This document shows positions 1 to 64,000 of a DNA stretch of 64,000 nt, piece after piece. Source of the DNA: Spirochaetia bacterium (lineage in GTDB: Bacteria; Spirochaetota; Spirochaetia; SZUA-6; Bin103); the NCBI GenBank assembly GCA_965208575.1, contig CBDBOV010000004.1:672001-736000 (forward strand). Direction: 5' to 3'. Under the pieces are notes generated by a model. It worked only from the letters and a program-made list of their open reading frames with translations. It was not told the origin of the DNA and did no database searches. The number at the start of each line of letters is the position of its first letter. Within the stretch, counting starts at the first letter, position 1. The position numbers and the translations under genes are program-made.

Positions 1-1
1 T

Positions 2-277
2 GCGCTGGCCACCGGACGGATCGACGCGCTGGCCCGGGGCGAGATCGGCAACCGGTCCACCGCCCGCGCGCATGGCGGGGCGTTGGTGGTCACGGCGCTC
101 GATGCACAGGCGGAAACCGGCGGGTTCGCATTGGCGGCGAGGGACGCGAAGCTGGCGGAGTGTCTTGATCGTCACATCGCCTGGCTGACCGACAACGGGC
201 GTATCGGCTACCGGGAGTGGCATGAGGCGCCGGGGATCTTCCTGTGGCGAGCCCGGCAGTGGCCCGGGCCGGAGTGA
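2..277 (+). CDS. C-terminal part of a putative amino-acid ABC substrate-binding (family 3-like) protein, 5' truncated by window edge
   Basis: Frame open from position 2: ALATGRIDALARGEIGN...ETGGFALAARDAKLAECLDRHIAWL, resembling the 'aL.sGriDA' and C-terminal helix of SBP_bac_3 proteins. Confidence 0.5.
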   Translation, partial: ALATGRIDALARGEIGNRSTARAHGGALVVTALDAQAETGGFALAARDAKLAECLDRHIAWLTDNGRIGYREWHEAPGIFLWRARQWPGPE

Positions 278-480
278 GGATGCAGGCGGGCGCCTGCCGA
301 TGACGTGAGCCGTGGCGTAGCGAAACCCTTGTGTTGGAGGACGCCCGGTAAGGGCGATCCGGGGACCTTGCACCTGGCTGGCCTTCACGGCCTCGAACCA
401 CCGGCGCAGCAGTTCCCCGTCGCGGAGCACCCGGCGGCAGGTTGCGCACCGGGGGCCGATGGCGCCTCGTGGGCGGGGAC

Positions 481-775
481 CTACTGGTACGCTATGGTGT
501 TGGGGTCGACCTCCAGCACCACGTCCGGCAGCGTGTCGCTGCCCACTCGATCCTGGCGCCCAGGGGGCCGCGTGGTCCGGGGGTGCAGGTAGACGGTCTG
601 GTCGGCCTCCAGGATACGCCGCCACGCGCCTTGGGCGTCGCGCAGCAGGAGGTCGGAGGCGCCGAACGTAGCGATGGGTGCGCCGCGCCGGTGGACAATC
701 GGTCCTGGGCAGCGCGGCCAACACCTGCCCCGGCTGTTCGTGGTGGACGGAGACCGGATCGCATCCCATGGCGGT
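481..775 (-). pseudogene. Uma2-like (PD-(D/E)XK) endonuclease remnant, frameshifted and truncated
   Basis: Fragments 'DPVSVHHEQPGQVLAAL' and 'PIATFGASDLLLRD...ILEADQTVYLHP...LPDVVLEVD' lie in different frames, with a stop immediately after. Confidence 0.55.
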
Positions 776-799
776 CTCGGTGGCAGCCAACACACCAGC

Positions 800-1242
800 T
801 CTAAAGACCCGATTCTTGCGCTGCGCCTGGCGCTCGCCGGCCTGCTTACGGAATCTTCGTCAGCAGCTTGCGCGCTTCGCCGTGCCGTTGCTTGGGTACC
901 TGCGTCAGCAGGTGCACCAGCCGATGCAAGCAGCGCTGCTCCTCGGCCCCTGGGAATGACTCGCGTAGCGCGCTCCACAGTCCCAGGTTGCCGTCCCCGA
1001 CCGCCAAACGCGGTTCATTCACTACGCGTGCCTTCAGCTCGCGCAGCAAGCCGCTCCACGACGCCGTCGATTCCCAATTCCCGCTGCTCACCGCCAGCAC
1101 CACCTGTGGCCGTCGCTCTCGCTCCGATAGTCACCGGTAACGCCGCCCTCTGCTTCTCTAATCCGGCTTTCAGGTACACGCCGTCCATCCGCAGGTACAC
1201 GATCTCGTCGTCGATCCGCTTGTGCCACTCGCTGTGCTCCTG
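800..1242 (-). mobile_element. IS256-family transposase internal fragment (pseudogene)
   Basis: 'EIVYLRMDGVYLKAGLEK' then, after a frameshift, 'ESTASWSGLLRELKAR...PRLAVGDGNLGLWSALRESFPGAEEQRC'; these are IS256/mutator DDE motifs; no N-terminus. Confidence 0.8.
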
Positions 1243-1911
1243 TTAGCGTTCAGCCCCGACTTGGGCGGTGCTGTGCACGGCTTCGCTCACAAATGCGAGG
1301 GTCCTGGGGAGCACAGCGTAGAACAACAATAGGTTTTCGTCGTCGTCATCCTTCACTACCCAAGCATGGCCCTCGAAGGTGTGTTGACAAACACCGGATC
1401 TCGGCGCAACGCGCCCATAGTGGTGCTCATCGCCATCGTGGTCGATCCAGTAGTAGACAATCTCCGAATCGGTGCCATTCAAGAAGATGATCTCCGTCTC
1501 AGAACCGCCTTCTAGTGACCGTACTGGTTCGTCGGCAAGCATCGCTGCGCCCAAGTGCTCCAAGTGCGCGAGCTGAGCTCTCAACTGACCTTCCAGGAAC
1601 GGGGATGAACTACTAGTATCCAGACGTAGTTGTTTCAGCCACAACTCGCCGTAGCGATACGCTACGTCATCGATGGTTCGCTCGGATCGGTCAAGCAACC
1701 AACGCCACAGGAGCTCACGCTTTTGTACGCGCTCACTCACGCCGAAACCGAGAGCAACGCCGATGCACAGGACACCAACCACCACTATCAGAAAGAGCGC
1801 CCAGCTCACCCCGCGCCCGTGCTCATCGTGCACAGCCTCGGGTGCGCCGCGAGCCGGCTTCGACAACAGTCCTTGCCCGCGCAATGCTCTCAATAGTTTC
1901 CGATCCTCCAT
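1243..1911 (-). CDS. Membrane-anchored protein with C-terminal VHL (von Hippel-Lindau) beta domain
   Basis: TM helix WALFLIVVVGVLCIGVALGFGV; 'RSLEGGSETEIIFLN..SEIVYYWIDHDGDEHHYGRVAP...HTFEGHAWVVKD' aligns by eye with the VHL beta domain. Confidence 0.75.
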   Translation of the reverse strand: MEDRKLLRALRGQGLLSKPARGAPEAVHDEHGRGVSWALFLIVVVGVLCIGVALGFGVSERVQKRELLWRWLLDRSERTIDDVAYRYGELWLKQLRLDTSSSSPFLEGQLRAQLAHLEHLGAAMLADEPVRSLEGGSETEIIFLNGTDSEIVYYWIDHDGDEHHYGRVAPRSGVCQHTFEGHAWVVKDDDDENLLLFYAVLPRTLAFVSEAVHSTAQVGAER

Positions 1912-1923
1912 ACTTCCGCGTTC

Positions 1924-2313
1924 CTACGTTCTGGCCGCGACAGCAAACCTACTTCGATCTCGATCAGCAGCGCCACCGGATCCCGCAAGAGCGGGAATCG
2001 TGATACTGCCTCCCACGATGTCGTTCAGGGCCGACCGGCGGTCTGCCAGATGCCTCCCAGGCGTGGTAAGTCGTTGCTGGCCGTCGATGAGCAGGCTTGT
2101 TGTGAAGCCAAACTCCGTGATCCTCGGGTAATGGACGATACTGCCGAGGAAATGACGCTCACCGGAGGCGGACCCTGCTGCTGCCTGCTCGACATCATCA
2201 AGGAGCACCAGGCACGGCTCATCACTCCAACGATAGGGCCGCTGGAACGGGGGAATGATGAACTGGCCCGGTCCGCTTACCAAGCTGAGGATAGGTCTGT
2301 CGTGTGCATTCAT
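1924..2313 (-). pseudogene. DUF262 (GmrS/ParB-like) restriction protein N-terminal remnant
   Basis: 'IPPFQRPYRWS...HFLGSIV...LLIDGQQRLTT' hallmark motifs; similarity is lost right after DGQQR. Confidence 0.8.
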
Positions 2314-3085
2314 AGGATGGGCGCAGGCTCCCGCCACACGGGGAAGGATGGATCCAGGGTAGCACGGCGCTCGGCCCGAAGGAAATGGGAACTCGTGCGG
2401 TACTTTGCATAGGCGCTTGCGTGCCTTGCTTGCCACCGCATGTACCACCGCTACGTACCGGCGCCGCCGTCGGAACTGGCGAAGTAGTGCGATCTCTACG
2501 CCGTAGCCGCGTTCGGAATCGGCCGCCCGTCGCGCGCTCTGCAGGCTGCCGCCGATCCCGGTCCTGGGACTCTGCCGACTCCGGCGTTCGGACCCGGGCC
2601 GCGATAAGGGCGAGGAGGGGTAGCCAGGACTATCCCACGCTACGAAACCGCGGTCTGTCACGCACCGCCTCGTCGCCGCCCCATCGATTCTGGCGACCTG
2701 CACCTGATCCGCGGTTCTCATGCCACGATTCACGTGAGCCGGTACGGTCACTCCGTGACAGGGAAGACGATGAAAACCGATGCCCGAGCATCGCCCACCA
2801 GCCGGCTTTTTCGGACCAGCCTACGGTCAGCGAACGGTTCGCCGTGGGCCAAGTGCCTGAAAAAAGTCGAGAAAATCGCTCGCTGCGGGCCTGAGGGGGT
2901 TGACATGGTTTCGGGCGCGCGATTGGGCCACGTCCCCGACCCCGCCTGTTCCGCCCCCCCTTGGCGCCCTCAGCGCGCGCTCTCGGCCCGCCGCGTCCGG
3001 GTCTGGCCCGCAAAGCCCAAATCGGACGGGCGGCTCGTCCACGGGCCGGCACGGGGGCACCGAATACCGGGTGTACCATGGCGGC

Positions 3086-4750
3086 ATGGCACCTGACACC
3101 TATACGCTGCCGCGCCCGCCGGCGCCGTCAGCGCGGCCTGACCCGGCAGCCACCGACCCGGCCGCGACCGCGGCCACCACCGCTGCGAGGGCGCCCGGCG
3201 CGAGCGAGACTGCGACGCTCGCCGTTGCCGACAGCGCAGCGCCTCCGGCCCCGGAGGCACCCCCCGACCTGAATCAGCTCGGCAACCGCATCGCCGAGCT
3301 GTCGGCGCGCATCCAGGCCGCCACCTACGAGTTGCTGTGTGACGTGCGCGAGTTCGACCGCCACCACGGCTGGGAGGGCTTCCGTTCCTGCGCCCACTGG
3401 CTGAACTGGCGCACCGGCCTCGACCTCGGCGCTGCCCGCGAGAAGCTGCGCGTGGCCGCTGCGCTGGCCGATCTCAACCACCTCTCCGCGGCCATGGCCT
3501 GCGGTCGGCTGTCCTACTCCATCGTACGCGCCCTGACTCGAGTGGCCACCGCCGACAACGAGGCACGGCTGATTGCCGTGGCCTGCTGTGCCACCGCGGC
3601 GCAGGTGGAGCGGCTGGTGCGGGGGTGGCGGCAGGCGGACCGGGAGGCGCAGCCGGACGCCGAGCAGGTGCGGCTGGCGCGGCGCACGCTGACCACGCGG
3701 GTGGACGAGGACGGCACGGTGGTGCTGCGGGCGCGGCTTACGCCTGAGGTAGGCGCGGTAGTGCTGCGGGCCCTGGAGGCGGCCGTGGAGCAGGTGCCGG
3801 CGGCGGAGGAGGAGGATACCGCCGGCGGCGACGAGGCGAACATCGCGCAGCGGCGTGCGGATGCGCTGGGGCTGGTGGCCGAGAGCGCGCTGTCGGGCGG
3901 GCTTGATCCGGGCAGCAGCGGCGACCGCTTCCAGGTGACGGTACACGTGGAGGCTGACGGGCTTTGCTGCCGCGAGGCCGCCACGGCCCCGCGGCACGTT
4001 TCCGCGGAAATTGCGCCGGGCAGCGAGGCAGCCTTCGCACCGGCGGCAGCGTTACTGGACGGGGTGGCGGAGCAAGTATCGATCGAGCACGCTGAGGAAC
4101 TACCGGCCACCGAGGCGACGCCCGACCGCGACTTGGCGGTCCCGATGCCTGGCCCCGACGCCGGGCAGGCGGTGATCGAACAAGCAGGAGGCATATACGT
4201 CGGCAAGGAGGCAGCGCGTCGCATCGCCTGCGATGCCGGCCTCGTGGAGCTGCGCCACGGCGCCGACGGCGAGGTGCTCGAAGTAAGCCGCAGGACCCGC
4301 ACCATCCCGACCGCGCTGCGCCGTGCCTTGCAGAGCAGGGATCGCAACCAGTGCCAGTTCCCCGGCTGCGAGTCCCGCCACTGCGACGCCCATCACGTCA
4401 TGCACTGGGCCGACGGCGGGGAGACGCAGCTCTTCAACCTGGTTCTCGTCTGCAGATTCCATCACCGAGCGGTGCACGAGGAGGGGTTTCAGGTGGTCGC
4501 TGACGGCGCCGGGGGGTTCCAGTTCCTGCGCCCGAATGGCGAGCCGCTGCCGGCGGTGCCACCGGCGCCGCGCTGGGAGGGTGTCGGGCCGCCGCTGGCG
4601 CCGACCCTGGAGCGCCTGGCGGCGGCCGGCATCAGCATCGGTCCGCACACCGCTACTCCCGAGTGGTACGGCGAATCGTTGAACGTGGCGGGGGCGCTCG
4701 ACGTGCTGTGGCAGCCGCCCGTGGCGGCGGCGCGCGGCGGCGCTCCCTGA
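3086..4750 (+). CDS. DUF222 (13E12-type) domain protein with C-terminal HNH endonuclease
   Basis: 'SCAHWLNWRTG...AREKLRVA' and 'ARRIACDA...RTIPTALRRALQSRDRNQCQFPGC...DAHHVMHWADGGETQLFNLVLVCRFHH'; start placed at ATG 3086, 6 nt after TACCAT. Confidence 0.88.
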   Translation: MAPDTYTLPRPPAPSARPDPAATDPAATAATTAARAPGASETATLAVADSAAPPAPEAPPDLNQLGNRIAELSARIQAATYELLCDVREFDRHHGWEGFRSCAHWLNWRTGLDLGAAREKLRVAAALADLNHLSAAMACGRLSYSIVRALTRVATADNEARLIAVACCATAAQVERLVRGWRQADREAQPDAEQVRLARRTLTTRVDEDGTVVLRARLTPEVGAVVLRALEAAVEQVPAAEEEDTAGGDEANIAQRRADALGLVAESALSGGLDPGSSGDRFQVTVHVEADGLCCREAATAPRHVSAEIAPGSEAAFAPAAALLDGVAEQVSIEHAEELPATEATPDRDLAVPMPGPDAGQAVIEQAGGIYVGKEAARRIACDAGLVELRHGADGEVLEVSRRTRTIPTALRRALQSRDRNQCQFPGCESRHCDAHHVMHWADGGETQLFNLVLVCRFHHRAVHEEGFQVVADGAGGFQFLRPNGEPLPAVPPAPRWEGVGPPLAPTLERLAAAGISIGPHTATPEWYGESLNVAGALDVLWQPPVAAARGGAP

Positions 4751-4895
4751 GCGAACCGCAACTTGGCGGTGCAGCGCAGCGCGGATGAGCAGCGCGCCCG
4801 CGATGGAGACTGCCTCCAGGGATTTTCAGTCCTCATCAGCATGGGATCGCCCTGAGGGGTAGCGGAGGGTGGGGGCGAGAGGTTAGGATAGCGGT

Positions 4896-5396
4896 ATGGC
4901 TGATTCTGCGACCGGTGTCCCGGCGGACACGGTCTACCAATCGAATGTGCGCGTGGAGCGGATCAAGGGTCCGTTGCGCCGCGCTCATCTGCCGGCCGAG
5001 TCCGACCCGGTGCTGTTCGGCGTCCACTCCGAGATTGCCGAGCACTACGGGGTCGATCCCGAGGTTCACGAGCCGCACACCACGACGCTCGACTACGTGG
5101 TGGCGGCCGCCGGCGGGTGACTGACCGGCACGTTGGGAGGCGCGCTGGAAGCGCGCGACATACCCGCCGGTGAGGGCTACCTCACCAGCGACACGACCGG
5201 ATACATAGGCAAGGAAGGCTCGGTACTGGTGATCCGGGCCGTGCACGTCGACTACCGCCTGCGGCTGTCCCCGGACAAGCGCGCCGCCGCCGAGCGCGCG
5301 CATCGGTTTCACGCCGACCGCTGCCCGGTGGCCGTTTCGCTGCGCGACAGCATCCGCATCACCACCGCCCTGCACCTCGAAGACCTGCCCGCTTAG
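4896..5396 (+). CDS. OsmC-like selenoprotein (Sec at UGA 5118-5120)
   Basis: ORFs 4896-5120 and 5133-5396 are in the same frame and separated only by TGA: 'DYVVAAAGG-U-LTGTLGGAL...HADRCPVAVSL'; TGA falls at the OsmC peroxidatic Cys position; downstream hairpin present; sel operon in the window. Confidence 0.9.
5140..5156 (+). promoter_or_regulatory. Candidate bacterial SECIS hairpin for the OsmC-like gene
   Basis: GCGCGCT-GGA-AGCGCGC, 7-bp stem; the G-initiated loop starts 27 nt after UGA. Confidence 0.65.
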
Positions 5397-5624
5397 TTGG
5401 CGTAGCGGAACCGGGTGCCGCACCGAGCGTGGCGAGACACCCGGCTGGGGGTGAGTGAGCGAGGAGCAGCACGAGCACGCCGGCCGGGATGCATCGCGGC
5501 ATCCAGTGCAGCCGGAGTTCGCCGTCGCGACTCGCGAACGGACGGACAGCGGCGGCAGGTCGCGCCGGCAGGCGAGGGCTCGGGCCGTTGAGCCGGACGG
5601 CTGTTGGAGGTGTCCTTCGATCGC

Positions 5625-6461
5625 ATGGACGAAACAAGGGGCAGGCAACTCCTGCGGGACGGGTACTGCTTGGTACCGGGCGTCCTGGACACCGGTATGC
5701 TCCGCCGGCTCCGGGCAGCGACCGACCTGATGCTGGACGCGCAGACCGAGGAGCACAGGGCGCGCACCCGGTCGCAGGGCAGCATGTTCGGCTTCCCGCA
5801 GACCACCGACTCGGTGTTCGCCGAGTTGATCGCGCTGCCTGCGGCGCTGGCCGCCCTGGCGCGGCTCGGCTTCACGGAAGTTACCTTTACCGACGCCTAC
5901 CTCATCAGCAAGCCGCCGCACAGCCCGCAGTTATTCTGGCACTACGATTGGTTTGCGTGGCAGGAGCCGCAGATGTACGCGCCGACGCCGCCGCAGGTGT
6001 TTCTCATGTATTACCTGACCGACACCTGCCGGCAGAACGGCTGCCTGCGCGTCATTCCCGGCTCGCACACGCGCCACAACCCACTGCACGACCTGATCGC
6101 CGAGCCGCACAGCGCCACGCTCGGCAGAGCCGAGGACCTGGACCGCGCCGAGTTCGGTGAGCGGCCCGACGAGATCGACGTGCCGGTGCGGGCCGGCGAG
6201 CTGGTGGTCGGCGATGCCCGCCTGCTGCACGCCGCCCACCCCAACCGGAGCGACCGGCGGCGAACCGTGCTTACCCTGTGGTATCAGCCCGACTACCCGT
6301 CGCTGCCGGAGCGGGTCAAGGCGCAGATGGTCGCCAAGACGCAGCCGCTGGCCGAGGGGTGGTCCGCGGAGGGCAAGGCCATGGTCAGCGCCCTGCACCC
6401 GGTATACGACGGCCCCGCCCTGCCCCACGGCCGCATGCTGCGGCCCAGGCAGCCGCCGTGA
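5625..6461 (+). CDS. Phytanoyl-CoA dioxygenase (PhyH) family Fe(II)/2OG dioxygenase
   Basis: 'WHYD', 'NGCLRVIPGSH', 'VPVRAGELVVGDARLLHAAHPNRSDRRR'. Confidence 0.9.
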   Translation: MDETRGRQLLRDGYCLVPGVLDTGMLRRLRAATDLMLDAQTEEHRARTRSQGSMFGFPQTTDSVFAELIALPAALAALARLGFTEVTFTDAYLISKPPHSPQLFWHYDWFAWQEPQMYAPTPPQVFLMYYLTDTCRQNGCLRVIPGSHTRHNPLHDLIAEPHSATLGRAEDLDRAEFGERPDEIDVPVRAGELVVGDARLLHAAHPNRSDRRRTVLTLWYQPDYPSLPERVKAQMVAKTQPLAEGWSAEGKAMVSALHPVYDGPALPHGRMLRPRQPP

Positions 6462-6495
6462 GCCGGCGCGGTCCTTATTGACCGCCGATGCATAA

Positions 6496-6516
6496 TTGTA
6501 CAACATTGCTGTACGG
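6496..6516 (+). promoter_or_regulatory. yefM-yoeB autoregulatory operator (two TGTAC-core sites)
   Basis: TGTACA at 6497-6502 and TGTACG at 6510-6515 just upstream of yefM, the same core as the E. coli yefM-yoeB operator repeats. Confidence 0.65.
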
Positions 6517-6527
6517 AAAAGCCTGTA

Positions 6528-6812
6528 ATGATTTTCGAAACGACCTACAGCAACGCACGCGCCCACCTTGCGGCGCTGATGGACCAGGTGACGGACACCC
6601 GCGAGCCGGTCCTGATTCGCAGGCGCGGCGCAGAGCCGGTCGCGCTGGTCGCGGCCGATGAACTCGCCGGCTGGATGGAGACCGCCTACCTGCTTCGTTC
6701 GCCGGGTAACGCGCAGCGCCTAATCGACGCCGACCGCCGCGCGGCCGCCGGCGAAGGCACTCCTTTGACCGTCGGACAACTGCGAACAAGAATCGGCCTC
6801 GACGACGCGTGA
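6528..6812 (+). CDS. yefM: Phd/YefM antitoxin
   Basis: 'TTYSNARAHLAALMDQV...EPVLIRRRG...ETAYLLRSPGNAQRL'. Confidence 0.92.
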   Translation: MIFETTYSNARAHLAALMDQVTDTREPVLIRRRGAEPVALVAADELAGWMETAYLLRSPGNAQRLIDADRRAAAGEGTPLTVGQLRTRIGLDDA

Positions 6813-7081
6813 CGGACAGCCGCCGCCCGGATGCGCTGTTCGACCGGAATTGCCTCGATGACCTGGTGTATTGGGTGCGTACGGACCGGCGGAAGGCGCT
6901 TCGCATCCTGACACTGGTCGAAGCGGTAATCCGCGACCCGTTCGACGGACCGGGCAAACCGGAGCCGCTCCGCGGGCAGCTTGCCGGCGCCTGGTCCCGG
7001 CGCATCGATCAGGAACACCGCCTGGTCTATCGGGTCGAGAGTCGCAGCGTGCGCTTCCTCGCGGCCCGCTACCACTACTGA
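6809..7081 (+). CDS. yoeB: Txe/YoeB toxin
   Basis: 'DDLVYWVRTDRRKALRI...PFDGPGKPEPLRGQLAGAWSRRIDQEHRLVY...ARYHY'; GTGA overlap with yefM. Confidence 0.93.
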   Translation: MTDSRRPDALFDRNCLDDLVYWVRTDRRKALRILTLVEAVIRDPFDGPGKPEPLRGQLAGAWSRRIDQEHRLVYRVESRSVRFLAARYHY

Positions 7082-7136
7082 CCGCATCGCCGTCACCCTC
7101 TCCAAGAACTATAATCAGGAACTGGAAAGGACACGC

Positions 7137-9002
7137 ATGGACTACCCGATCACGCCGCTCGCCTTCACGGAGGTGACTTTCGACGACCGCTTCTGGCTGC
7201 CGCGCCTCACCACCAACCGCGAGGTCACCATCCCGTACGACTTCCGCAAGTGCGAGCAGACCGGCCGCATCGACAACTTCGCCAAGGCCGCCGGGCTCAT
7301 GGAAGGCCCGCACGAAGGCATCTTCTTCAACGATTCCGACGTGTTCAAGGTGGTCGAGGGCGCCGCTTACTCGCTGAGCCTGCACCCCGACCCCGAGCTC
7401 GATGCCTACCTGGACGGCCTGATCGCCAAGTTTGCCGGCGCGCAGGAGCAGGACGGCTACCTGTACACCGCCCGCACCATCGACCCATCTGCGATGGAAC
7501 CCGACCGGGAGGGCCTGACGCGCTGGTCCAACCTCAAGGTCAACCACGAACTGTACAACGTCGGCCACCTGTACGAGGCTGCCGTGGCACACCACCAGGC
7601 CACCGGCAAGCGTGCGCTGCTCGACGTGGCGGTGCGCAACGCGGAGTTGATCGACCGCGTGTTCGGGCCCGGCAAGATCCGCGACGTGCCCGGCCACGAG
7701 GAGATCGAGATCGGCCTGGTCAAGCTGTACCGTACCACCGGCGAGCGCCGCTACCTGGAGCTGGCGAAGTTCTTTCTCGACCAGCGCGGCCAGCCCGACC
7801 GCGGCACCCTGCACGCCAACTTCGACAACCCCGGCTACATGCAGGACCACCTGCCGGTGACCGAGCAGCGCGAGGCGGTCGGCCACGCGGTGCGGGCGGG
7901 CTACCTGTACAGCGGCATGGCCGACGTGGCGGCGCTGACCGGCGACCAGGCGTACATCGACGCGCTCGACGCCATCTGGACCAACGTCGTGTCCAGGCGC
8001 ATGTACCTGACCGGCGGCATCGGCTCGCGCCACCACGGCGAGGCGTTCGGCGACGACTACGAGCTGCCCAACGCCGAGGCGTACGCCGAGACCTGCGCCG
8101 CCATCGCGGGCGCGCTGTGGAACCACCGCATGTTCCTGCTGCACGGCGACGCCCGGTACCTCGACGTGCTGGAGCGCACCCTCTACAACGGCCTCCTGGC
8201 CGGCATCTCGCTCGCCGGCGACACCTTCTTCTACGCCAACCCTTTGTCCTCCGACGGCCGGTGGCCGTTCAATGTCAGTACGGGCGCCGAGCGCTACCCC
8301 TGGTTCGATTGCTCGTGCTGCCCTACCAACGTGGCGCGCCTGCTGCCCTCCCTGCCGGGCTACGTCTACGCGCACCGCGGCGGCGAGGTGTACGTCAACC
8401 TGTACGCCGCCGGCACGGCCACCATCCCGACGTCCGCCGGCTCCGTGACCCTGGCGCAGGAGACGGACTACCCGTGGTCGGGCGCCGTCCGGCTCACCGT
8501 CGACCCCGACCGGGAGTCCGGGTTCGCCCTGCGCCTGCGCGTACCCGGCTGGGCCCGGAACGAGCCGGTGCCCAGCGATCTGTATCGCTACCTGGACGCC
8601 GCCGGAGAGGCGCCCTCGCTACGCGTGAATGGCGCCCCTTCCGGCGTGGAACTGGACCGGGGGTTCGCCGTGGTGCGCCGCCGCTGGCGCCCGGGCGACA
8701 CGGTCGAACTGGACCTGCCGATGCCGGTCCGCCGCGTCGTGAGCCACGAGGCCGTGACGGACAACCGCGGGCGCACCGCCGTCGAGCGCGGCCCGCTGGT
8801 GTACTGCGCCGAGGGGGCCGACAACGGCGGCAAGGCCCTCGGCCTCACTCTGCCCGACGCCGCCGCCCTCAGCGCCGAGCACGACTCCGCCCTGCTCGGC
8901 GGCGTAACGGCGATCCGCGGCGCCGGCATCACCCTGATCCCCTACTACGCCTGGTCGCACCGCGGCGCCGGCGAAATGAATGTCTGGCTGCAGCGCGAGT
9001 GA
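7137..9002 (+). CDS. Glycoside hydrolase family 127 (beta-L-arabinofuranosidase-like)
   Basis: 'FNDSDVFK', 'HELYNVGHLYEAAVAH', 'GHAVRAGY', 'YAETCAAI', 'WFDCSCCPTN'. Confidence 0.92.
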   Translation: MDYPITPLAFTEVTFDDRFWLPRLTTNREVTIPYDFRKCEQTGRIDNFAKAAGLMEGPHEGIFFNDSDVFKVVEGAAYSLSLHPDPELDAYLDGLIAKFAGAQEQDGYLYTARTIDPSAMEPDREGLTRWSNLKVNHELYNVGHLYEAAVAHHQATGKRALLDVAVRNAELIDRVFGPGKIRDVPGHEEIEIGLVKLYRTTGERRYLELAKFFLDQRGQPDRGTLHANFDNPGYMQDHLPVTEQREAVGHAVRAGYLYSGMADVAALTGDQAYIDALDAIWTNVVSRRMYLTGGIGSRHHGEAFGDDYELPNAEAYAETCAAIAGALWNHRMFLLHGDARYLDVLERTLYNGLLAGISLAGDTFFYANPLSSDGRWPFNVSTGAERYPWFDCSCCPTNVARLLPSLPGYVYAHRGGEVYVNLYAAGTATIPTSAGSVTLAQETDYPWSGAVRLTVDPDRESGFALRLRVPGWARNEPVPSDLYRYLDAAGEAPSLRVNGAPSGVELDRGFAVVRRRWRPGDTVELDLPMPVRRVVSHEAVTDNRGRTAVERGPLVYCAEGADNGGKALGLTLPDAAALSAEHDSALLGGVTAIRGAGITLIPYYAWSHRGAGEMNVWLQRE

Positions 9003-9122
9003 TCGAGTAACCGCCACCACCGGTCCGACCAAACATCCGGTGCCCTGCATGCGCGAGCGCCGGCAGCGCCCGCGCACGCGTTTGACCGGTGCCAGCACAG
9101 GTGATACGGTGACAGATACTTT

Positions 9123-9132
9123 GCAACGTTGC
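9123..9132. promoter_or_regulatory. Palindromic operator candidate GCAACGTTGC upstream of SBP copy 1
   Basis: Perfect 10-bp palindrome; the same AACGTT core occurs upstream of the other two SBP genes. Confidence 0.5.
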
Positions 9133-9171
9133 GTTGGTGCTTGCAGGCACCCGCAGCAAGGAGGCAACGCG

Positions 9172-10971
9172 ATGAAGAACGTCTGGTGGGCCGTGACCCT
9201 GGCCCTGTGTCTGACCGCGACCGGCGCCTGGGCCGGCGGCGACGACGAAACCGAGGCCGCATCCGCCGAGCCGCGCGAGATGGTGGAGGATCCGACCACC
9301 GGCGAGATGCTGCTGGCGCCGCGCTACGGCGGGTCGATCAGCTACGCGGTGATCGGGTCGCCGCCGAGTTCCGACGTGTGGTTCACCCACCACTCCTACA
9401 ACGCCATCAACGGCGTCAACGAGAATCTCGCCGTCGGAAACTGGGCGATCGACCGCGACGTATTCGCCTTCGACACGGACGTCGTACCGGTGTCGGCGAT
9501 GACCGGCCAACTGGCCGAAAGCTGGACCATGCCCGACGACGTCACCGTGGTGTTCACCATCCGCGACGATGTGTTCTGGCGCGACCGGCCGCCGACCAAC
9601 GGGCGCCAGCTCACCGCGCACGACATCGCCTACAACTGGAACCGCTACTTCGGGCTCGAGCAGTTCGCCGAGCAGGGGATTTCGCCCTCGCTGGGCGCGG
9701 GTTACGAGGGCAGATACGAGTCGATCACCGCCACCGACGACCGCACCGTGGTGTTCAAGCTGTCCCAGCCAAGGCTCGACCCGCTGTATGACATCTTCTT
9801 CCAGCTCAGCCGGTCGATCTACGCACCGGAGGTGATCGAGGAGCACGGTGACGTGCAGGACTGGCGTAACAACGTCGGCACCGGCCCGTTCGACCTGGTC
9901 GAGTGGGTCGAAGAGAGCCTGATGGTGTGGAACAGGGTCGACGACTACTGGGGCTTCGACGAGAAGTTCCCGGACAATCGCCTGCCCTACATCGACGAGG
10001 TGCGCGCCATCTTCATGAAAGAGCCGGCGGCCCGGCTCGCGGCGATCCGCACCCGGCAGGTCGATCACCTCGGCAGCCCCGGCAACACCCAGATCAACTC
10101 GATCGACGACTTCAAGTCGCTGCGCGACAGCAACCCCGAGCTGCAGTTCTTCAAACGCGTGTTCCGCTGCGAAACCTGCATCGGGTTCAACATCGCCAAC
10201 AAGCCGTTCGACGACATCAACGTGCGCCGCGCCATGCAGATGGCGTTCGACTTCGAGGCGATGAACAATGACTTCTTCGACGGCGAGGCCGACTGGGAGC
10301 CGGAGGGGCTGATCGGTCGCGGCAGCAAGGCGGGGTACTTCACCCCGTTCTCGGAGTGGCCGGAGGAGATCGCGCAGTACTACCGCTACGATCCGGAGCG
10401 CGCCGAGCAGATGCTCGACGAGGCCGGCTACCCGCGCGGCGACGACGGCATCCGGTTCCGGGTCCACTACGACGTCTGGGAGGGCCGCCCGCTGCCGTTC
10501 TTCGACCTGCAGGTGGCCTACTGGCGCGACATCGGCGTCGAGGTGGAGGTGCGGCCGCACGATGGCGCCACCCTGGTTCCCCTGATTCAGAGCGGAGCGT
10601 ACGAGGGCATGTCGGGGCGCGAATCGGGTTTCTTCACCGCCGATCCGCTCGGTCTGCTGCGTGCCCTTGCTTACACCGACGCCACCTGGAACGCCCCGGG
10701 AATCGATGATCCGGAGCTGAACGCGCTGCTCGACGAGGCCGCCGCCACCACCGACCTGGCGGAGCACCAGCGGCTGGTCAAGCAGGCGGACCTCTACATC
10801 ACCGCCAACCAGTGGTACATGTGGTCGCACCGCATACCGCAGATCTTCGTGTTCCAGCCGTGGATCGTGGGCCACAGCGGCGAGTTGGCGATCGGCACCA
10901 TGGAGCGCGGGCCGGTGATGATGGCGCGCCTCTGGATCGACCAGGAGATGAAGGACGAGTACGTCAAGTAG
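9172..10971 (+). CDS. ABC transporter substrate-binding protein, family 5 (peptide/nickel), copy 1
   Basis: SD GGAGG; signal peptide; 'GQLAESWT', 'GTGPF', 'LPYIDEV', 'FDDINVRRAMQMA', 'YDPERAEQMLDEAGY'. Confidence 0.93.
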   Translation: MKNVWWAVTLALCLTATGAWAGGDDETEAASAEPREMVEDPTTGEMLLAPRYGGSISYAVIGSPPSSDVWFTHHSYNAINGVNENLAVGNWAIDRDVFAFDTDVVPVSAMTGQLAESWTMPDDVTVVFTIRDDVFWRDRPPTNGRQLTAHDIAYNWNRYFGLEQFAEQGISPSLGAGYEGRYESITATDDRTVVFKLSQPRLDPLYDIFFQLSRSIYAPEVIEEHGDVQDWRNNVGTGPFDLVEWVEESLMVWNRVDDYWGFDEKFPDNRLPYIDEVRAIFMKEPAARLAAIRTRQVDHLGSPGNTQINSIDDFKSLRDSNPELQFFKRVFRCETCIGFNIANKPFDDINVRRAMQMAFDFEAMNNDFFDGEADWEPEGLIGRGSKAGYFTPFSEWPEEIAQYYRYDPERAEQMLDEAGYPRGDDGIRFRVHYDVWEGRPLPFFDLQVAYWRDIGVEVEVRPHDGATLVPLIQSGAYEGMSGRESGFFTADPLGLLRALAYTDATWNAPGIDDPELNALLDEAAATTDLAEHQRLVKQADLYITANQWYMWSHRIPQIFVFQPWIVGHSGELAIGTMERGPVMMARLWIDQEMKDEYVK

Positions 10972-11053
10972 ACTGTCTGGCCGTTCGCAGTCTTTGAACG
11001 CATGACAAACGGTGCGGGATGGTCGCACGCCGGCCATCCCGCCCATTCCGCCG

Positions 11054-11063
11054 CGAACGTTCG
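11054..11063. promoter_or_regulatory. Palindromic operator candidate CGAACGTTCG upstream of SBP copy 2
   Basis: Perfect 10-bp palindrome with an AACGTT core. Confidence 0.5.
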
Positions 11064-11157
11064 AATACGCTGACGGTTCTGATAGCATAGGCTGGTACGC
11101 TCACGAACACAGGCGCCGGGAGGCAGTCTCGGGGCCAAGAAAAGGGAGGAGTTCCGC

Positions 11158-12960
11158 ATGACTCCAAGATTCATGATACTGGCACTGGCATTCGCGCTGG
11201 TGGCGGCTTCCGTTCCGTTTGCCGGCGGCGAGGAGGAAACCGAGACCGCCGCGCCCGAAACGCGCGACATGGTGGAAGATCCCACTACCGGCAAGATGCT
11301 GCTCGCGCCGCGCTACGGCGGGTCGATCAGCTACGCGGCGGTCGGGTCGCCACCGAGTTCCGACACCTGGTTCACCCACCACTCCAACAACGCCATCAAC
11401 GGCGTCAACGAGAGTCTGGCCATCGGCGACTGGGGCATCGACCGCGACGTGTACGCGTTCGACACCGACGTCGTCCCGGTGTCGGTGATGATCGGTCAAC
11501 TGGCCGAGAGCTGGACCATGCCCGACGACGTCACCGTGGTGTTCACCATCCGCGACAACGTGTTCTGGCGCGACCGGGCGCCTACCAACGGCCGCCAGCT
11601 CACCGCGCACGACGTCGTCTACAACTGGCACCGCTACATCGGACTCGGGCAGTTCGCCGAGCAGGGGGTGTCGCCCTCGCTGGGCGCCGGATACGAGGGC
11701 AAGTACGAGTCGATCACCGCCACCGACGACCGCACCGTGGTGTTCAAGCTGCCGCAGCCGCGGCTCGACCCGCTGTACGACATCCTGTTCCAGCGCAGCC
11801 GCGCGATCTACGCACCCGAGGTGATCGAGGAGCACGGCGACGTGCAGGACTGGCGCAACAACGTCGGCACCGGACCGTACGACCTGGTCGAATGGGTCGA
11901 GGAAAGCCTGATGGTGTGGAACAGGATCGACGACTACTGGGGCTTTGACGAGAAGTTTCCCGACAATCGCCTGCCCTACATCGACGAGGTGCGCGCCATC
12001 TTCATGAAGGAGCCGGCAGCCCGGATCGCGGCGATCCGCACCCGGCAGGTCGATCACCTCGGCAGCCCCGGCAACAGCCAGATCAACTCGGTCGACGACG
12101 CCAACGCGCTGCGCAACAGCAACCCCGAGCTGCAGTTCTTCCGGCGCGTGTTCCGCTGCGAGACCTGCATCGGGTTCAACATCGGCAACGAGCCGTTCGA
12201 CGACATCAACGTGCGCCGCGCCATGCAGATGGCATTCGACCTGGAAGCGATGAACAACGACTTCTTCGACGGCCAGGCGGACTGGGTGCCGGAGGGCAGG
12301 ATAGGCCGCGGCGCCAAGGAGGGGTACTTCACCCCGTTCTCGGAGTGGCCGGAAGAGATCGCGCAGTATTACCGCTACGATCCGGAGCGCGCCGAGCAGT
12401 TGCTCGACGAGGCCGGCTACCCGCGCGGCGAGGACGGCATCCGGTTCCGCACCCACTACGACGTCTGGGAGGGCCGGCCGCTGCCGTTCTTCGACCTGCA
12501 GGTGGCCTACTGGCGCGACATCGGCGTCGAGGTGGAGGTGCGGCCGCACGATGGCGCCACCCTGGTTCCCCTGATTCAGAGCAGGGCGTACCAGGGCATG
12601 TCGGGGCGCGAGTTGGGCACATTTACCGGCAATCCGCTCGGTTCGATACGCGTTATCGCCTATACCGACGCCACCTGGAACGCCCCCGGGATCGATGATG
12701 CGAAGATGAATGCGCTGCTCGACGCGGCCGCGGAGACCACCGACCTGGCGGAGCACCAGCGGCTGGTCAAGGAGGCGGACCTCCACTTGATCGCCAACCA
12801 CTGGTACGGCTGGTCGCACCGGCTGCCGCAGATCTTCGTGTTCCAGCCGTGGATCGTCGGCCACAGCGGCGAGCTGCAGCTCGGCAGCATGGAGCGCGGA
12901 CCGGTGATGATGGCGCGCCTGTGGATCGACCAGGAGCTGAAGGACGAATACGTCAAGTAG
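11158..12960 (+). CDS. ABC transporter substrate-binding protein, family 5, copy 2 (tandem paralog)
   Basis: Near-identical to 9172-10971 over the mature region, with a different signal peptide. Confidence 0.93.
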   Translation: MTPRFMILALAFALVAASVPFAGGEEETETAAPETRDMVEDPTTGKMLLAPRYGGSISYAAVGSPPSSDTWFTHHSNNAINGVNESLAIGDWGIDRDVYAFDTDVVPVSVMIGQLAESWTMPDDVTVVFTIRDNVFWRDRAPTNGRQLTAHDVVYNWHRYIGLGQFAEQGVSPSLGAGYEGKYESITATDDRTVVFKLPQPRLDPLYDILFQRSRAIYAPEVIEEHGDVQDWRNNVGTGPYDLVEWVEESLMVWNRIDDYWGFDEKFPDNRLPYIDEVRAIFMKEPAARIAAIRTRQVDHLGSPGNSQINSVDDANALRNSNPELQFFRRVFRCETCIGFNIGNEPFDDINVRRAMQMAFDLEAMNNDFFDGQADWVPEGRIGRGAKEGYFTPFSEWPEEIAQYYRYDPERAEQLLDEAGYPRGEDGIRFRTHYDVWEGRPLPFFDLQVAYWRDIGVEVEVRPHDGATLVPLIQSRAYQGMSGRELGTFTGNPLGSIRVIAYTDATWNAPGIDDAKMNALLDAAAETTDLAEHQRLVKEADLHLIANHWYGWSHRLPQIFVFQPWIVGHSGELQLGSMERGPVMMARLWIDQELKDEYVK

Positions 12961-13132
12961 CGCCCCAAACCCGGTCGGCGCCGCTCTTGGCCCATCCCAA
13001 CCGTTCGCCCAGGAGCCTGTCGCGATCCGACCGGCTCCTGGGCGTCTTGCCTGCGTCCGCGTGACGCCGCAGCGGGATATCGGCTCAGCCGGCATGCCAC
13101 TGCGGCCTCGTTAATGCCCCGAGGGCATCCGC

Positions 13133-14089
13133 GTGCGAGCCTATATCATCCGCAGGCTGCTGCTGATCATCCCTACCCTGCTGATCCTGAGCGCGCTGGT
13201 GTTCCTGTCGGTGCGCTTCATTCCCGGCGACGTCATCGACGCGCTGGAGTCACGGATGGACTACCTGGCCGAGCCGCTCGACCGCGCCGCGCTGGAGCGG
13301 GTGCTCGGCCTCGACAAGCCGGTGCACGTGCAGTACCTGCTGTGGCTGCGCGGCATCTTCCTGCACGGCACGCTGGGCAATTCGCTGCTCGGCAAGGACA
13401 CCGTGGAAGCGAAGATCTGGACCCGCGCGGGGCCGACCTTTCAACTGGGCCTGATGTCCCTGGTCATCGGCCTGGTGATCGCGCTGCCGGTGGGGGTGTA
13501 CTCGGCGATCCGCCAGGACACCGCGGCCGACTACGCGGGCCGCACCATCGCGGTGCTGGGGCTGGCGACGCCCAACTTCTGGCTCGCGATCATGGTGATC
13601 ATCTACCCGGCGCTGTGGTGGAACTGGGCGCCGCCGATCCTGATGGTCAAGTTCCTGGACGACCCGTGGGAAAGCCTGGGGGTGTTCCTGATCCCGAGCA
13701 TCATACTGGGCACCGCGATGTCGGCGGGCACCATGCGCTTCACCAGGACGATGATGTTGGAGGTACTGCGCCAGGACTACGTACGCACCGCCTGGGCCAA
13801 GGGCCTGCGCGAGCGCCTGGTGATCGCACGGCACGCCATCAAGAACGCGATGATCCCGGTGGTGTCGGCCATCGGGCTGTCGCTGCCGCTGCTGGTGGGC
13901 GGCTCGGTGATCATCGAGAACATCTTCAACCTGCCCGGCATGGGGCAGCTCATGCTGATCGCGCTGTCGGACCGGGACTACCCGATCGTGTCCGGCGTCA
14001 ACCTGTTCTTTGGGGTCGGCGTGGTGCTGATCAACCTGCTGATAGACCTGGTCTACGTCTACCTCGACCCGAGGATCCGTTACGCGTAG
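13133..14089 (+). CDS. Peptide/nickel ABC permease (DppB/OppB-like)
   Basis: 'MRAYIIRRLL...PGD', 'TRTMMLEVLRQDYVRTAWAKGL', 'LDPRIRY'. Confidence 0.93.
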   Translation: MRAYIIRRLLLIIPTLLILSALVFLSVRFIPGDVIDALESRMDYLAEPLDRAALERVLGLDKPVHVQYLLWLRGIFLHGTLGNSLLGKDTVEAKIWTRAGPTFQLGLMSLVIGLVIALPVGVYSAIRQDTAADYAGRTIAVLGLATPNFWLAIMVIIYPALWWNWAPPILMVKFLDDPWESLGVFLIPSIILGTAMSAGTMRFTRTMMLEVLRQDYVRTAWAKGLRERLVIARHAIKNAMIPVVSAIGLSLPLLVGGSVIIENIFNLPGMGQLMLIALSDRDYPIVSGVNLFFGVGVVLINLLIDLVYVYLDPRIRYA

Positions 14090-14098
14090 TGCGCCGGC

Positions 14099-15082
14099 AT
14101 GAGTGAGACCGGGACAACGGCAACGCCGGAGGCGAGCCCGCCCGCAACGAGCATGGAGGCCCCGCGCCAGCGGTCGCCGTTCGCGCAGTTCTTCGGACGG
14201 TTGATCAGGGAGAAACCGCTCGGCGCGATTAGCGGCGGCGTGGTCCTGGTCCTGATCGTGGTCAGCCTCTTCGCGACCCAGTTGGCGCCCTACGACATCA
14301 ACGACGTCAACGCCAAGAACCGGCTCAAGGGGCCGTCGGCCGAGCACCTGCTGGGCACCGACCACGTCGGCCGCGACTTCTTGAGCCGGGTGCTGCTCGG
14401 CGCCCGCCTGTCGCTGTTCGTGGGCCTGAGCGCCACCGCGCTCAACGTGCTGGTGGCGCTGCTGATCGGCGGCGTGTCCGGCTACCTGGGGGGCAAGCTG
14501 GACTTGATGATGCAGCGCTTCGTGGATGCCTGGATGGCGTTTCCCGGCCTGCTGCTATTGCTCACCATCATGTCGATCGTGGGGCGCGGCCTGCCGCAGG
14601 TGATCATCGTGCTGGGAGTGAGCGGCGGCATCGTCGGCTCGCGCGTGGTGCGCGGCGCCGTGCTCGGCGTCAAGGAAAACATCTACTTCCAGGCGGCCGA
14701 GGCGATCGGCACCCGCACCGGCAGCACCCTGCTGCGCCACGTAATCCCCAACATCGCGCCGGTACTGGTGATCATCTTCAGCATCAACATCGGCGGCGTG
14801 ATCATCAGCGAGGCTTCCCTGAGCTTTCTCGGCTTCGGGCTGCCGATCGAGATACCGAGCTGGGGCGGTCTGCTGAGCCGCGAGGGACGCCGCTACATGG
14901 AGCAGGCGCCGCACCTGGCGCTGTGGCCTGGCCTGTGTCTCACCGTCACGGTGTACAGCATGAACAACTTCGGTGACGCCATGCGCGACCTGCTGGACCC
15001 GCGCCTGCGCGGCGGCGCCAGTACCAACTACGGAGGATTCCGCAGCCGCGGGCGCGGCGCCGGGGCCACGGCCGCCCGGTGA
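14099..15082 (+). CDS. Peptide/nickel ABC permease (DppC/OppC-like)
   Basis: 'HLLGTDHVGRDFLSR', 'EASLSFLGFG', 'GDAMRDLLDPR'. Confidence 0.93.
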   Translation: MSETGTTATPEASPPATSMEAPRQRSPFAQFFGRLIREKPLGAISGGVVLVLIVVSLFATQLAPYDINDVNAKNRLKGPSAEHLLGTDHVGRDFLSRVLLGARLSLFVGLSATALNVLVALLIGGVSGYLGGKLDLMMQRFVDAWMAFPGLLLLLTIMSIVGRGLPQVIIVLGVSGGIVGSRVVRGAVLGVKENIYFQAAEAIGTRTGSTLLRHVIPNIAPVLVIIFSINIGGVIISEASLSFLGFGLPIEIPSWGGLLSREGRRYMEQAPHLALWPGLCLTVTVYSMNNFGDAMRDLLDPRLRGGASTNYGGFRSRGRGAGATAAR

Positions 15083-17025
15083 ACGGCGGACACGGACCTG
15101 CTCACAACCCATCCACCGGACGCGGTCAGTCACCGCCGGCTCGGTGTCGGTGCCACGGCCGGCCGTTGAGCGCCGGCTGCCGATCAGCTCACCACCTGAT
15201 CACCTGCCGCCGCCGGCCACCGCCACCGCAATCGCGCCCTATCTGCCCCCGAGCGTTGCCGGCTTCCGTCCTCACTGACGGCCGCCGATGGACTCACGCC
15301 GCGACCGCCGGGCGGCGCCGGCCACCCCAGGCATGCCCACGCCCGCACTGTATCCGGGCGCTGGTGGCGGTTGTCCTCGCCGCCGCAATCGCGCCGATCG
15401 CCGCGGAGGAGCCGGCCACGCGGTTTCGTGACGCGACGGCGGAGTCGGGGATCGCGTTCGAGAGCGGCATGCGCGGCATCGACGGCTTCGCGTTCGTGGA
15501 CCTGATGGCCCGCACCAGCGCCGCCGCCGGCGACTACGACAACGACGGCGATATCGACCTGTTCATCGTGCGCGGCGACATCGGCCCCAACCTCCTGTAC
15601 CGCAACGACGGCGGCCTGCGCTTCACGGAGGTGGCGGCGGCGGCCGGTCTGGCCTTTACCCGCCCGCCGGCGGACAACTACCGCCACGCCGGGCCGACCT
15701 TCGCCGACGTCGACGGCGACGGCGACCTCGACCTGTTCGTCGGCGGCCTGCAAGGCGACCCGTCGCGGCTGTACCGCAACGACGGCGACGGCACGTTCAC
15801 GGACGTGACCCGGCACTCCGGGCTCGACGCGATGGGCGCTGAGCAGACCTTCTCGGCGGCGTTCGGCGACTACGACCTGGACGGCGACCTCGACCTGGCG
15901 CTGGCGCACTGGGGCACGGCGCGGCCCGCCGTCCTGCACGTGCGAGAGGCCTCCGCCCGCCGCCTGTTCACCGAGCACCTGTGGCGCAACGACAGCGACG
16001 CGCAGGGCATCCGGTTTACCCGAGTCAGCGACGCGGCCGGCATCGCGGCCACCATCCTGACGCTGCCCGATCCCGAGGAGCCGTTTCCCGACGGCCACCC
16101 CTCGCTCGGCCGCGACTGGACCTTCACCCCCACCTTCGCCCGCATCGACGGCGACCGCTACCCGGACTTGCTGTTCGCGGCCGACTTCAACCGCTCACAG
16201 GTGTTCCTCAACAACCGCGACGGCACCTTCCGCAACGTCACCGACCCGGCCGTGCTGATCGACGACCACGGCATGGGCTCGGCGGTGGCCGACTTCGACG
16301 CCGACGGCGACCTCGACTGGTTCGTGACCAGCGTGTACTACGGCGGGCCCGGCGAGACGCCGGACCCGTTCCGCGGCAACCGCCTGTACCGCAACGACGG
16401 CGGCGTGTTCACCGACGCCACCGATGCCGCCGGCGTGGTGGACGGCGGCTGGGGCTGGGCCGCCTGCGCCATCGACTTCGACAACGACGGCAACCTGGAC
16501 ATCTACCACACCAACGGCTGGATCAGCCTGGGCAGCTACGAGGCGGACTACACCGCCGACCGGTCGCGCGCCTTCGTGGGCCGCGGCGACGGCACCTTCA
16601 CCGACCGCGCCGCCGCGCTCGGCCTCGACGACAGCGAGTTCGGGCGCGGCGCGGTATGCGCCGACTTCGACAACGACGGCGACGTCGACATCCTGCTGCT
16701 GCATGAGTCGGCGACCCTGTGGGAGAACCTGACAACCGGCGCCAACTACCTGCGCGTCCTGCTGCGCGGGGCGCCGCCCAACACCGAGGCGGTGGGCGCC
16801 CGCATCAGCGTGACCACCGCCGGCGCCGCCGGGCAGCGAACCCGCATGCGCGAGTTGACCCTGGGCAGCAACTACCTGTCGCAGAACCCGCTGCTGCAGG
16901 TGTTCGGCCTCGCCGCCGCCACCGAGTGCGACGTCGAGGTGGAGTGGCCGGACGGCCGCCGCACCTCCCTGCGCGGCGTCTCAGCCGGCCAGACGCTGCA
17001 CCTCACCCACCCGGCCCTCCTCTGA
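15079..17025 (+). CDS. CRTAC1/ASPIC-UnbV family FG-GAP repeat secreted protein (true start probably downstream, ~15256-15364)
   Basis: Repeated 'DYDNDGDIDL', 'DVDGDGDLDL', 'LYRNDG..FTDVT'; C-terminal 'YLSQN...FGL...VEVEWPDG'; signal-like 'ALVAVVLAAAIAPIAA'. Confidence 0.85.
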   Translation: MNGGHGPAHNPSTGRGQSPPARCRCHGRPLSAGCRSAHHLITCRRRPPPPQSRPICPRALPASVLTDGRRWTHAATAGRRRPPQACPRPHCIRALVAVVLAAAIAPIAAEEPATRFRDATAESGIAFESGMRGIDGFAFVDLMARTSAAAGDYDNDGDIDLFIVRGDIGPNLLYRNDGGLRFTEVAAAAGLAFTRPPADNYRHAGPTFADVDGDGDLDLFVGGLQGDPSRLYRNDGDGTFTDVTRHSGLDAMGAEQTFSAAFGDYDLDGDLDLALAHWGTARPAVLHVREASARRLFTEHLWRNDSDAQGIRFTRVSDAAGIAATILTLPDPEEPFPDGHPSLGRDWTFTPTFARIDGDRYPDLLFAADFNRSQVFLNNRDGTFRNVTDPAVLIDDHGMGSAVADFDADGDLDWFVTSVYYGGPGETPDPFRGNRLYRNDGGVFTDATDAAGVVDGGWGWAACAIDFDNDGNLDIYHTNGWISLGSYEADYTADRSRAFVGRGDGTFTDRAAALGLDDSEFGRGAVCADFDNDGDVDILLLHESATLWENLTTGANYLRVLLRGAPPNTEAVGARISVTTAGAAGQRTRMRELTLGSNYLSQNPLLQVFGLAAATECDVEVEWPDGRRTSLRGVSAGQTLHLTHPALL

Positions 17026-17066
17026 TCCACAATCCGCCGGCACGGTTGTCATCCTGACGCGGTGCG

Positions 17067-17280
17067 TCAGTCGGAGAGGCCCATGCAGAACGCGAGTGCT
17101 CGAATGAGACGGACGAGGTCGGCGCGGTCCAACCGTCCGATCCGGTCGCCGATCTTCCCACGCCGGACGGTCACCGGTTTGTCGGCCATGATCTGCGACC
17201 TGCGGTGCAATCCGTTCAACCCGGACGGATCGATGGTCACTCGAAGAGTCGGGCACGTCGCGGAGGCTGAGCGGAGGCTG
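17067..17280 (-). pseudogene. PemK/MazF toxin C-terminal remnant
   Basis: 'LRVTIDPSGLNGLHRRSQIMADKPVTVRRGKIGDRIGRLD...RALAFCMGL'; N-terminus and antitoxin absent. Confidence 0.75.
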
Positions 17281-17344
17281 CCGTGTCGGTTGACACGAAC
17301 GCTGGCGCTGTGCCAGTCCTTGTGAGGGTCCTTGTCGTGATCTC

Positions 17345-19729
17345 GTGAGACCAGCACTTCCGCTTCGATACATGAAGGTCGTCGACCTCGCCGGTGGCGC
17401 GGCCGCGTCCATCGGCCGAGACCTCGCGGCATTGGGCGCGCGGGTGGTGCGCGTTGAACCACGTGGCGGCCACCACGACCGGACGGCGGCGCCAGTCGTT
17501 GCCGGACTGAGCGTAGACTTCGCGATCCGCAACCTGGGCAAGACCAATGTCGAGCTTGATCTTGGCGATCCGGAGGATCGGACCGCATTCCGGGCTTTGC
17601 TCGCCGAGGCGGATCTTCTCATCGAATCGACGCGCCCCGGGTCTGCCGAGGCCGCTCAATTGGACGCGGCCCGCCTCGCCGCGCAGCACCCGACGCTCGT
17701 CATCCTGTCCGTGAGCGACTTCGGGCAGACCGGTGCGTACGCCCGGTGGCAGGCGACGGCGCCGGTGCTTGATGCGCTCGGCGGCGGGCTGGCACGCTCG
17801 GGACTTCCCGGGCGCCCGCCGCTCCTGCCGCCCGGCAACCTTGCGATTGAATGCGCACTCGCTCAGGCGGCGTACGTCGCTGTGCTGGGCTACGTCAACC
17901 GTCTGAAGAGCGGCCACGGTGACCACATTGATTTCTCGCTGATGAAGGGGGCTAGCCAGACGCTCGATCCGGCATTCGGCATCTACGGAAGCGCGACATC
18001 CGGTGTCCCGCCGAGCGAAACGCCCCGCGGCCGTCCGGACGTCGGGTTCATGTATCCCATCGTGCCCTGCGCGGATGGTGCCGTGCGCATTTGCGTACTC
18101 GCGCCGCGCCAGTGGCGAGGCATGTTCCGATGGATGGGGAGCCCTCCCGAGTTTGCCGACCCCTCGTTCAATGACTTGGTTACGCGGTTCGACAATCCGG
18201 AGCTGATCCCGGCCATCGCACGTTTCTTTGCCGGCCACACGCGCGCCGACCTGGAGCGGCACGGCCAACGCGCCGGGGTGCCGATTGCTGCCGTGCTCGA
18301 CGTCGACGAGGTGTTGCGAAGCGACCAGGTCATCGCGCGCCGAGCCTTGGTGCCGGTCGAAATCTCCCCCGGACACTCGGTGCAGGTGCCCGATGGCATG
18401 ATCGAGATCGACGGGGCGCGTGCCGGCCGCCGTCCCGCGGATTCGGCTGCTCCGCCCGCAACGCCTGCTCCGCGTAAACCGGAAGTGCCGAGCTGGCCGT
18501 TTGCAGGCGCGCGCCCGCTGTCGGGGCTCCGCGTGCTCGATCTCGGCGTGATCGTGGTCGGCGCCGAACAGGCGCGCCTGCTGGCCGATCAAGGGGCTGA
18601 TGTCATCAAGATCGAGAACAGCGCCTTCCTGGACGGCACCAGGCGGAGCCGTGACGGCAGTCCCGTGTCGCTGCCATTCGCCGCCGGTCACCGCAACAAG
18701 CGCGGGCTGGGCCTCAATCTGCGTGACGAGAGAGGCAAGCGGCTGTTCCTGAAGCTGGTGGCGCAGAGCGACGTGGTCATGACCAATTTCAAGCCCGGCA
18801 CGATGGACTCGCTCGGGCTCGGCTACGAGGTACTGAGGGCGGTCAATCCCGGCATTATCGTTGCCGACAGCTCAGCCTTCGGGCCGGACGGGCCGTGGTC
18901 GAAGCGTCTTGGCTATGGGCCGCTGGTACGGGCATCCGCCGGCCTGACCAAGCAGTGGCGTCATCCAGGTGAAGTGGACGGCTTCGGCGATGCCTCGACC
19001 ATCTACCCCGATCATGTTGCCGGTCGGGTGGCCGCCCTCGGGGTTCTCGCCCTGCTGATCCGCAGGCTGTACACGGGTCGCGGCGGCACAGTCAGCACCT
19101 CGCAGGCCGAAATCATCCTCAGCCATCAAGCCACCGACATCGCGGCTCGTGCGCTGAGCGCCGCAGGCGCCGCGGGCGCGACGATCGCTGGACAGGTCGC
19201 CCACGACGCACCGTGGGGAGTGTTCCCGGCACTCGGCGATGACGAGTGGTGCGTGGTGACGGTGCGTTCCGATGAGGAGTGGCGAGCACTGTGCTCGACC
19301 ATGGGGCGGCCCGACCTCGGTGCCGAGCCCGAGCTTGCCACCAGGGCCGGGAGAGACCGGGCCCGGGCGCGCATCGACGCCCTGTTGATCGATTGGCTTG
19401 CCACCCGTACCCCGCATGAGGCGATGGAGAGGTTGCAGGCGGCCGGCGTCCCCGCGGCCGCCATGCTCCGCGTGCAGGACCTCCCCGATTTTCCCCTGTT
19501 CCAGGAGCAAGGATTCCACACCCTCGCCCGCCACCCGCTGTACCGCGAGCCGCTGCTGATGGAGACCGGCCCTGCCCGCTTCTCCCGCCTCGCCGAGCCG
19601 GCGCTGGAACCGGCTCCGGTGCTCGGTGAGCACACGCGGGATATCGCGCGCACGTTGTTGGACCTGTCGGAGACGGAGATCGAAGAGCTGATGGAATCGG
19701 GCGTGCTTGAAGAGGGAGGCAGACGATGA
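17345..19729 (+). CDS. CaiB/BaiF class III CoA-transferase, double-domain
   Basis: Two repeats: 'KVVDLAG...LGARVVRVEP' and 'PLSGLRVLDLG...LADQGADVIKIE...NFKPG...APVLGEHT'. Confidence 0.9.
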   Translation: MRPALPLRYMKVVDLAGGAAASIGRDLAALGARVVRVEPRGGHHDRTAAPVVAGLSVDFAIRNLGKTNVELDLGDPEDRTAFRALLAEADLLIESTRPGSAEAAQLDAARLAAQHPTLVILSVSDFGQTGAYARWQATAPVLDALGGGLARSGLPGRPPLLPPGNLAIECALAQAAYVAVLGYVNRLKSGHGDHIDFSLMKGASQTLDPAFGIYGSATSGVPPSETPRGRPDVGFMYPIVPCADGAVRICVLAPRQWRGMFRWMGSPPEFADPSFNDLVTRFDNPELIPAIARFFAGHTRADLERHGQRAGVPIAAVLDVDEVLRSDQVIARRALVPVEISPGHSVQVPDGMIEIDGARAGRRPADSAAPPATPAPRKPEVPSWPFAGARPLSGLRVLDLGVIVVGAEQARLLADQGADVIKIENSAFLDGTRRSRDGSPVSLPFAAGHRNKRGLGLNLRDERGKRLFLKLVAQSDVVMTNFKPGTMDSLGLGYEVLRAVNPGIIVADSSAFGPDGPWSKRLGYGPLVRASAGLTKQWRHPGEVDGFGDASTIYPDHVAGRVAALGVLALLIRRLYTGRGGTVSTSQAEIILSHQATDIAARALSAAGAAGATIAGQVAHDAPWGVFPALGDDEWCVVTVRSDEEWRALCSTMGRPDLGAEPELATRAGRDRARARIDALLIDWLATRTPHEAMERLQAAGVPAAAMLRVQDLPDFPLFQEQGFHTLARHPLYREPLLMETGPARFSRLAEPALEPAPVLGEHTRDIARTLLDLSETEIEELMESGVLEEGGRR

Positions 19730-19811
19730 CGTCCACGACTCGGCCGATCGCGACTCGGCCGATCACGACCCTGGACGAGCCCGAGCAGGAGTTCCGCGAG
19801 GATTTGGCGTC

Positions 19812-20765
19812 TCAGCCGGGCTCGCGTACGCCGCGGCGGCGGGACGTGGCGGCTCCGTAGCGGCCGGCGGTGCCGCGCAGGCGGGGGTCGAGCAGGTCGC
19901 GGACCGCGTCGCCGAACATGTTGAGGCAGTATACGGTCACGGTGAGGCAGATGCCGGGCCACAGCGCCAGCCGCGGCGCGATCTCCATGTACTGGCGGCC
20001 CTCGCGGCTCAGCATGCCGCCCCAGCTCGGGATGTTGGCCGGCAGGCCGAAGCCGAGGAAGCTCAGCGACGCCTCCGAAATGATCACGTTGCCTACGTTG
20101 ATGCTGTAGACGATCAGGACGGGGGCGGCGATGTTGGGCAGCACGTGGCGCAGCAGCGTGCCGCCCGTGGAGGTGCCGATTGCCTGAGCGGCCTGGAAGT
20201 AGGCGTTTTCCTTGACCCCGATCACTGCGCCGCGCACGATGCGCGAGGCGGGAATGCCGCCGGCGACGCCGAGCACGACGATGATCTGCGTCACGCCGCG
20301 GCCGGCGATCGACATGATGGTGAGCAGCAGCAGCAGGCCGGGGAACGACATCCAGGCGTCGACCAGCCGTTGCGTGACGATGTCGAGCCGGCCGCCGAGG
20401 AAGCCGGTGGTGCCGCCGATCAACAGCGCGACGGCGACGTTGATGGTGGTGGCGGCCAGCCCGACCGTGATCGACAGGCGCGCGCCGATGATCAGGCGGC
20501 TCAGGAAGTCGCGGCCGGCGTGGTCGGTGCCGAGCAGGTGCTCCGCCGACGGGCCCTGCATGCGGTCCTGTACGCGGCCGCGGTCGAACTCGTAGGGCGC
20601 GAGCTGCTCCGCGAAGATGGTCACGAAAATCAGCCCCACGACTACCAGGCCGGCCGCGGCGCCGAGCCGGTGCTCCTTGAACAGACGCACGAGGAATTCG
20701 GCGGCGGGATGACGGCGTCTCGAAGTACGCACGCCGGCAGGCGCGCCCGCGGCGCTGCTACTCAT
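19812..20765 (-). CDS. Peptide/nickel ABC permease (DppC-like), cluster 2
   Basis: Paralog of 14099-15082. Confidence 0.93.
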   Translation of the reverse strand: MSSSAAGAPAGVRTSRRRHPAAEFLVRLFKEHRLGAAAGLVVVGLIFVTIFAEQLAPYEFDRGRVQDRMQGPSAEHLLGTDHAGRDFLSRLIIGARLSITVGLAATTINVAVALLIGGTTGFLGGRLDIVTQRLVDAWMSFPGLLLLLTIMSIAGRGVTQIIVVLGVAGGIPASRIVRGAVIGVKENAYFQAAQAIGTSTGGTLLRHVLPNIAAPVLIVYSINVGNVIISEASLSFLGFGLPANIPSWGGMLSREGRQYMEIAPRLALWPGICLTVTVYCLNMFGDAVRDLLDPRLRGTAGRYGAATSRRRGVREPG

Positions 20766-21717
20766 AGCGAATCCTCGGGTCCAGGAACGCGTAGGTGAGG
20801 TCGGTCACCAGGTTGACCAGCACCACCACGGTGGCGAAGAACAGGTTCACGCCCGATATCACCGGATAGTCGCGCTCGTTGAGGGCGATCAACATCAGCC
20901 GGCCGAGCCCCGGCAGGTTGAAGATGTTCTCGATGATCACCGAGCCGCCGGCGATGATCGGGAGCTGCAGGCCGACCAGGGTGACCACCGGAATCAGGGC
21001 GTTCTTGACCGCGTGCCGCAGCACCACCCTGCGCTCCCTCAGGCCCTTGGCCCACGCGGTGCGCACGTAGTCCTGGCGCAGCACCTCCAGCATCATGGTG
21101 CGGGTCATGCGCATGGTGCTCGCCGCCAGGTAGGTTCCCAGGATCAGGGAGGGAATGATGAACATGCGCAGGTTCTCCCACGGCTCGGCGGTGAAGCGCA
21201 CGTGCGTCATCGGCGGCGTCCAGCCCCACCAGATGGCGGGATAGATCATCACCATCAGTCCGATCCAGAAGTTGGGGGTGGCCAGGCCGAGGATGGCGAA
21301 CGACCGGCCGACGTAATCGGCCGCCGTGTACTGGCGAATCGCGGAGTAGATGCCGACCGGCAGAGCGATGAGGAGGCCGGCGATTACCGCGACCAGCCCC
21401 AGCTCGACGGTGATTCCCGGCCTGCCGGCGAGCCGCTCCTCCACCCGGAAACCGCCGTACAGCGACTCGCCGAGCGTGCCGTGCAGCAGAATGTCGCTGA
21501 CCCAGCGCGCATACTGGACGTACACCGGCCGGTCCAAACCCAGCCGCTCGCGCAGCAACTCGCGATTGATCTCGCCGCTGCCGACGTACTCCATGCGCGC
21601 GCTCATCACGTCGATGATGTCGCCGGGGATGAAGCGCACCGACAGGAACACGAGCGCGCTGACCAGGAACAGGGTCGGGATCACCAGCAGCACCCGCCGG
21701 ATCACGTAGGCGCGCAT
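20758..21717 (-). CDS. Peptide/nickel ABC permease (DppB-like), cluster 2
   Basis: Paralog of 13133-14089. Confidence 0.93.
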   Translation of the reverse strand: MRAYVIRRVLLVIPTLFLVSALVFLSVRFIPGDIIDVMSARMEYVGSGEINRELLRERLGLDRPVYVQYARWVSDILLHGTLGESLYGGFRVEERLAGRPGITVELGLVAVIAGLLIALPVGIYSAIRQYTAADYVGRSFAILGLATPNFWIGLMVMIYPAIWWGWTPPMTHVRFTAEPWENLRMFIIPSLILGTYLAASTMRMTRTMMLEVLRQDYVRTAWAKGLRERRVVLRHAVKNALIPVVTLVGLQLPIIAGGSVIIENIFNLPGLGRLMLIALNERDYPVISGVNLFFATVVVLVNLVTDLTYAFLDPRIRYE

Positions 21718-21856
21718 TTCGACTTACCTCCGCTCAGCGGCACTATCCCCTGTTTGTCAGGTGGCCCCGCTGCAACCGTGGACGCAAACCACAACGGGGT
21801 GGCAGGTGCCATCACCCGCCACCCCGCGCGTATGGTTCGTAACCAGTTCCTCCTGG

Positions 21857-23671
21857 TCAGTATCCCATTTCCGCCTTCAGGTCCAGGTCGAGCCAGAGTC
21901 GGACGAGCGTCAGGTGGTTGTCCATGTCCTGGAGGAATGTCTCGCCGTTCCAGCCCTTGAGCCACGGCTGAGCCACCGAGAAGCCGGGCGCCTTGACGCC
22001 GTAGATCTGGAAGTGGTGCCTGATGTAGTGCGCGTCGAACTCGCGCGCGATTCGGATCCTGTCCTCTTCCCTGGTGGCGCTGTTGAACTCGTTGTAGAGC
22101 CGCGTCATGGTCTCGTCGCAAAGCCCGCCCAGGTACTCGACCTCCTGTCTGAGCTCCTGATCTCCCTCCGCGATCCCGCGGTAGAATCCCATGAGTTGCA
22201 CCGGGGCGAGATCCCAGCCCGAGTCACCGGTGGTCATCTCGTAGCTCTTGTCCTTGCGCCGGCTGACCCAGGTGGTGGTGTCCATGATGTTGATCTCCAC
22301 CTCGATGCCGACCTCCTTCCAGTAGCCGGCCGCGATCTCGGCGAAGCCGAGGTCGATCACGTCACGGTGGTCGTAGGCTACCCGCAGGCGCACGCCGTCG
22401 GCGTCCGCAGGGTAGCCGGCCTCGTCGAGCAGCCGCATGGCCTCCTCGGGGTTGTACCGGTAGGTGGCCTGCACCTCCTCGGGCCAATCGTCGAACGGTA
22501 CGTGGTAGCCGGCGACCGCGTTGCCGAAATGGCCCTGCGGTTTCCACAGCGCGTAGCCGCCGTAGTAGCTGTCGTTGATCGCCTGGCGGTCGATCGACAT
22601 CTGCAGCGCCTGGCGTACGCGGATGTCGTCGAACGGCGCCCGCCGTTGGTTCACGCCGAATACCTGCAACGCCCGGATGAAGTAGGGACCGACCTGGATG
22701 TCGGGGTTGGTGCGCAACAGCGCCTCGACCTGCTCGGCAGTCTTGATCTCGGTGGCGCCGCCGGACGTGTGGATGATGTCGACCTGCCCGGTGCGCATGG
22801 CAGCGATGCGGGTAGCCTCCTCCTCCATGAACAGGCCCCTGAGTTCATCCGCGTACGGAAGCTGGTTGTCGGGAAATTTCTCGTCATGACCCCAGTAGTT
22901 GGGGTTGCGGGTCCGGGTTATCGAGGTGCCCTCGACGTAGTCGGTCAGCATGTAGGGTCCGGTGCCGACCACGTTTTTCCAGTTCGAGTAGTCGCCGTTC
23001 TGCTCGATCACCTCGGGCGGAAGGATCCACTGAATCACCTCGGCCAGGTAGACGCGCAACGACCCGAGGCGCGGCTCGGCCAGCTTGAGCACGACCGTGT
23101 ACTTGTCGGTCGCCTCGATCGACTCCCACGGCAGTCCGATCATTTCGTAGGTGCGCTCGGGTACGAAGTCGGTCAGTCCGGCCCGGCGCCGAAACGTGTA
23201 CACCACGTCGTCCGCGGTGAGCTCGCGTCCGTTCAACGGTTCCTTGTCTTGCCAGTGCACGCCTTGCCGTATGTTGAGGACGGTGGTGAGGTCATCCGGC
23301 TGTTCCCAGCTCTCGGCCAGGCCGCCGACGAATCCCGACGTAGGTACGTACCACCCGGTCAGGCTCATCTGGTCGCGGGGCGCGGCCCAGTCGCCGAGCG
23401 CGAGCTTCTCGTTGACCGCCGAGATGAGCCAGCCGGCGTAGTGTCCACGCAGGTCCGGGTCGGTGTTCGCCGCCACCAGCTTGTACGGGTAGGTCAGCGT
23501 ACCGCCGTACTCGGGCGCGGTCAGCATCTTGCCGGTGGTCGGGTCGGTAATCATCGGCTTGTCCACAGCCTCGGCCGCGGCCTCGCCCTCGCCTGCCGCC
23601 CACGCGCCGGATGCGGCCAGGGCGAAAGCGAGCACGAACCCCAGGGTAGGGGCGATTCTCGGAATGTTCAT
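21857..23671 (-). CDS. ABC transporter substrate-binding protein, family 5, cluster 2
   Basis: SD AAGGAG before ATG 23671; 'GLAESWEQPD', 'GTGPY', 'FDDIRVRQALQM'. Confidence 0.92.
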   Translation of the reverse strand: MNIPRIAPTLGFVLAFALAASGAWAAGEGEAAAEAVDKPMITDPTTGKMLTAPEYGGTLTYPYKLVAANTDPDLRGHYAGWLISAVNEKLALGDWAAPRDQMSLTGWYVPTSGFVGGLAESWEQPDDLTTVLNIRQGVHWQDKEPLNGRELTADDVVYTFRRRAGLTDFVPERTYEMIGLPWESIEATDKYTVVLKLAEPRLGSLRVYLAEVIQWILPPEVIEQNGDYSNWKNVVGTGPYMLTDYVEGTSITRTRNPNYWGHDEKFPDNQLPYADELRGLFMEEEATRIAAMRTGQVDIIHTSGGATEIKTAEQVEALLRTNPDIQVGPYFIRALQVFGVNQRRAPFDDIRVRQALQMSIDRQAINDSYYGGYALWKPQGHFGNAVAGYHVPFDDWPEEVQATYRYNPEEAMRLLDEAGYPADADGVRLRVAYDHRDVIDLGFAEIAAGYWKEVGIEVEINIMDTTTWVSRRKDKSYEMTTGDSGWDLAPVQLMGFYRGIAEGDQELRQEVEYLGGLCDETMTRLYNEFNSATREEDRIRIAREFDAHYIRHHFQIYGVKAPGFSVAQPWLKGWNGETFLQDMDNHLTLVRLWLDLDLKAEMGY

Positions 23672-23683
23672 GTGGATCTCCTT

Positions 23684-23691
23684 CAACGTTG
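23684..23691. promoter_or_regulatory. Palindromic operator candidate CAACGTTG upstream of SBP 3
   Basis: 8-bp palindrome adjacent to the SD, same core as the other two sites. Confidence 0.45.
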
Positions 23692-23794
23692 GAACACCGC
23701 ATGCACGCACCAACCTGTCAACTCGCGGGCCATGGCGCAGGCTGGGCCGGCTGGAACCCGCTCAACGTGATAGCGAGCCGGCGTCAGCCGTCCG

Positions 23795-24077
23795 CCACCT
23801 CGAACGCCGTCACGTTGCGCGACCAGGCCGAAGACGAAGACGTGCTGGTCCACTCCCCGGCCAACGGCAGTGGCCGTGGGCGCAGGGACGGATCACCGCC
23901 GGCCACCTCCCCGACCTGCGCCGCCACCCGGCAGTCGGCAAGTATCTGTTCACCTTCCACGGCGCCACCCGCCGCGGCCGCCGCGAGCGCGCCCGCCACG
24001 GCGAGGCCAGCATCGCCATCGCCTGGAGCGACGACCTGATGCGCTGGTTCTGGCCGGGCCATCTCGGCCCGACGTGA
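23795..24077 (+). pseudogene. Beta-propeller glycoside-hydrolase-like remnant with internal deletion
   Basis: 'NAVTLRDQ..EDVLVHSPANG' joined out of frame to 'GQRQWPWAQGRITAG...GKYLFTFHG...SIAIAWSDDL..W'. Confidence 0.45.
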
Positions 24078-24266
24078 CTTGGCGCGGCAAGCCCGCTTTC
24101 CCGCTTGCTGCCGCCGAGTCGCATCGCATCGCCACCATCGCCCCGCCACCCCACGCCACGCCAACGCCACCAACGCCATTCGACAGCACTCCGCCGGCTC
24201 CGGCGGCCCTCGCGTGTTGTGATCTGATTCAACACTGGCGTATGGTGAGCCTGGAGGATAGCTGAC

Positions 24267-24812
24267 ATGTCCCTGATCGAGCATCTGGAAACTGACAGGT
24301 GGGAAGAGTTCTTTCGAGGTGTTTTCGAGTACACACTCGAAGTCATGAAGCACGACCGCTTCCGTTCGGTCGGCAGTGCCGCGGACGATCTAAGAGGCTG
24401 GCTTGCCAGGGGCGGGGTCGCCAGGGTCCGGGAGCGTCTCGACGACCAGATGGAAATGCGCCGGTTCAGCGCCTCCCAAGAGGTTGCCGTCCGCGACTAC
24501 CTTGAGCAATTGGTTCGAGAGAATCGTCGGGCGCTGCTGGACCTGACCGCCACCGGTGTCATCCCTGGGAGCGGGCAGGTGCAAACGGAAGCGCTCGGCG
24601 TGTCGGAGACCGACGTTCAGGATCTGCTCGACCGGATGCTCGCAGGTGAACGACCCTTCGAGGACTGGATGCATGCTCACGGACATTCCGATGAGGAGAT
24701 TTCCGAAATCTACCAGCTGATCGACGACTGGTTGCTGCAGAAGGGAATCATCCCCGCACGCCCGCCTGACTGGCGGGAGCTGCGCAACGAGCAAGGGATC
24801 GACTCCCCATGA
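24267..24812 (+). CDS. Hypothetical protein
   Basis: SD GGAGG, protein-like composition, 181 aa; no family recognised. Confidence 0.7.
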   Translation: MSLIEHLETDRWEEFFRGVFEYTLEVMKHDRFRSVGSAADDLRGWLARGGVARVRERLDDQMEMRRFSASQEVAVRDYLEQLVRENRRALLDLTATGVIPGSGQVQTEALGVSETDVQDLLDRMLAGERPFEDWMHAHGHSDEEISEIYQLIDDWLLQKGIIPARPPDWRELRNEQGIDSP

Positions 24813-24821
24813 TTGCGCCAA

Positions 24822-25110
24822 TCAGCTTGCGGAAGTGCGGGGCAGCACGTCGACCAGCTCGGCCACGACGGTCAACTCGCCATCATCCGCGCCGGAGATC
24901 ACGATGGGATAGAACTCGGGGTTGACCGCTCGATCGTTACATGGCGCCAGGAGTCTCCGGCCGCGACTCGTTCGCTCTCGTAGCGCTTTAGGTTTGGGGT
25001 GTAGCGTGCTCCCGTCTCGGGGTCGACCGTGCCGCGAAGCTGAACCAGCACAGTCCTGCCCTGCCTGCTTCCCTCCACCGGCGAGCGGAACAGGGCATAC
25101 GCACCAGTTG
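24822..25110 (-). pseudogene. C-terminal S24/LexA-like domain remnant of a large restriction/helicase-type protein
   Basis: 'GAYALFRSPVEGSRQGRTVLVQL...DPETGARYT..KRYESE' then a frameshift to 'VNPEFYPIVISGADDGELTVVAELVDVL'. Confidence 0.5.
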
Positions 25111-25245
25111 AGAGCTCTCTGGACCGTTCGCGGTCCGTTCGAACGGACATCGACGCTCCGCCGGTATTGCGTTGCGCGCCCAAGGGCGGGGTGAGGGAGT
25201 ACCGGTTGCGGGGTCCGGGTTCGTTCGGCTTCCGGTGGCGGGAAA

Positions 25246-25398
25246 CCGCTGACCCTTGGGCCGAAGGCCGATGCCCTCCAGACAGGGACGCGGCACCAGG
25301 CAATCAGTCGCACCCGTATCGACCAGGAACAGTGCCTCCCAGGCTCTATCCGGCTCCGCCGGGTTGCCAATGGTAACGGTGACGTGCGTTGCTCCCAT
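25246..25398 (-). pseudogene. Clan AA (retropepsin-like) aspartic protease N-terminal remnant
   Basis: 'MGATHVTVTIGNP...ALFLVDTGATDCLVP..LEGIGL.PKG', then truncated. Confidence 0.7.
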
Positions 25399-25418
25399 CT
25401 CTCTCCTCCTGGTTGTCT

Positions 25419-25756
25419 TTACGTGAACCGGTGCACGGTGAGCGCGGCGACGCGGTCGAAGTGGCGGGCGTCCCCGGTGACGATTGCGTCGCCCCGGGAC
25501 AGCGCGGTCGCCGCAATCAGCAGATCCGATGTCGGGATCCGCTGGCCCGCCGCGCTCAGTTGCGCATCGATCCGGCCCGCCACGCGCGCTACCGTGAGGG
25601 TAACGGGGAGCACCGGAATCGCCGCCAGCAGCGCCTCGATGAATTCCTCTCGCCTTGCTCGCCGCGACGGGCGGTCGGCGCGCCGGCAACCGTGGAACAG
25701 CTCCGCGGCGCTCATCACCGACACCCACAGTTCGGCATCACCCCAACGCTCCATGA
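25419..25756 (-). pseudogene. vapC: 5'-truncated duplicate of the vapC at 26489-26905
   Basis: Near-identical to 26489-26826 but lacks the N-terminus carrying the first PIN Asp (FLIDS). Confidence 0.8.
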
Positions 25757-25774
25757 CCCTTGATACGACTTGAA

Positions 25775-25798
25775 ACATGGTTTACTTTCGAACCATGT
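25775..25798. promoter_or_regulatory. Inverted-repeat operator overlapping the vapB -10 box and start codon
   Basis: ACATGGTT-N8-AACCATGT. Confidence 0.6.
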
Positions 25799-26058
25799 CT
25801 GACAGGGTCCTGAACATACATGAGGCCAAGACGCATCTGTCCGAGCATCTCGCGGCCCTCGGCGAGCGCGACCGCATCAATCTGTGTCGACGCAACCGGC
25901 CGATTGCCGAGATTCGTCCCCTGCCAGCCCCGCGCTCGACGCCCCGCCCGGTAGGCCTCGGCAAGGGGCTCGCATCCATTCCGGAGAGCTTCTTTGCGCC
26001 GCTGCCGGATGAGTTGCTCGACCTGTTTGACGGCGGTGCCCAACCGGACGACCGTTGA
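25795..26058 (+). CDS. vapB: Phd-type antitoxin (VapB)
   Basis: 'LNIHEAKTHLS...INLCRRNRPIAEIRPL...FFAPLPDELLDLF'. Confidence 0.88.
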   Translation: MSDRVLNIHEAKTHLSEHLAALGERDRINLCRRNRPIAEIRPLPAPRSTPRPVGLGKGLASIPESFFAPLPDELLDLFDGGAQPDDR

Positions 26059-26444
26059 TGCGCCTGCTCCTGGATACCTGTACGTTCCTCTGGTTGGTCG
26101 ATGACCATCCGAGTCTGAGCGCACGGGCGCGTGAGGCTATCGTCGATCCGGCCAACGACGTCCACTTGAGCGCCGCGTCGGCCTGGGAGATAGTCATCAA
26201 GCACGCGGCCGGGCGCCTGCAGTTGACCCTCCCGGTAGAAGACTACATTCCCCGCCAACGAGAGCTGCACGGTATCGAGCGGCTGCCTATTACCGAAGAT
26301 GCTACGCTGGTCTTGGCCAAGCTGCCCGCCCGCCATCGGGATCCTTTCGACCGCATCCTGGTTGCCCAGGCGATCATGGATGCCTGCTCTCCGGTTACGC
26401 CGGACCCGCTCATCAAGGGCTACCCGGTGCCGATCCTCTGGTAG
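26058..26444 (+). CDS. vapC: PIN-domain toxin VapC
   Basis: 'MRLLLDTCTFLW...SAASAWEI...HRDPFDRILVAQA'; TGATG coupling with vapB. Confidence 0.92.
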   Translation: MRLLLDTCTFLWLVDDHPSLSARAREAIVDPANDVHLSAASAWEIVIKHAAGRLQLTLPVEDYIPRQRELHGIERLPITEDATLVLAKLPARHRDPFDRILVAQAIMDACSPVTPDPLIKGYPVPILW

Positions 26445-26488
26445 AGTCAGGCTTGACGTTCATCGGCTGCAAGTTGCCGCGTCGACGC

Positions 26489-26905
26489 TTACGTGAACCG
26501 GTGCACCGTGAGCCCGGCGACGCGGTCGAAGTGTCGCGCGTCCCCGGTGACGATCGCGTCGCCGCGGGACAGCGCGGTCGCCGCAATGAGCAGGTCCGAT
26601 GTCGGAATCCTCTGTCCCGCCGCGCTCAGTTGCGCATCGATCCGGCCCACCACGCGCGCGACCGTGAGCGTGACGGGGAGCACCGGAATCGCCGCCAGCA
26701 GCGCCTCGATGAATTCCTCTCGTCTGGCTCGCCGCGACGGGTGGTCGGCGCGCCAGCAGCCGTGAAACAGCTCCGCCGCACTCATCACCGACACCCACAG
26801 TTCGGCATTGCCCCAGCGCTCCATGATCTCGGCGACGAGTTGCTCCGGCGTGCGGCGGTTGCGTTCGGCGTGGATGCACGCGGTGGAATCGATCAGGAAT
26901 CCCAA
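26489..26905 (-). CDS. vapC: PIN-domain toxin VapC
   Basis: TTG start; 'FLIDS...SAAELFHG...SDLLIAATAL...VTGDARHF'. Confidence 0.88.
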   Translation of the reverse strand: MGFLIDSTACIHAERNRRTPEQLVAEIMERWGNAELWVSVMSAAELFHGCWRADHPSRRARREEFIEALLAAIPVLPVTLTVARVVGRIDAQLSAAGQRIPTSDLLIAATALSRGDAIVTGDARHFDRVAGLTVHRFT

Positions 26906-27207
26906 GCGGGAGGCTCCTCGACCGCCTCGCCGGCCAGGATGTCGCGCAGGTCGCCACCGAAACCACCGTCGAGCAACACCGGGGATCGATTGCGTAGATG
27001 TGCGATGCACTCCGAGGCACGGCGTGGTGCAACCGGAGGCGGTGCCATGACGCAGACGTCGTTGCCCCGGCGATGGACGACGAAGCGGCCACCCTGCAAT
27101 TCGATCCGGTCGAGCAGCTTCGAGAACGAGCGGCTCGCCTCGGTTGCAGAGATCCGTTGCTCGCGAGCAATTGCCGCCCGGGATTGGTAATCTGATTTAT
27201 CGCGCAC
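26893..27207 (-). CDS. vapB: Phd-type antitoxin (start uncertain)
   Basis: 'RISATEASRSFSKLLDRI...FVVHRRGNDVCVM'; overlaps the vapC start. Confidence 0.8.
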   Translation of the reverse strand: MRDKSDYQSRAAIAREQRISATEASRSFSKLLDRIELQGGRFVVHRRGNDVCVMAPPPVAPRRASECIAHLRNRSPVLLDGGFGGDLRDILAGEAVEEPPAWDS

Positions 27208-27276
27208 AGATCTGATACTATCGCACCGTCACGGCGCGCGTCAAATCGGGCTGATGCGCTCACCGGGTTGCTGTGG

Positions 27277-28242
27277 CTAATACCACCTGGTCTTGTCCAC
27301 AACATTGGTCAGGGGTTCGCCGGCGAGGAAGCGGCGTGCGTTGTCGAGGATGATCCGGAAGCGGCGGTCGGGGATGTTGCCGGCGTCCGCCACCGCCACG
27401 TGCGGCGTCATCAGCACGTTCGGCAGGCCCCACAGCTTGTGATCGGCGGGCAGCGGTTCGTGCTCGTAGACGTCCAGTCCGGCTCCGGCGATCTGGCCCG
27501 ACTCGATCGCGTCGGCGAGGTCGTCGATCCGGCACACCATGCCGCGCCCGATGTTGATGAAGTACGCGGTGGGCTTCATCAGCCGGAAGCGGGCGGCGTC
27601 GAACGTGAACTCGGTCTCCGGCGTGTGCGGGACGGTGGTGATGACGAAGTCGGCGCGCGGCAGGAGGTCGTCCAGTTCGTCCGGGGCGTGCAACTCCACG
27701 TACGGCAGGTCGTACTCCGGGCGCGGCTCTATGCCGATCACGGTCATGCCCAGCTCGCGGCACAGCCTCGCGGTCTCGTGGCCGATGCCCCCTACCCCGT
27801 TGATCAGCGCCGTGGCCTCGCCCAGGTAGACGTAGGGCGTCTTGCGGGCATCCTTGCCCCATACGCGGTTGCGCTGCGCGTCCAGGTACCACGGCAGGCC
27901 GCGCGACAGCGCCAGCACGAACATCAGGATGTGGTGCGAGATGTGGTCCCAGTAGATGCCGCGCGGATTGCAGATCACCAGCGGGTGTTCGATCAGCTCG
28001 CGGTAGTAGTAGCCGTAGAACGGCCCGGCATCGGGATTTTGCACCCAGGCCAGCTTCTCGGCGACCGCGAGTGCCTCCGGGGACACCCAGCCGTACACCG
28101 CGTCGGCGTCGCGGATCGCCGCCAGCGCCTCCCCGTCTGTCTCCGGCGAGGCTACGCGGTACTCGGGCACGGCCTCCGCCAGCCGGGCGGCCAGCATGCG
28201 CCGCTCATCGTCCTGCGGCGGCATGAATACAAACTTGGGCAC
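27277..28242 (-). CDS. D-2-hydroxyacid dehydrogenase
   Basis: 'GVGGIG', 'FINIGRG', 'GAGLDVYEHEPLP', 'TPHVA'; SD GGAGG before GTG 28242. Confidence 0.9.
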   Translation of the reverse strand: MPKFVFMPPQDDERRMLAARLAEAVPEYRVASPETDGEALAAIRDADAVYGWVSPEALAVAEKLAWVQNPDAGPFYGYYYRELIEHPLVICNPRGIYWDHISHHILMFVLALSRGLPWYLDAQRNRVWGKDARKTPYVYLGEATALINGVGGIGHETARLCRELGMTVIGIEPRPEYDLPYVELHAPDELDDLLPRADFVITTVPHTPETEFTFDAARFRLMKPTAYFINIGRGMVCRIDDLADAIESGQIAGAGLDVYEHEPLPADHKLWGLPNVLMTPHVAVADAGNIPDRRFRIILDNARRFLAGEPLTNVVDKTRWY

Positions 28243-28342
28243 GTAACGGAACCTCCTGTCGGGTAGCGTAGCCCGTTTCCGGAAAACGCACACGCGGGGG
28301 CCTCACCGGCACCGGCCAGTCGGCCGGCAGGGCGCCGGCACC

Positions 28343-29386
28343 CTACTCCTGTTCCAATTCCAGGAGGCGTTGCTTGCGCCACAGGCCGCCGCCGTAGCCG
28401 GTCAGGGCGCCATTGCTGCCGACCACCCGGTGACAGGGAATGACGACCGCGATCGGGTTGGCGCCGACGGCGCGCCCTACCGGACGGGCGGCGCGCGGCC
28501 GCCCGATCTCGGCGGCGACTCGTCCGTAACTCCAGGTGTCGCCGCGCCGGATTTGCAGCAGCGTCTCCCACACCCGCCGCTGCAGGTCAGTCCCGGCCGG
28601 TTGCAGAGGCAGCTCGAAACAGCGCCGGGCGCCGGCAAAGTACTCGGCGATCTGCTCCGCGGCCCGGTCGATCGGTGGTTCCCGGCCCGGCACCAGCGTC
28701 GCATCCAGACGCCGGCACACTCGCCGGAGTTGCGCCTCGAGGCGCTCCGGATCGGCGAACTCGGCCAAACACAGCTTGCCGTCGACGGCTCCCAGCATCA
28801 TCACGCCCAGCGGAGTGTCCACCGGAGCCACCGCCAGCAGCGTGGAGCCGCCCGCGGCGCCGGGCGATGTGCCGATCAGGTTGTGGATCGCGTCGCTGAA
28901 CCCGCTCAGCGACTCGTAGCCATGGTCGAAGGCGGCGTCCGTCACGGGCGCACCCTGCTGCAGGTCGCCCACCGCCGCGGCCAGCCGCCGGGCGCGGGCG
29001 TAGGCGTGGAAGGTCATCCCGAAGCGGCGCCGGAACCAGCGACGGACCGCCTCCGGGCGCAAGCCGGCCGCGGCCAGGTCGGCATCGGTCCACCGGTGCC
29101 GCGGGTCGCGCTCCAGACCCGCGAGCAGTGTGGTCAGCCACGCCGGCGCCGCGCCGCCGGGATCGAGCGGACGGCAGCGCAGGCAGGGGCGGTAGCCGGC
29201 TGCCAGCGCCTTACCGGCCGTTGCGAAGAACTCCACGTTGCGCGGGTCCGGCTTGCGCGCCGGACAGGAGGAGCGGCAGAAGATGCCGGTGGTACGCACG
29301 GCGGCCACGAACAGGCCGTCGTAGCTGCCGTCCCGGCTGTTGAACGCGGCGAGCATCTCCTCGCGCGGCGGCATCGTCTCAACCAT
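28343..29386 (-). CDS. ada: Bifunctional Ada transcriptional activator / O6-methylguanine-DNA methyltransferase
   Basis: 'TTGIFCRSSC...YRPCLRCRP' Zn site, AraC HTH, 'IPCHRVVG'. Confidence 0.93.
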   Translation of the reverse strand: MVETMPPREEMLAAFNSRDGSYDGLFVAAVRTTGIFCRSSCPARKPDPRNVEFFATAGKALAAGYRPCLRCRPLDPGGAAPAWLTTLLAGLERDPRHRWTDADLAAAGLRPEAVRRWFRRRFGMTFHAYARARRLAAAVGDLQQGAPVTDAAFDHGYESLSGFSDAIHNLIGTSPGAAGGSTLLAVAPVDTPLGVMMLGAVDGKLCLAEFADPERLEAQLRRVCRRLDATLVPGREPPIDRAAEQIAEYFAGARRCFELPLQPAGTDLQRRVWETLLQIRRGDTWSYGRVAAEIGRPRAARPVGRAVGANPIAVVIPCHRVVGSNGALTGYGGGLWRKQRLLELEQE

Positions 29387-29525
29387 GGGTCAAACCGTAG
29401 TCCAGCCTGGAGTCCGGTGACCACCGCAAAATGAACACCGAACACCGGGACCCTTGCGCGGCCCCGGTATGCGCGCACGGCTGGTTGAGTTACCCTTGCC
29501 GGCACGGAGCGGAACTCCGCGTTCG

Positions 29526-29621
29526 GGAGAGTGATGGGTGCCTGGTGGTCCCCGCGGTCTTCAAAACCGTTGTCGACCCTGCCGATGCAGGGCGAGGTGG
29601 GTTCGATTCCTACCCTCTCCG
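29526..29621 (+). tRNA. selC: tRNA-Sec (UCA), CCA not encoded
   Basis: Anticodon arm GCGGT-CTTCAAA-ACCGT, D-loop TGGT, long variable arm CCCTGC/GCAGGG, T arm GTGGG-TTCGATT-CCTAC, G discriminator; lies directly upstream of selD. Confidence 0.95.
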
Positions 29622-29643
29622 CACATACCTTGCAGCGAGGGGG

Positions 29644-30717
29644 GTGATCGAGTTGACGCGCGAAGAGATCTTTCGGCTCACGGCGCTGTCGTCGTGCGCC
29701 GGGTGAGCGGCCAAGCTCAGCCAACAGGCACTGGCCCAGGTCCTGGGTCAGCTTCCCGCGATCGACCATCCCAACGTGCTGATCGGTTCGGCTGCCGGCG
29801 ACGATGCAGGAGTGTACCGCCTCGATGCGGAGCGGGCACTGGTGCAGACGGCGGATTTCTTCACGCCCGTGGTCGACGACGGCTACACCTACGGGCGCAT
29901 CGCCGCCGCCAACGCGCTGTCCGACGTGTATGCGATGGGCGGTCGGCCGCTGTCGGCCCTCAACGTCCTCGGCTATCCGCCGGACCAGGTGCCCGACGCG
30001 GTGATCGCCGATATTCTGCGCGGCGGCGCCGACACCGCTCACGGCGCCGGGTGTGTGGTGATCGGTGGACATACGGTGCGCAACCCGGAACCGATCTACG
30101 GCATGGCGGTGACCGGGCTGGTGCATCCGGAACGGTTGCTCACCAAGGACGCGGCGCGGCCCGGGGATCTGCTGATGCTTACCAAGCCGCTGGGAACCGG
30201 CATCGTCACCACGGCCCTGAAACGCGGCGCCGCGCCGGCGCGGGCGGTGGAGCGGGCGGTGGCCGGCATGACGCAACTCAATAGGGCCGGTCCTGATCTC
30301 GCAGCATGCGGGTTGGTTGCCGCGACGGACGTTACCGGCTTCGGGCTGACCGGGCACCTCGCCGACCTGTGCGCCGCGAGCGCATGCGGCGCGGAGCTGT
30401 GGTACGACCGCGTGCCGGCGCTCGATGCCTCGCTCCCGGAGCTGATCGCGAACGGCTGCGTTCCCGGCGGCACCACGAACAACCTGGCCGCTGCCGCGGA
30501 GTCGGTTGACTGGGGCACCTGCCCGGAGCCGACCCGCGTCCTTCTCGCGGACGCGCAGACCAGCGGCGGGCTGCTGTTGTGCGTCCCCGAGGCGCGGCAT
30601 GGCGCGGTGTGCGCCGTGCTCGCCGCCCACGATGCCGTGGCAGCGATCGTGGGACGGGTGACGAGCGCGGCGGACGTCCCCGTTGTCGTCACGACCGCGC
30701 CTGCTCGGGGGTATTGA
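29644..30717 (+). CDS. selD: Selenide, water dikinase, Sec-containing (UGA 29704-29706)
   Basis: 'RLTALSSCAG-U-AAKL...DDAGVY...DFFTPVVDD...ANALSDVYAMGG...TDVTGFGL...DAQTSGGLL'; start is GTG 29644 or TTG 29653. Confidence 0.95.
29731..29751 (+). promoter_or_regulatory. Candidate SECIS hairpin of selD
   Basis: CTGGCCCAG-GTC-CTGGGTCAG, 9-bp stem with one G-U pair; G-initiated loop ~33 nt after UGA. Confidence 0.6.
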
Positions 30718-30918
30718 CGCCGTCACCGGCGGGAGCGCTCGCGCCGGGCAACCGCCTCGACGGCCGCCCTCGGCCTCGCTTCCCGACCGCTACCGCTTCG
30801 CGCACGTTCCGCGCACCGGCGGCACCGGGACCGCCACCCGCAGCCGGCATGGTTGCCACCCCTCGGCGCCGTGCGATCCGTGCCACGACGCCCCGGATGT
30901 GGCAGTATCGGCCGCGCG

Positions 30919-32487
30919 ATGAGCAGCTCAAGCGGCGGTCCGCCGCGCACTGACGACCGCAACGAAGCAGGCGTGCGCCCGGCCCGGCGCAACCCGTTCG
31001 AGTCGATTCCGCCGGTCAATCGACTGGTCGACGGACTCGCCGATCTGGGCCTCCCGCGCCGGTTGTGCGTCGATCTGGTGCGGAGCGAGCTGGACCGCAT
31101 CCGGGCCACCTTTCCGGTTCCGCCGCGCCCGGTGATCGAGGCGCGGGTGCGCAGCGCCGCGATGCGGTTGGCGGCTGCACGCCTGCAGCGGGTGATCAAC
31201 GCCACCGGGGTGCTTCTGCATACCAACCTGGGCCGCGCTCCGCTGGGCGACGCGACCGCCGCGCTGGCGGTGGCCACTGGTGGCTACAGCAACCTGGAGC
31301 TGGATCTGATCTCCGGCACGCGCGGCAGCCGGGGGCACTACGTGGAGCGCGCCCTGGCCGCCCTGTGCGAATCCGAAGCCGCTACCGTGGTGAACAACTG
31401 CGCCGCCGCCCTGCTGCTGGCGGCAAGCGCCGCGACCGCCGATCCCGAGCGCCGCGAGGTGATCGTGTCACGCGGCGAGCTGATCCAGATCGGCGGCGGA
31501 TTCCGCATTCCCGACATCCTTACCGCGGCGGGCGCGCGGCTACGGGAGGTCGGCACCACCAATCAGACCACGCGCTCCGACTACGCGGCCGCGTGCGGTG
31601 CCGGCACCGCGGCCCTGCTATCCGTGCACCGCAGCAACTTCGTCATGGAAGGATTCGTGGCCGCGCCGCGGCTCGGCGAGTTGCGCGAAGTGGCAGCGGA
31701 CGCCGGCGTGCCGTTGATAGCCGACCTCGGCAGCGGCGCCGTGACGCGCACCGACGCCGTCGCCGGCCTGCCGCGCGAGCCGCGCCCGCATGATGTACTG
31801 GCAGCCGGGGCGACGCTGGTGTGCTTCAGCGGCGACAAGCTCCTCGGCGGCCCGCAGGCTGGCGTGATCGTCGGCGAGGGGGCATGGATCGGCCGCCTGA
31901 AGGCGCATCCGCTGTTCCGGGCGCTGCGCCTCGACAAGGTGGCGCTGGCGCTGCTGCAGCAGACGGTGGACGGCCATCTGCACGACGCCGGCACGGTTCC
32001 GCTGCAGGCAATGCTGCATGCGCCGGTCGCCGCGCTCACGGCACGCGCGCGGGCCATCGTGCGCCGTCTGCCGGCCACCCTGCGAGCGGCAGCCACCGAC
32101 TGCACGAGCCGTCTTGGCGGCGGCACCCTGCCCGTGGCGACGCTGCCGTCCGCCGGCATCGCCATCGCGCAGCCCGGCGGCAGCGCCGACGCCCTCGCCG
32201 CCGCGCTGCGCCGCACCACCCCGCCGGTGATCGGCCACATCCACCGCGACCGGATCGTGCTCGACCTGCGCACCGTCCCGCCGCACGATGACGAAGCGTT
32301 GACGGCGGCGCTCACTTCGGCCGCGACCGCGCTGACTCCGGCGCCGGCCGTCGACGCACAGCATGAGACGCCGCCCGTTCCGGAGGCGCCGCCGCGGGAG
32401 CACGGCGCTGCGGCTCCGCCGGCGCCGGGCGGTGCCCCGACGGCGAACCCGGCGGGCGCCGCAGGCGCGGCAGTTCGGCGGCAATGA
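30919..32487 (+). CDS. selA: L-seryl-tRNA(Sec) selenium transferase
   Basis: 'RVINATGVLLHTNLGRAPL', 'SRGELIQIGGGFRIPD', 'FSGDKLLGGPQAG'; start approximate. Confidence 0.95.
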   Translation: MSSSSGGPPRTDDRNEAGVRPARRNPFESIPPVNRLVDGLADLGLPRRLCVDLVRSELDRIRATFPVPPRPVIEARVRSAAMRLAAARLQRVINATGVLLHTNLGRAPLGDATAALAVATGGYSNLELDLISGTRGSRGHYVERALAALCESEAATVVNNCAAALLLAASAATADPERREVIVSRGELIQIGGGFRIPDILTAAGARLREVGTTNQTTRSDYAAACGAGTAALLSVHRSNFVMEGFVAAPRLGELREVAADAGVPLIADLGSGAVTRTDAVAGLPREPRPHDVLAAGATLVCFSGDKLLGGPQAGVIVGEGAWIGRLKAHPLFRALRLDKVALALLQQTVDGHLHDAGTVPLQAMLHAPVAALTARARAIVRRLPATLRAAATDCTSRLGGGTLPVATLPSAGIAIAQPGGSADALAAALRRTTPPVIGHIHRDRIVLDLRTVPPHDDEALTAALTSAATALTPAPAVDAQHETPPVPEAPPREHGAAAPPAPGGAPTANPAGAAGAAVRRQ

Positions 32488-34442
32488 GGACGCATCACTA
32501 CATCGCGGCTACCGCCGGCCACATCGACCATGGCAAGAGTTCGCTGGTGCAGGCTCTGACCGGCACCAACCCCGACCGGTTGCCGGAGGAGAAGCGGCGC
32601 GGCATTACCATCGAACTCGGTTTCGCGCACCTGGAGCTGCCGATGCCGGAACAAGACCTCACCCTGTTGGTGGGGATCGTGGACGTGCCGGGGCACGAGG
32701 ATTTCGTCAAGAACATGGTCGCCGGCATGGGTGCCGTGGACGTCGCCTTGCTCGTGGTGGCTGCCAATGAGGGCTGGATGCCGCAGACCGAGGAGCACCT
32801 GCAGATCGTCGAGTACCTCGGCGCGCGCTCCGGTGTGGTCGTCCTCACCAAGGCGGACCTGGTCCCGGACCCGGCGCCGCGGGTGGCCGAGATCCGCACC
32901 GCGGTGGCCGGCAGCGGCTTCGCGGACTGCCCCATCGTTCCGGTTTCGGTGGTCGACGGCACCGGGCTCGACGCGCTGCGCACGGCGGTCGGCGCCCAGT
33001 TGCAGTCGCTGCCTCCCGAGCCGCCCGCGGGCACGCCGCGCCTCGCGGTGGACCGCGCGTTCGCCGTGGCCGGCGCCGGCACGGTCGTCACCGGCACGCT
33101 CTCCGGCGGCTCTCTGCGGCGCGGCCAGGAGGTGGAGGCGTGGCCGGGCGGGGCGCGCGCCCGCATCCGCGGCGTGGAGAGCTTCAACCGATCCGCCGAC
33201 CGTGCCGGCCCCGCCACCCGCGTCGCCCTGAACCTCGCCGCCACCGGCTCCTCGCGCGCGGCTCGCCGCCCGCGTCGCGGCGACCTGATCACCCCGCCGG
33301 ACAGCGTGACCGCAACCGCATACGTCGATGCGCTGGTCGCATGCAGCCCGCGAGGCGGCTCCGAACGCGCCGCCCCGCTGCTGCGCGACGGACTCCGCGT
33401 GCGCGTGCATCACGGCACCGCCAACGTGCCCGGCACCGTCCGCCTGCAGGCGGACCACCCGCGCGGCGGCCTGCAGCCCGGCACGTCCGCCCTGGCACGG
33501 ATTCACCTGGACGAGCCGCGCGCCCTGCTCATCGGCGACCGCTTCGTGCTGCGCGACTGGTCACAGCGCCACACCCTGGCCGGCGGCGTGGTGCTCGATC
33601 CGGCGCCGCCCCGACCGCTGCGCGACCGCGTGCAGCGCGCGCAGTTGCAGGCCATCGGCGACGCCCCGCGGCAGGTCGCACCTATCCTCCTGGCACGCAC
33701 GGCGGGCGACGCCATGGTCGCGCTGCCGGAGTTTGCCCGGCTCGTACCCGTTGCCCCGGCCGAGCTGGAGCGCACCGCGAACACGCTCGCCGCGGACCGT
33801 CGGCTGCAGGTGTTCGACCGGTTCGCCGCCAATGCCGAGTGGTTCGACGGCCAGGTGGCGGCCGCCGCGGAAGCAATCGATGCCGAACTGCGCGAACACC
33901 CCGAACGCCCGGGGGTTCCGGTTACGGCGCTGCACGCGGTGGTTGCGCCGCCGGCGGGCACCATCCCCCGGCGCGCGGCCGGCGCCCTGCGCGATGCCGT
34001 CCTCGCCGTGTTGGCGGCACGCGGCTATCGCCGCTCGGGAGCGCTGATCCGCCCGCCCGGTCATGCGGCGGCTCTGCCGGCGCATCTCGCGCGGGCGGCG
34101 GAAGCAATGCGCACCACCCTGGCCGCGGCGCCCCTGGCACCGCCGAGCCGCGGTCAACTCGCACCTGACCGGACGGGTCAGGCGATACTCGAATACCTGG
34201 TCAATTCGGGCGAGGTGGTGCAACTCGATAAAGACGTGGTGCTTCGCGCGGACGCCTACGAACGGGCGCGCGATGCTGTCGTTGCCCACCTGCGGCGCCA
34301 CCGCGCAGCCACCACCAGCTCCCTGCGGACGGCGATCGGCGCCAATCGCCGGGTCATCATTCCTTTGCTCGAACGGCTCGACCGCGACGGCGTGACGCTA
34401 CGCGTCGGTAACGAACGCCGCCTCGCGACCCCCGGCACGTAA
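32484..34442 (+). CDS. selB: Selenocysteine-specific elongation factor
   Basis: 'TAGHIDHGKS...DRLPEEKRRGITIELGFA...DVPGHEDFVKNM...TKAD'; C-terminal winged helix 'RRVIIPLLERLD'. Confidence 0.95.
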   Translation: MRTHHYIAATAGHIDHGKSSLVQALTGTNPDRLPEEKRRGITIELGFAHLELPMPEQDLTLLVGIVDVPGHEDFVKNMVAGMGAVDVALLVVAANEGWMPQTEEHLQIVEYLGARSGVVVLTKADLVPDPAPRVAEIRTAVAGSGFADCPIVPVSVVDGTGLDALRTAVGAQLQSLPPEPPAGTPRLAVDRAFAVAGAGTVVTGTLSGGSLRRGQEVEAWPGGARARIRGVESFNRSADRAGPATRVALNLAATGSSRAARRPRRGDLITPPDSVTATAYVDALVACSPRGGSERAAPLLRDGLRVRVHHGTANVPGTVRLQADHPRGGLQPGTSALARIHLDEPRALLIGDRFVLRDWSQRHTLAGGVVLDPAPPRPLRDRVQRAQLQAIGDAPRQVAPILLARTAGDAMVALPEFARLVPVAPAELERTANTLAADRRLQVFDRFAANAEWFDGQVAAAAEAIDAELREHPERPGVPVTALHAVVAPPAGTIPRRAAGALRDAVLAVLAARGYRRSGALIRPPGHAAALPAHLARAAEAMRTTLAAAPLAPPSRGQLAPDRTGQAILEYLVNSGEVVQLDKDVVLRADAYERARDAVVAHLRRHRAATTSSLRTAIGANRRVIIPLLERLDRDGVTLRVGNERRLATPGT

Positions 34443-34464
34443 CGGCTGCCACCGTAGCGCTGCA

Positions 34465-34749
34465 TCACTCCGCGGCGTTGCGGTGTTCAAACTCCTCGAA
34501 GAACCTCTGCGCGCGAACTCCGCGTCCGGCGCGGGCCTGATCGAGCCCTTTGCGGATACCGGCGACCGCGGCTGCGTAATCGAGTTGATCCTGAACCTCC
34601 TGCCACGCCTGCGCGTCCATGACGACCAGCGCCGGTCTGCCGTTCACGGTCAGCACGGAGGGTCGGCCCGTGTCCTTGAGGCGAGTCAGAAAGCGCGCGG
34701 TGTCGCGCTTGAACTCGGTCAGCGGGCGAATGTCCTTGGTGATATCCAT
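34465..34749 (-). CDS. Orphan Phd/YefM antitoxin
   Basis: 'DIRPLTEFKRDT...GRPSVLTVNGRPALVVMD'; no toxin follows; upstream inverted repeat TATTCG...CGAATA (34768-34793). Confidence 0.88.
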   Translation of the reverse strand: MDITKDIRPLTEFKRDTARFLTRLKDTGRPSVLTVNGRPALVVMDAQAWQEVQDQLDYAAAVAGIRKGLDQARAGRGVRAQRFFEEFEHRNAAE

Positions 34750-34813
34750 GGCACCCCCTCAGCGTCTTATTCGATGCTTATGATATGCGAATACAGCCCG
34801 TATGCCAATGCGG

Positions 34814-36454
34814 TCAGTTGTGCAGGAGTTGCGCGGCGGCCTGCTTGGCTTGCTGCAGGTCGGCCGCGAACGACTCCGCCGGCAGGCGGTCGAAGATGCC
34901 CAGGGCGGTGAGGGAGGTCTTCATCTCCGCCGACAGGCCGGCGACGATGCAGCCCTTGTCCTGGTCGAGCACGCTGCCGTTGATCAGTTCCTCCATCGCC
35001 ATCGCGGCGTTGTCGTCCATCGCCTCGGTTGCGCTGAAGTCGAAGATCACCACCTCGTGGTCTGCCAGGTCGGGGCTGATGACGCGCACGATCTCGCGCG
35101 CGGAGGCGATCGAGTAGCGGCCGCGCAGGGAGAGCAGACCAACGCGGGCGTGGAACGGATCCGCGCCGGCGGGCAGGCGATCCTCGCCGAACAGGACCAT
35201 GTCCAGGAGCGGTGTCGAGACGGTCTGGTTGATCTCCCGGTGCTGCGAGCGCATCGCGTGCGCCATGCCGGCGACGAAGAAGCCGACCGCGATGGCGGAG
35301 ATCACGTCGACAAACATGGACAGCGCCGCGGTAAGCAGGGTCACGATGCCGATCTCCGGCGACAGCCTGGGGATGCGGCGCAGGAAGCGTACGTCCATCA
35401 TGTCCCAGCCGACCTTGATCAGGATGCCGGCGAACGCGGCATGGGGGATCCATGCCAGGGTGTTGCCGAGCCCGAACAGCACGGCCAGCAGGACCGCGGC
35501 GCACACCACCCCGGTCAACGGCGTGCGTCCGCCCGACCGGGCGGCCAGCAGCGAGCAGGGCGCCGACGCCGCTCCGGGCAGCGCTCCGAGCAGCCCGGCC
35601 GCGATGTTGCCCACGCCCAGCCCGAACAGCTCGCGGTTGGGCTTGTGGGTGCGCCCCGCGATCGGATCGATGATCAGCGCCGTGAGCAGGTTGTAGATCG
35701 AGCTGAGGAACGCCAGGATCAGGGCCGGCTGGATCGCCTCCACCAGCACCGAGGTGGTGAGCACCGGAGCCTGCAGCGCCGGAATGCCGATCTCGGGCTC
35801 GCCGATGCGGGTCGCCCCATCGAACAGCAGGGCACCCGCGACCGTTGCCACGATCAGCGCGACCAGGGCGTTGGGCACCACGCGGTGCAGCTTCGCCGGC
35901 CACAGCGCGAATACCAGGAGCGACGTGGTGGCCACGGCGAACGCGTCGACGTTGAGGTTGGCCAACGCACGCGGCCAGGAAGCGATGATGGCCACCACTC
36001 CGATACCCGGCTCGACCGGCGCGCCCACGAACCACAGCGTCTGGGTCATGAAGATGTAGCCGCCCACGCCCACGAACACGCCGCGCACCACCGAGAACGG
36101 CAGCCAGTTGATGAACCGGCCGAGGCGCAGCGCGCCGAACACGATCTGCATGAAGCCGGCCATCATCATGATCGTGAACGCCTCCGCCATGCTGTCCGCG
36201 TAGGTGCCAATGATCGCCGCCGTAAAGATGGTCACGATCGCGCTCGGACCGGAGATCATCGGAGCGGCCCCGCCGAGCACCGCGGTGAACAAGCCGACCG
36301 CGATCGCGCCGTAGAACGCCGCCACCGGCCCGAGCCCGGACAGCACGCCGAACCCGAGCGCCACCGGCACCATCATCACCGCCGCAACGATGCCGCCGAA
36401 CACGTCCCCTTTCAGGTCACTCAGGCCGTACGTCCGCCGATTGCCGCCACGCAT
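34814..36454 (-). CDS. SulP family inorganic anion transporter with STAS domain
   Basis: 'GDVFGGIVAAVMMVPVALGFG', 'ISGPS', 'NRELFGLGVGN', C-terminal STAS. Confidence 0.92.
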   Translation of the reverse strand: MRGGNRRTYGLSDLKGDVFGGIVAAVMMVPVALGFGVLSGLGPVAAFYGAIAVGLFTAVLGGAAPMISGPSAIVTIFTAAIIGTYADSMAEAFTIMMMAGFMQIVFGALRLGRFINWLPFSVVRGVFVGVGGYIFMTQTLWFVGAPVEPGIGVVAIIASWPRALANLNVDAFAVATTSLLVFALWPAKLHRVVPNALVALIVATVAGALLFDGATRIGEPEIGIPALQAPVLTTSVLVEAIQPALILAFLSSIYNLLTALIIDPIAGRTHKPNRELFGLGVGNIAAGLLGALPGAASAPCSLLAARSGGRTPLTGVVCAAVLLAVLFGLGNTLAWIPHAAFAGILIKVGWDMMDVRFLRRIPRLSPEIGIVTLLTAALSMFVDVISAIAVGFFVAGMAHAMRSQHREINQTVSTPLLDMVLFGEDRLPAGADPFHARVGLLSLRGRYSIASAREIVRVISPDLADHEVVIFDFSATEAMDDNAAMAMEELINGSVLDQDKGCIVAGLSAEMKTSLTALGIFDRLPAESFAADLQQAKQAAAQLLHN

Positions 36455-36549
36455 GTACCGGCATCATCCCCTGCTTTGCGCACGTCCTGCAAAGCGCATG
36501 GCGTCGAGGCCTGGTGGCGGTTTCGCGCATTTGGCTTATTCTTGCACCC

Positions 36550-36771
36550 ATGGAGTTTCAGCGGATTTCCATCAACCCGAAAGTCTGCGATGGCAAGGCA
36601 ACGGTCAAAGACACTCGCATGACGGTCGAGTTCGTCCTGAGGCTGTTGGGAGCCGGGTATACGGCGCATGACGTAGTCCACGAGTACCCGATTCTGGAGC
36701 TTGCCGATGTCTACGAGTGCGCGTCATACGGCGCTTGGCTGGCAAGCGGTAACCCCGTTTCCGTAGGATGA
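36550..36771 (+). CDS. DUF433 antitoxin-like protein
   Basis: 'RISINPKVCDGKATVKDTRMTVEFVLRLL..G......EYP.L'. Confidence 0.88.
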   Translation: MEFQRISINPKVCDGKATVKDTRMTVEFVLRLLGAGYTAHDVVHEYPILELADVYECASYGAWLASGNPVSVG

Positions 36772-37006
36772 GGTTGATCTCCGACATCCACATTTCTCCT
36801 CGCACTGTTCAGTTCCTCAACTCGATTGGGCACGACGTCATCTCGATACTATCGGTCTTGCCTCCGAACGCTCCGGACCGGGACATCGTGCGAACGTGAA
36901 TGTACGATTGCGCGAAGTCCTCCCCACCTTGGAGGGCACCGTAGCTGAGGGATTCATCGCGACGGTCGATAACACCAGGACCAGGACGCGGAGGCTGCCA
37001 CTGTAG
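36768..37006 (+). pseudogene. DUF5615 PIN-like toxin with internal deletion and frameshift
   Basis: 'MRLISDIHISPRTVQFLNSIGHDV...APDRDIV' fused out of frame to the C-terminus 'VNVRLREVLPTLE...ATVDNTRTRTRRLPL*'. Confidence 0.7.
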
Positions 37007-37099
37007 TGAGGACTCGCCGCCGGCTGGCTCCGAGCCCCGCTGGAGCTTCCCCGCGCATAATGTGGGCCGCTCACGTAATCTGCCGCCCGTCTCGCTGAG

Positions 37100-37148
37100 G
37101 CGGGAAAACATTTCCCACCCTTGCCGTGAGCGGGAACTATTCGCCCGC
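37100..37148. promoter_or_regulatory. Tandem upstream activator sites for a sigma54 activator
   Basis: Two imperfect palindromes, GCGGGAAAACATTTCCCAC and GCGGGAACTATTCGCCCGC, starting 30 bp apart upstream of the -24/-12 box. Confidence 0.55.
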
Positions 37149-37211
37149 GAGGGCCACGCCGCGGGAACCCCGTTGCCGACAAAGAACTGTGGCGAGGCAG
37201 GAATCCGCGGT

Positions 37212-37227
37212 TGGCACACTTTCTGCT
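37212..37227 (+). promoter_or_regulatory. sigma54 (-24/-12) promoter
   Basis: TGGCACACTTTCTGCT: GG-N10-GC spacing. Confidence 0.75.
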
Positions 37228-37297
37228 TATTCGTGGTATCCCGCGATGGAAGGACCATCGCAATCAAGCACTACCGCAACAGCGGAGGAGGAATACC

Positions 37298-37870
37298 ATG
37301 AGTATTCGCAAGTACAAGAAGAGCGTGATCGCCGGATGCGCGGCCGTGGCCGCGGCGCTCGTCGTCCTGCCGGCAGCGGCCCGTACCTGGCACGGCATGT
37401 GGAGCAACGACGCCGAAACCGGCGCCCTGGTGGCCACCGTGGACCCGGACGGCCCCTCGGCGCACGCCGGCTTGCAGCGCGGCGACATCATTCTCGATGT
37501 CGACGGCGTCACGATCGAAAATCACCGCGATTTCCTCGCGGCGATCAGCGAGAACGGTGTCGACGACACCCTGAGGGTGGCTCTGCGGCGCGGCAACGAG
37601 TCGGTGTCCCTCGACCTGACGGTCGGCGAGAACGAGCGCGGCCCGTATCTCGGTCTGCTGCTCGTGCCCGGCGGCGCCGGGGCGTTCCGGGCGGAGACCT
37701 TCGGCGACCTGCGGGAGCGTCGTTCGCGCGGCAACCGTGCATGGCGCGGCGACCGCTCTTCCGGCGGCCGCGGCATGGGCCGCGGCGGCTGGCACCGCGG
37801 CGCTGCCGGGGTCAAGGGTCAGGAAGCTCAGCAGCAGAACACCGCCGCAACCGTGGGCGGCTCGGCGTAG
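37298..37870 (+). CDS. Secreted single-PDZ-domain protein with Arg/Gly-rich tail
   Basis: SD GGAGGAGG; signal peptide; 'GALVATVDPDGPSAHAGLQRGDIILDVDG'. Confidence 0.82.
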   Translation: MSIRKYKKSVIAGCAAVAAALVVLPAAARTWHGMWSNDAETGALVATVDPDGPSAHAGLQRGDIILDVDGVTIENHRDFLAAISENGVDDTLRVALRRGNESVSLDLTVGENERGPYLGLLLVPGGAGAFRAETFGDLRERRSRGNRAWRGDRSSGGRGMGRGGWHRGAAGVKGQEAQQQNTAATVGGSA

Positions 37871-37977
37871 CGGGCAACGTACCATAGTCCGCACCGCGGG
37901 ATGGCGGCCACCTTCGGCGCCATCCCCGGTTTCGTTTGCGCGGCATCCGTGCTTGAATGGCGGGAGAGCGACACACC

Positions 37978-39216
37978 ATGAGACAGCCGACACGAGGCGC
38001 ACGGCTCGGCTTCGGCATAGCGCTGGCCGCGTTCGCCGCGGTCAGCCTGCTGGCCACCCTCTCCCTGCGCGGCGAGCGCGAGCGCAACCGGTTGCTGGCG
38101 CAGTACGAGGCGGAACGGATCGCCTCCGGGCTGTTCCTGATCGTCGCCCAGGCGGCGGCCGGTGCCGAGGTCGACGCCTCGCTCACCGACCCGATCGTGC
38201 GGGCCGCCACCTACGACGCCGCCGGCCGCGTCGAGCCGATTCGCATCGGCGCCGTGCCGCCGAGCATCGATCCTCAGCTCCTGCAACCGGGCCAGGATCG
38301 CTTCGACTACGATCCGGCGCAGCGCACCCTTACCCTCTTTCGCCGCCGCTGGCTGCCCGACAACATGCGCGCCCGCGGCGCCTCCCGCCGCGGCGGGAGG
38401 CGCCCGGGCGGCCACGAATACGTCCTCCTGGAGATGGATGCCACCGACTACTTCCGCACCGACCGCCGGTTGCGTGCCGCCCAGATCGGAAGCCCCTTGC
38501 TGATCGCGGCGGTCGTGGGCGGCGGCGCCGTGCTGATGCGCAACAATGCACGCTTCCGGCGCCGCCTCGACGCCCAGCGCCAGCTCGTGGAACTGGGCGA
38601 GGCGGCGCGCACGCTGACCCACGAGATCAAGAATCCGCTTAGCGCGATCCGCCTCAAGACCGCCATCCTGCGGCGCACCGCGGGCGGCGGTGCCACCGCC
38701 GACCTGCAGGTGATCGACGACGAGGTAAACCGCCTGGCGCTGCTTGCCGACCGGGTGAGCGAGTTCATTCGAGACCCGGCCGGCAACCGCGCACCGATCG
38801 ACCTGGGGCCGCTGCTCGACGCCCTGACCGAACGCCATCCGGCGCTTGAGGTGCAGCGCCCCGAGGCTCCGCTGACCGTGCGCTTCGACCGCGAGCGGCT
38901 GCGCTCGGTGCTCGACAACCTGGTGCTCAATGCCCTCGAGAGCAGGGTGGATTCGGCTCCCGTCGAGGTAGTGGCGGAGGCGACCGCCCGTACCGCGACC
39001 GTGCGCATCCTCGACCGCGGCGCCGGCATCGCCGCAGGCGAGCGCGAGCGCGTGTTCGACCCCTTCTTCACCACCAAGCCGAAGGGCTCCGGCATCGGCC
39101 TGGCGATCTGCAGGCGATTCGTGCAGGCCGCCGGCGGCACCCTGCAGTTGCGCCCACGCGCCGGCGGCGGCACCGAGGCGACAGTCACCCTGGCGCGGGA
39201 GCGGCCGGCGCCATGA
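37978..39216 (+). CDS. Sensor histidine kinase (ZraS/NtrB-like)
   Basis: Two TM segments; 'HEIKNPL', 'NLVLNA', 'DRGAGI', 'FDPFFTTK..GSGIGL'. Confidence 0.92.
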   Translation: MRQPTRGARLGFGIALAAFAAVSLLATLSLRGERERNRLLAQYEAERIASGLFLIVAQAAAGAEVDASLTDPIVRAATYDAAGRVEPIRIGAVPPSIDPQLLQPGQDRFDYDPAQRTLTLFRRRWLPDNMRARGASRRGGRRPGGHEYVLLEMDATDYFRTDRRLRAAQIGSPLLIAAVVGGGAVLMRNNARFRRRLDAQRQLVELGEAARTLTHEIKNPLSAIRLKTAILRRTAGGGATADLQVIDDEVNRLALLADRVSEFIRDPAGNRAPIDLGPLLDALTERHPALEVQRPEAPLTVRFDRERLRSVLDNLVLNALESRVDSAPVEVVAEATARTATVRILDRGAGIAAGERERVFDPFFTTKPKGSGIGLAICRRFVQAAGGTLQLRPRAGGGTEATVTLARERPAP

Positions 39217-40541
39217 GAGTACTGGTGGCCGACGACGAACCCAATATCCGCGACTCGCTGCGCCGTTTGCTGGAGTTGGAGGGCAACGAGGTGGTCGCCG
39301 CCGACAACGGCCTTGCCGCCCAGCGGCGCATGCAGGAGGAGCCGTTCGGCGCCGCCATCGTCGACCTGAAGATGCCGGGCATGGACGGCCTGGAGCTGCT
39401 GCGCTGGATCCGCATCGAGCGGCCGCGGCTGCCGGTGATCATGATCTCCGCTTACGGCGAGGTGACCGACGCCGTCACCGCCATGAAGCTGGGTGCGCAC
39501 GACTACGTGGTGAAGCCGTTCGATCCCGAGGAGCTGGTGCTGCGGCTCGCCAAGCTGGTGGAAGCTCAGGCGCTGCGCGACCACGCCGAGGTGGCCAGCC
39601 GCGGCGCTGCCGAATCGCCGCCGGAGCTCGGCGACAGCCCGCCCATGACCGCCATCGCCGAGCTGTTGCGCAAGGTCGCGCCCACCCCCGCCACGGTGCT
39701 GATCACCGGCGAGAGCGGCACCGGCAAGGAAGTGGTGGCGCGCACGCTGCACCACCACTCGCGGCGCTCCGGACCGTTCATCCCGGTCAACTGCGGCGGC
39801 ATCCCCGATGCCCTGCTGGAGAGCGAGCTGTTCGGCTACGAGCGCGGCGCGTTCACCGGCGCCGCGCAGCGCAAGGTCGGCATGTTCGAGCTGGCGGCCG
39901 CGGGCACCCTGTTTCTGGACGAGATCGGCGAGATGCCGGGACCGTTGCAGGTCAAGCTGTTGCGCGCCGTGCAGGACCGCCGTATCCAGCGCCTGGGCGC
40001 CACCGCGCCGATTCCGATCGAAACGCGCCTGGTCGCCGCCACCAACCGCGACCTGGAGCGGGAGGTAGCGGCCGGACGGTTCCGCGAAGACTTGTACTAC
40101 CGCCTCAACGTGGTGCGCGTGCACGTTCCGCCGCTGCGGGAACGGCGCACCGACCTGCCCCAGTTGGCGGGCCGTGTCCTGGCGCGCCTCAACCAGGCCA
40201 TGGGCCGGCAGGTACAGGGCCTCACGCCGGCGGCCCTCACCGTGCTCGGCGGCTACGGATTTCCCGGCAACGTACGCGAGCTGGAGAATATCCTGGAGCG
40301 CGCGGTGATCTTCAGCGAAGGACCGAACATCGAGGCCGCTGATCTCGACCTGGGCGAGACCGGCAATACTCCGCCCGCAAGTGCGTCCGAGCGCGCCGCC
40401 GGCACGCTGAAGGAGAACGAGCGCGCCCTGATCGCGGCCGCACTCGCCCGCTGGGAGGGCAATCGCACGCGGGCCGCCGCCGAACTGGGCATCACCCGGC
40501 GCACGCTGTTCAACAAGCTGCGCCAGTACGGCATCGACTGA
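39213..40541 (+). CDS. sigma54-dependent response regulator (NtrC/ZraR family)
   Basis: Receiver domain, 'GESGTGKE', 'GAFTGA', Fis HTH. Confidence 0.95.
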
Positions 40542-40554
40542 CCACGCGCGGGTC

Positions 40555-40750
40555 CGAAAAAGGGCCGCCCTGACGGGCGGCCCGCGCAAGTTAGTCCGAG
40601 TGATCCCTCACTCGGACACGTATCTCACACAAACTACAACTACCTCCTCAACATGAAAGTCTCGTTGGCATGGACCGCCGCTTGCGAGGCGGCCCGGCCC
40701 GGGGTGCCGTCAACGACGCCATGCCCAGGCCCAGTCACGGGCAACGTGGA
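40555..40750 (-). ncRNA. Candidate novel structured small RNA (~195 nt)
   Basis: Minus-strand TTGACA (40781-40786) and CATGTT -10 box, several hairpins including GCAA and GGGA loops, intrinsic terminator; no credible ORF. Confidence 0.6.
40557..40583 (-). terminator. Rho-independent terminator
   Basis: GGGCCGCCC-GTCA-GGGCGGCCC-TTTTT on the minus strand. Confidence 0.8.
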
Positions 40751-40871
40751 AGCGCAAACATGCCGCACTGCCGCCACGGCTGTCAATCCCCTTTTTCGAA
40801 CGAGTCAACCGCTCCGATTGACAAGCGCCGGCATCCGTCATCTGCTAGCGCAAAGGGGAGGAAACCGCATC

Positions 40872-41714
40872 ATGCAGCTTGGCATATTTGCCTACACGTT
40901 CGTGCGCCCCACCGTCGAAGCGGTATTCGACGCAGTGCGCGCGCACGGCATGGCGAACACGGAATGGAACTACGTTGCCATCGCGCAGCAAGAGGTTCCC
41001 GACGAGGTCGATCCCGCGTTCGCACGGCGCGTGCGCGAGGCCGCCGCCGAACGCGGCATCTCGGTCGACTCGATCGCGGGCTACACCAACCTGGTCGATC
41101 CCGACCCGGAACGCCGGCGCGCCGGGCTGCAGCGGCTGTGCGCTCTGATCCGCAGCGCCCGCGCGCACGGCGCCGGCAAGGTCGCGCTGTGCACCGGCAG
41201 CCGCGACGCCGGCAGCATGTGGCGCTGGCACGACGGCAACGACGACGCCGACACCTGGGCCGACCTGCTCGCCTCGCTCGGCGAGTGCATCCGGGCCGCC
41301 GAGGAGGCCGACGTCACGCTGGTATTCGAGCCGGAGGTGAACAACGTCGTGCACACCGCCCGCAAGGCGCGCCGCCTGCTGGACGAGATCCGGTCCCCCC
41401 GTCTCAAGGTGGTGTTCGACGGCGCCAACATCTACCACAAGGGAGAGTTGGCCCGCCAGCGAGAGATGCTCACCGAGGCGATCGACCTGCTCGGCGCCGA
41501 CATCGCCCTCGCGCATGCCAAGGACATAGAGGAGGACGGCGACGCGGGACACGCGGCGGCCGGAACCGGCAAGCTCGACTTCGGCCACTACCTGGGCGAG
41601 TTGGCGCGTGCGGGCTACGCCGGTCCGCTGCTGATGCACGGCCTCGAGGAGCACCAGGTGCCGGACAGCGTGCAATTCCTGCGCGGCCACCTTGAGGGCC
41701 GCCGCGGGTGCTGA
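40872..41714 (+). CDS. Sugar phosphate isomerase/epimerase (AP endonuclease 2 TIM barrel)
   Basis: 'LVFEPE', 'VVFDGAN', 'AHAKD', 'GTGKLDF'. Confidence 0.88.
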   Translation: MQLGIFAYTFVRPTVEAVFDAVRAHGMANTEWNYVAIAQQEVPDEVDPAFARRVREAAAERGISVDSIAGYTNLVDPDPERRRAGLQRLCALIRSARAHGAGKVALCTGSRDAGSMWRWHDGNDDADTWADLLASLGECIRAAEEADVTLVFEPEVNNVVHTARKARRLLDEIRSPRLKVVFDGANIYHKGELARQREMLTEAIDLLGADIALAHAKDIEEDGDAGHAAAGTGKLDFGHYLGELARAGYAGPLLMHGLEEHQVPDSVQFLRGHLEGRRGC

Positions 41715-42574
41715 TCAACCTCGATACCGTGCAGGGCGGGCTCGGACGCATCCCGCTGACCACCGTGCTGCCGCTGGCGCGCACGTGCGGCTTCGACACG
41801 GTGACGTTTCCGCTGTGGGAAATCTCCACCGGCGAGCAGGCCCGGGATGCGGCAGCGCGGATACGCGACCACGGCTTGCAGTGGGCGCTGATGCCGATGG
41901 ACATCGACATCATGCGCGAGTGCTCCGACGACCAATACGCCGCCGACCTGCAACGCCTGCAGCGGCAGATGGACCTGGCGCAGGAGGCCGGCGTGCGGCG
42001 CTACTACAACCACGTATGGCCTGGCAGCAACGAACGGGCGTACGACGAGCAATTCGCCTGGTGCGTAGCGCGGTTCGGACCGGTGTTCGAGGCGGCGGGC
42101 GCCCGCGGCATCAAGGCGGGGTTGGAGTTCCTGGGGCCGAAGCCGCTGTGCGACTCGTTCCGCTATCCGTTCATCCGCGGCTTGCGCGAGATGCTCGCCC
42201 TGGCCGATGCGATCGCGCCGCAGGTGGCGGTGCAGTTCGACACCTACCACTGGTTTACCTCCGGCACGACGCTCGAAGAGATCCGGTTGCTCGGCTCCGG
42301 CGACCGCGTGGTCGGCGTACACCTCAATGACGGCTGGGCGGGCCGCGCGCGCGACGAGCAGCAGGACCTGGAGCGCGAGTTGCCGCTCACCACCGGGGTG
42401 ATCGACAGCGTGGCGCCGGTGCGCGTGCTGCACGAACTGGGCTACGACGGGCCGGTGTGGGTGGAGCCGTTCGAGCCGGCTGCCTCGCGGTTGCAGGCGA
42501 TGCCGCTGGAGCAGGCGCTGCGGACGCTCTCCGGCAGCGCGGCCGAGGTGCTGCGCCGCGCCGGCGTGCGCTGA
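41708..42574 (+). CDS. Sugar phosphate isomerase/epimerase (AP endonuclease 2 TIM barrel)
   Basis: 'GLEFLGP', 'DTYHWF', 'VHLND', 'YDGPVWVEPF'. Confidence 0.85.
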   Translation: MLINLDTVQGGLGRIPLTTVLPLARTCGFDTVTFPLWEISTGEQARDAAARIRDHGLQWALMPMDIDIMRECSDDQYAADLQRLQRQMDLAQEAGVRRYYNHVWPGSNERAYDEQFAWCVARFGPVFEAAGARGIKAGLEFLGPKPLCDSFRYPFIRGLREMLALADAIAPQVAVQFDTYHWFTSGTTLEEIRLLGSGDRVVGVHLNDGWAGRARDEQQDLERELPLTTGVIDSVAPVRVLHELGYDGPVWVEPFEPAASRLQAMPLEQALRTLSGSAAEVLRRAGVR

Positions 42575-42607
42575 CCGCGGCATGCAACGAGGTTCACCGT
42601 GCACGGC

Positions 42608-44143
42608 ATGAGCACGCCCGCGATCATTCCGCTTCCGGTTGCCATCGATACCGGCTCCGGCGTGCTGCCGATCACCGCGGACACCGCGCTGCAGGCCGAC
42701 CGGGACAGCGCCTCGGCGGCCCGCCTGCTGGCCGGCTGGCTGCCGCCCGTGGACGGACAGCCGCGGCCGGTCAGAACGCTCCGGCCGTCCGCTCGGGCCG
42801 GCTCGATCACATTGACCACCGAGGCCGCCCGCACCGACCTGCGCGACGAGGGCTACGCGCTGTCGGTCACGGCGCGGGGCGCCACGGTCACCGGAGCGAC
42901 GCCGCGCGGCGTGCTGTGGGGCGCGCAAACGCTGCGCCAGCTCCTGGCCCTGCCTGCGCCGGCGGACGCCGGCACCGCGCTGCCGGTGGTCGAAGTCGTC
43001 GACCGCCCGCGGTTTTCCTGGCGCGGCCTGCTCCTGGACGTGGCGCGCCACTTCTACCCGGTGCCGTTCATCGAGCGGCTGGTCGACCTGATGTCGCTGT
43101 ACAAGCTGGGCACGTTCCACTGGCACCTGACCGACGACCAGGGCTGGCGCCTCGAAGTCCGCTCCCGGCCGCGGCTCACCGAGGTTGGCGCGCGGCGCGC
43201 CGCCACGCCCCTGCCGCACGACCACACCCGCTCCGACGGCACCCCCTGCGCCGGCCACTACACGCAGGAGGACGTGCGGCGGGTGGTTGCCTATGCCGCC
43301 GAGCGGGGCGTGACCGTGGTGCCCGAGATCGAGATGCCCGGCCACTCGCAGGCGGCGCTGGCCTGCTACCCGGAACTGGGCTGCACCGGCGCCGGTTGCG
43401 AGGTGGCTACCACTTGGGGCGTCAAGAACGACGTGCTGTGCGCCGGGCGCGAGACCACCTTCGCGTTCCTGGAAGCGGTGCTGGAGGAAGTGCTGGAGCT
43501 GTTTCCGAGCCCGTTCATCCACGTCGGCGGCGACGAGTGTCCGAAGCAGGCGTGGCGCGGCTGCCCCCACTGCCAGGCGCGGATCGCGCGCGAGCGGCTG
43601 GCCGGCGAGGACGAACTGCAGAGTTGGTTTGTCCGCCGCATCTCCGGCTGGCTGGCCGACCGCGGCCGGCGCCTGGTGGGCTGGGACGAGATTCTGGAGG
43701 GCGGGCTGGCGCCCGGGGCCACGGTGATGAGCTGGCGCGGCAGCGCCGGCGGCGTGGCGGCCGCGCGGGCCGGCCACGACGTGGTGATGTCGCCCAACAC
43801 GCATTGCTACTTCGACTACTACCAGTCACCGGACACCGCCAACGAGCCGCCGGCGATCGGCGGCCACCTGCCGCTGGACCAGGTGTTTTCGTTCGAACCG
43901 GTGCCGCCGGCGCTCGCCGATCACGCGGCGCACGTGCTCGGCGTGCAGGGCAACATCTGGACCGAGTACATCGCCGGCGAGTCGCACGTGGAATACATGG
44001 CGTTTCCGCGTGCCCTGGCGCTTGCCGACGTGGCGTGGACCCCGGCGCAGTCGCGCTCCCTTGCCGACTTCAGTTGCCGGCTGGACGCGCACCGGCCGCT
44101 ACTCGACCGGCTGGTCGTCAACTATCGCCCCTGGGAGCGGTGA
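42608..44143 (+). CDS. beta-N-acetylhexosaminidase (GH20)
   Basis: 'DRPRFSWRGLLLDVARHF', 'HLTDDQGWR', 'PEIEMPGH', 'HVGGDEC'. Confidence 0.94.
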   Translation: MSTPAIIPLPVAIDTGSGVLPITADTALQADRDSASAARLLAGWLPPVDGQPRPVRTLRPSARAGSITLTTEAARTDLRDEGYALSVTARGATVTGATPRGVLWGAQTLRQLLALPAPADAGTALPVVEVVDRPRFSWRGLLLDVARHFYPVPFIERLVDLMSLYKLGTFHWHLTDDQGWRLEVRSRPRLTEVGARRAATPLPHDHTRSDGTPCAGHYTQEDVRRVVAYAAERGVTVVPEIEMPGHSQAALACYPELGCTGAGCEVATTWGVKNDVLCAGRETTFAFLEAVLEEVLELFPSPFIHVGGDECPKQAWRGCPHCQARIARERLAGEDELQSWFVRRISGWLADRGRRLVGWDEILEGGLAPGATVMSWRGSAGGVAAARAGHDVVMSPNTHCYFDYYQSPDTANEPPAIGGHLPLDQVFSFEPVPPALADHAAHVLGVQGNIWTEYIAGESHVEYMAFPRALALADVAWTPAQSRSLADFSCRLDAHRPLLDRLVVNYRPWER

Positions 44144-44290
44144 GCGAGTATCGACGGCGCCAGCACGTAGGTGCCCGGTGAGACCAGCCCGTGAGCGCCT
44201 GGCGGGCGGCCTTCGCCACCGCCCCGGATTGGCAGTCGCCGGACGTGCGCCACCGGTAAGCCCGCTCCGTGAGCCGGTCGGCGCGCTCCG

Positions 44291-45343
44291 CTACACCGCG
44301 GTCGGTGCGGCCGCCACCCGGACGGCGGCGAGCGCCTGCTCGGCGGCGCGCAGCGTGGCGTCGATGTCGTCGCGCTCGATGCCGAGGTGGGTGACCATGC
44401 GCAGCTCGGAATCGCCCGGGTTGATCAGCACGCCGCGCGCGTGCAACTCGTCGGCGACTCGGTTGCCGGTCCCCGCCGGCACGCCGAAGTAGACGATATT
44501 GGTCTGGATCATCGCCGGATCCACGCGCACTCCCTCGATCTGCACGAGGCCTTCGGCGAGCAGCCGCGCGTGGTGATGGTCGTCGGCCAGGCGTTCGATC
44601 ATGGTGTCCAGCGCCACCAGGCCGGCGGCCGCCAGCACCCCGACCTGGCGCATGCCGGCACCCAGGATCTTGCGCCAGCGGGTCGCCTCGTCGATGAAGT
44701 CGCGCCCGCCGCACACCACGCTGCCCACCGGACACGCCAGGCCCTTCGACAGGCACACCGTCACCGAATCTGCCCCCGCGGCCAATTCCGCGGCCGGCGT
44801 GTTCAGGGCCACGGCCGCGTTGAACAGCCGCGCCCCGTCCAGGTGCACGCCGAGGCCGGCGGCGCGCGCCGCGCCGGTCATGGCAGCGATCTGTGCCGTG
44901 TCCAGCGCCCGCCCGGAGCTGGCGTTGTGCGTGTTTTCGATGCACAGCAGGCGGGTACGCGGGCAGTGGTAGTCGTCCGGCTTCACCGCCGCGGCGATCG
45001 CCTCCGGCGCCAGCTCGCCGTAGGCGTTGGTCGGCAGCGGGAACAGCACCACGCCGCCGAGCACCGACGTGCCGCCGGCCTCGTGCTCGAAGATGTGCGA
45101 CTGATCGCCGAGCAGGACCTCCTCGCCGCGCCGCGTCTGCGCCAGCACCGACACCAGGTTGCCCTGCGTGCCGGAGGCCACGAACAGGCCCGCCTCCTTG
45201 CCGAGCAGCGCCGCCATCCGCTCCTGCAGGCGGTTCACGGTGGGATCGTCGCCGTACACGTCGTCGCCGAGTTCGGCGTCGTACATGGCGCGCCGCATCT
45301 CGCGGCTCGGGTGGGTCACGGTGTCGCTGCGCAGGTCAATCAT
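44291..45343 (-). CDS. ltaE: Low-specificity L-threonine aldolase
   Basis: 'MIDLRSDTVT', 'GDDVYGDDPTV', 'HLDGARLFNA', 'CLSKGL'. Confidence 0.94.
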   Translation of the reverse strand: MIDLRSDTVTHPSREMRRAMYDAELGDDVYGDDPTVNRLQERMAALLGKEAGLFVASGTQGNLVSVLAQTRRGEEVLLGDQSHIFEHEAGGTSVLGGVVLFPLPTNAYGELAPEAIAAAVKPDDYHCPRTRLLCIENTHNASSGRALDTAQIAAMTGAARAAGLGVHLDGARLFNAAVALNTPAAELAAGADSVTVCLSKGLACPVGSVVCGGRDFIDEATRWRKILGAGMRQVGVLAAAGLVALDTMIERLADDHHHARLLAEGLVQIEGVRVDPAMIQTNIVYFGVPAGTGNRVADELHARGVLINPGDSELRMVTHLGIERDDIDATLRAAEQALAAVRVAAAPTAV

Positions 45344-45419
45344 CGCGCCCCGAATTGTGGCGCGCGGTGGCTCCGTCCGGCAAGAGCGCGGCGTGACGGC
45401 CTGCGCCCCCGCGGCGGCG

Positions 45420-46208
45420 CTACGCGGAGGCCCCCGAGTAGCGCTTCAGTCCGTGCCGCCACAGGAGACGCGAGGCGACCAGGGTCAACAGCGCCACGCC
45501 CAGCGCCAGCGCCACGCGCCCGGCGGTGAGCCGCCCTACCGCCGCCTCGGCCGGCACGGTAACCGCAATCGCCACCGGTACGATGAAGGTGAGGATGAAG
45601 CGCAGCCACTGCGGATAGATGCCGATCGGCCAGCGCGCCGCCTGGTAGACGTCGCCGAACACCGCGAAGATGTTCTCGATGCGCAGGAACCAGAACGACA
45701 CCGACGCCATTGCCACGAAGAAGCTGTAGATGATCGCGGCGCCGGCCAGCAGCATGAGCAGGAACCCGGCGGCATCGACAACCCCGACCGCGCCGCCGTG
45801 CCGCACCAGCGCCACCGCCAGCACCACCACGCCGAGCGCCACGTCGACCAGCTTCCACACCCGGATGTCCACGATGCTGGTCAGGAACTGGGCATCGATC
45901 GGCTTGGTCAGCGTGTAGTCGAGCGTGCCGAGGTGGATATCCTCGATCAGCGCCGCCATGCCCGGCTCGATTACCCCGCCCATGGCCGCGCTCATCAAAA
46001 GGTATACGCCGAGCACCGCCAGCACCTCGTCCTGTCCCCACCCGCCGAGACTCTCGGTGTGACCGAACACCACCAGCAGGCCGCCGATCGCCGCACCCAC
46101 CGCCACCGCCGACTGCAGCATCTGCAGGTACAGGTTGGCCCGGTACGCGAATTCGTTCAGCAGCCCTATCTTGAAGAACGTCCAGGCGACCCGCAGCGCA
46201 TGTATCAT
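45420..46208 (-). CDS. ABC-2 family transporter permease
   Basis: Six TM segments; 'GTLDYTLTKPID', 'RWPIGIYP'. Confidence 0.88.
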   Translation of the reverse strand: MIHALRVAWTFFKIGLLNEFAYRANLYLQMLQSAVAVGAAIGGLLVVFGHTESLGGWGQDEVLAVLGVYLLMSAAMGGVIEPGMAALIEDIHLGTLDYTLTKPIDAQFLTSIVDIRVWKLVDVALGVVVLAVALVRHGGAVGVVDAAGFLLMLLAGAAIIYSFFVAMASVSFWFLRIENIFAVFGDVYQAARWPIGIYPQWLRFILTFIVPVAIAVTVPAEAAVGRLTAGRVALALGVALLTLVASRLLWRHGLKRYSGASA

Positions 46209-46305
46209 TGGTCACCGCCCACCGTGATTGTGCTCACGTCCAGCCCCGGTGAGGCAGCCTTATCTTGATGAAGAACGTCCAGGCGACCCGCAGCGCGTGC
46301 AGCAT
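46166..46305. repeat. ~42-bp duplicated gene start of the permease
   Basis: 46166-46208 resembles 46260-46305 (MIHALRVAWTFFKI vs MLHALRVAWTFFIKI). Confidence 0.8.
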
Positions 46306-46309
46306 CAGC

Positions 46310-47101
46310 TCAGTTTCCTACCGCCGTGAACTTGCGTACGCCGAGGCGCCAGACTGCCTGCACCAGGACCACCCCCACCACCAGCCACAGCGCCAGCATC
46401 TGGAACCCGGTAACGATGGTGGCATGGTCGAGGCGGTTCAGGAACAGCTCGACCGGGAACCAGACCGTCCAGCGGAACGGCAGATACCAGCTCAACCGCT
46501 CCAGCCACGGGGGCATCAGGTCCAGCGGCGCCAGCCGCCCGGAAAAGAACAGCACCAGCATGAAGTAGATCTGGTTGAGCGCAGCGGTACGGGTGGTCCA
46601 GAACCCCGACAGTGCGAATGCCCAATCCACGAACATGCGAATGCAGTAGGCGCCCACCAGGGCCGCCGCGCCGAGCGCCACGGATGCCGGCTGGAACCCG
46701 AACGCCGGCTCGAACAGGAAGGTAAGCAGGATCGCCACCGGCACCAGGATGGTCAGCGTCAGGATCTTGTAGCCGATATTGTCGGCGATGTCGGCGTGGA
46801 TGGGATGGATCGGCCGGAGCAGCATCACGGCCAGCTCGCCATTGCGGATCCGCCATTCGAACTCGAAGATGATCCATGTGAAGGTGAGCTGGTTGACCAC
46901 CATCAGCACGATGAAGTAGGCGGCGAAGTCGGCGGCCCCGTAGCCGCCCACCTCGCCGCGGGCGATGGCGACCGTCCTCCACACCACCAGGAACACCGTC
47001 GGCTCGACGATGCGGTTGATCATCCATATCGCCATGGCGACGCGGTACTGGAACTGCAGGGCGATCGAGGTCTTGAGGTATACCCAGTAGATGGCCAGCA
47101 C
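46310..47101 (-). CDS. ABC-2 family transporter permease
   Basis: 'IRNGELAVMLLRP', 'SGRLAPLDLMP', multiple TM segments. Confidence 0.88.
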   Translation of the reverse strand: MLAIYWVYLKTSIALQFQYRVAMAIWMINRIVEPTVFLVVWRTVAIARGEVGGYGAADFAAYFIVLMVVNQLTFTWIIFEFEWRIRNGELAVMLLRPIHPIHADIADNIGYKILTLTILVPVAILLTFLFEPAFGFQPASVALGAAALVGAYCIRMFVDWAFALSGFWTTRTAALNQIYFMLVLFFSGRLAPLDLMPPWLERLSWYLPFRWTVWFPVELFLNRLDHATIVTGFQMLALWLVVGVVLVQAVWRLGVRKFTAVGN

Positions 47102-47113
47102 GGGCTGCCAGGC

Positions 47114-48106
47114 TTACGCGCGCTGCTCGGAGCGGTCCAGGCCGCCGGCGAACACCTGCTCGATCACGTCCTCGATCGGCGGATCCTCGATGGTGATGTC
47201 GATCACCGGCAGGTCGGCAAGCAGGCGTCCGGTGACCTGCGCCGCCTGCGACTTCGGCACCCGCAGCGTGTGACGCAGGCCCTCGCACGCGACCACCTCG
47301 CCATAGCGCGACAGGTCGGCGCTGTCCTGTCTCACCTCGACCACCACCGTCTTGAGCGGTGAGAAGCGTGCCACCAGGTCGGCGAGCTCGCCGTCGAACA
47401 GTATGCGCCCATGGTCGATAACGATGATGCGCTTGCACAGCGCCTCGACGTCGGCCATGTAGTGGCTGGTAAGCAGCACGGTGGTGCCGTGCAGCCGGTT
47501 GTGCTCGGCCAGGAACTGCCGGATGCGGCGCTGCATGGTCACGTCCAGCCCGATGGTGGGCTCGTCCAGGAACAGCACCTCGGGGCGATGCACCAGCGCC
47601 ACCGCGATCTCGCACTTCATGCGCTCGCCGAGCGACAGGTTGCGCGCCGGCCGCTCCAGCAGCTCGCCCAGCTCCAGCAGCTCGGTCAGTTCGTCCAGGG
47701 TACGCCGGTAGTCGGCGACCGGCACGCGGTACACCACCCGGTTGCGCTCCAGGGAGTCGATTACCGGTATGTCCCAGATGAGCTGGTTGCGCTGCCCCAT
47801 CACCAGCGTGATGCGGCTCAGGAACGCGCGCTCGCGCTTCGACGGGACGTGACCGAGCACCGCCGCGTGCCCGGCGGTCGGGAACAGCAGGCCGGACAGC
47901 ATCTTCAGGGTGGTGGTCTTGCCGGCGCCGTTGGGACCCACGAAGCCGACGAACTCTCCCGGTCGGAGCGCGAACGACACCTCGGCAACCGCCGGCACCG
48001 AGCGGGTGCGGCGCGCGAACAGGCTGCGTGCAGCGGCGGCCAGACCCGCCTCCCGCTCCGGAACCACGTACGTCTTGGTCAGTTCCCGTACGTCTACGGC
48101 GAACAT
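47114..48106 (-). CDS. ABC transporter ATP-binding protein
   Basis: 'GPNGAGKTT', 'LSLGERM', 'LFLDEPT'. Confidence 0.93.
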   Translation of the reverse strand: MFAVDVRELTKTYVVPEREAGLAAAARSLFARRTRSVPAVAEVSFALRPGEFVGFVGPNGAGKTTTLKMLSGLLFPTAGHAAVLGHVPSKRERAFLSRITLVMGQRNQLIWDIPVIDSLERNRVVYRVPVADYRRTLDELTELLELGELLERPARNLSLGERMKCEIAVALVHRPEVLFLDEPTIGLDVTMQRRIRQFLAEHNRLHGTTVLLTSHYMADVEALCKRIIVIDHGRILFDGELADLVARFSPLKTVVVEVRQDSADLSRYGEVVACEGLRHTLRVPKSQAAQVTGRLLADLPVIDITIEDPPIEDVIEQVFAGGLDRSEQRA

Positions 48107-48126
48107 CGTCGGTGCCGCGGCATCGG

Positions 48127-49398
48127 CTACAAGGCGGCGCGCAGCAGCGCGCGGATGTCCCGCGCCAGCGCGCTGTAGCGGGTGGTCCCGGGCGGCAGCC
48201 GATTGGTCTCCAGGCGGCGGCCGTTGACGAACACGGAGGGGGTTCCCTGCACGCCGGCCTGCACCGCCTCGTCGATGTCGCGCCTGATGTGGCGGGCGGT
48301 GTCCTCGCTCTGCAGGTCGGCCAGGAATGCCTCGACATCGGCGATGCCGGCCTCCTCGGCGTTGGCCAGCACGCGTGCCGGAGCGTGGTTCTGGAAGTGC
48401 TCGTACAGCAGCAGGTGGAAGTCCAGGAATCGATCCTGCTTGTGCGCCGCGTAGGCGGCCGCGGCTGCCACGCAGGAGGAGCTGACCTGCTCGCGGCCCA
48501 TGTAGGGATTGCAGGTGGCATCGAGGGGGAAGAACTTGAACACCACGCGCACGTCGCCGGGGAAGTCCTCCGCCAGTTGCAGCGCCTCGGGATCGAAACT
48601 GCGGCAGTGGGAGCAGTTGTAGTCGCCGAACACGACCACCTGTACGGGCGCGTCGGCGGGACCGACGCCGGGCGAGTCGGCGAGCGCGAACTGCTGCGTG
48701 GTGCGGCCCAGGTAGAGCGAAGTGGCGCCGAGGGCGCCGGCCGCGGAGCTGGCCGACCGGCCGGCGAGGCCGATGGCGCTGGTCTCCAGGGCCAGCGTCG
48801 CGCCGGCCGCAACGACGCCTCCGGCAGCCAGGGCCAGAGCCGCCGAGCCGACGGCGGTTCCCGGCCCGCGCGCCTGGCGTCCTCCGCCGGCCGCGGCGCC
48901 GGCCCGGCCGCGGCGCCACAACAGCACCGCGAACAGCGCGAAGGTCACCAGTTGCAGCGCCGCACAGTACAGGCACAGCGCCTCGATAACCACCGCCGCG
49001 ATCACCAGCAGCGCCAGCGCCGCGACCGCGGACAGCCCGCTCAGGACGGTCGCGACATCCAGGTTCACCGCCGCCAGGCGCCGGAACGGGCGCAGCAGCG
49101 GCAGCGCGAGCAGGACCCCCATCGCCCCGTACACGGCCAGCGCCACGGCCGAGATCGGCACTCCCGCCACGGCCGCGAAGCGCGATTCGCTGACCCGGTC
49201 GCAGTCCACGTAGCTGGAAATGCTGCAACCGCTCACCTGGCCGGCCACGACGTGCCGGAAGTAGCTGCTGGTCAGGACGACGGTCAACACGAGACCGGCG
49301 ACGACCAGCAAGAGGGCGGTCCATGCCAGCGGACCGCCCGCTCTCGCGGGCGGTGATGCGGGCCGATTGCCTGATGAACGGTGGGGTCGCTGCGCCAT
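48127..49398 (-). CDS. VKOR-DsbA/thioredoxin fusion protein
   Basis: VKOR 'C.....DCDRV..S' and 'CLYC'; DsbA 'GDYNCSHC' and 'GTPSVFVNG'. Confidence 0.9.
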   Translation of the reverse strand: MAQRPHRSSGNRPASPPARAGGPLAWTALLLVVAGLVLTVVLTSSYFRHVVAGQVSGCSISSYVDCDRVSESRFAAVAGVPISAVALAVYGAMGVLLALPLLRPFRRLAAVNLDVATVLSGLSAVAALALLVIAAVVIEALCLYCAALQLVTFALFAVLLWRRGRAGAAAGGGRQARGPGTAVGSAALALAAGGVVAAGATLALETSAIGLAGRSASSAAGALGATSLYLGRTTQQFALADSPGVGPADAPVQVVVFGDYNCSHCRSFDPEALQLAEDFPGDVRVVFKFFPLDATCNPYMGREQVSSSCVAAAAAYAAHKQDRFLDFHLLLYEHFQNHAPARVLANAEEAGIADVEAFLADLQSEDTARHIRRDIDEAVQAGVQGTPSVFVNGRRLETNRLPPGTTRYSALARDIRALLRAAL

Positions 49399-49705
49399 TG
49401 GCTAACAAGGTCGCAGCCTCGCCGGGCCGCGTCAAGATGAAGTCGCCGACCCCGCCGGCCCGCATGCAAACAAACCTGCGCGCTTGCTTGACGGATGGTC
49501 ATGCTACGCTCACACTACCGACCAACGACGCGGCGCCGGGTTGGTCGGCGGCGGATCGGAACGGCGGGTTTATGTGGATTGAATATGAACAATTTGTCTA
49601 TCGTCATGCGCCGGCGCGGCCATTCCGGCGCATGCCGGACGGCCAGGGACCGAGACGCCAGCGACGTGGTTGGACGACACTCCCCGGACAGGACAGCTCT
49701 GACTG

Positions 49706-49936
49706 ATGCCGCGTGCTGACCGGGGGGCAAGAAACATCAATACCAGGGTTCGCGACCTGGTGGCCGATCTCGAAGCGGCGGTAGACGATGCGGAATTGAT
49801 CGTCGACCAGCACCTGCTCGACCGGATCACCAATCTCAACCAGGTGTTCGCGACGCTTCACCGGCAGGGCCCGCAACGGCTGCGCCAGGCGCGCTCCGCC
49901 ACTTCCCGCCGGCGGACCAAGCGCGACGCAAGCTGA
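49706..49936 (+). CDS. Small hypothetical protein or gene fragment
   Basis: Helical, GC3-rich stretch 'RVRDLVADLEAAVDDAELIVDQHLLDRITNLNQVFATL'; start unclear. Confidence 0.35.
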   Translation: MPRADRGARNINTRVRDLVADLEAAVDDAELIVDQHLLDRITNLNQVFATLHRQGPQRLRQARSATSRRRTKRDAS

Positions 49937-50017
49937 CCGGCGCCGGGCGGCCGGCCGCTATCCCGCCGCCGCCGTGATGCTGCCGTTGCGCGGGTCGCCG
50001 CTGCCGGGGTCGCGGCC

Positions 50018-51439
50018 GTGAACTTCGCCTGGGAACTGTTCGTCGACCTCGGGATCATCGCGGCCGCGCTGGTCATCGCTACGCTGCTGCGCGCCCGGGT
50101 GCGGTTCTTCCAATCCTTCCTCATTCCCAACGCGATCATCGCCGGCCTGTTGCTGCTGCCGTTCTACAACTGGGTCGCACCGCTTCTCGGCATCGGCCGC
50201 GACGGTTTGCAGGACCTGGTCTTCCACCTGCTCAACCTCACCTTCATCGCCATCGCCCTGCGCCCAAGTCCGCCGCGGCAGCGGTCCCGGGCCGTCCTCG
50301 GCACCGCCACCGTGATCATCTCGCAGTTCGCCCTGCAGGGCCTGTTCGGTCTGGGCCTGACCTTCCTGTTCATCGTCCTGCCGATGCTGCCGGCGCTGTT
50401 TCCGAGCTACGGGTTCCTGGTCACGCTCGGCTACGTGCTCGGGCCGGGGCAGGCGTTCTCGATCGGGCTGAGCTGGCAGCCGCTGGGATTTGCCGACGCC
50501 GCCAGCCTGGGGCTGATCTTCGGCGCCACCGGGTTCCTGGTGGCGTGCTTCGGCGGGCTGGCGCTGATCAACCTCGGCATGCGCCGCGGCTACCTCAAGC
50601 TGGACGCCGGCGAGATCCGCGCCCGGCGTTCCGAGCCGGGGCTGCTTGCGCCCGGCGAACCGCGGCCGGTCGGTCTGCGGCAGACCACGCGCAGCGAAGC
50701 GATCGACACGCTGTCGCTCATGCTGGCGGCGGTGTTCGGCGTCTACCTGCTCACCTACCTGCTGCTGCGCGGTCTCACGGGCGTGCTGATGCCGCTCGGC
50801 GGCGCGGTGGCACAGATCGCCGAGGGACTGTGGGGCATAGCCTTCGTGTTCGGCCTGCTGGTGGCGCTGCTGCTGAGAGCGGTGCTGCGCGCTACCGGGT
50901 GGGACCACCTGCTGGAGGAGCGCGGACTGACGCGGATCAGCGGCGGTGCGGTGGACTTCATGGTGGCGGCGGCCCTCGGCGCCATCGCGATCAGCGTGGT
51001 GCGCACCAACTGGCTGCCGATCGTCGTGTTCGCGCTGCTGATGGCCGCGCTGGCGGCGCTGTCGATCATGTGGCTCGGGTCGCGCCTGTTCGCGGGCGAC
51101 TTTGCGTTCGAACGCGTGGTGCTGTTCTGGGGCACGCTGACCGGAACTCTGAGTACCGGTCTGGCGCTGCTGCGCGCGGTAGACCCGGAGTTCAAGACGC
51201 CGGCCGCCTCCGACTACCTGTATGCCTCCGCGCTCACCTTCTTCCTGGTACTGCCGCTGATCCTGGTGGCGGGGTTCCCGGCGCTCGCGTACGCCAACGG
51301 CAACCGCACGCTCTACCTGGTCACGGTGGCGGTGCTGCTGCTGTACGTGGCGCTGGTCGCGGCCGCCCACGCGCTGCTGTGCCGGCGGGCCGGGCGGCGC
51401 GGATTCGCCGGCCTTGCGCGCCTGTGGAGCGCGGACTAG
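50018..51439 (+). CDS. Sodium:glutamate symporter (GltS/ESS family)
   Basis: 'FQSFLIPNAIIAG', 'GGAVDFMVAAAL', 'GTLTGTLSTGLALLRAVDP'. Confidence 0.85.
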   Translation: MNFAWELFVDLGIIAAALVIATLLRARVRFFQSFLIPNAIIAGLLLLPFYNWVAPLLGIGRDGLQDLVFHLLNLTFIAIALRPSPPRQRSRAVLGTATVIISQFALQGLFGLGLTFLFIVLPMLPALFPSYGFLVTLGYVLGPGQAFSIGLSWQPLGFADAASLGLIFGATGFLVACFGGLALINLGMRRGYLKLDAGEIRARRSEPGLLAPGEPRPVGLRQTTRSEAIDTLSLMLAAVFGVYLLTYLLLRGLTGVLMPLGGAVAQIAEGLWGIAFVFGLLVALLLRAVLRATGWDHLLEERGLTRISGGAVDFMVAAALGAIAISVVRTNWLPIVVFALLMAALAALSIMWLGSRLFAGDFAFERVVLFWGTLTGTLSTGLALLRAVDPEFKTPAASDYLYASALTFFLVLPLILVAGFPALAYANGNRTLYLVTVAVLLLYVALVAAAHALLCRRAGRRGFAGLARLWSAD

Positions 51440-51530
51440 CAGCGGCCGCCGGCGACAGCCCCGCGCTGCCGCGGCCGCTCCTCGCCGCGGAGCGACCGCC
51501 GGATGCCGGCGCACGGGGCCGCCGAGAGGC

Positions 51531-51905
51531 TCACCCCCCGGCGCGCTTCGCCGGCCAGCCGCGGGCGGCAAGCTCGGCGACCAGCAGGTCGCGATGGTCG
51601 CCCTGGATCTCGATGGTCCCGTCCCGGACCGTTCCCCCGGAGCCGCAGCGGCGCTTCAGTTCGCTGGCCAGTTGCGACAGTTCCACGGCGCTCAGAGGCA
51701 GTCCGGTAATCACCGTCACCCCGCTGCCCTTGCGGCCCCTGGTCTGCCGTCCGACCCGCACCGGGCCCGCCGCCGGCGGGCGCCGCGTACGCCGCTCCCC
51801 GGCACACGTGCACCGCGCCACCGGACGCCCACAGGCCCGGCACAGCCGCCCTTGGTCGCTGGAGTAGACAAAGCCGTCGCCGCCGCGCCGGCGGGAGCGA
51901 CTCAT
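51531..51905 (-). CDS. yciH: Translation initiation factor SUI1/YciH
   Basis: 'GRKGSGVTVITGL...LKRRCGSGGTVRDGTIEIQGDHR'. Confidence 0.93.
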   Translation of the reverse strand: MSRSRRRGGDGFVYSSDQGRLCRACGRPVARCTCAGERRTRRPPAAGPVRVGRQTRGRKGSGVTVITGLPLSAVELSQLASELKRRCGSGGTVRDGTIEIQGDHRDLLVAELAARGWPAKRAGG

Positions 51906-51936
51906 CGCGGCACCGGCGGCACGCGCGGGTGCCCTG

Positions 51937-53757
51937 CTATACCGCGGTGACCGGAGCTTCGCCGCGCTGGCGTTGGAACACCTTCATCAGCTTCTCGAAG
52001 AACTGCTTGCGGTCCGCCTCGGTCACCACTTGCGACGAGAACCAGCGCGTCCAGCTCAGCGCGTCGGCCAGGTGGCCGAGCGCCTCGGCCGTGCCGATGC
52101 GGCGCAACTGCTCGCCGGCGAACGCTGCCACGTAGGGCTCCTGGTCGTTGACCGCGCGCGCGAGCGCGGCCGTCGCCTCCGGAGTCCGCGCGTCGATGCG
52201 GATCAACGCCTGTACCGCCACGTTGCGCAACTGCGAGCGGGTAATGCCGACCTCGAACAACGGTTCGCCGCCATCCTCGCTGTCGAGCACCGGTATCAGC
52301 GCGTCGATAATCGGCGCCGGCGGCGTGCCGATCATGCCGAGCGCGGAGATGGCGTGAAACCGTACCGGAGCGGTGTCTTCGCGCACCGCCGCGATCAGGG
52401 TGTCCACCGCGCCGGCGGCCGCCGCTCCCATCTCGCCGAGGCCGTAAGCGGCGCTCGCGCGCACGTGCTCGGCGGGGTCGCCGAGCGCCGCCATCAGCGG
52501 CGCGACCGCGGGGGCTCCGATGGTGGCCAACGCGTCGGCTGCGTGGTTGATGTTGAGCACCTGGTTGCGATCGAAGTAGTCGGCGCCCTCCTGCAGCATC
52601 GGCAGCAGGTGCGCAATGGCTGCCGCGCCGGCGGCGCCGAGCGCGTACAGGGCGTTCAGCCGCACCGGCTCGAAGGTGTCGCGCAGCGCGCCGCACAGCG
52701 GCTCCGCCACGGTCTCGGCAACCCGCTCGTCACGCGCGGCCGCAAAGCCGAGCGCGTTCGCCGCGTCTGCGCGCCCGAGGTCGTCGCCCGAAGCGAGCTC
52801 CGCGAGTTGCTCCTCCACCGCACCGGAGTCCGCGCCGGAGCCGCGCGCGAAGCGGTCCGCGCTGCCGCGCAGCCAGTTCCAGATCGAGCTCCATACAATC
52901 TCGTTGTCGGGAGCGTTGTCGGGCAGCGCGGGTGTCTGCCAGTGCACGGTGGTAGAATTCCAGCTCGGAGCGCTCGGGTTGCGGGTGCGCATGAACACGA
53001 ACTTGTGGCCGTAACGCATCCGTTCCATCAGGTTGGCGAGCACCGAGTGGCCGACGTCGAAGTGCATGATCGACACCGTGCCCATCGGGCAGGACAACGG
53101 CAGCAGCTCGCGGTACACGTAGCTGTCCGGCAGCAGCAGCGAGCCGCCGGACCCGGTCTCGGGAACGGGAATCTTCGAGTCCTTGTTGGGGAATTGCAGG
53201 TCCATGTCGTGCGTGAGCACGTTGTGGTACTGGGAGCGCGGAATCACCGCGGTCGGCCCCTGGTCCTGCGGGCAATCCTGCGGATAGTAGAAGATGATCG
53301 CCCAGCGCGGCACGCGATGGCGCGGCTTGGCGCCGTTGGCGTGGCCGTCCTTGTGCGGGATCATGGTCAGCCGCGGCCCGGCATCGTCATCGGCCCCATC
53401 CGCGCCGTTGCCGGTGCCGGAGCCGTTGCCGTTGCCGCCGACCGGGTAGTTGGGGTGGCAATGCCGATGCGGGTGCAGCAGGTAGTCGGGACCGAGGATG
53501 CTGGTCAGCGCGCCGACCACCTCCGGCGCTTCGAGTACTTGGCGCAGCTCGGGAATCATCGGTACGATGTTGTTCTGTGGATTGCGGTCGAAATCCTTGC
53601 GCGGGTCGCTGGTGCCCGCGAACAGGCCTTCTGAGCGGTTGAAAATCGCTTCATGGACCGCGGCCGGCAGGTGGGTCTGCACCTGCACGTAACCATCCAC
53701 GATGAAGCCGCGCATCTGCTCATCGGTCAGGAGAAAGCGGGGATCGATCTTGTTCAT
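51937..53757 (-). CDS. PhyH-like dioxygenase fused to HEAT/PBS-lyase repeats
   Basis: 'FIVDGY...HRHCH...PHKD...YYPQD...GPTAVIPRS', then HEAT repeats 'VRLNALYALG', 'VRASAAYGLGEMG'. Confidence 0.82.
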   Translation of the reverse strand: MNKIDPRFLLTDEQMRGFIVDGYVQVQTHLPAAVHEAIFNRSEGLFAGTSDPRKDFDRNPQNNIVPMIPELRQVLEAPEVVGALTSILGPDYLLHPHRHCHPNYPVGGNGNGSGTGNGADGADDDAGPRLTMIPHKDGHANGAKPRHRVPRWAIIFYYPQDCPQDQGPTAVIPRSQYHNVLTHDMDLQFPNKDSKIPVPETGSGGSLLLPDSYVYRELLPLSCPMGTVSIMHFDVGHSVLANLMERMRYGHKFVFMRTRNPSAPSWNSTTVHWQTPALPDNAPDNEIVWSSIWNWLRGSADRFARGSGADSGAVEEQLAELASGDDLGRADAANALGFAAARDERVAETVAEPLCGALRDTFEPVRLNALYALGAAGAAAIAHLLPMLQEGADYFDRNQVLNINHAADALATIGAPAVAPLMAALGDPAEHVRASAAYGLGEMGAAAAGAVDTLIAAVREDTAPVRFHAISALGMIGTPPAPIIDALIPVLDSEDGGEPLFEVGITRSQLRNVAVQALIRIDARTPEATAALARAVNDQEPYVAAFAGEQLRRIGTAEALGHLADALSWTRWFSSQVVTEADRKQFFEKLMKVFQRQRGEAPVTAV

Positions 53758-53843
53758 GGCACCACCGAGGATAGCAAATCACCGGCGGTTGCGGCGACCG
53801 GCGCCCACGCGGGCGCGCAACCGGCACCACGGAGAGAAATGAC

Positions 53844-54860
53844 ATGGAAACCCGCATCTACGTTGCCCGCCAACTGCGCAACCCCGAGTTCGCTTCCGCC
53901 GCCCGCTCCGTGGGATTGCAGCAGCTCGCCACGCTGGCCAGGGTCGAGGATCAGCCGCCCGCGCTGACCGCCGAGCACGCCGCCGGCGTGGTGGCGGTGA
54001 TCGCCGACTCGGCGCCGTTTCATGAGGGCTTCTACGCCGCGGCCGACGAGTTGCGCGTGGTGGCGCGCTGGGGCGTCGGCTTCGACCAGGTGAACGTGGC
54101 CGCGGCCACCCGCCACGGCGTGCTGATCACCGTTACCCCCGTGCACATGGACACGGTCGCGGAGTACACCATCGGGCAGTGGCTGGCGACCATGAAACGC
54201 ACCTACACGCTGAATCGCAACGCGCATGCCGACGACACCCGCGTGCTGCGCTGCTACGACGTGCGCGGCTCCACGCTCGGCCTGTACGGATTCGGGCGCA
54301 TCGGCCAGGAGGTGGCGCAGCGCGCGCTGCCGCTGCTCGGTCCCGGCGGCCGCCTGCTGGTGTACGACACCCGCCCCGACATCGAGGAGCTGGCGCTGCG
54401 CTGCGGAGTGGTGGCGGTATCTGCCCCGGAGGCGTTGTTTCGCGTCTGCGACACGGTGTCGCTGCACGTTTCCGGAGACGCCACCATCGTCGGCGCGGAC
54501 CTGCTGGCACAGATGCAGCCGCACGCATCGCTGATCAATCCGTCGCGCGGCAACCTGGTCGACGACGCCGCCGTGCACGCGGCGATCGAGGACGGCACGC
54601 TGTACTACTACGTGGTCGACGATCCGCTGAACGGCTCGCGCGCCATCCATCACCATCATCCGCGCATCATCGCCACCAACCACAGCGCCGGCATCACCGT
54701 CGAGTCCTCGGCCCGCCTCGACCGGGCGACCTTCGACCAGGTGAGCGCGGCCGTTGCCGGGCGCCGCCCGGCGCACATTCTCAACCCGAAGGCGCTCGAC
54801 CATCCGCGCGTCGCAGGCTGGCTCGCCGCCACCGGTTCACCCGACACCGAACAGGAGTAA
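53844..54860 (+). CDS. D-isomer-specific 2-hydroxyacid dehydrogenase family protein
   Basis: 'VVARWGVGFDQVN', 'GLYGFGRIG', 'INPSRG'. Confidence 0.88.
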   Translation: METRIYVARQLRNPEFASAARSVGLQQLATLARVEDQPPALTAEHAAGVVAVIADSAPFHEGFYAAADELRVVARWGVGFDQVNVAAATRHGVLITVTPVHMDTVAEYTIGQWLATMKRTYTLNRNAHADDTRVLRCYDVRGSTLGLYGFGRIGQEVAQRALPLLGPGGRLLVYDTRPDIEELALRCGVVAVSAPEALFRVCDTVSLHVSGDATIVGADLLAQMQPHASLINPSRGNLVDDAAVHAAIEDGTLYYYVVDDPLNGSRAIHHHHPRIIATNHSAGITVESSARLDRATFDQVSAAVAGRRPAHILNPKALDHPRVAGWLAATGSPDTEQE

Positions 54861-54864
54861 CCCC

Positions 54865-56166
54865 ATGATCACCATCACCGGGCTGGACGCCCGCGACATC
54901 CGCTTTCCCACCTCCGACAACCTGGACGGATCCGACGCCGTACACACCGATCCCGACTATTCGGCTGCCTACGTGACCCTGCGCACCAGCCGGGAAGGCC
55001 TGGAGGGGCACGGCATCACGTTCACGCTCGGCCGCGGCACCGAGATCTGCATCACCGCCATCCACGCCCTGCAGCACCTGGTAGTGGGCCGGCGCATGGA
55101 GGAGATCGCCGCCGACATGGGCGGCTTCTGGCGCACCCTCACCAACGACAGCCAACTGCGCTGGATCGGCCCCGAGAAGGGGGCGATCCACATGGCCACC
55201 GCCGCCATCGTCAACGCGGTGTGGGACCTGTACGCCAAGTGGCAGGGCAAGCCGTTGTGGCGCCTGCTGGCGGAGATGAGTCCGGAGGAACTGGTCGCGT
55301 GCGTGGACTTCCGCTACCTGAGCGAGGCGTTGACGCGCGCCGAAGCGCTCGACCTGCTGCGCCGTCACGCCCCCGGCAAGGCGCAGCGCACGGCACAGTT
55401 GCGCGAAATCGGGCTGCCCACCTACACCTCTTCGGCGGGCTGGCTCGGCTACAGCGAGAGCAAGGTTCGCGCCCTGTGCCGGGAGTACCGCGCCGCCGGC
55501 TGGCGCGCCTTCAAGATGAAGGTGGGCTCGGACGACGAACAGAACGTGGCCCGCGCGGCGGTGCTGCGCGAGGAGATCGGACCCGACTGCCACCTCATGA
55601 TGGACGCCAACCAGGTATGGGACGTGCCCGAGGCAATCGCCCACATGGAGCCGCTGGCGCGGTTCGACCCGTTGTGGATCGAGGAGCCCACCAACCCCGA
55701 CGATGCCATCGGGCATGGCGCCATTGCCAGGGCGATCGCGCCGATCGGCGTGGCGACCGGCGAGCACTGTCCCAACCGGGTGGTGTTCAAGCAGCTCATG
55801 CAGGCCGGCGGCCTCGCCTTCTGCCAGATCGACGCCTGCCGGCTCGGCGGCGTGAACGAGGTGCTGGCCGTGCTGCTGCTGGCCGCCCGTTTCGGCATCC
55901 CGGTGTGCCCGCATGCCGGCGGCGTCGGGCTGTGCGAGTACGTGCAGCACCTGTCGGCGTTCAACTACGTGGCGGTGGCGCCGAGCCTGGATGGCGTGAT
56001 GATCGAGTACTCCGACCACCTGCACGAGCACTTCATCCACCCGGTAGTGGTGCGCAACGCCCGCTACCTGCTGCCCGAGGCGCCCGGCTACAGCATCACC
56101 ATGAAGGGCGAATCGCTTGCGCGCTACCAGTTCCCGACCGGCGCGGAGTGGGTGCGGCGCCGATAG
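54865..56166 (+). CDS. L-fuconate dehydratase (enolase superfamily, ENOSF1/rTS-like)
   Basis: 'DIRFPTS..LDGSDA...PDYSAAYV', 'KMKVG', 'MDANQ.W', 'WIEEPT', 'CPHAGGVGLCEYVQH'. Confidence 0.9.
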   Translation: MITITGLDARDIRFPTSDNLDGSDAVHTDPDYSAAYVTLRTSREGLEGHGITFTLGRGTEICITAIHALQHLVVGRRMEEIAADMGGFWRTLTNDSQLRWIGPEKGAIHMATAAIVNAVWDLYAKWQGKPLWRLLAEMSPEELVACVDFRYLSEALTRAEALDLLRRHAPGKAQRTAQLREIGLPTYTSSAGWLGYSESKVRALCREYRAAGWRAFKMKVGSDDEQNVARAAVLREEIGPDCHLMMDANQVWDVPEAIAHMEPLARFDPLWIEEPTNPDDAIGHGAIARAIAPIGVATGEHCPNRVVFKQLMQAGGLAFCQIDACRLGGVNEVLAVLLLAARFGIPVCPHAGGVGLCEYVQHLSAFNYVAVAPSLDGVMIEYSDHLHEHFIHPVVVRNARYLLPEAPGYSITMKGESLARYQFPTGAEWVRRR

Positions 56167-56198
56167 CTGACGCGGCCCGGAACGCGGGAGTCACCGGG

Positions 56199-56957
56199 TC
56201 AGGCGGTAAACAGCGACCCGCGCACGCAGCGCGCCTCGTCGGATGCCAGGAAGGCGAACACCGGCGCGACTGCGTCTGCCGGAACCAGGCCGCGCATCTC
56301 GCGCTCGAACGCGGCCCGGTCGCCGTCGTGTGCCAACACCGCGCGCAACTGCGCCTCCTTGAGCGGCGTCTCGACCGAGCCCGGACACACGTCGTGCACG
56401 CGGATGCCGTGCGGCGCCAGCCGTTGCGCCAGCACCAGGCTCAGGCCGTGCGTCGCCCCCTTGCTCGAACCGTAGGCGAAGGATGAGCTGCCGCCGGTGA
56501 CGCCCGCTCCCGAGCTGCACAGCACGATGACGCCGGACCCGGCGGCGATCATCGGCTCGGCAACCTGCTTGCTGACCAGGTAGGATCCCTTCAGATTGAC
56601 GTCGATCACTTCGTCCCACACCGCGTCCGGGAACGACGGCAACGCCACCGCGGCACCCTGCAGGATGCCGGCCAGGTGCAGCAGCACGTCGACGCCGCCG
56701 CCGAACCAGTCCAGCGCCTGACCCACCGCGGCCGCGACCTGTCCGCCGTCGCGTACGTCGGCATGCCAGAAGCGGGCGCGGCCGCCCGACCGGCATATCT
56801 CGTCGACGATCGACCGGCCGCCGCCGTCGTTGATGTCCAGCGCCGCCACCCGGGCGCCCTCGGCCGCCGTCAGCCGCGCGGTGGCGCGGCCGATTCCGGT
56901 AGCCGCGCCGGTTACGATGATCCTCTTGTCCGCAAGACGCACGGTTAACCCTGACAC
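56199..56957 (-). CDS. SDR family oxidoreductase
   Basis: 'VTGAATGIG', 'YGSSKG', 'VCPGSVET'; start is GTG 56957 or 56942. Confidence 0.9.
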   Translation of the reverse strand: MSGLTVRLADKRIIVTGAATGIGRATARLTAAEGARVAALDINDGGGRSIVDEICRSGGRARFWHADVRDGGQVAAAVGQALDWFGGGVDVLLHLAGILQGAAVALPSFPDAVWDEVIDVNLKGSYLVSKQVAEPMIAAGSGVIVLCSSGAGVTGGSSSFAYGSSKGATHGLSLVLAQRLAPHGIRVHDVCPGSVETPLKEAQLRAVLAHDGDRAAFEREMRGLVPADAVAPVFAFLASDEARCVRGSLFTA

Positions 56958-57039
56958 GTTTGCGCGGCGCTCAACCAGCCCCGCCCGGCAGCGCGCCGGC
57001 GACCGGCACGGCGGCGGGCAAGCGGTGTAGGATGGCGCC

Positions 57040-57969
57040 ATGCGCCTCGGGCTGTTCCTGATCCTGCCGCAACCGCCGGGCATGTCGCAGCAGCAGGTGT
57101 TCGCGGCGGCCCTCGATGACGCGGTCGCGGCGGAGCGGCTGGGGTTCGACAGTGTCTGGGTCACCGAACATCACGGCTCCGGTTACGGCCTCAGCGCCGC
57201 CCCGTCGGTGGTTGCCGGGGCCATCGCCGCCCGCACCTCGCGCGTGGACATCGGCTACGCGGTAAACGTGACGCCGCTGCACGCGCCGGTGCGGCTGGCC
57301 GAAGAGATCGCCACCGTGGACCAGATTTCCGGCGGCCGGGTGATCGCCGGCTTCGGTCCGGGATACTCGCCGGCCGAGTTCCGGACCATGGGGGCCGACT
57401 TCGCGTCGCGCCACCGCGCGCATCGCACCGCCGTCGCCGCGGTGATCGACCAGTGGCGCTGCGGCGGCGGCGTGCGCCCGCGCCAGGCCCCGCATCCACC
57501 GGTCGCGGTAACCGGCGCCGTACCTGAAGCGGCCTCGTGGGCGGCGCGGCGCGGCTTCGACCTGCTCACCCTTGGCGACGAGCAGCACACTGCGCGCCTG
57601 CTGCGCGCCTATCGCCCCGACGCGGCGCCGGACGCCGGCAGCAGCCGGACTGGACGCTTCTGCCTGCTGCGCAGCATGTGCGCCGTCGCGCAGGACGGCG
57701 AAGCCGCGCCGCCGCCGGTGCGCGAGGCGATCCGGTGGACGCTCGCTCACCGCCAGCGGATGGTGGAACAGCCGCCGCCGACCGAGGTGCAGGTCGACGA
57801 ATACCTGCGCGCGCGGGCAGTGATCGGTACGCCGGGGGCGCTGCAGAGCCACGTGCGGCGCCTGGCGGCCGCCGGTATCGACGAGTTGCTGTGCTGGTGC
57901 CGGTGGGGCATGCTCGGCGACCGCACGGTTCGCGCCACCATGCAGGCGCTCGCCGGCGGCGCGGCATAG
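57040..57969 (+). CDS. LLM class flavin-dependent oxidoreductase
   Basis: 'AERLGFDSVWVTEHH', 'PVRLAEEIATVDQISGGR'. Confidence 0.9.
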   Translation: MRLGLFLILPQPPGMSQQQVFAAALDDAVAAERLGFDSVWVTEHHGSGYGLSAAPSVVAGAIAARTSRVDIGYAVNVTPLHAPVRLAEEIATVDQISGGRVIAGFGPGYSPAEFRTMGADFASRHRAHRTAVAAVIDQWRCGGGVRPRQAPHPPVAVTGAVPEAASWAARRGFDLLTLGDEQHTARLLRAYRPDAAPDAGSSRTGRFCLLRSMCAVAQDGEAAPPPVREAIRWTLAHRQRMVEQPPPTEVQVDEYLRARAVIGTPGALQSHVRRLAAAGIDELLCWCRWGMLGDRTVRATMQALAGGAA

Positions 57970-58058
57970 CGCGGGATTCCGGCATTCGGCGGCCATCCCT
58001 TGCCATGTACCCAACATGGTGCCACCTTATAGTCGTGCATCGGTTGCCGTTCGCCGTC

Positions 58059-58772
58059 ATGTTCCGGAGCATCGCCGCCCTAGGGCTGGCACTTTCCCTC
58101 TCGACCCTGCTGGGATGCGACCCCGACAGTTGGCGCCCGTTGACCATGGCCCAGCGTGCGGAGCGGCGCCTCGACTTCGTGGTGCATGCCGAAGACAGCG
58201 AGGCGCTGGTGCAGGAGTTCGAGGCGTTTCTGCGCGATCCGCAGCCGCCTCCCCCGGATGACCGCCCCATGACGTGGCGCGACCTGCGCGTGCTGCTGAA
58301 CTCCTGGCGCAATCCGGCCGCGCAGCAGACCGACAGCGACTTCCGGCTGTCCCTGCAGCGCACCGAAGAAAAGGGCGCCGAGACGGTGATCAAACCGGTG
58401 CGCGGCGATCAATTTCCGATCAAGGTGCTCTACTTCCGCGACGAGACGTTCTTCCTGCTCGACCAGGTGCAGGAACGCCACATCCTGTTCCGCTGCCTGT
58501 TGCCCGACGGGGAAGTGATTGCCGCCGGCTCGCGCCTGCCGTGGAACCCGCGCATCAACAGTTCCAATGACGAGGTGGAGACGACCATTCGGGTGTATGC
58601 GTTCTGGGGGTTCGACAGCCCCGACCGCAGCACCAGGATGAACCGCCAGCACCTCGCCGACTGCCTGGAACTGTTTTCCGACAGCAGCCAACGCCTGCGC
58701 CGCAAGATCGGCGAGAACGAGGTGGAGCGGGTGCAGCAGGTGCACGACCTGTTTTTCCAGGTCACGCGCTGA
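58059..58772 (+). CDS. Hypothetical lipoprotein
   Basis: Signal peptide 'MFRSIAALGLALSLSTLLG-C' with lipobox; strong GC3 bias. Confidence 0.72.
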   Translation: MFRSIAALGLALSLSTLLGCDPDSWRPLTMAQRAERRLDFVVHAEDSEALVQEFEAFLRDPQPPPPDDRPMTWRDLRVLLNSWRNPAAQQTDSDFRLSLQRTEEKGAETVIKPVRGDQFPIKVLYFRDETFFLLDQVQERHILFRCLLPDGEVIAAGSRLPWNPRINSSNDEVETTIRVYAFWGFDSPDRSTRMNRQHLADCLELFSDSSQRLRRKIGENEVERVQQVHDLFFQVTR

Positions 58773-58791
58773 ACCGGCGGCCGGCAGACAG

Positions 58792-60348
58792 TCAGCAGCC
58801 CATCAGTTCCGCAATCCGTTCGCCGATCGCCATGCAGGTGTAGTTGGTATTGGCGCGCACGCAGTCGGGCATGATCGACGCGTCGGCCACGCGCAGCCCC
58901 GGCACGCCGTATACCCGGCCGTGTGCATCGACCACCGCGGCCCGGTTGTCGGCGGCGCCCATCCGGCAGGTCGATGAACTGTGGTGGCTGGTCGCCACGG
59001 TGCGCATCAGCCAGTCGTCGAGGGCGGCGTCGCTGCGCAGTTCCTCGTCTGTCGGGCTGATGCGGTGCGCCGCCAGCGGGCGGAAGCCGGAATGCTCCAG
59101 CAGGTCGGCCGCGATGCGAACGCCTTCCCGCAGGCGCTCGCGGTCGAACGCTTCGGCCAGGTAATTGTAGTCCAGCACGGGCAACACGGCGGGATCGCCG
59201 GATCGCAGGCAGACGCTGCCGCTGCCGGCGGCCAGGTAGAGCTGCGGCACCACCGAGAACCCCACCGGCGTCGAGGTCGACGGCCGGTAGTGGCCCTCGC
59301 GGGTGGCGAAGCCGGCGATGATGGTCAGCATGTCGTTGCGCAGCGGCGAACCGGCCGCCGTGTAGCTCAGGCCCACCTGGATGCGCGGCTCCGCGCCCGT
59401 TTGCCGGTGCGCCGCGCCGGTGCGCACCACGACGCTGACCTGAGGATGATCGCGCAGGTTGGCGCCCACGCCGGGCAGGTCGTGAGCCGGGCGCACCCCG
59501 GCCGCGCGCAGTGCGTCCGCGGGCCCGATGCCGGAGCGCAGCAGCAGGTGGGGCGAACCGATTGCGCCGCCGCACAGCACCGTCTCGGCACCGAGGATGC
59601 GCTCGCCCGCCGCCGCCACGCCGATCGCCCGGCCCCGGTCGAGGAGCAGCGCATCGACACGGCACTCCGCCCGGATGGCCAGGTTGGGCCGCCCGCGCGC
59701 CGGGGCGAGGTAGCCGAGCGCCGCGCTCCAGCGGATGCCGCCGCGATTGTTCATCGGCAGCGGTCCCACGCCGGCCGCACCGGGTGCGTTGTGGTCCAGG
59801 CACGCGGCGTAGCCGGCCGCCAGGCAGGCATCGCGGAACGCGCGCTGATCGGGAAGCAGCTCCGGGTCCGTGAAGCGGCGCACCGGGATCGGCCCGTCCC
59901 GGCCATGGTAGGAGTCGCCGAAGTCGGGGTCCGCCTCCACGCGCCGCAGGCTCGGCAACAGCTCCTCGAAGCTCCATCCCGGACAGCCGTCGGCGGCCCA
60001 GGAGTCGTAGTCTTCCGGCACGCCGCGCAGAAAGATCTGCGCATTGATGGCGCTCGACCCGCCCACCACCTTGCCGCGCGGTACGAACATGGCGGGCTGA
60101 CGGCTCGTGGCGCGCGCCCGGTAGCCCCAGCCGAACGCGGTATCCAGCCCGAACGCCCGCGCCCACAGGTCGCGGTCGCGCCCGTAGCCGTAGCGGATCT
60201 CGTCCGGCAGCCTCCCGTCGGGGAAGTCGGGGCCCGCCTCCAACAGCAGCACCCGGCGACCGCGATCTTCGCTGAGCCGCGCCGCCAGCACCGCCCCGGA
60301 GGCCCCGGCGCCGACGATGATTACGTCGTAGCCCTCTGTACGCTGTGC
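58792..60348 (-). CDS. GMC family oxidoreductase (choline dehydrogenase/MftG-like)
   Basis: 'DVIIVGAGASG', 'PRGKVVGGSSAIN', 'GANLRDHP', 'LRVADASIMP...NTN'. Confidence 0.92.
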   Translation of the reverse strand, partial: AQRTEGYDVIIVGAGASGAVLAARLSEDRGRRVLLLEAGPDFPDGRLPDEIRYGYGRDRDLWARAFGLDTAFGWGYRARATSRQPAMFVPRGKVVGGSSAINAQIFLRGVPEDYDSWAADGCPGWSFEELLPSLRRVEADPDFGDSYHGRDGPIPVRRFTDPELLPDQRAFRDACLAAGYAACLDHNAPGAAGVGPLPMNNRGGIRWSAALGYLAPARGRPNLAIRAECRVDALLLDRGRAIGVAAAGERILGAETVLCGGAIGSPHLLLRSGIGPADALRAAGVRPAHDLPGVGANLRDHPQVSVVVRTGAAHRQTGAEPRIQVGLSYTAAGSPLRNDMLTIIAGFATREGHYRPSTSTPVGFSVVPQLYLAAGSGSVCLRSGDPAVLPVLDYNYLAEAFDRERLREGVRIAADLLEHSGFRPLAAHRISPTDEELRSDAALDDWLMRTVATSHHSSSTCRMGAADNRAAVVDAHGRVYGVPGLRVADASIMPDCVRANTNYTCMAIGERIAELMGC

Positions 60349-60526
60349 CACGCTGCACACGATACACGCAGCGCCGCTGTCGCACCATCTTCGCCGCGCC
60401 GATCATGAGGAGAGGAAACCGGACGCCGCCCGGCCGGCCCGGAGACGCGGTCATTGTCGCTCCGCGGGAGCGGCCCTTATATTCGCGACGCCCTTACCTA
60501 CTCGATTACGGAGCACAACCAGAGTC

Positions 60527-61612
60527 ATGTCCGAAACGATCAGATTGGCAGTCATTCCCGGCGACGGCACCGGCCCCGAGGTCACCGCCGAGGCGTGCAA
60601 GGTGCTGGAGGCGGTCGCCCCCCTGGAGGACGTCGCCTTCGAGCGGGTCGACTTCGACTACGGCGGCGACCGCTACCTGGCCACCGGCGAGGTGATCACC
60701 GAACGGCAGATCGACGAACTGCGCCAGTTCGACGCGATCTACCTGGGAGCCATCGGGCACCCGGAGGTGCAGCCGGGCATCCTGGAGAAGGGCCTGCTGC
60801 TGTCGATTCGCTTTCAACTCGACCAGTACATCAACCTGCGCCCGGTCAAGCTCTATCCCGGCGTCGACTGCCCGCTCAAGGACAAGGGGCCGGAGCACAT
60901 CCGCTTCGACGTGATTCGCGAGAACACCGAGGACCTGTACTGCGGCGCCGGCGGCTTCCTGCGCAAGAACACCGCGCAGGAGATCGCCACCCAGGAGATG
61001 ATCGCCACCCGCTTCGGCGCCGACCGCTGTCTGCGCTGGGCATTCGAGCACTGCCGGCGCCGCGACGACCGCCGGCAGCTCACCCTGGTGCACAAGACCA
61101 ACGTGCTCACCTTCGCCGCCAACCTGTGGGAGCGCGCGTTCCACGAAATGGGCGAAGCGGAATTCCCGGACATCACGCGCGACTACAATCACATCGACGC
61201 CGCCTGCATGTGGTTCGTCAAGAACCCCGAGTTCTACGACACCATCGTGGTGCCCAACATGTTCGGCGACATCATTACCGACATCGGGGCGATGATTCAG
61301 GGCGGGCTCGGCGTATCCGCCGGCGGCAACATCAACCCCGACCCGGGCGGCTGCAGCATGTTCGAGTGCATGGGCGGCTCGGCCCCCAAGTATACCGGCC
61401 AGAACGTGATCAACCCGATCGCCGCCATCGCCGCCATGGGCATGCTGCTGAGCGTGATCGGCGAGCAGAAGGGCCTCGACAACCTGGTGCGCGCCGGGCA
61501 GCGGGTGGATGCCGCCATCGGCCAGACCACGCCCAGGATGAGCAGCATGTCCGCCGGCCGGATGGGCCACTCCACCAGCGCGGTCGGAGACCTGGTAGCA
61601 GAGTCGCTGTAA
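60527..61612 (+). CDS. leuB: 3-isopropylmalate dehydrogenase
   Basis: 'IPGDGTGPEV', 'NLRPVKL', 'RENTEDLY', 'NMFGDIITD', 'GGSAPKY'. Confidence 0.88.
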   Translation: MSETIRLAVIPGDGTGPEVTAEACKVLEAVAPLEDVAFERVDFDYGGDRYLATGEVITERQIDELRQFDAIYLGAIGHPEVQPGILEKGLLLSIRFQLDQYINLRPVKLYPGVDCPLKDKGPEHIRFDVIRENTEDLYCGAGGFLRKNTAQEIATQEMIATRFGADRCLRWAFEHCRRRDDRRQLTLVHKTNVLTFAANLWERAFHEMGEAEFPDITRDYNHIDAACMWFVKNPEFYDTIVVPNMFGDIITDIGAMIQGGLGVSAGGNINPDPGGCSMFECMGGSAPKYTGQNVINPIAAIAAMGMLLSVIGEQKGLDNLVRAGQRVDAAIGQTTPRMSSMSAGRMGHSTSAVGDLVAESL

Positions 61613-61621
61613 CCGGGTATC

Positions 61622-62719
61622 ATGCCCGACTCCGGCAGATCCGGCTCGCCGCTGCAGTCCCTGCCGGTTCCGCCGCCGGTGCGCCCCATGCTCGCCAGGC
61701 GGGTGGACGGCATCCCGGACGGCGACCGATGGCTGTTCGAGCCGAAGTGGGACGGTTTCCGCACGCTGGTGTTTCGCCACGGGGATGAGTTGCTGCTGCA
61801 GAGCCGCGACCTCAAGCCGATGAACCGCTACTTCCCGGAGTTGGCGGCGCCGCTGCTGGCACAGCTTCCGCAGCGCTGCGCGGTCGACGGCGAGCTGGTC
61901 ATCGCCGGCGCGGACGGCCTGGAGTTCGAGACCCTGCAGGCGCGCATCCATCCGGCCGCGTCGCGCGTGGCGATGCTGGCCGAGAAGACGCCCGCCTCCC
62001 TGGTGGTGTGGGACCTGCTGTGCCACGACGACCTCGACCTGACGGCGGCGCCGTTCCGCGAACGCCGCGAGCGGCTGCAACGCCTGCTCGCCGCGGCCCG
62101 CCCGCCGCTGCACCTCACGCCGATCACCGCCGCCCGCTCCGAGGCGGAGGACTGGTTCCGGCGCTTCGAGGGGGCCGGCCTGGACGGTGTGATGGCCAAG
62201 GATCCCGACGGCGCATACCTGGCGGGCAAGCGCGCCATGCTGAAGGTCAAGCACCGCCGCACCGCCGACTGCGTGGTGGCCGGACTGCGCTGGCATCGCG
62301 GCGCGCCCGAGGAGCGCGTCGGCTCGTTGCTGCTTGGGCTGTATGACGACGCGCGCCGGTTGCACCACATCGGCGTGATCGGCAGCTTCACCGCCGCTCG
62401 CCGGCGCGCGCTCGTGGAGGAGCTGCGTCCCTTCCGGACGACGGACGACGACCACCCGTGGCACGGCTGGAGCGGCGGCGGCTCGCAGCGCAGACCGGGC
62501 GCGGTGAGCCGCTGGAGCACCGGCAAGGACCTGAGCTGGGTGCCGTTGCGCCCGGGCCTGGTGGTGGAGGTGAGCTACGACCACATGCAGGGCAGCCGCC
62601 TGCGCCACACCGCCCAGTTCATCCGCTGGCGCCCGGACAAGAGCCCGGCCGAGTGCACCTACGACCAGCTCGAAGTCACCGCACCCTACGAGTTGCGGCG
62701 CATCTTCGGCGCCGTCTGA
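61622..62719 (+). CDS. ligC: ATP-dependent DNA ligase (LigC type)
   Basis: 'EPKWDGFR', 'DGELV', 'EGAGLDGVMAK', 'KVKHRRTADCVV', 'RWRPDK'; start may be slightly downstream. Confidence 0.9.
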   Translation: MPDSGRSGSPLQSLPVPPPVRPMLARRVDGIPDGDRWLFEPKWDGFRTLVFRHGDELLLQSRDLKPMNRYFPELAAPLLAQLPQRCAVDGELVIAGADGLEFETLQARIHPAASRVAMLAEKTPASLVVWDLLCHDDLDLTAAPFRERRERLQRLLAAARPPLHLTPITAARSEAEDWFRRFEGAGLDGVMAKDPDGAYLAGKRAMLKVKHRRTADCVVAGLRWHRGAPEERVGSLLLGLYDDARRLHHIGVIGSFTAARRRALVEELRPFRTTDDDHPWHGWSGGGSQRRPGAVSRWSTGKDLSWVPLRPGLVVEVSYDHMQGSRLRHTAQFIRWRPDKSPAECTYDQLEVTAPYELRRIFGAV

Positions 62720-62756
62720 GCAGCCTGGTCGCCGATACTCTCAAGGTCAGCCTCGC

Positions 62757-64000
62757 CTACTCCGGCTCCGCGAGCCAGCGCTCGATCCTGGCGCCGATGT
62801 CGATGTCGCACGCGCCGGCCGCGGACTCGACAGCCGGGTCGGACCGCACGCGACGGATCGGTTCCGCCCTGATCCGCTCGCGGCTCCGGTACACGAGCAG
62901 GCACCCGGTGGGTGGTTCGCGCGCGTCGCCGCTCCTGTCGAGGACGACGTACCGGTATGCCCCCGTGGTAAACAGGTAGTAGAGCCCGGCGCGGCCGCCC
63001 ACCTCCTCGATCACTCTGCCCTCGCCCAGCAACAGATCGGGGTCGCCATCCGGCGAGGTTTCCACGCGCCAGGAAGCATAGCGCGGCCTGCTGCCCACCT
63101 GGTCGATTCTGATGCGGTGCGAAGGGCCGACCCACTCCAGGAGGCGAGTGTCCCGCGACTCCGACTCGCCGCCGCGCATCTGTGCCGCCTGCCCGCCTGC
63201 GCCGACGAGCGACGGGTTGCCGGACAGATCGAGAACAAGGTCGACGCGCCCGCGCAGCGACGCCGGAACGACACCCTCGAGATCGTTGTCGGCAAGATTC
63301 ATCACCTCGAGCCGGGTCAGGTCGTGAACCGTGATGGGCGGGATTGTGCCGTCCAGCTTGTTGCCGGACAGGTCCAGCGCTTCCAGGCTGGCAAGCGCGG
63401 CCAACCGGTCCGGTATCGGTCCGCTGAGTACGTTACCCCCGAGATCGAGCCTCTCGAGGTCGGACAGATTGCCGAGATCGGCCGGAATCGGCCCGCTCAG
63501 CCGATTGTAACTGAGATCGAGGCTCTCCAACTCGGCCAGATAGCCAATGGCGCCGGGAATGCGACCACTCAGCTTGTTGCCGGACAAGGACAGTGTCTGC
63601 AGATCGGCGAGTGCGCCCAGCTCGCTCGGTATGACGCCGCTCAGCTCGTTGTAGCGCAGGTCGAGCACCTCCAGGTCGGCAAGGCTGCCCAGTTCGCTCG
63701 GTATGCTCCCGGTCAGCGCGTTACCGGCGAGATCCAGCGTCTCCAGGTCGGCGAGGAGTCCCAATTCCGCCCGGATCGCTCCGCTCAGTTCGTTGTGCGA
63801 CAGGTCCAGCATCTCGAGGTCGGACAGGGCGGCCAGCGCAGCCGGGATGCTGCCGCTGAGCCGGTTGTGGGCGAGGTCGAGCCGCTCCAGTTCGGAGAGG
63901 CGGCCAAGCTCGACCGGAATTTCGCCGTCCAGCCGCCGCCACGGAAGCGACACGTGAGTCACTCGCATGACCGACGCATCCACCGTGACGCCGTCCCACT
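62757..64000 (-). CDS. Leucine-rich repeat protein (24-aa plant-type LRR) with uncharacterised C-terminal domain; 5' end outside window
   Basis: About 9-10 repeats of LxxLxxLDLSxNxLSGxIPxxLG; the LRRNT-like 'WDGVTVD' continues to the window edge. Confidence 0.9.
   Translation of the reverse strand, partial: WDGVTVDASVMRVTHVSLPWRRLDGEIPVELGRLSELERLDLAHNRLSGSIPAALAALSDLEMLDLSHNELSGAIRAELGLLADLETLDLAGNALTGSIPSELGSLADLEVLDLRYNELSGVIPSELGALADLQTLSLSGNKLSGRIPGAIGYLAELESLDLSYNRLSGPIPADLGNLSDLERLDLGGNVLSGPIPDRLAALASLEALDLSGNKLDGTIPPITVHDLTRLEVMNLADNDLEGVVPASLRGRVDLVLDLSGNPSLVGAGGQAAQMRGGESESRDTRLLEWVGPSHRIRIDQVGSRPRYASWRVETSPDGDPDLLLGEGRVIEEVGGRAGLYYLFTTGAYRYVVLDRSGDAREPPTGCLLVYRSRERIRAEPIRRVRSDPAVESAAGACDIDIGARIERWLAEPE

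What the first reader, a model, noticed from the sequence alone, without database searches (positions are those of the whole stretch)
40555..40790. Unannotated ~195-nt structured sRNA with its own promoter, terminator and exposed GU-rich tract
Seen on the minus strand: TTGACA-N18-CATGTT, a 5' hairpin (GCCC/GGGC), and a branched domain closed by GGCATGG/CCATGCC with a GCAA-capped stem. Next come an unpaired low-GC tract UGAGGAGGUAGUUGUAGUUUGUGUGAG, a perfect 10-bp hairpin with a GGGA loop (40594-40617) and a GC-rich terminator with U5. The GNRA loops read correctly only in this orientation. It converges on the sigma54 regulator gene and diverges from the sugar isomerase/GH20 operon. Inference: a trans-acting sRNA, with a GU-rich seed reminiscent of GcvB (which represses ABC SBP mRNAs), or a protein/ribosome-titrating RNA via AGGAGG/GGA. 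I do not recognise it as a known family.
Basis: partly seen in the sequence, partly recalled or inferred. Interest (0 to 1): 0.75.

Follow-up and report, generated by a model that had tools for sequence, protein, structure and literature searches.

The report
Small RNA gene carrying a mini-ORF
This is a real, previously undescribed small RNA gene found only in one family of uncultured marine (sponge-associated) bacteria, and besides a folded front half it carries a conserved 13-codon reading frame threaded through a hairpin, so it probably acts both as a folded RNA and as a tiny message.

Summary
On the minus strand, about 40557-40750, lies a stand-alone RNA gene of about 190 nt. It has a conserved TTGACA -35 box (18 of 20 loci) and an intrinsic terminator. 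It is single-copy and present in 18 of 24 genomes of one family, and was found nowhere else.

It sits in at least six different gene neighbourhoods. At one shared site the whole unit is simply missing. It is therefore not a control region of the sigma54/isomerase genes.

Five helices are supported: 95.4% of cells pair, 16 of 39 pairs changed on both sides, and 0 of 500 shuffles did as well. Short contigs from RNA libraries lie only inside its bounds; one carries a non-templated A-tail at the terminator. No Rfam family matches.

The "GU-rich tract" is an invariant AGGAGG, a spacer and a TTG/ATG start of a 13-codon frame. That frame runs through the 10-bp hairpin and ends at the only alignment column holding a stop (TAA, TGA or TAG) in all 18 sequences.

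The GcvB-like and CsrA-type readings are not supported: the GU-richness is not conserved, and no Hfq or CsrA was found. Function is inferred, not shown.

The parts
40781..40786 (-). -35 box TTGACA of the RNA's promoter
   Evidence: Read. TTGACA sits at the same distance in 18 of 20 homologous loci, although the flanking sequence is not conserved.
40757..40762 (-). -10-like hexamer CATGTT, 18 nt after the -35 box
   Evidence: Read. The 18-nt spacing is kept and relatives have YANNNT or TAGNNN hexamers. The consensus scan does not call it, so it is inferred.
40557..40750 (-). Predicted transcript of about 190 nt
   Evidence: The covariance model match covers genome C4:712556-712748, which is window 40556-40748. 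RNA-library contigs span 40580-40730, 40617-40725 and 40559-40740. The 5' end is inferred from the promoter and has not been mapped.
40696..40731 (-). P1 (40731-40724 with 40703-40696), enclosing P2 (40718-15 with 40711-08, loop GTT) and a conserved internal loop (CATGG / GCAC)
   Evidence: P1 pairs in 96.4% of cells and P2 in 98.6%, with T-A to C-G covariation in P2. In the divergent member L034 an 8-bp helix of entirely different sequence stands at the P1 position.
40672..40695 (-). P3, a stem of variable length
   Evidence: C-G to A-T and G-C to T-A changes occur in P3. The sister genus carries an insertion of about 25-30 nt here.
40649..40671 (-). Conserved linker (CATGCCAACGAGACT...) between the 5' domain and the ribosome-binding site
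   Evidence: It is nearly invariant across both genera and no helix with covariation involves it. It might pair with the internal loop as a pseudoknot, but that is unproven.
40642..40648 (-). Shine-Dalgarno AGGAGGT
   Evidence: AGGAGG is invariant in 18 of 18 sequences, 10-11 nt before the start codon.
40591..40632 (-). 13-codon ORF: TTG start at 40632-40630 and TAA stop at 40593-40591. One search prints the peptide as MCEIRVRVRDHSD.
   Evidence: The start column reads TTG or ATG in 18 of 18 sequences. The stop column is the only column with a stop in 18 of 18 (TAA, TGA or TAG). There are no indels between the two columns.
40594..40617 (-). P4, a 10-bp hairpin formed by codons 6-13 of the ORF
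   Evidence: It pairs in 97.2% of cells and 5 of its 10 pairs changed on both sides.
40557..40583 (-). Intrinsic terminator: 9-bp GC stem, loop GTCA, T5
   Evidence: The scan places it on the minus strand. It pairs in 100% of cells, and the divergent member L034 has a different stem sequence. One RNA-library contig ends after the third T with about 9 non-templated A.

Best explanation
The locus is an autonomous minus-strand gene for an RNA of about 190 nt, in two modules.

Module 1 (5', about 100 nt) is a folded domain: P1 enclosing P2 with a conserved internal loop, then a variable P3, then a conserved single-stranded linker.

Module 2 (3', about 90 nt) is a miniature message:
- An invariant AGGAGG(T) and a 10-nt spacer lead to a TTG or ATG start.
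- Thirteen codons follow. Codons 6-13 are the two arms of the covarying hairpin P4, which begins at +16 from the start.
- The stop codon lies directly after P4. Seven nt later comes the terminator stem.

My reading is that ribosomes load on this RNA and translate the mini-ORF, melting P4 each time and ending next to the terminator. The RNA would then be a translated ('dual-function' or leader-peptide-like) small RNA. Its fold, stability or activity would be coupled to translation. The 5' domain would serve as a binding or sensing platform for a ligand or protein.

The act of translation, rather than the exact peptide, seems to be what selection keeps: only R7-V8-R9 and the AGG codon are fixed, and those coincide with the hairpin apex.

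Shown:
- The gene is real, strand-specific, conserved and structured.
- It is independent of its neighbours and present in RNA libraries.
- It carries every sequence signature of a translated ORF.

Inferred:
- That it is translated.
- What translation does.
- What the 5' domain binds.
For: - Conservation: the intergenic DNA matched in 14 of 41 related genomes. The covariance model R1 matched in 18 of 24 family genomes, once each, and once at full score in the own genome.
- Independence from neighbours: the sigma54 activator is adjacent in only 5 loci and the isomerase in 4. Other contexts are amidase/FtsH, sulfatase/NYN, nucleoside hydrolase, an AAA_22 ATPase, and SBP/reverse transcriptase.
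- Presence/absence: in G013 the amidase-ftsH spacer is about 55 nt and lacks the unit. In G021 about 300 nt hold it, and the difference begins at the -35 box.
- Structure: 95.4% of cells pair, 16 of 39 pairs changed on both sides, 0 of 500 shuffles reached this, and slid controls reached at most 47.6%. A structure-blind MAFFT alignment already gave 8 compensatory pairs.
- Strand: 48 of 693 cells are G-U pairs, which would be A-C mismatches on the other strand (counted). The T-run lies on the minus strand. One contig has an A-tail.
- Expression: contigs in two metatranscriptome runs of one study, and one probable RNA run of another study, lie only within 40559-40740. DNA-run contigs run on into the flanking genes.
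- ORF: SD invariant; start column 18 of 18; unique all-stop column using all three stops; 39 columns apart; no gaps. The third position of Arg codon 7 takes all four bases, with its hairpin partner compensating.
Against: - No ribosome profiling or peptide data exist, so translation is inferred.
- The peptide is poorly conserved at residues 2-6, 10, 12 and 13. Its conserved residues coincide with the RNA hairpin apex, so RNA-level selection alone could explain them.
- The ORF uses codons that are rare in this genome: TGT 1.1, ATA 1.6, CGA 3.2 and AGG 3.1 per 1000.
- The predicted unpaired probability of the SD is only 0.11-0.51.
- The stop and start changes are few independent events among related sequences.
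- No alternative (antiterminator) pairing was found, no co-directional downstream gene is shared, and no extra covarying helix appeared. The output of any translation-coupled switch is therefore unknown.
- The RNA-library evidence consists of assembled contigs, not reads. They cannot show level, and show strand only through one A-tailed contig.
Confidence: 0.5

Rival explanations
1. It is a purely non-coding, trans-acting or protein-binding small RNA. The AGGAGG tract and the linker would be binding surfaces, and the 13-codon frame would be a by-product of conserved RNA sequence.
For: - The conserved peptide positions coincide with the hairpin apex.
- The ORF uses rare codons.
- The double hairpin P4 plus terminator at the 3' end looks like many sRNAs. 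The weak Rfam hits (SorY 23.8 bits, BjrC1505 18.8 bits) rest on that part.
Against: - A GGAGG-type 'seed' is complementary to the 16S anti-SD, not to mRNA ribosome-binding sites (established knowledge).
- Start and stop columns are kept in 18 of 18 sequences, with three kinds of stop and no indel in between.
- No Hfq or CsrA was found.
- No extended complementarity to the single-stranded part exists elsewhere in the genome: the matches of 14 nt or more fall in the GC-rich parts of the RNA (positions 17-85 and 163-183 of the query), and only one 13-nt match (106-118) touches the low-GC tract. Short seeds were not assessed.
Confidence: 0.3
2. It is a sensor-controlled micro-message. The 5' domain would be a riboswitch-like aptamer, or a protein operator, that sets how often the mini-ORF is translated, and the 13-residue basic peptide would be the effector.
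For: - The 5' domain has the look of an aptamer: conserved internal-loop and linker nucleotides, helices that covary, and one variable-length stem.
- A pseudoknot GGCATGG/CCATGCC is possible (85.7% paired).
- Very small functional peptides exist. SpfP has 15 aa (PMC8916003, listing and abstract) and peTrpL has 14 aa (PMC7298713, listing and abstract).
Against: - No conserved SD-sequestering alternative helix was found.
- The peptide sequence drifts.
- No known riboswitch model matches the 5' domain, even at E up to 10.
Confidence: 0.12
3. It is the orphaned remnant of a leader-peptide transcription attenuator whose structural genes were lost or moved, and it is now decaying.
For: - The layout (SD, short ORF, hairpin, terminator) resembles ribosome-dependent attenuators.
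- One genome (G019, L035) has lost the promoter and the 5' domain.
- Six of 24 family genomes gave no match with the model; in four of them the syntenic locus was scanned with filters off and holds no copy.
Against: - The promoter, SD, frame, five helices and terminator are all kept intact across two genera and at least six contexts, with compensatory changes. That is purifying selection, not decay.
- No antiterminator pairing was found.
- No common downstream gene exists.
Confidence: 0.05
4. The conserved DNA is a plus-strand control region of the isomerase/GH20 operon: a sigma54 promoter plus a palindromic binding site for the adjacent sigma54 activator.
For: - The classic layout is present: histidine kinase, then sigma54 activator, then target operon.
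- A sigma54-like TGGACC-N5-TTGC lies on the plus strand at 40671-40685.
- The 10-bp hairpin is a perfect DNA palindrome.
Against: - The element is conserved where neither the activator nor the isomerase is nearby.
- The -12 GC of the sigma54-like motif reads GT in L002 and L003, and the motif is lost in L004, although those loci share the context.
- The palindrome changes by compensatory substitutions, which is how RNA helices evolve. Protein-binding sites keep their sequence instead.
- G-U pairs and the T-run point to the minus strand.
Confidence: 0.02

Closest known systems
Attenuator-derived sRNA with a functional leader peptide (rnTrpL / peTrpL of Sinorhizobium meliloti; PMC7968998, PMC7298713, 10.1101/606483; search listing and abstracts only)
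   Same: Both are short terminated transcripts that carry an SD and a very short ORF (14 codons there, 13 here) overlapping hairpins just before an intrinsic terminator. In both, the RNA and the mini-ORF may each matter.
   Different: - rnTrpL is the leader of trpE(G) and its ORF holds Trp codons. Here there is no co-directional downstream gene in most contexts, no antiterminator, and only 2-3 Arg codons.
- A 100-nt structured 5' domain precedes the ORF here.
- There is no sequence similarity; Rfam gives no hit.
Dual-function sRNAs with tiny ORFs (Spot 42/SpfP, 15 aa, PMC8916003; reviews PMC12310071 and PMC12612679; listing and abstracts only)
   Same: Both are independent small transcripts with their own promoter and terminator that also encode a peptide of about 15 residues.
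   Different: - Spot 42 is Hfq-dependent with known base-pairing seeds. No Hfq was found here and no target is known.
- Here the ORF is folded into a covarying hairpin and its peptide drifts.
GcvB
   Same: Both are sRNAs of about 200 nt with a low-GC, G/U-containing single-stranded stretch and a terminator.
   Different: - GU-richness is not conserved in the sister genus.
- The tract is an SD plus a start codon.
- There is no Rfam GcvB hit and no Hfq.
Leader peptides of inducible resistance genes with an Arg/Lys-X-Arg/Lys stalling motif (erm-type leaders; recalled, not looked up here)
   Same: Both have a short ORF with a conserved R-V-R (R-A-R in one member, G-V-R in one) lying in a hairpin.
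   Different: No resistance gene, nor any shared gene, lies downstream. The resemblance is a lead only.

Membership tests
Any Rfam 15 family | Score at or above the family's gathering threshold | tested here: not met
   The only gathering-level hit in the whole window is tRNA-Sec at 29525-29621. In E-value mode the best hit in the region is SorY at 23.8 bits against a threshold of 111, and it lies on P4 plus the terminator only.
GcvB-like Hfq-dependent sRNA | Conserved G/U-rich single-stranded seed | tested here: not met
   The tract is GU-rich in genus g1 only. In g2 the same columns are not GU-rich.
GcvB-like Hfq-dependent sRNA | Hfq present in the organism | tested here: not met
   PF17209 has no match in the own genome, which is 95% complete.
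CsrB/RsmZ-type protein sponge | Several GGA motifs in hairpin loops, and a CsrA protein | tested here: not met
   There is one hairpin loop, with GGA in only some members. PF02599 has no match in the own genome.
Ribosome-dependent transcription attenuator | Short leader ORF with an SD just before an intrinsic terminator | tested here: met
Ribosome-dependent transcription attenuator | Co-directional regulated gene downstream of the terminator | tested here: not met
   The downstream gene is convergent in the activator, amidase and sulfatase contexts and in the unnamed one of G002 (L034). It is co-directional only in G010 (an AAA_22 ATPase) and G023 (a reverse transcriptase), and those two are unrelated to each other.
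Ribosome-dependent transcription attenuator | Alternative antiterminator helix competing with the terminator | tested here: not met
   No extra helix was found, either by RNAalifold or by an all-against-all scan for compensatory column pairs.
Dual-function sRNA | Independent small transcript with its own promoter and terminator | tested here: met
   Conserved -35 box and spacing, terminator, at least six contexts, a presence/absence difference of the exact unit, and RNA-library contigs confined to it.
Dual-function sRNA | The small ORF is translated | not testable with these tools
   Only sequence signatures are available. No ribosome profiling or proteomics was at hand.
Dual-function sRNA | Base-pairing regulation of target mRNAs | tested here: inconclusive
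   No long complementarity was found in the own genome. Short-seed or comparative target prediction was not done.
Riboswitch | Conserved aptamer with covarying helices and conserved junctions | tested here: inconclusive
   The 5' domain has these traits, but no ligand, no known class and no expression platform were found.
6S RNA | Long rod closed by pairing of the 5' and 3' ends, with a central bubble | tested here: not met
   The consensus fold is a row of separate hairpins and the ends do not pair. RF00013 finds nothing in the genome, but its control rings in only 5 of 14 known genomes.
Sigma54 promoter / activator binding site | GG-N10-GC kept wherever the activator and operon are kept | tested here: not met
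   The -12 GC reads GT in L002 and L003, and the motif is lost in L004. The element is also present without those genes.

The most novel reading that the evidence does not exclude
It is a self-contained 'orphan attenuator': a stand-alone RNA device in which a ligand- or protein-sensing 5' domain and a translated mini-ORF threaded through a hairpin act together. The cell would read out ribosome traffic (or an Arg/AGG-decoding or drug-induced stall at the conserved R-V-R) on the RNA itself. The output would be the RNA's own fold, 3' end or released peptide, rather than a downstream gene.
Probability: 0.2. Interest if true: 0.8.

Novelty: new variant of a known kind. Interest (0 to 1): 0.55.

Why it matters
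Leader-peptide devices are known as cis-regulators of a downstream operon, and dual-function sRNAs are still few. This RNA keeps every part of a leader-peptide module (SD, 13 codons folded into a covarying hairpin, a stop next to a terminator) but as a free-standing, single-copy gene with a riboswitch-like front domain. If it is translated, it would show that translation can be used as an input to a small RNA in its own right.

It would also add a compact, alignable model: 18 natural variants with compensatory changes inside codons, suitable for studying how RNA structure and coding constraints share the same nucleotides.

It also gives a first candidate regulatory RNA for an uncultured lineage. 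Relatives are titled as Spirochaetia MAGs, and the strongest sequencing-run matches are from sponge and reef metagenomes. Its reach is narrow (one family), and its function is not yet known.

Tried and rejected
- **Rfam** at gathering and at E up to 10 gave nothing usable.
- **Sigma54 promoter/UAS reading:** rejected.
not supported by comparison. The latter is kept only as a possible pseudoknot.
- **Wider distribution:**
  - Order, 92 genomes: full-length hits only in the family, plus two terminator-only partial hits at E 0.002-0.005.
  - Class sample, 151 genomes: 5 hits, all in the family.
  - Both large runs used Infernal's stricter filters, so weak relatives could be missed.
- **Genome-collection pattern scan:** 15 stretches. 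Five from Actinobacteria-labelled MAGs gave no significant match with the model (one weak partial hit, 9.8 bits, E 0.057) and are taken as chance.
- **Metagenome pattern scan:** 100 stretches were reported. The 80 listed loci were all scanned with the model and only 1 (L106) was a true member. The other 20 stretches were not examined.
- **Weak second hit in the own genome** (C6:1484333-1484526, 22.4 bits, E 0.013): it lacks the SD and was not pursued.
- **Long antisense targets in the own genome:** none found. Short-seed or CopraRNA-type prediction was not attempted.
- **Extra helices or an antiterminator** by all-pairs compensatory scan: only scattered single pairs, explained by the genus split.
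- **6S and SRP identity:** rejected.
- **Earlier findings of this scan:** nothing for this place or sequence.
- **Literature:** a search for sponge + Spirochaet + small RNA + symbiont returned 7 papers, none on such an RNA judging by titles and abstracts. No search for the sequence itself in print is possible with these tools.
- **RNA contigs outside the RNA:** the lack of RNA contigs over most of the flanking genes is not evidence that they are silent.
- **Protein searches with the peptide** were not possible, because 13 aa is below every tool's minimum.

Full report
**What is in the sequence**

Read on the minus strand, the gap 40542-40871 holds the following, in order:
- TTGACA at 40786-40781, an 18-nt spacer, and CATGTT at 40762-40757.
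- A GC-rich folded stretch.
- A low-GC stretch with AGGAGGT at 40648-40642.
- A perfect 10-bp hairpin, 40617-40608 with 40603-40594.
- A 9-bp GC stem with T5, 40583-40557.

The terminator scan finds that last element, and only on the minus strand. The promoter scan calls nothing, because the -10 hexamer matches 3 of 6 positions. Both strands fold better than shuffles: z -4.55 on the minus strand and -3.83 on the plus strand. Folding energy alone therefore does not pick the strand.

The neighbours, all on the plus strand, are a histidine kinase (37957-39216), an NtrC-type sigma54 activator (39213-40541), and two xylose-isomerase-like TIM-barrel genes from 40872 followed by a GH20 hexosaminidase.

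**Is it more than chance?**

The intergenic DNA matched in 14 of 41 related genomes. The conserved part is query 16 to about 210, which is window 40557 to about 40750, the proposed RNA.

A covariance model built from 13 copies gave these results:
- Own genome: one full-score copy.
- Family: 18 of 24 genomes, one copy each. One of the 18 is a deletion derivative and one is a divergent copy at 75 bits.
- Rest of the order: no full-length copy; 92 genomes were searched in all, and only two terminator-only partial hits appeared.
- Class sample: 5 of 151 genomes, all in the family.

The larger runs used stricter filters, so weak relatives could be missed. Record titles of relatives read 'MAG: Spirochaetia bacterium', with one conflicting 'Aggregatilineales' label. 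The runs that hold the stretch are mainly sponge and reef metagenomes.

**It is a gene of its own, not a control region**

The sigma54 activator is adjacent in only 5 loci and the isomerase in 4. Elsewhere the element has quite different neighbours:
- It lies between an amidase (convergent) and ftsH (divergent) in most members of the sister genus.
- It lies next to a sulfatase and a NYN-domain gene.
- It lies next to a nucleoside hydrolase.
- It lies before an AAA_22 ATPase.
- It lies between a solute-binding protein gene and a reverse transcriptase.

Four sister-genus genomes lack it, and their amidase is 87-93% identical to that of a genome that has it. In G013 the amidase-ftsH spacer is about 55 nt, against about 300 nt in G021. 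The extra DNA runs from the terminator to the -35 box, which is exactly the transcription unit.

In G019 a deletion removed the promoter and the 5' domain but left the frame, the hairpin and the terminator.

The plus-strand sigma54-like motif at 40671-40685 loses its -12 GC in L002 and L003, and is lost altogether in L004, although these loci share the activator-isomerase context. I take it as chance.

TTGACA with an 18-nt spacer is present in 18 of 20 loci while the flanks differ.

**Structure**

RNAalifold on a structure-blind MAFFT alignment gave 43 pairs, 8 of them with compensatory changes.

I then counted a five-helix structure (P1, P2, P3, P4 and the terminator) on the 18-sequence alignment. 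That alignment is fitted to the model, so it leans toward the structure. Results:
- 95.4% of cells pair.
- 16 of 39 pairs changed on both sides.
- 0 of 500 shuffles reached any of the five measures.
- Slid controls reached at most 47.6% paired.

In the divergent member L034, P1 and the terminator have quite different sequences that still pair. P3 varies in length.

By my count, 48 of 693 cells are G-U pairs, mostly in P1 and P3. They would be mismatches on the plus strand.

The 5' hairpin GCCC/GGGC pairs in only 63% of cells. GGCATGG/CCATGCC pairs in 85.7% but has no compensatory change. With P1 in place this pairing would be a pseudoknot; it stays possible but unproven. The GNRA loops are not conserved. 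An all-pairs scan found no further helix.

**The mini-ORF**

The 'exposed GU-rich tract' is GU-rich only in the window's genus. Three things are fixed in all 18 sequences:
- AGGAGG is invariant.
- Ten or eleven nt later there is a column that reads TTG or ATG in every sequence.
- Thirty-nine gap-free columns after that lies the only column of the alignment where every sequence has a stop: TAA, TGA or TAG.

Only one other column has a start triplet in all 18, and it lies in the 5' domain.

The frame has 13 codons. In the window it is 40632-40591, and one search prints the peptide as MCEIRVRVRDHSD. Codons 6-13 form the two arms of P4, which starts at +16 from the start codon. The stop follows the last paired base, and the terminator stem begins 7 nt later.

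Positions 7-9 read R-V-R in 16 of 18 sequences, G-V-R in one and R-A-R in one. Codon 9 is always AGG. The other positions drift. The third base of Arg codon 7 takes all four values, and its partner in codon 12 compensates, which changes that residue among S, P, T and A.

Evidence against a conventional gene:
- The codons used are rare in this genome, at 1-3 per 1000 for TGT, ATA, CGA and AGG.
- The N-terminal residues are not conserved.
- The predicted SD accessibility is only 0.11-0.51.

I read this as selection for the act of translation together with the RNA fold, as in leader peptides, rather than for a particular peptide. Translation itself is not shown.

**Expression**

Only assembled contigs could be laid. 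In two runs on record as metatranscriptomes (one study) and one run guessed to be RNA (another study), the matching contigs span 40580-40730, 40617-40725 (ending in adapter) and 40559-40740.

All three carry the two substitutions seen in close relatives, so they come from a related strain. None extends into the flanking genes, whereas contigs of a DNA run do.

The third contig continues beyond 40559 with letters that, read on the minus strand, are about nine A after the third T of the terminator's T-run. That fits a 3' end in the terminator with a short added A-tail, and it points to the minus strand. This is one contig and counts as a hint.

**How it most likely works**

Shown: an autonomous, conserved, structured, minus-strand RNA gene that is present in RNA libraries and carries all the sequence marks of a translated 13-codon frame.

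Inferred, with about even odds:
- Ribosomes bind the invariant SD.
- P4 sits just at the mRNA entry site of an initiating ribosome (footprint sizes recalled, not measured here).
- Elongation melts P4 and ends next to the terminator.
- Translation therefore toggles the fold, and perhaps the 3' end or lifetime, of the RNA.
- The 5' three-helix domain offers a binding or sensing surface.

The classical attenuator reading fails on two defining points. There is no shared co-directional downstream gene and no antiterminator.

The non-coding sRNA reading remains a serious rival at about 0.3. Against it:
- The conserved single-stranded motif is SD-like rather than anti-SD-like.
- No Hfq or CsrA was found.
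- No long complementary site exists in the genome.

**Comparison with what is known**

No Rfam family matches. It is not 6S or SRP RNA.

The nearest known things are:
- Attenuator-derived sRNAs with functional leader peptides: rnTrpL/peTrpL, 14 aa (PMC7968998 and PMC7298713; listing and abstracts only).
- Dual-function sRNAs with tiny ORFs: Spot 42/SpfP, 15 aa (PMC8916003; reviews PMC12310071 and PMC12612679; listing and abstracts only).

It differs from the first in being free-standing, and from the second in having its ORF folded into a covarying hairpin, a drifting peptide and no Hfq. The R-X-R resemblance to drug-sensing leader peptides is recalled, not tested.

**Verdict**

The conserved mini-ORF is the new feature. 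It is a new RNA family of narrow range, an unusual variant of the leader-peptide / dual-function RNA kind, and its function is still open.

Noticed in passing
window 29525-29621 (+): A tRNA-Sec gene (Rfam RF01852, 61.9 bits) is the only gathering-level RNA family hit in the window.
   Followed up: no
L029 6-1070 (-), genome G023: A reverse transcriptase (RVT_1) lies about 430 nt downstream of the RNA's terminator, on the same strand. It may be a group II intron of the kind that inserts after terminators; that habit is recalled, not tested.
   Followed up: no
L035 about 1501-1600 (genome G019): This copy is a deletion derivative. The promoter from the -35 box onward and the whole 5' domain are gone, but the 13-codon frame, P4 and the terminator are intact.
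   Followed up: partly
L154 about 1446-1503 (genome G013) versus L026 1480-1778 (genome G021): At the same site, the amidase-ftsH spacer is about 55 nt without the RNA gene and about 300 nt with it.
   Followed up: yes
window 40671-40685 (+): A sigma54-like TGGACC-N5-TTGC lies inside the RNA gene on the other strand. It is not conserved in the genomes that share the activator-isomerase context.
   Followed up: yes
window 40818-40823 (+): A second TTGACA faces the isomerase gene, about 30 nt from the RNA's own -35 box. It is conserved in the four loci with the isomerase, which suggests back-to-back divergent promoters.
   Followed up: partly
window 38448-40589 (-): A 713-codon open frame runs antisense to the kinase and activator genes and starts just after the mini-ORF's stop. 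It did not pass the coding-like GC-by-codon-position filter, so it is probably a shadow frame of a GC-rich genome.
   Followed up: partly
own genome C6:1484333-1484526 (+), locus L016: A weak full-length match to the RNA model (22.4 bits, E 0.013). It has a terminator and a P3-like stem but no SD.
   Followed up: no
L038 (contig titled Aggregatilineales) versus L040-L051 (titled Spirochaetia): A nearly identical copy of the RNA sits in a MAG with a different phylum-level label. This suggests a labelling or binning conflict among the public records.
   Followed up: no
own genome, whole: No Hfq, no CsrA and no Rfam 6S RNA were detected in this 95%-complete genome. The 6S control search is weak, ringing in 5 of 14 known genomes.
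   Followed up: no
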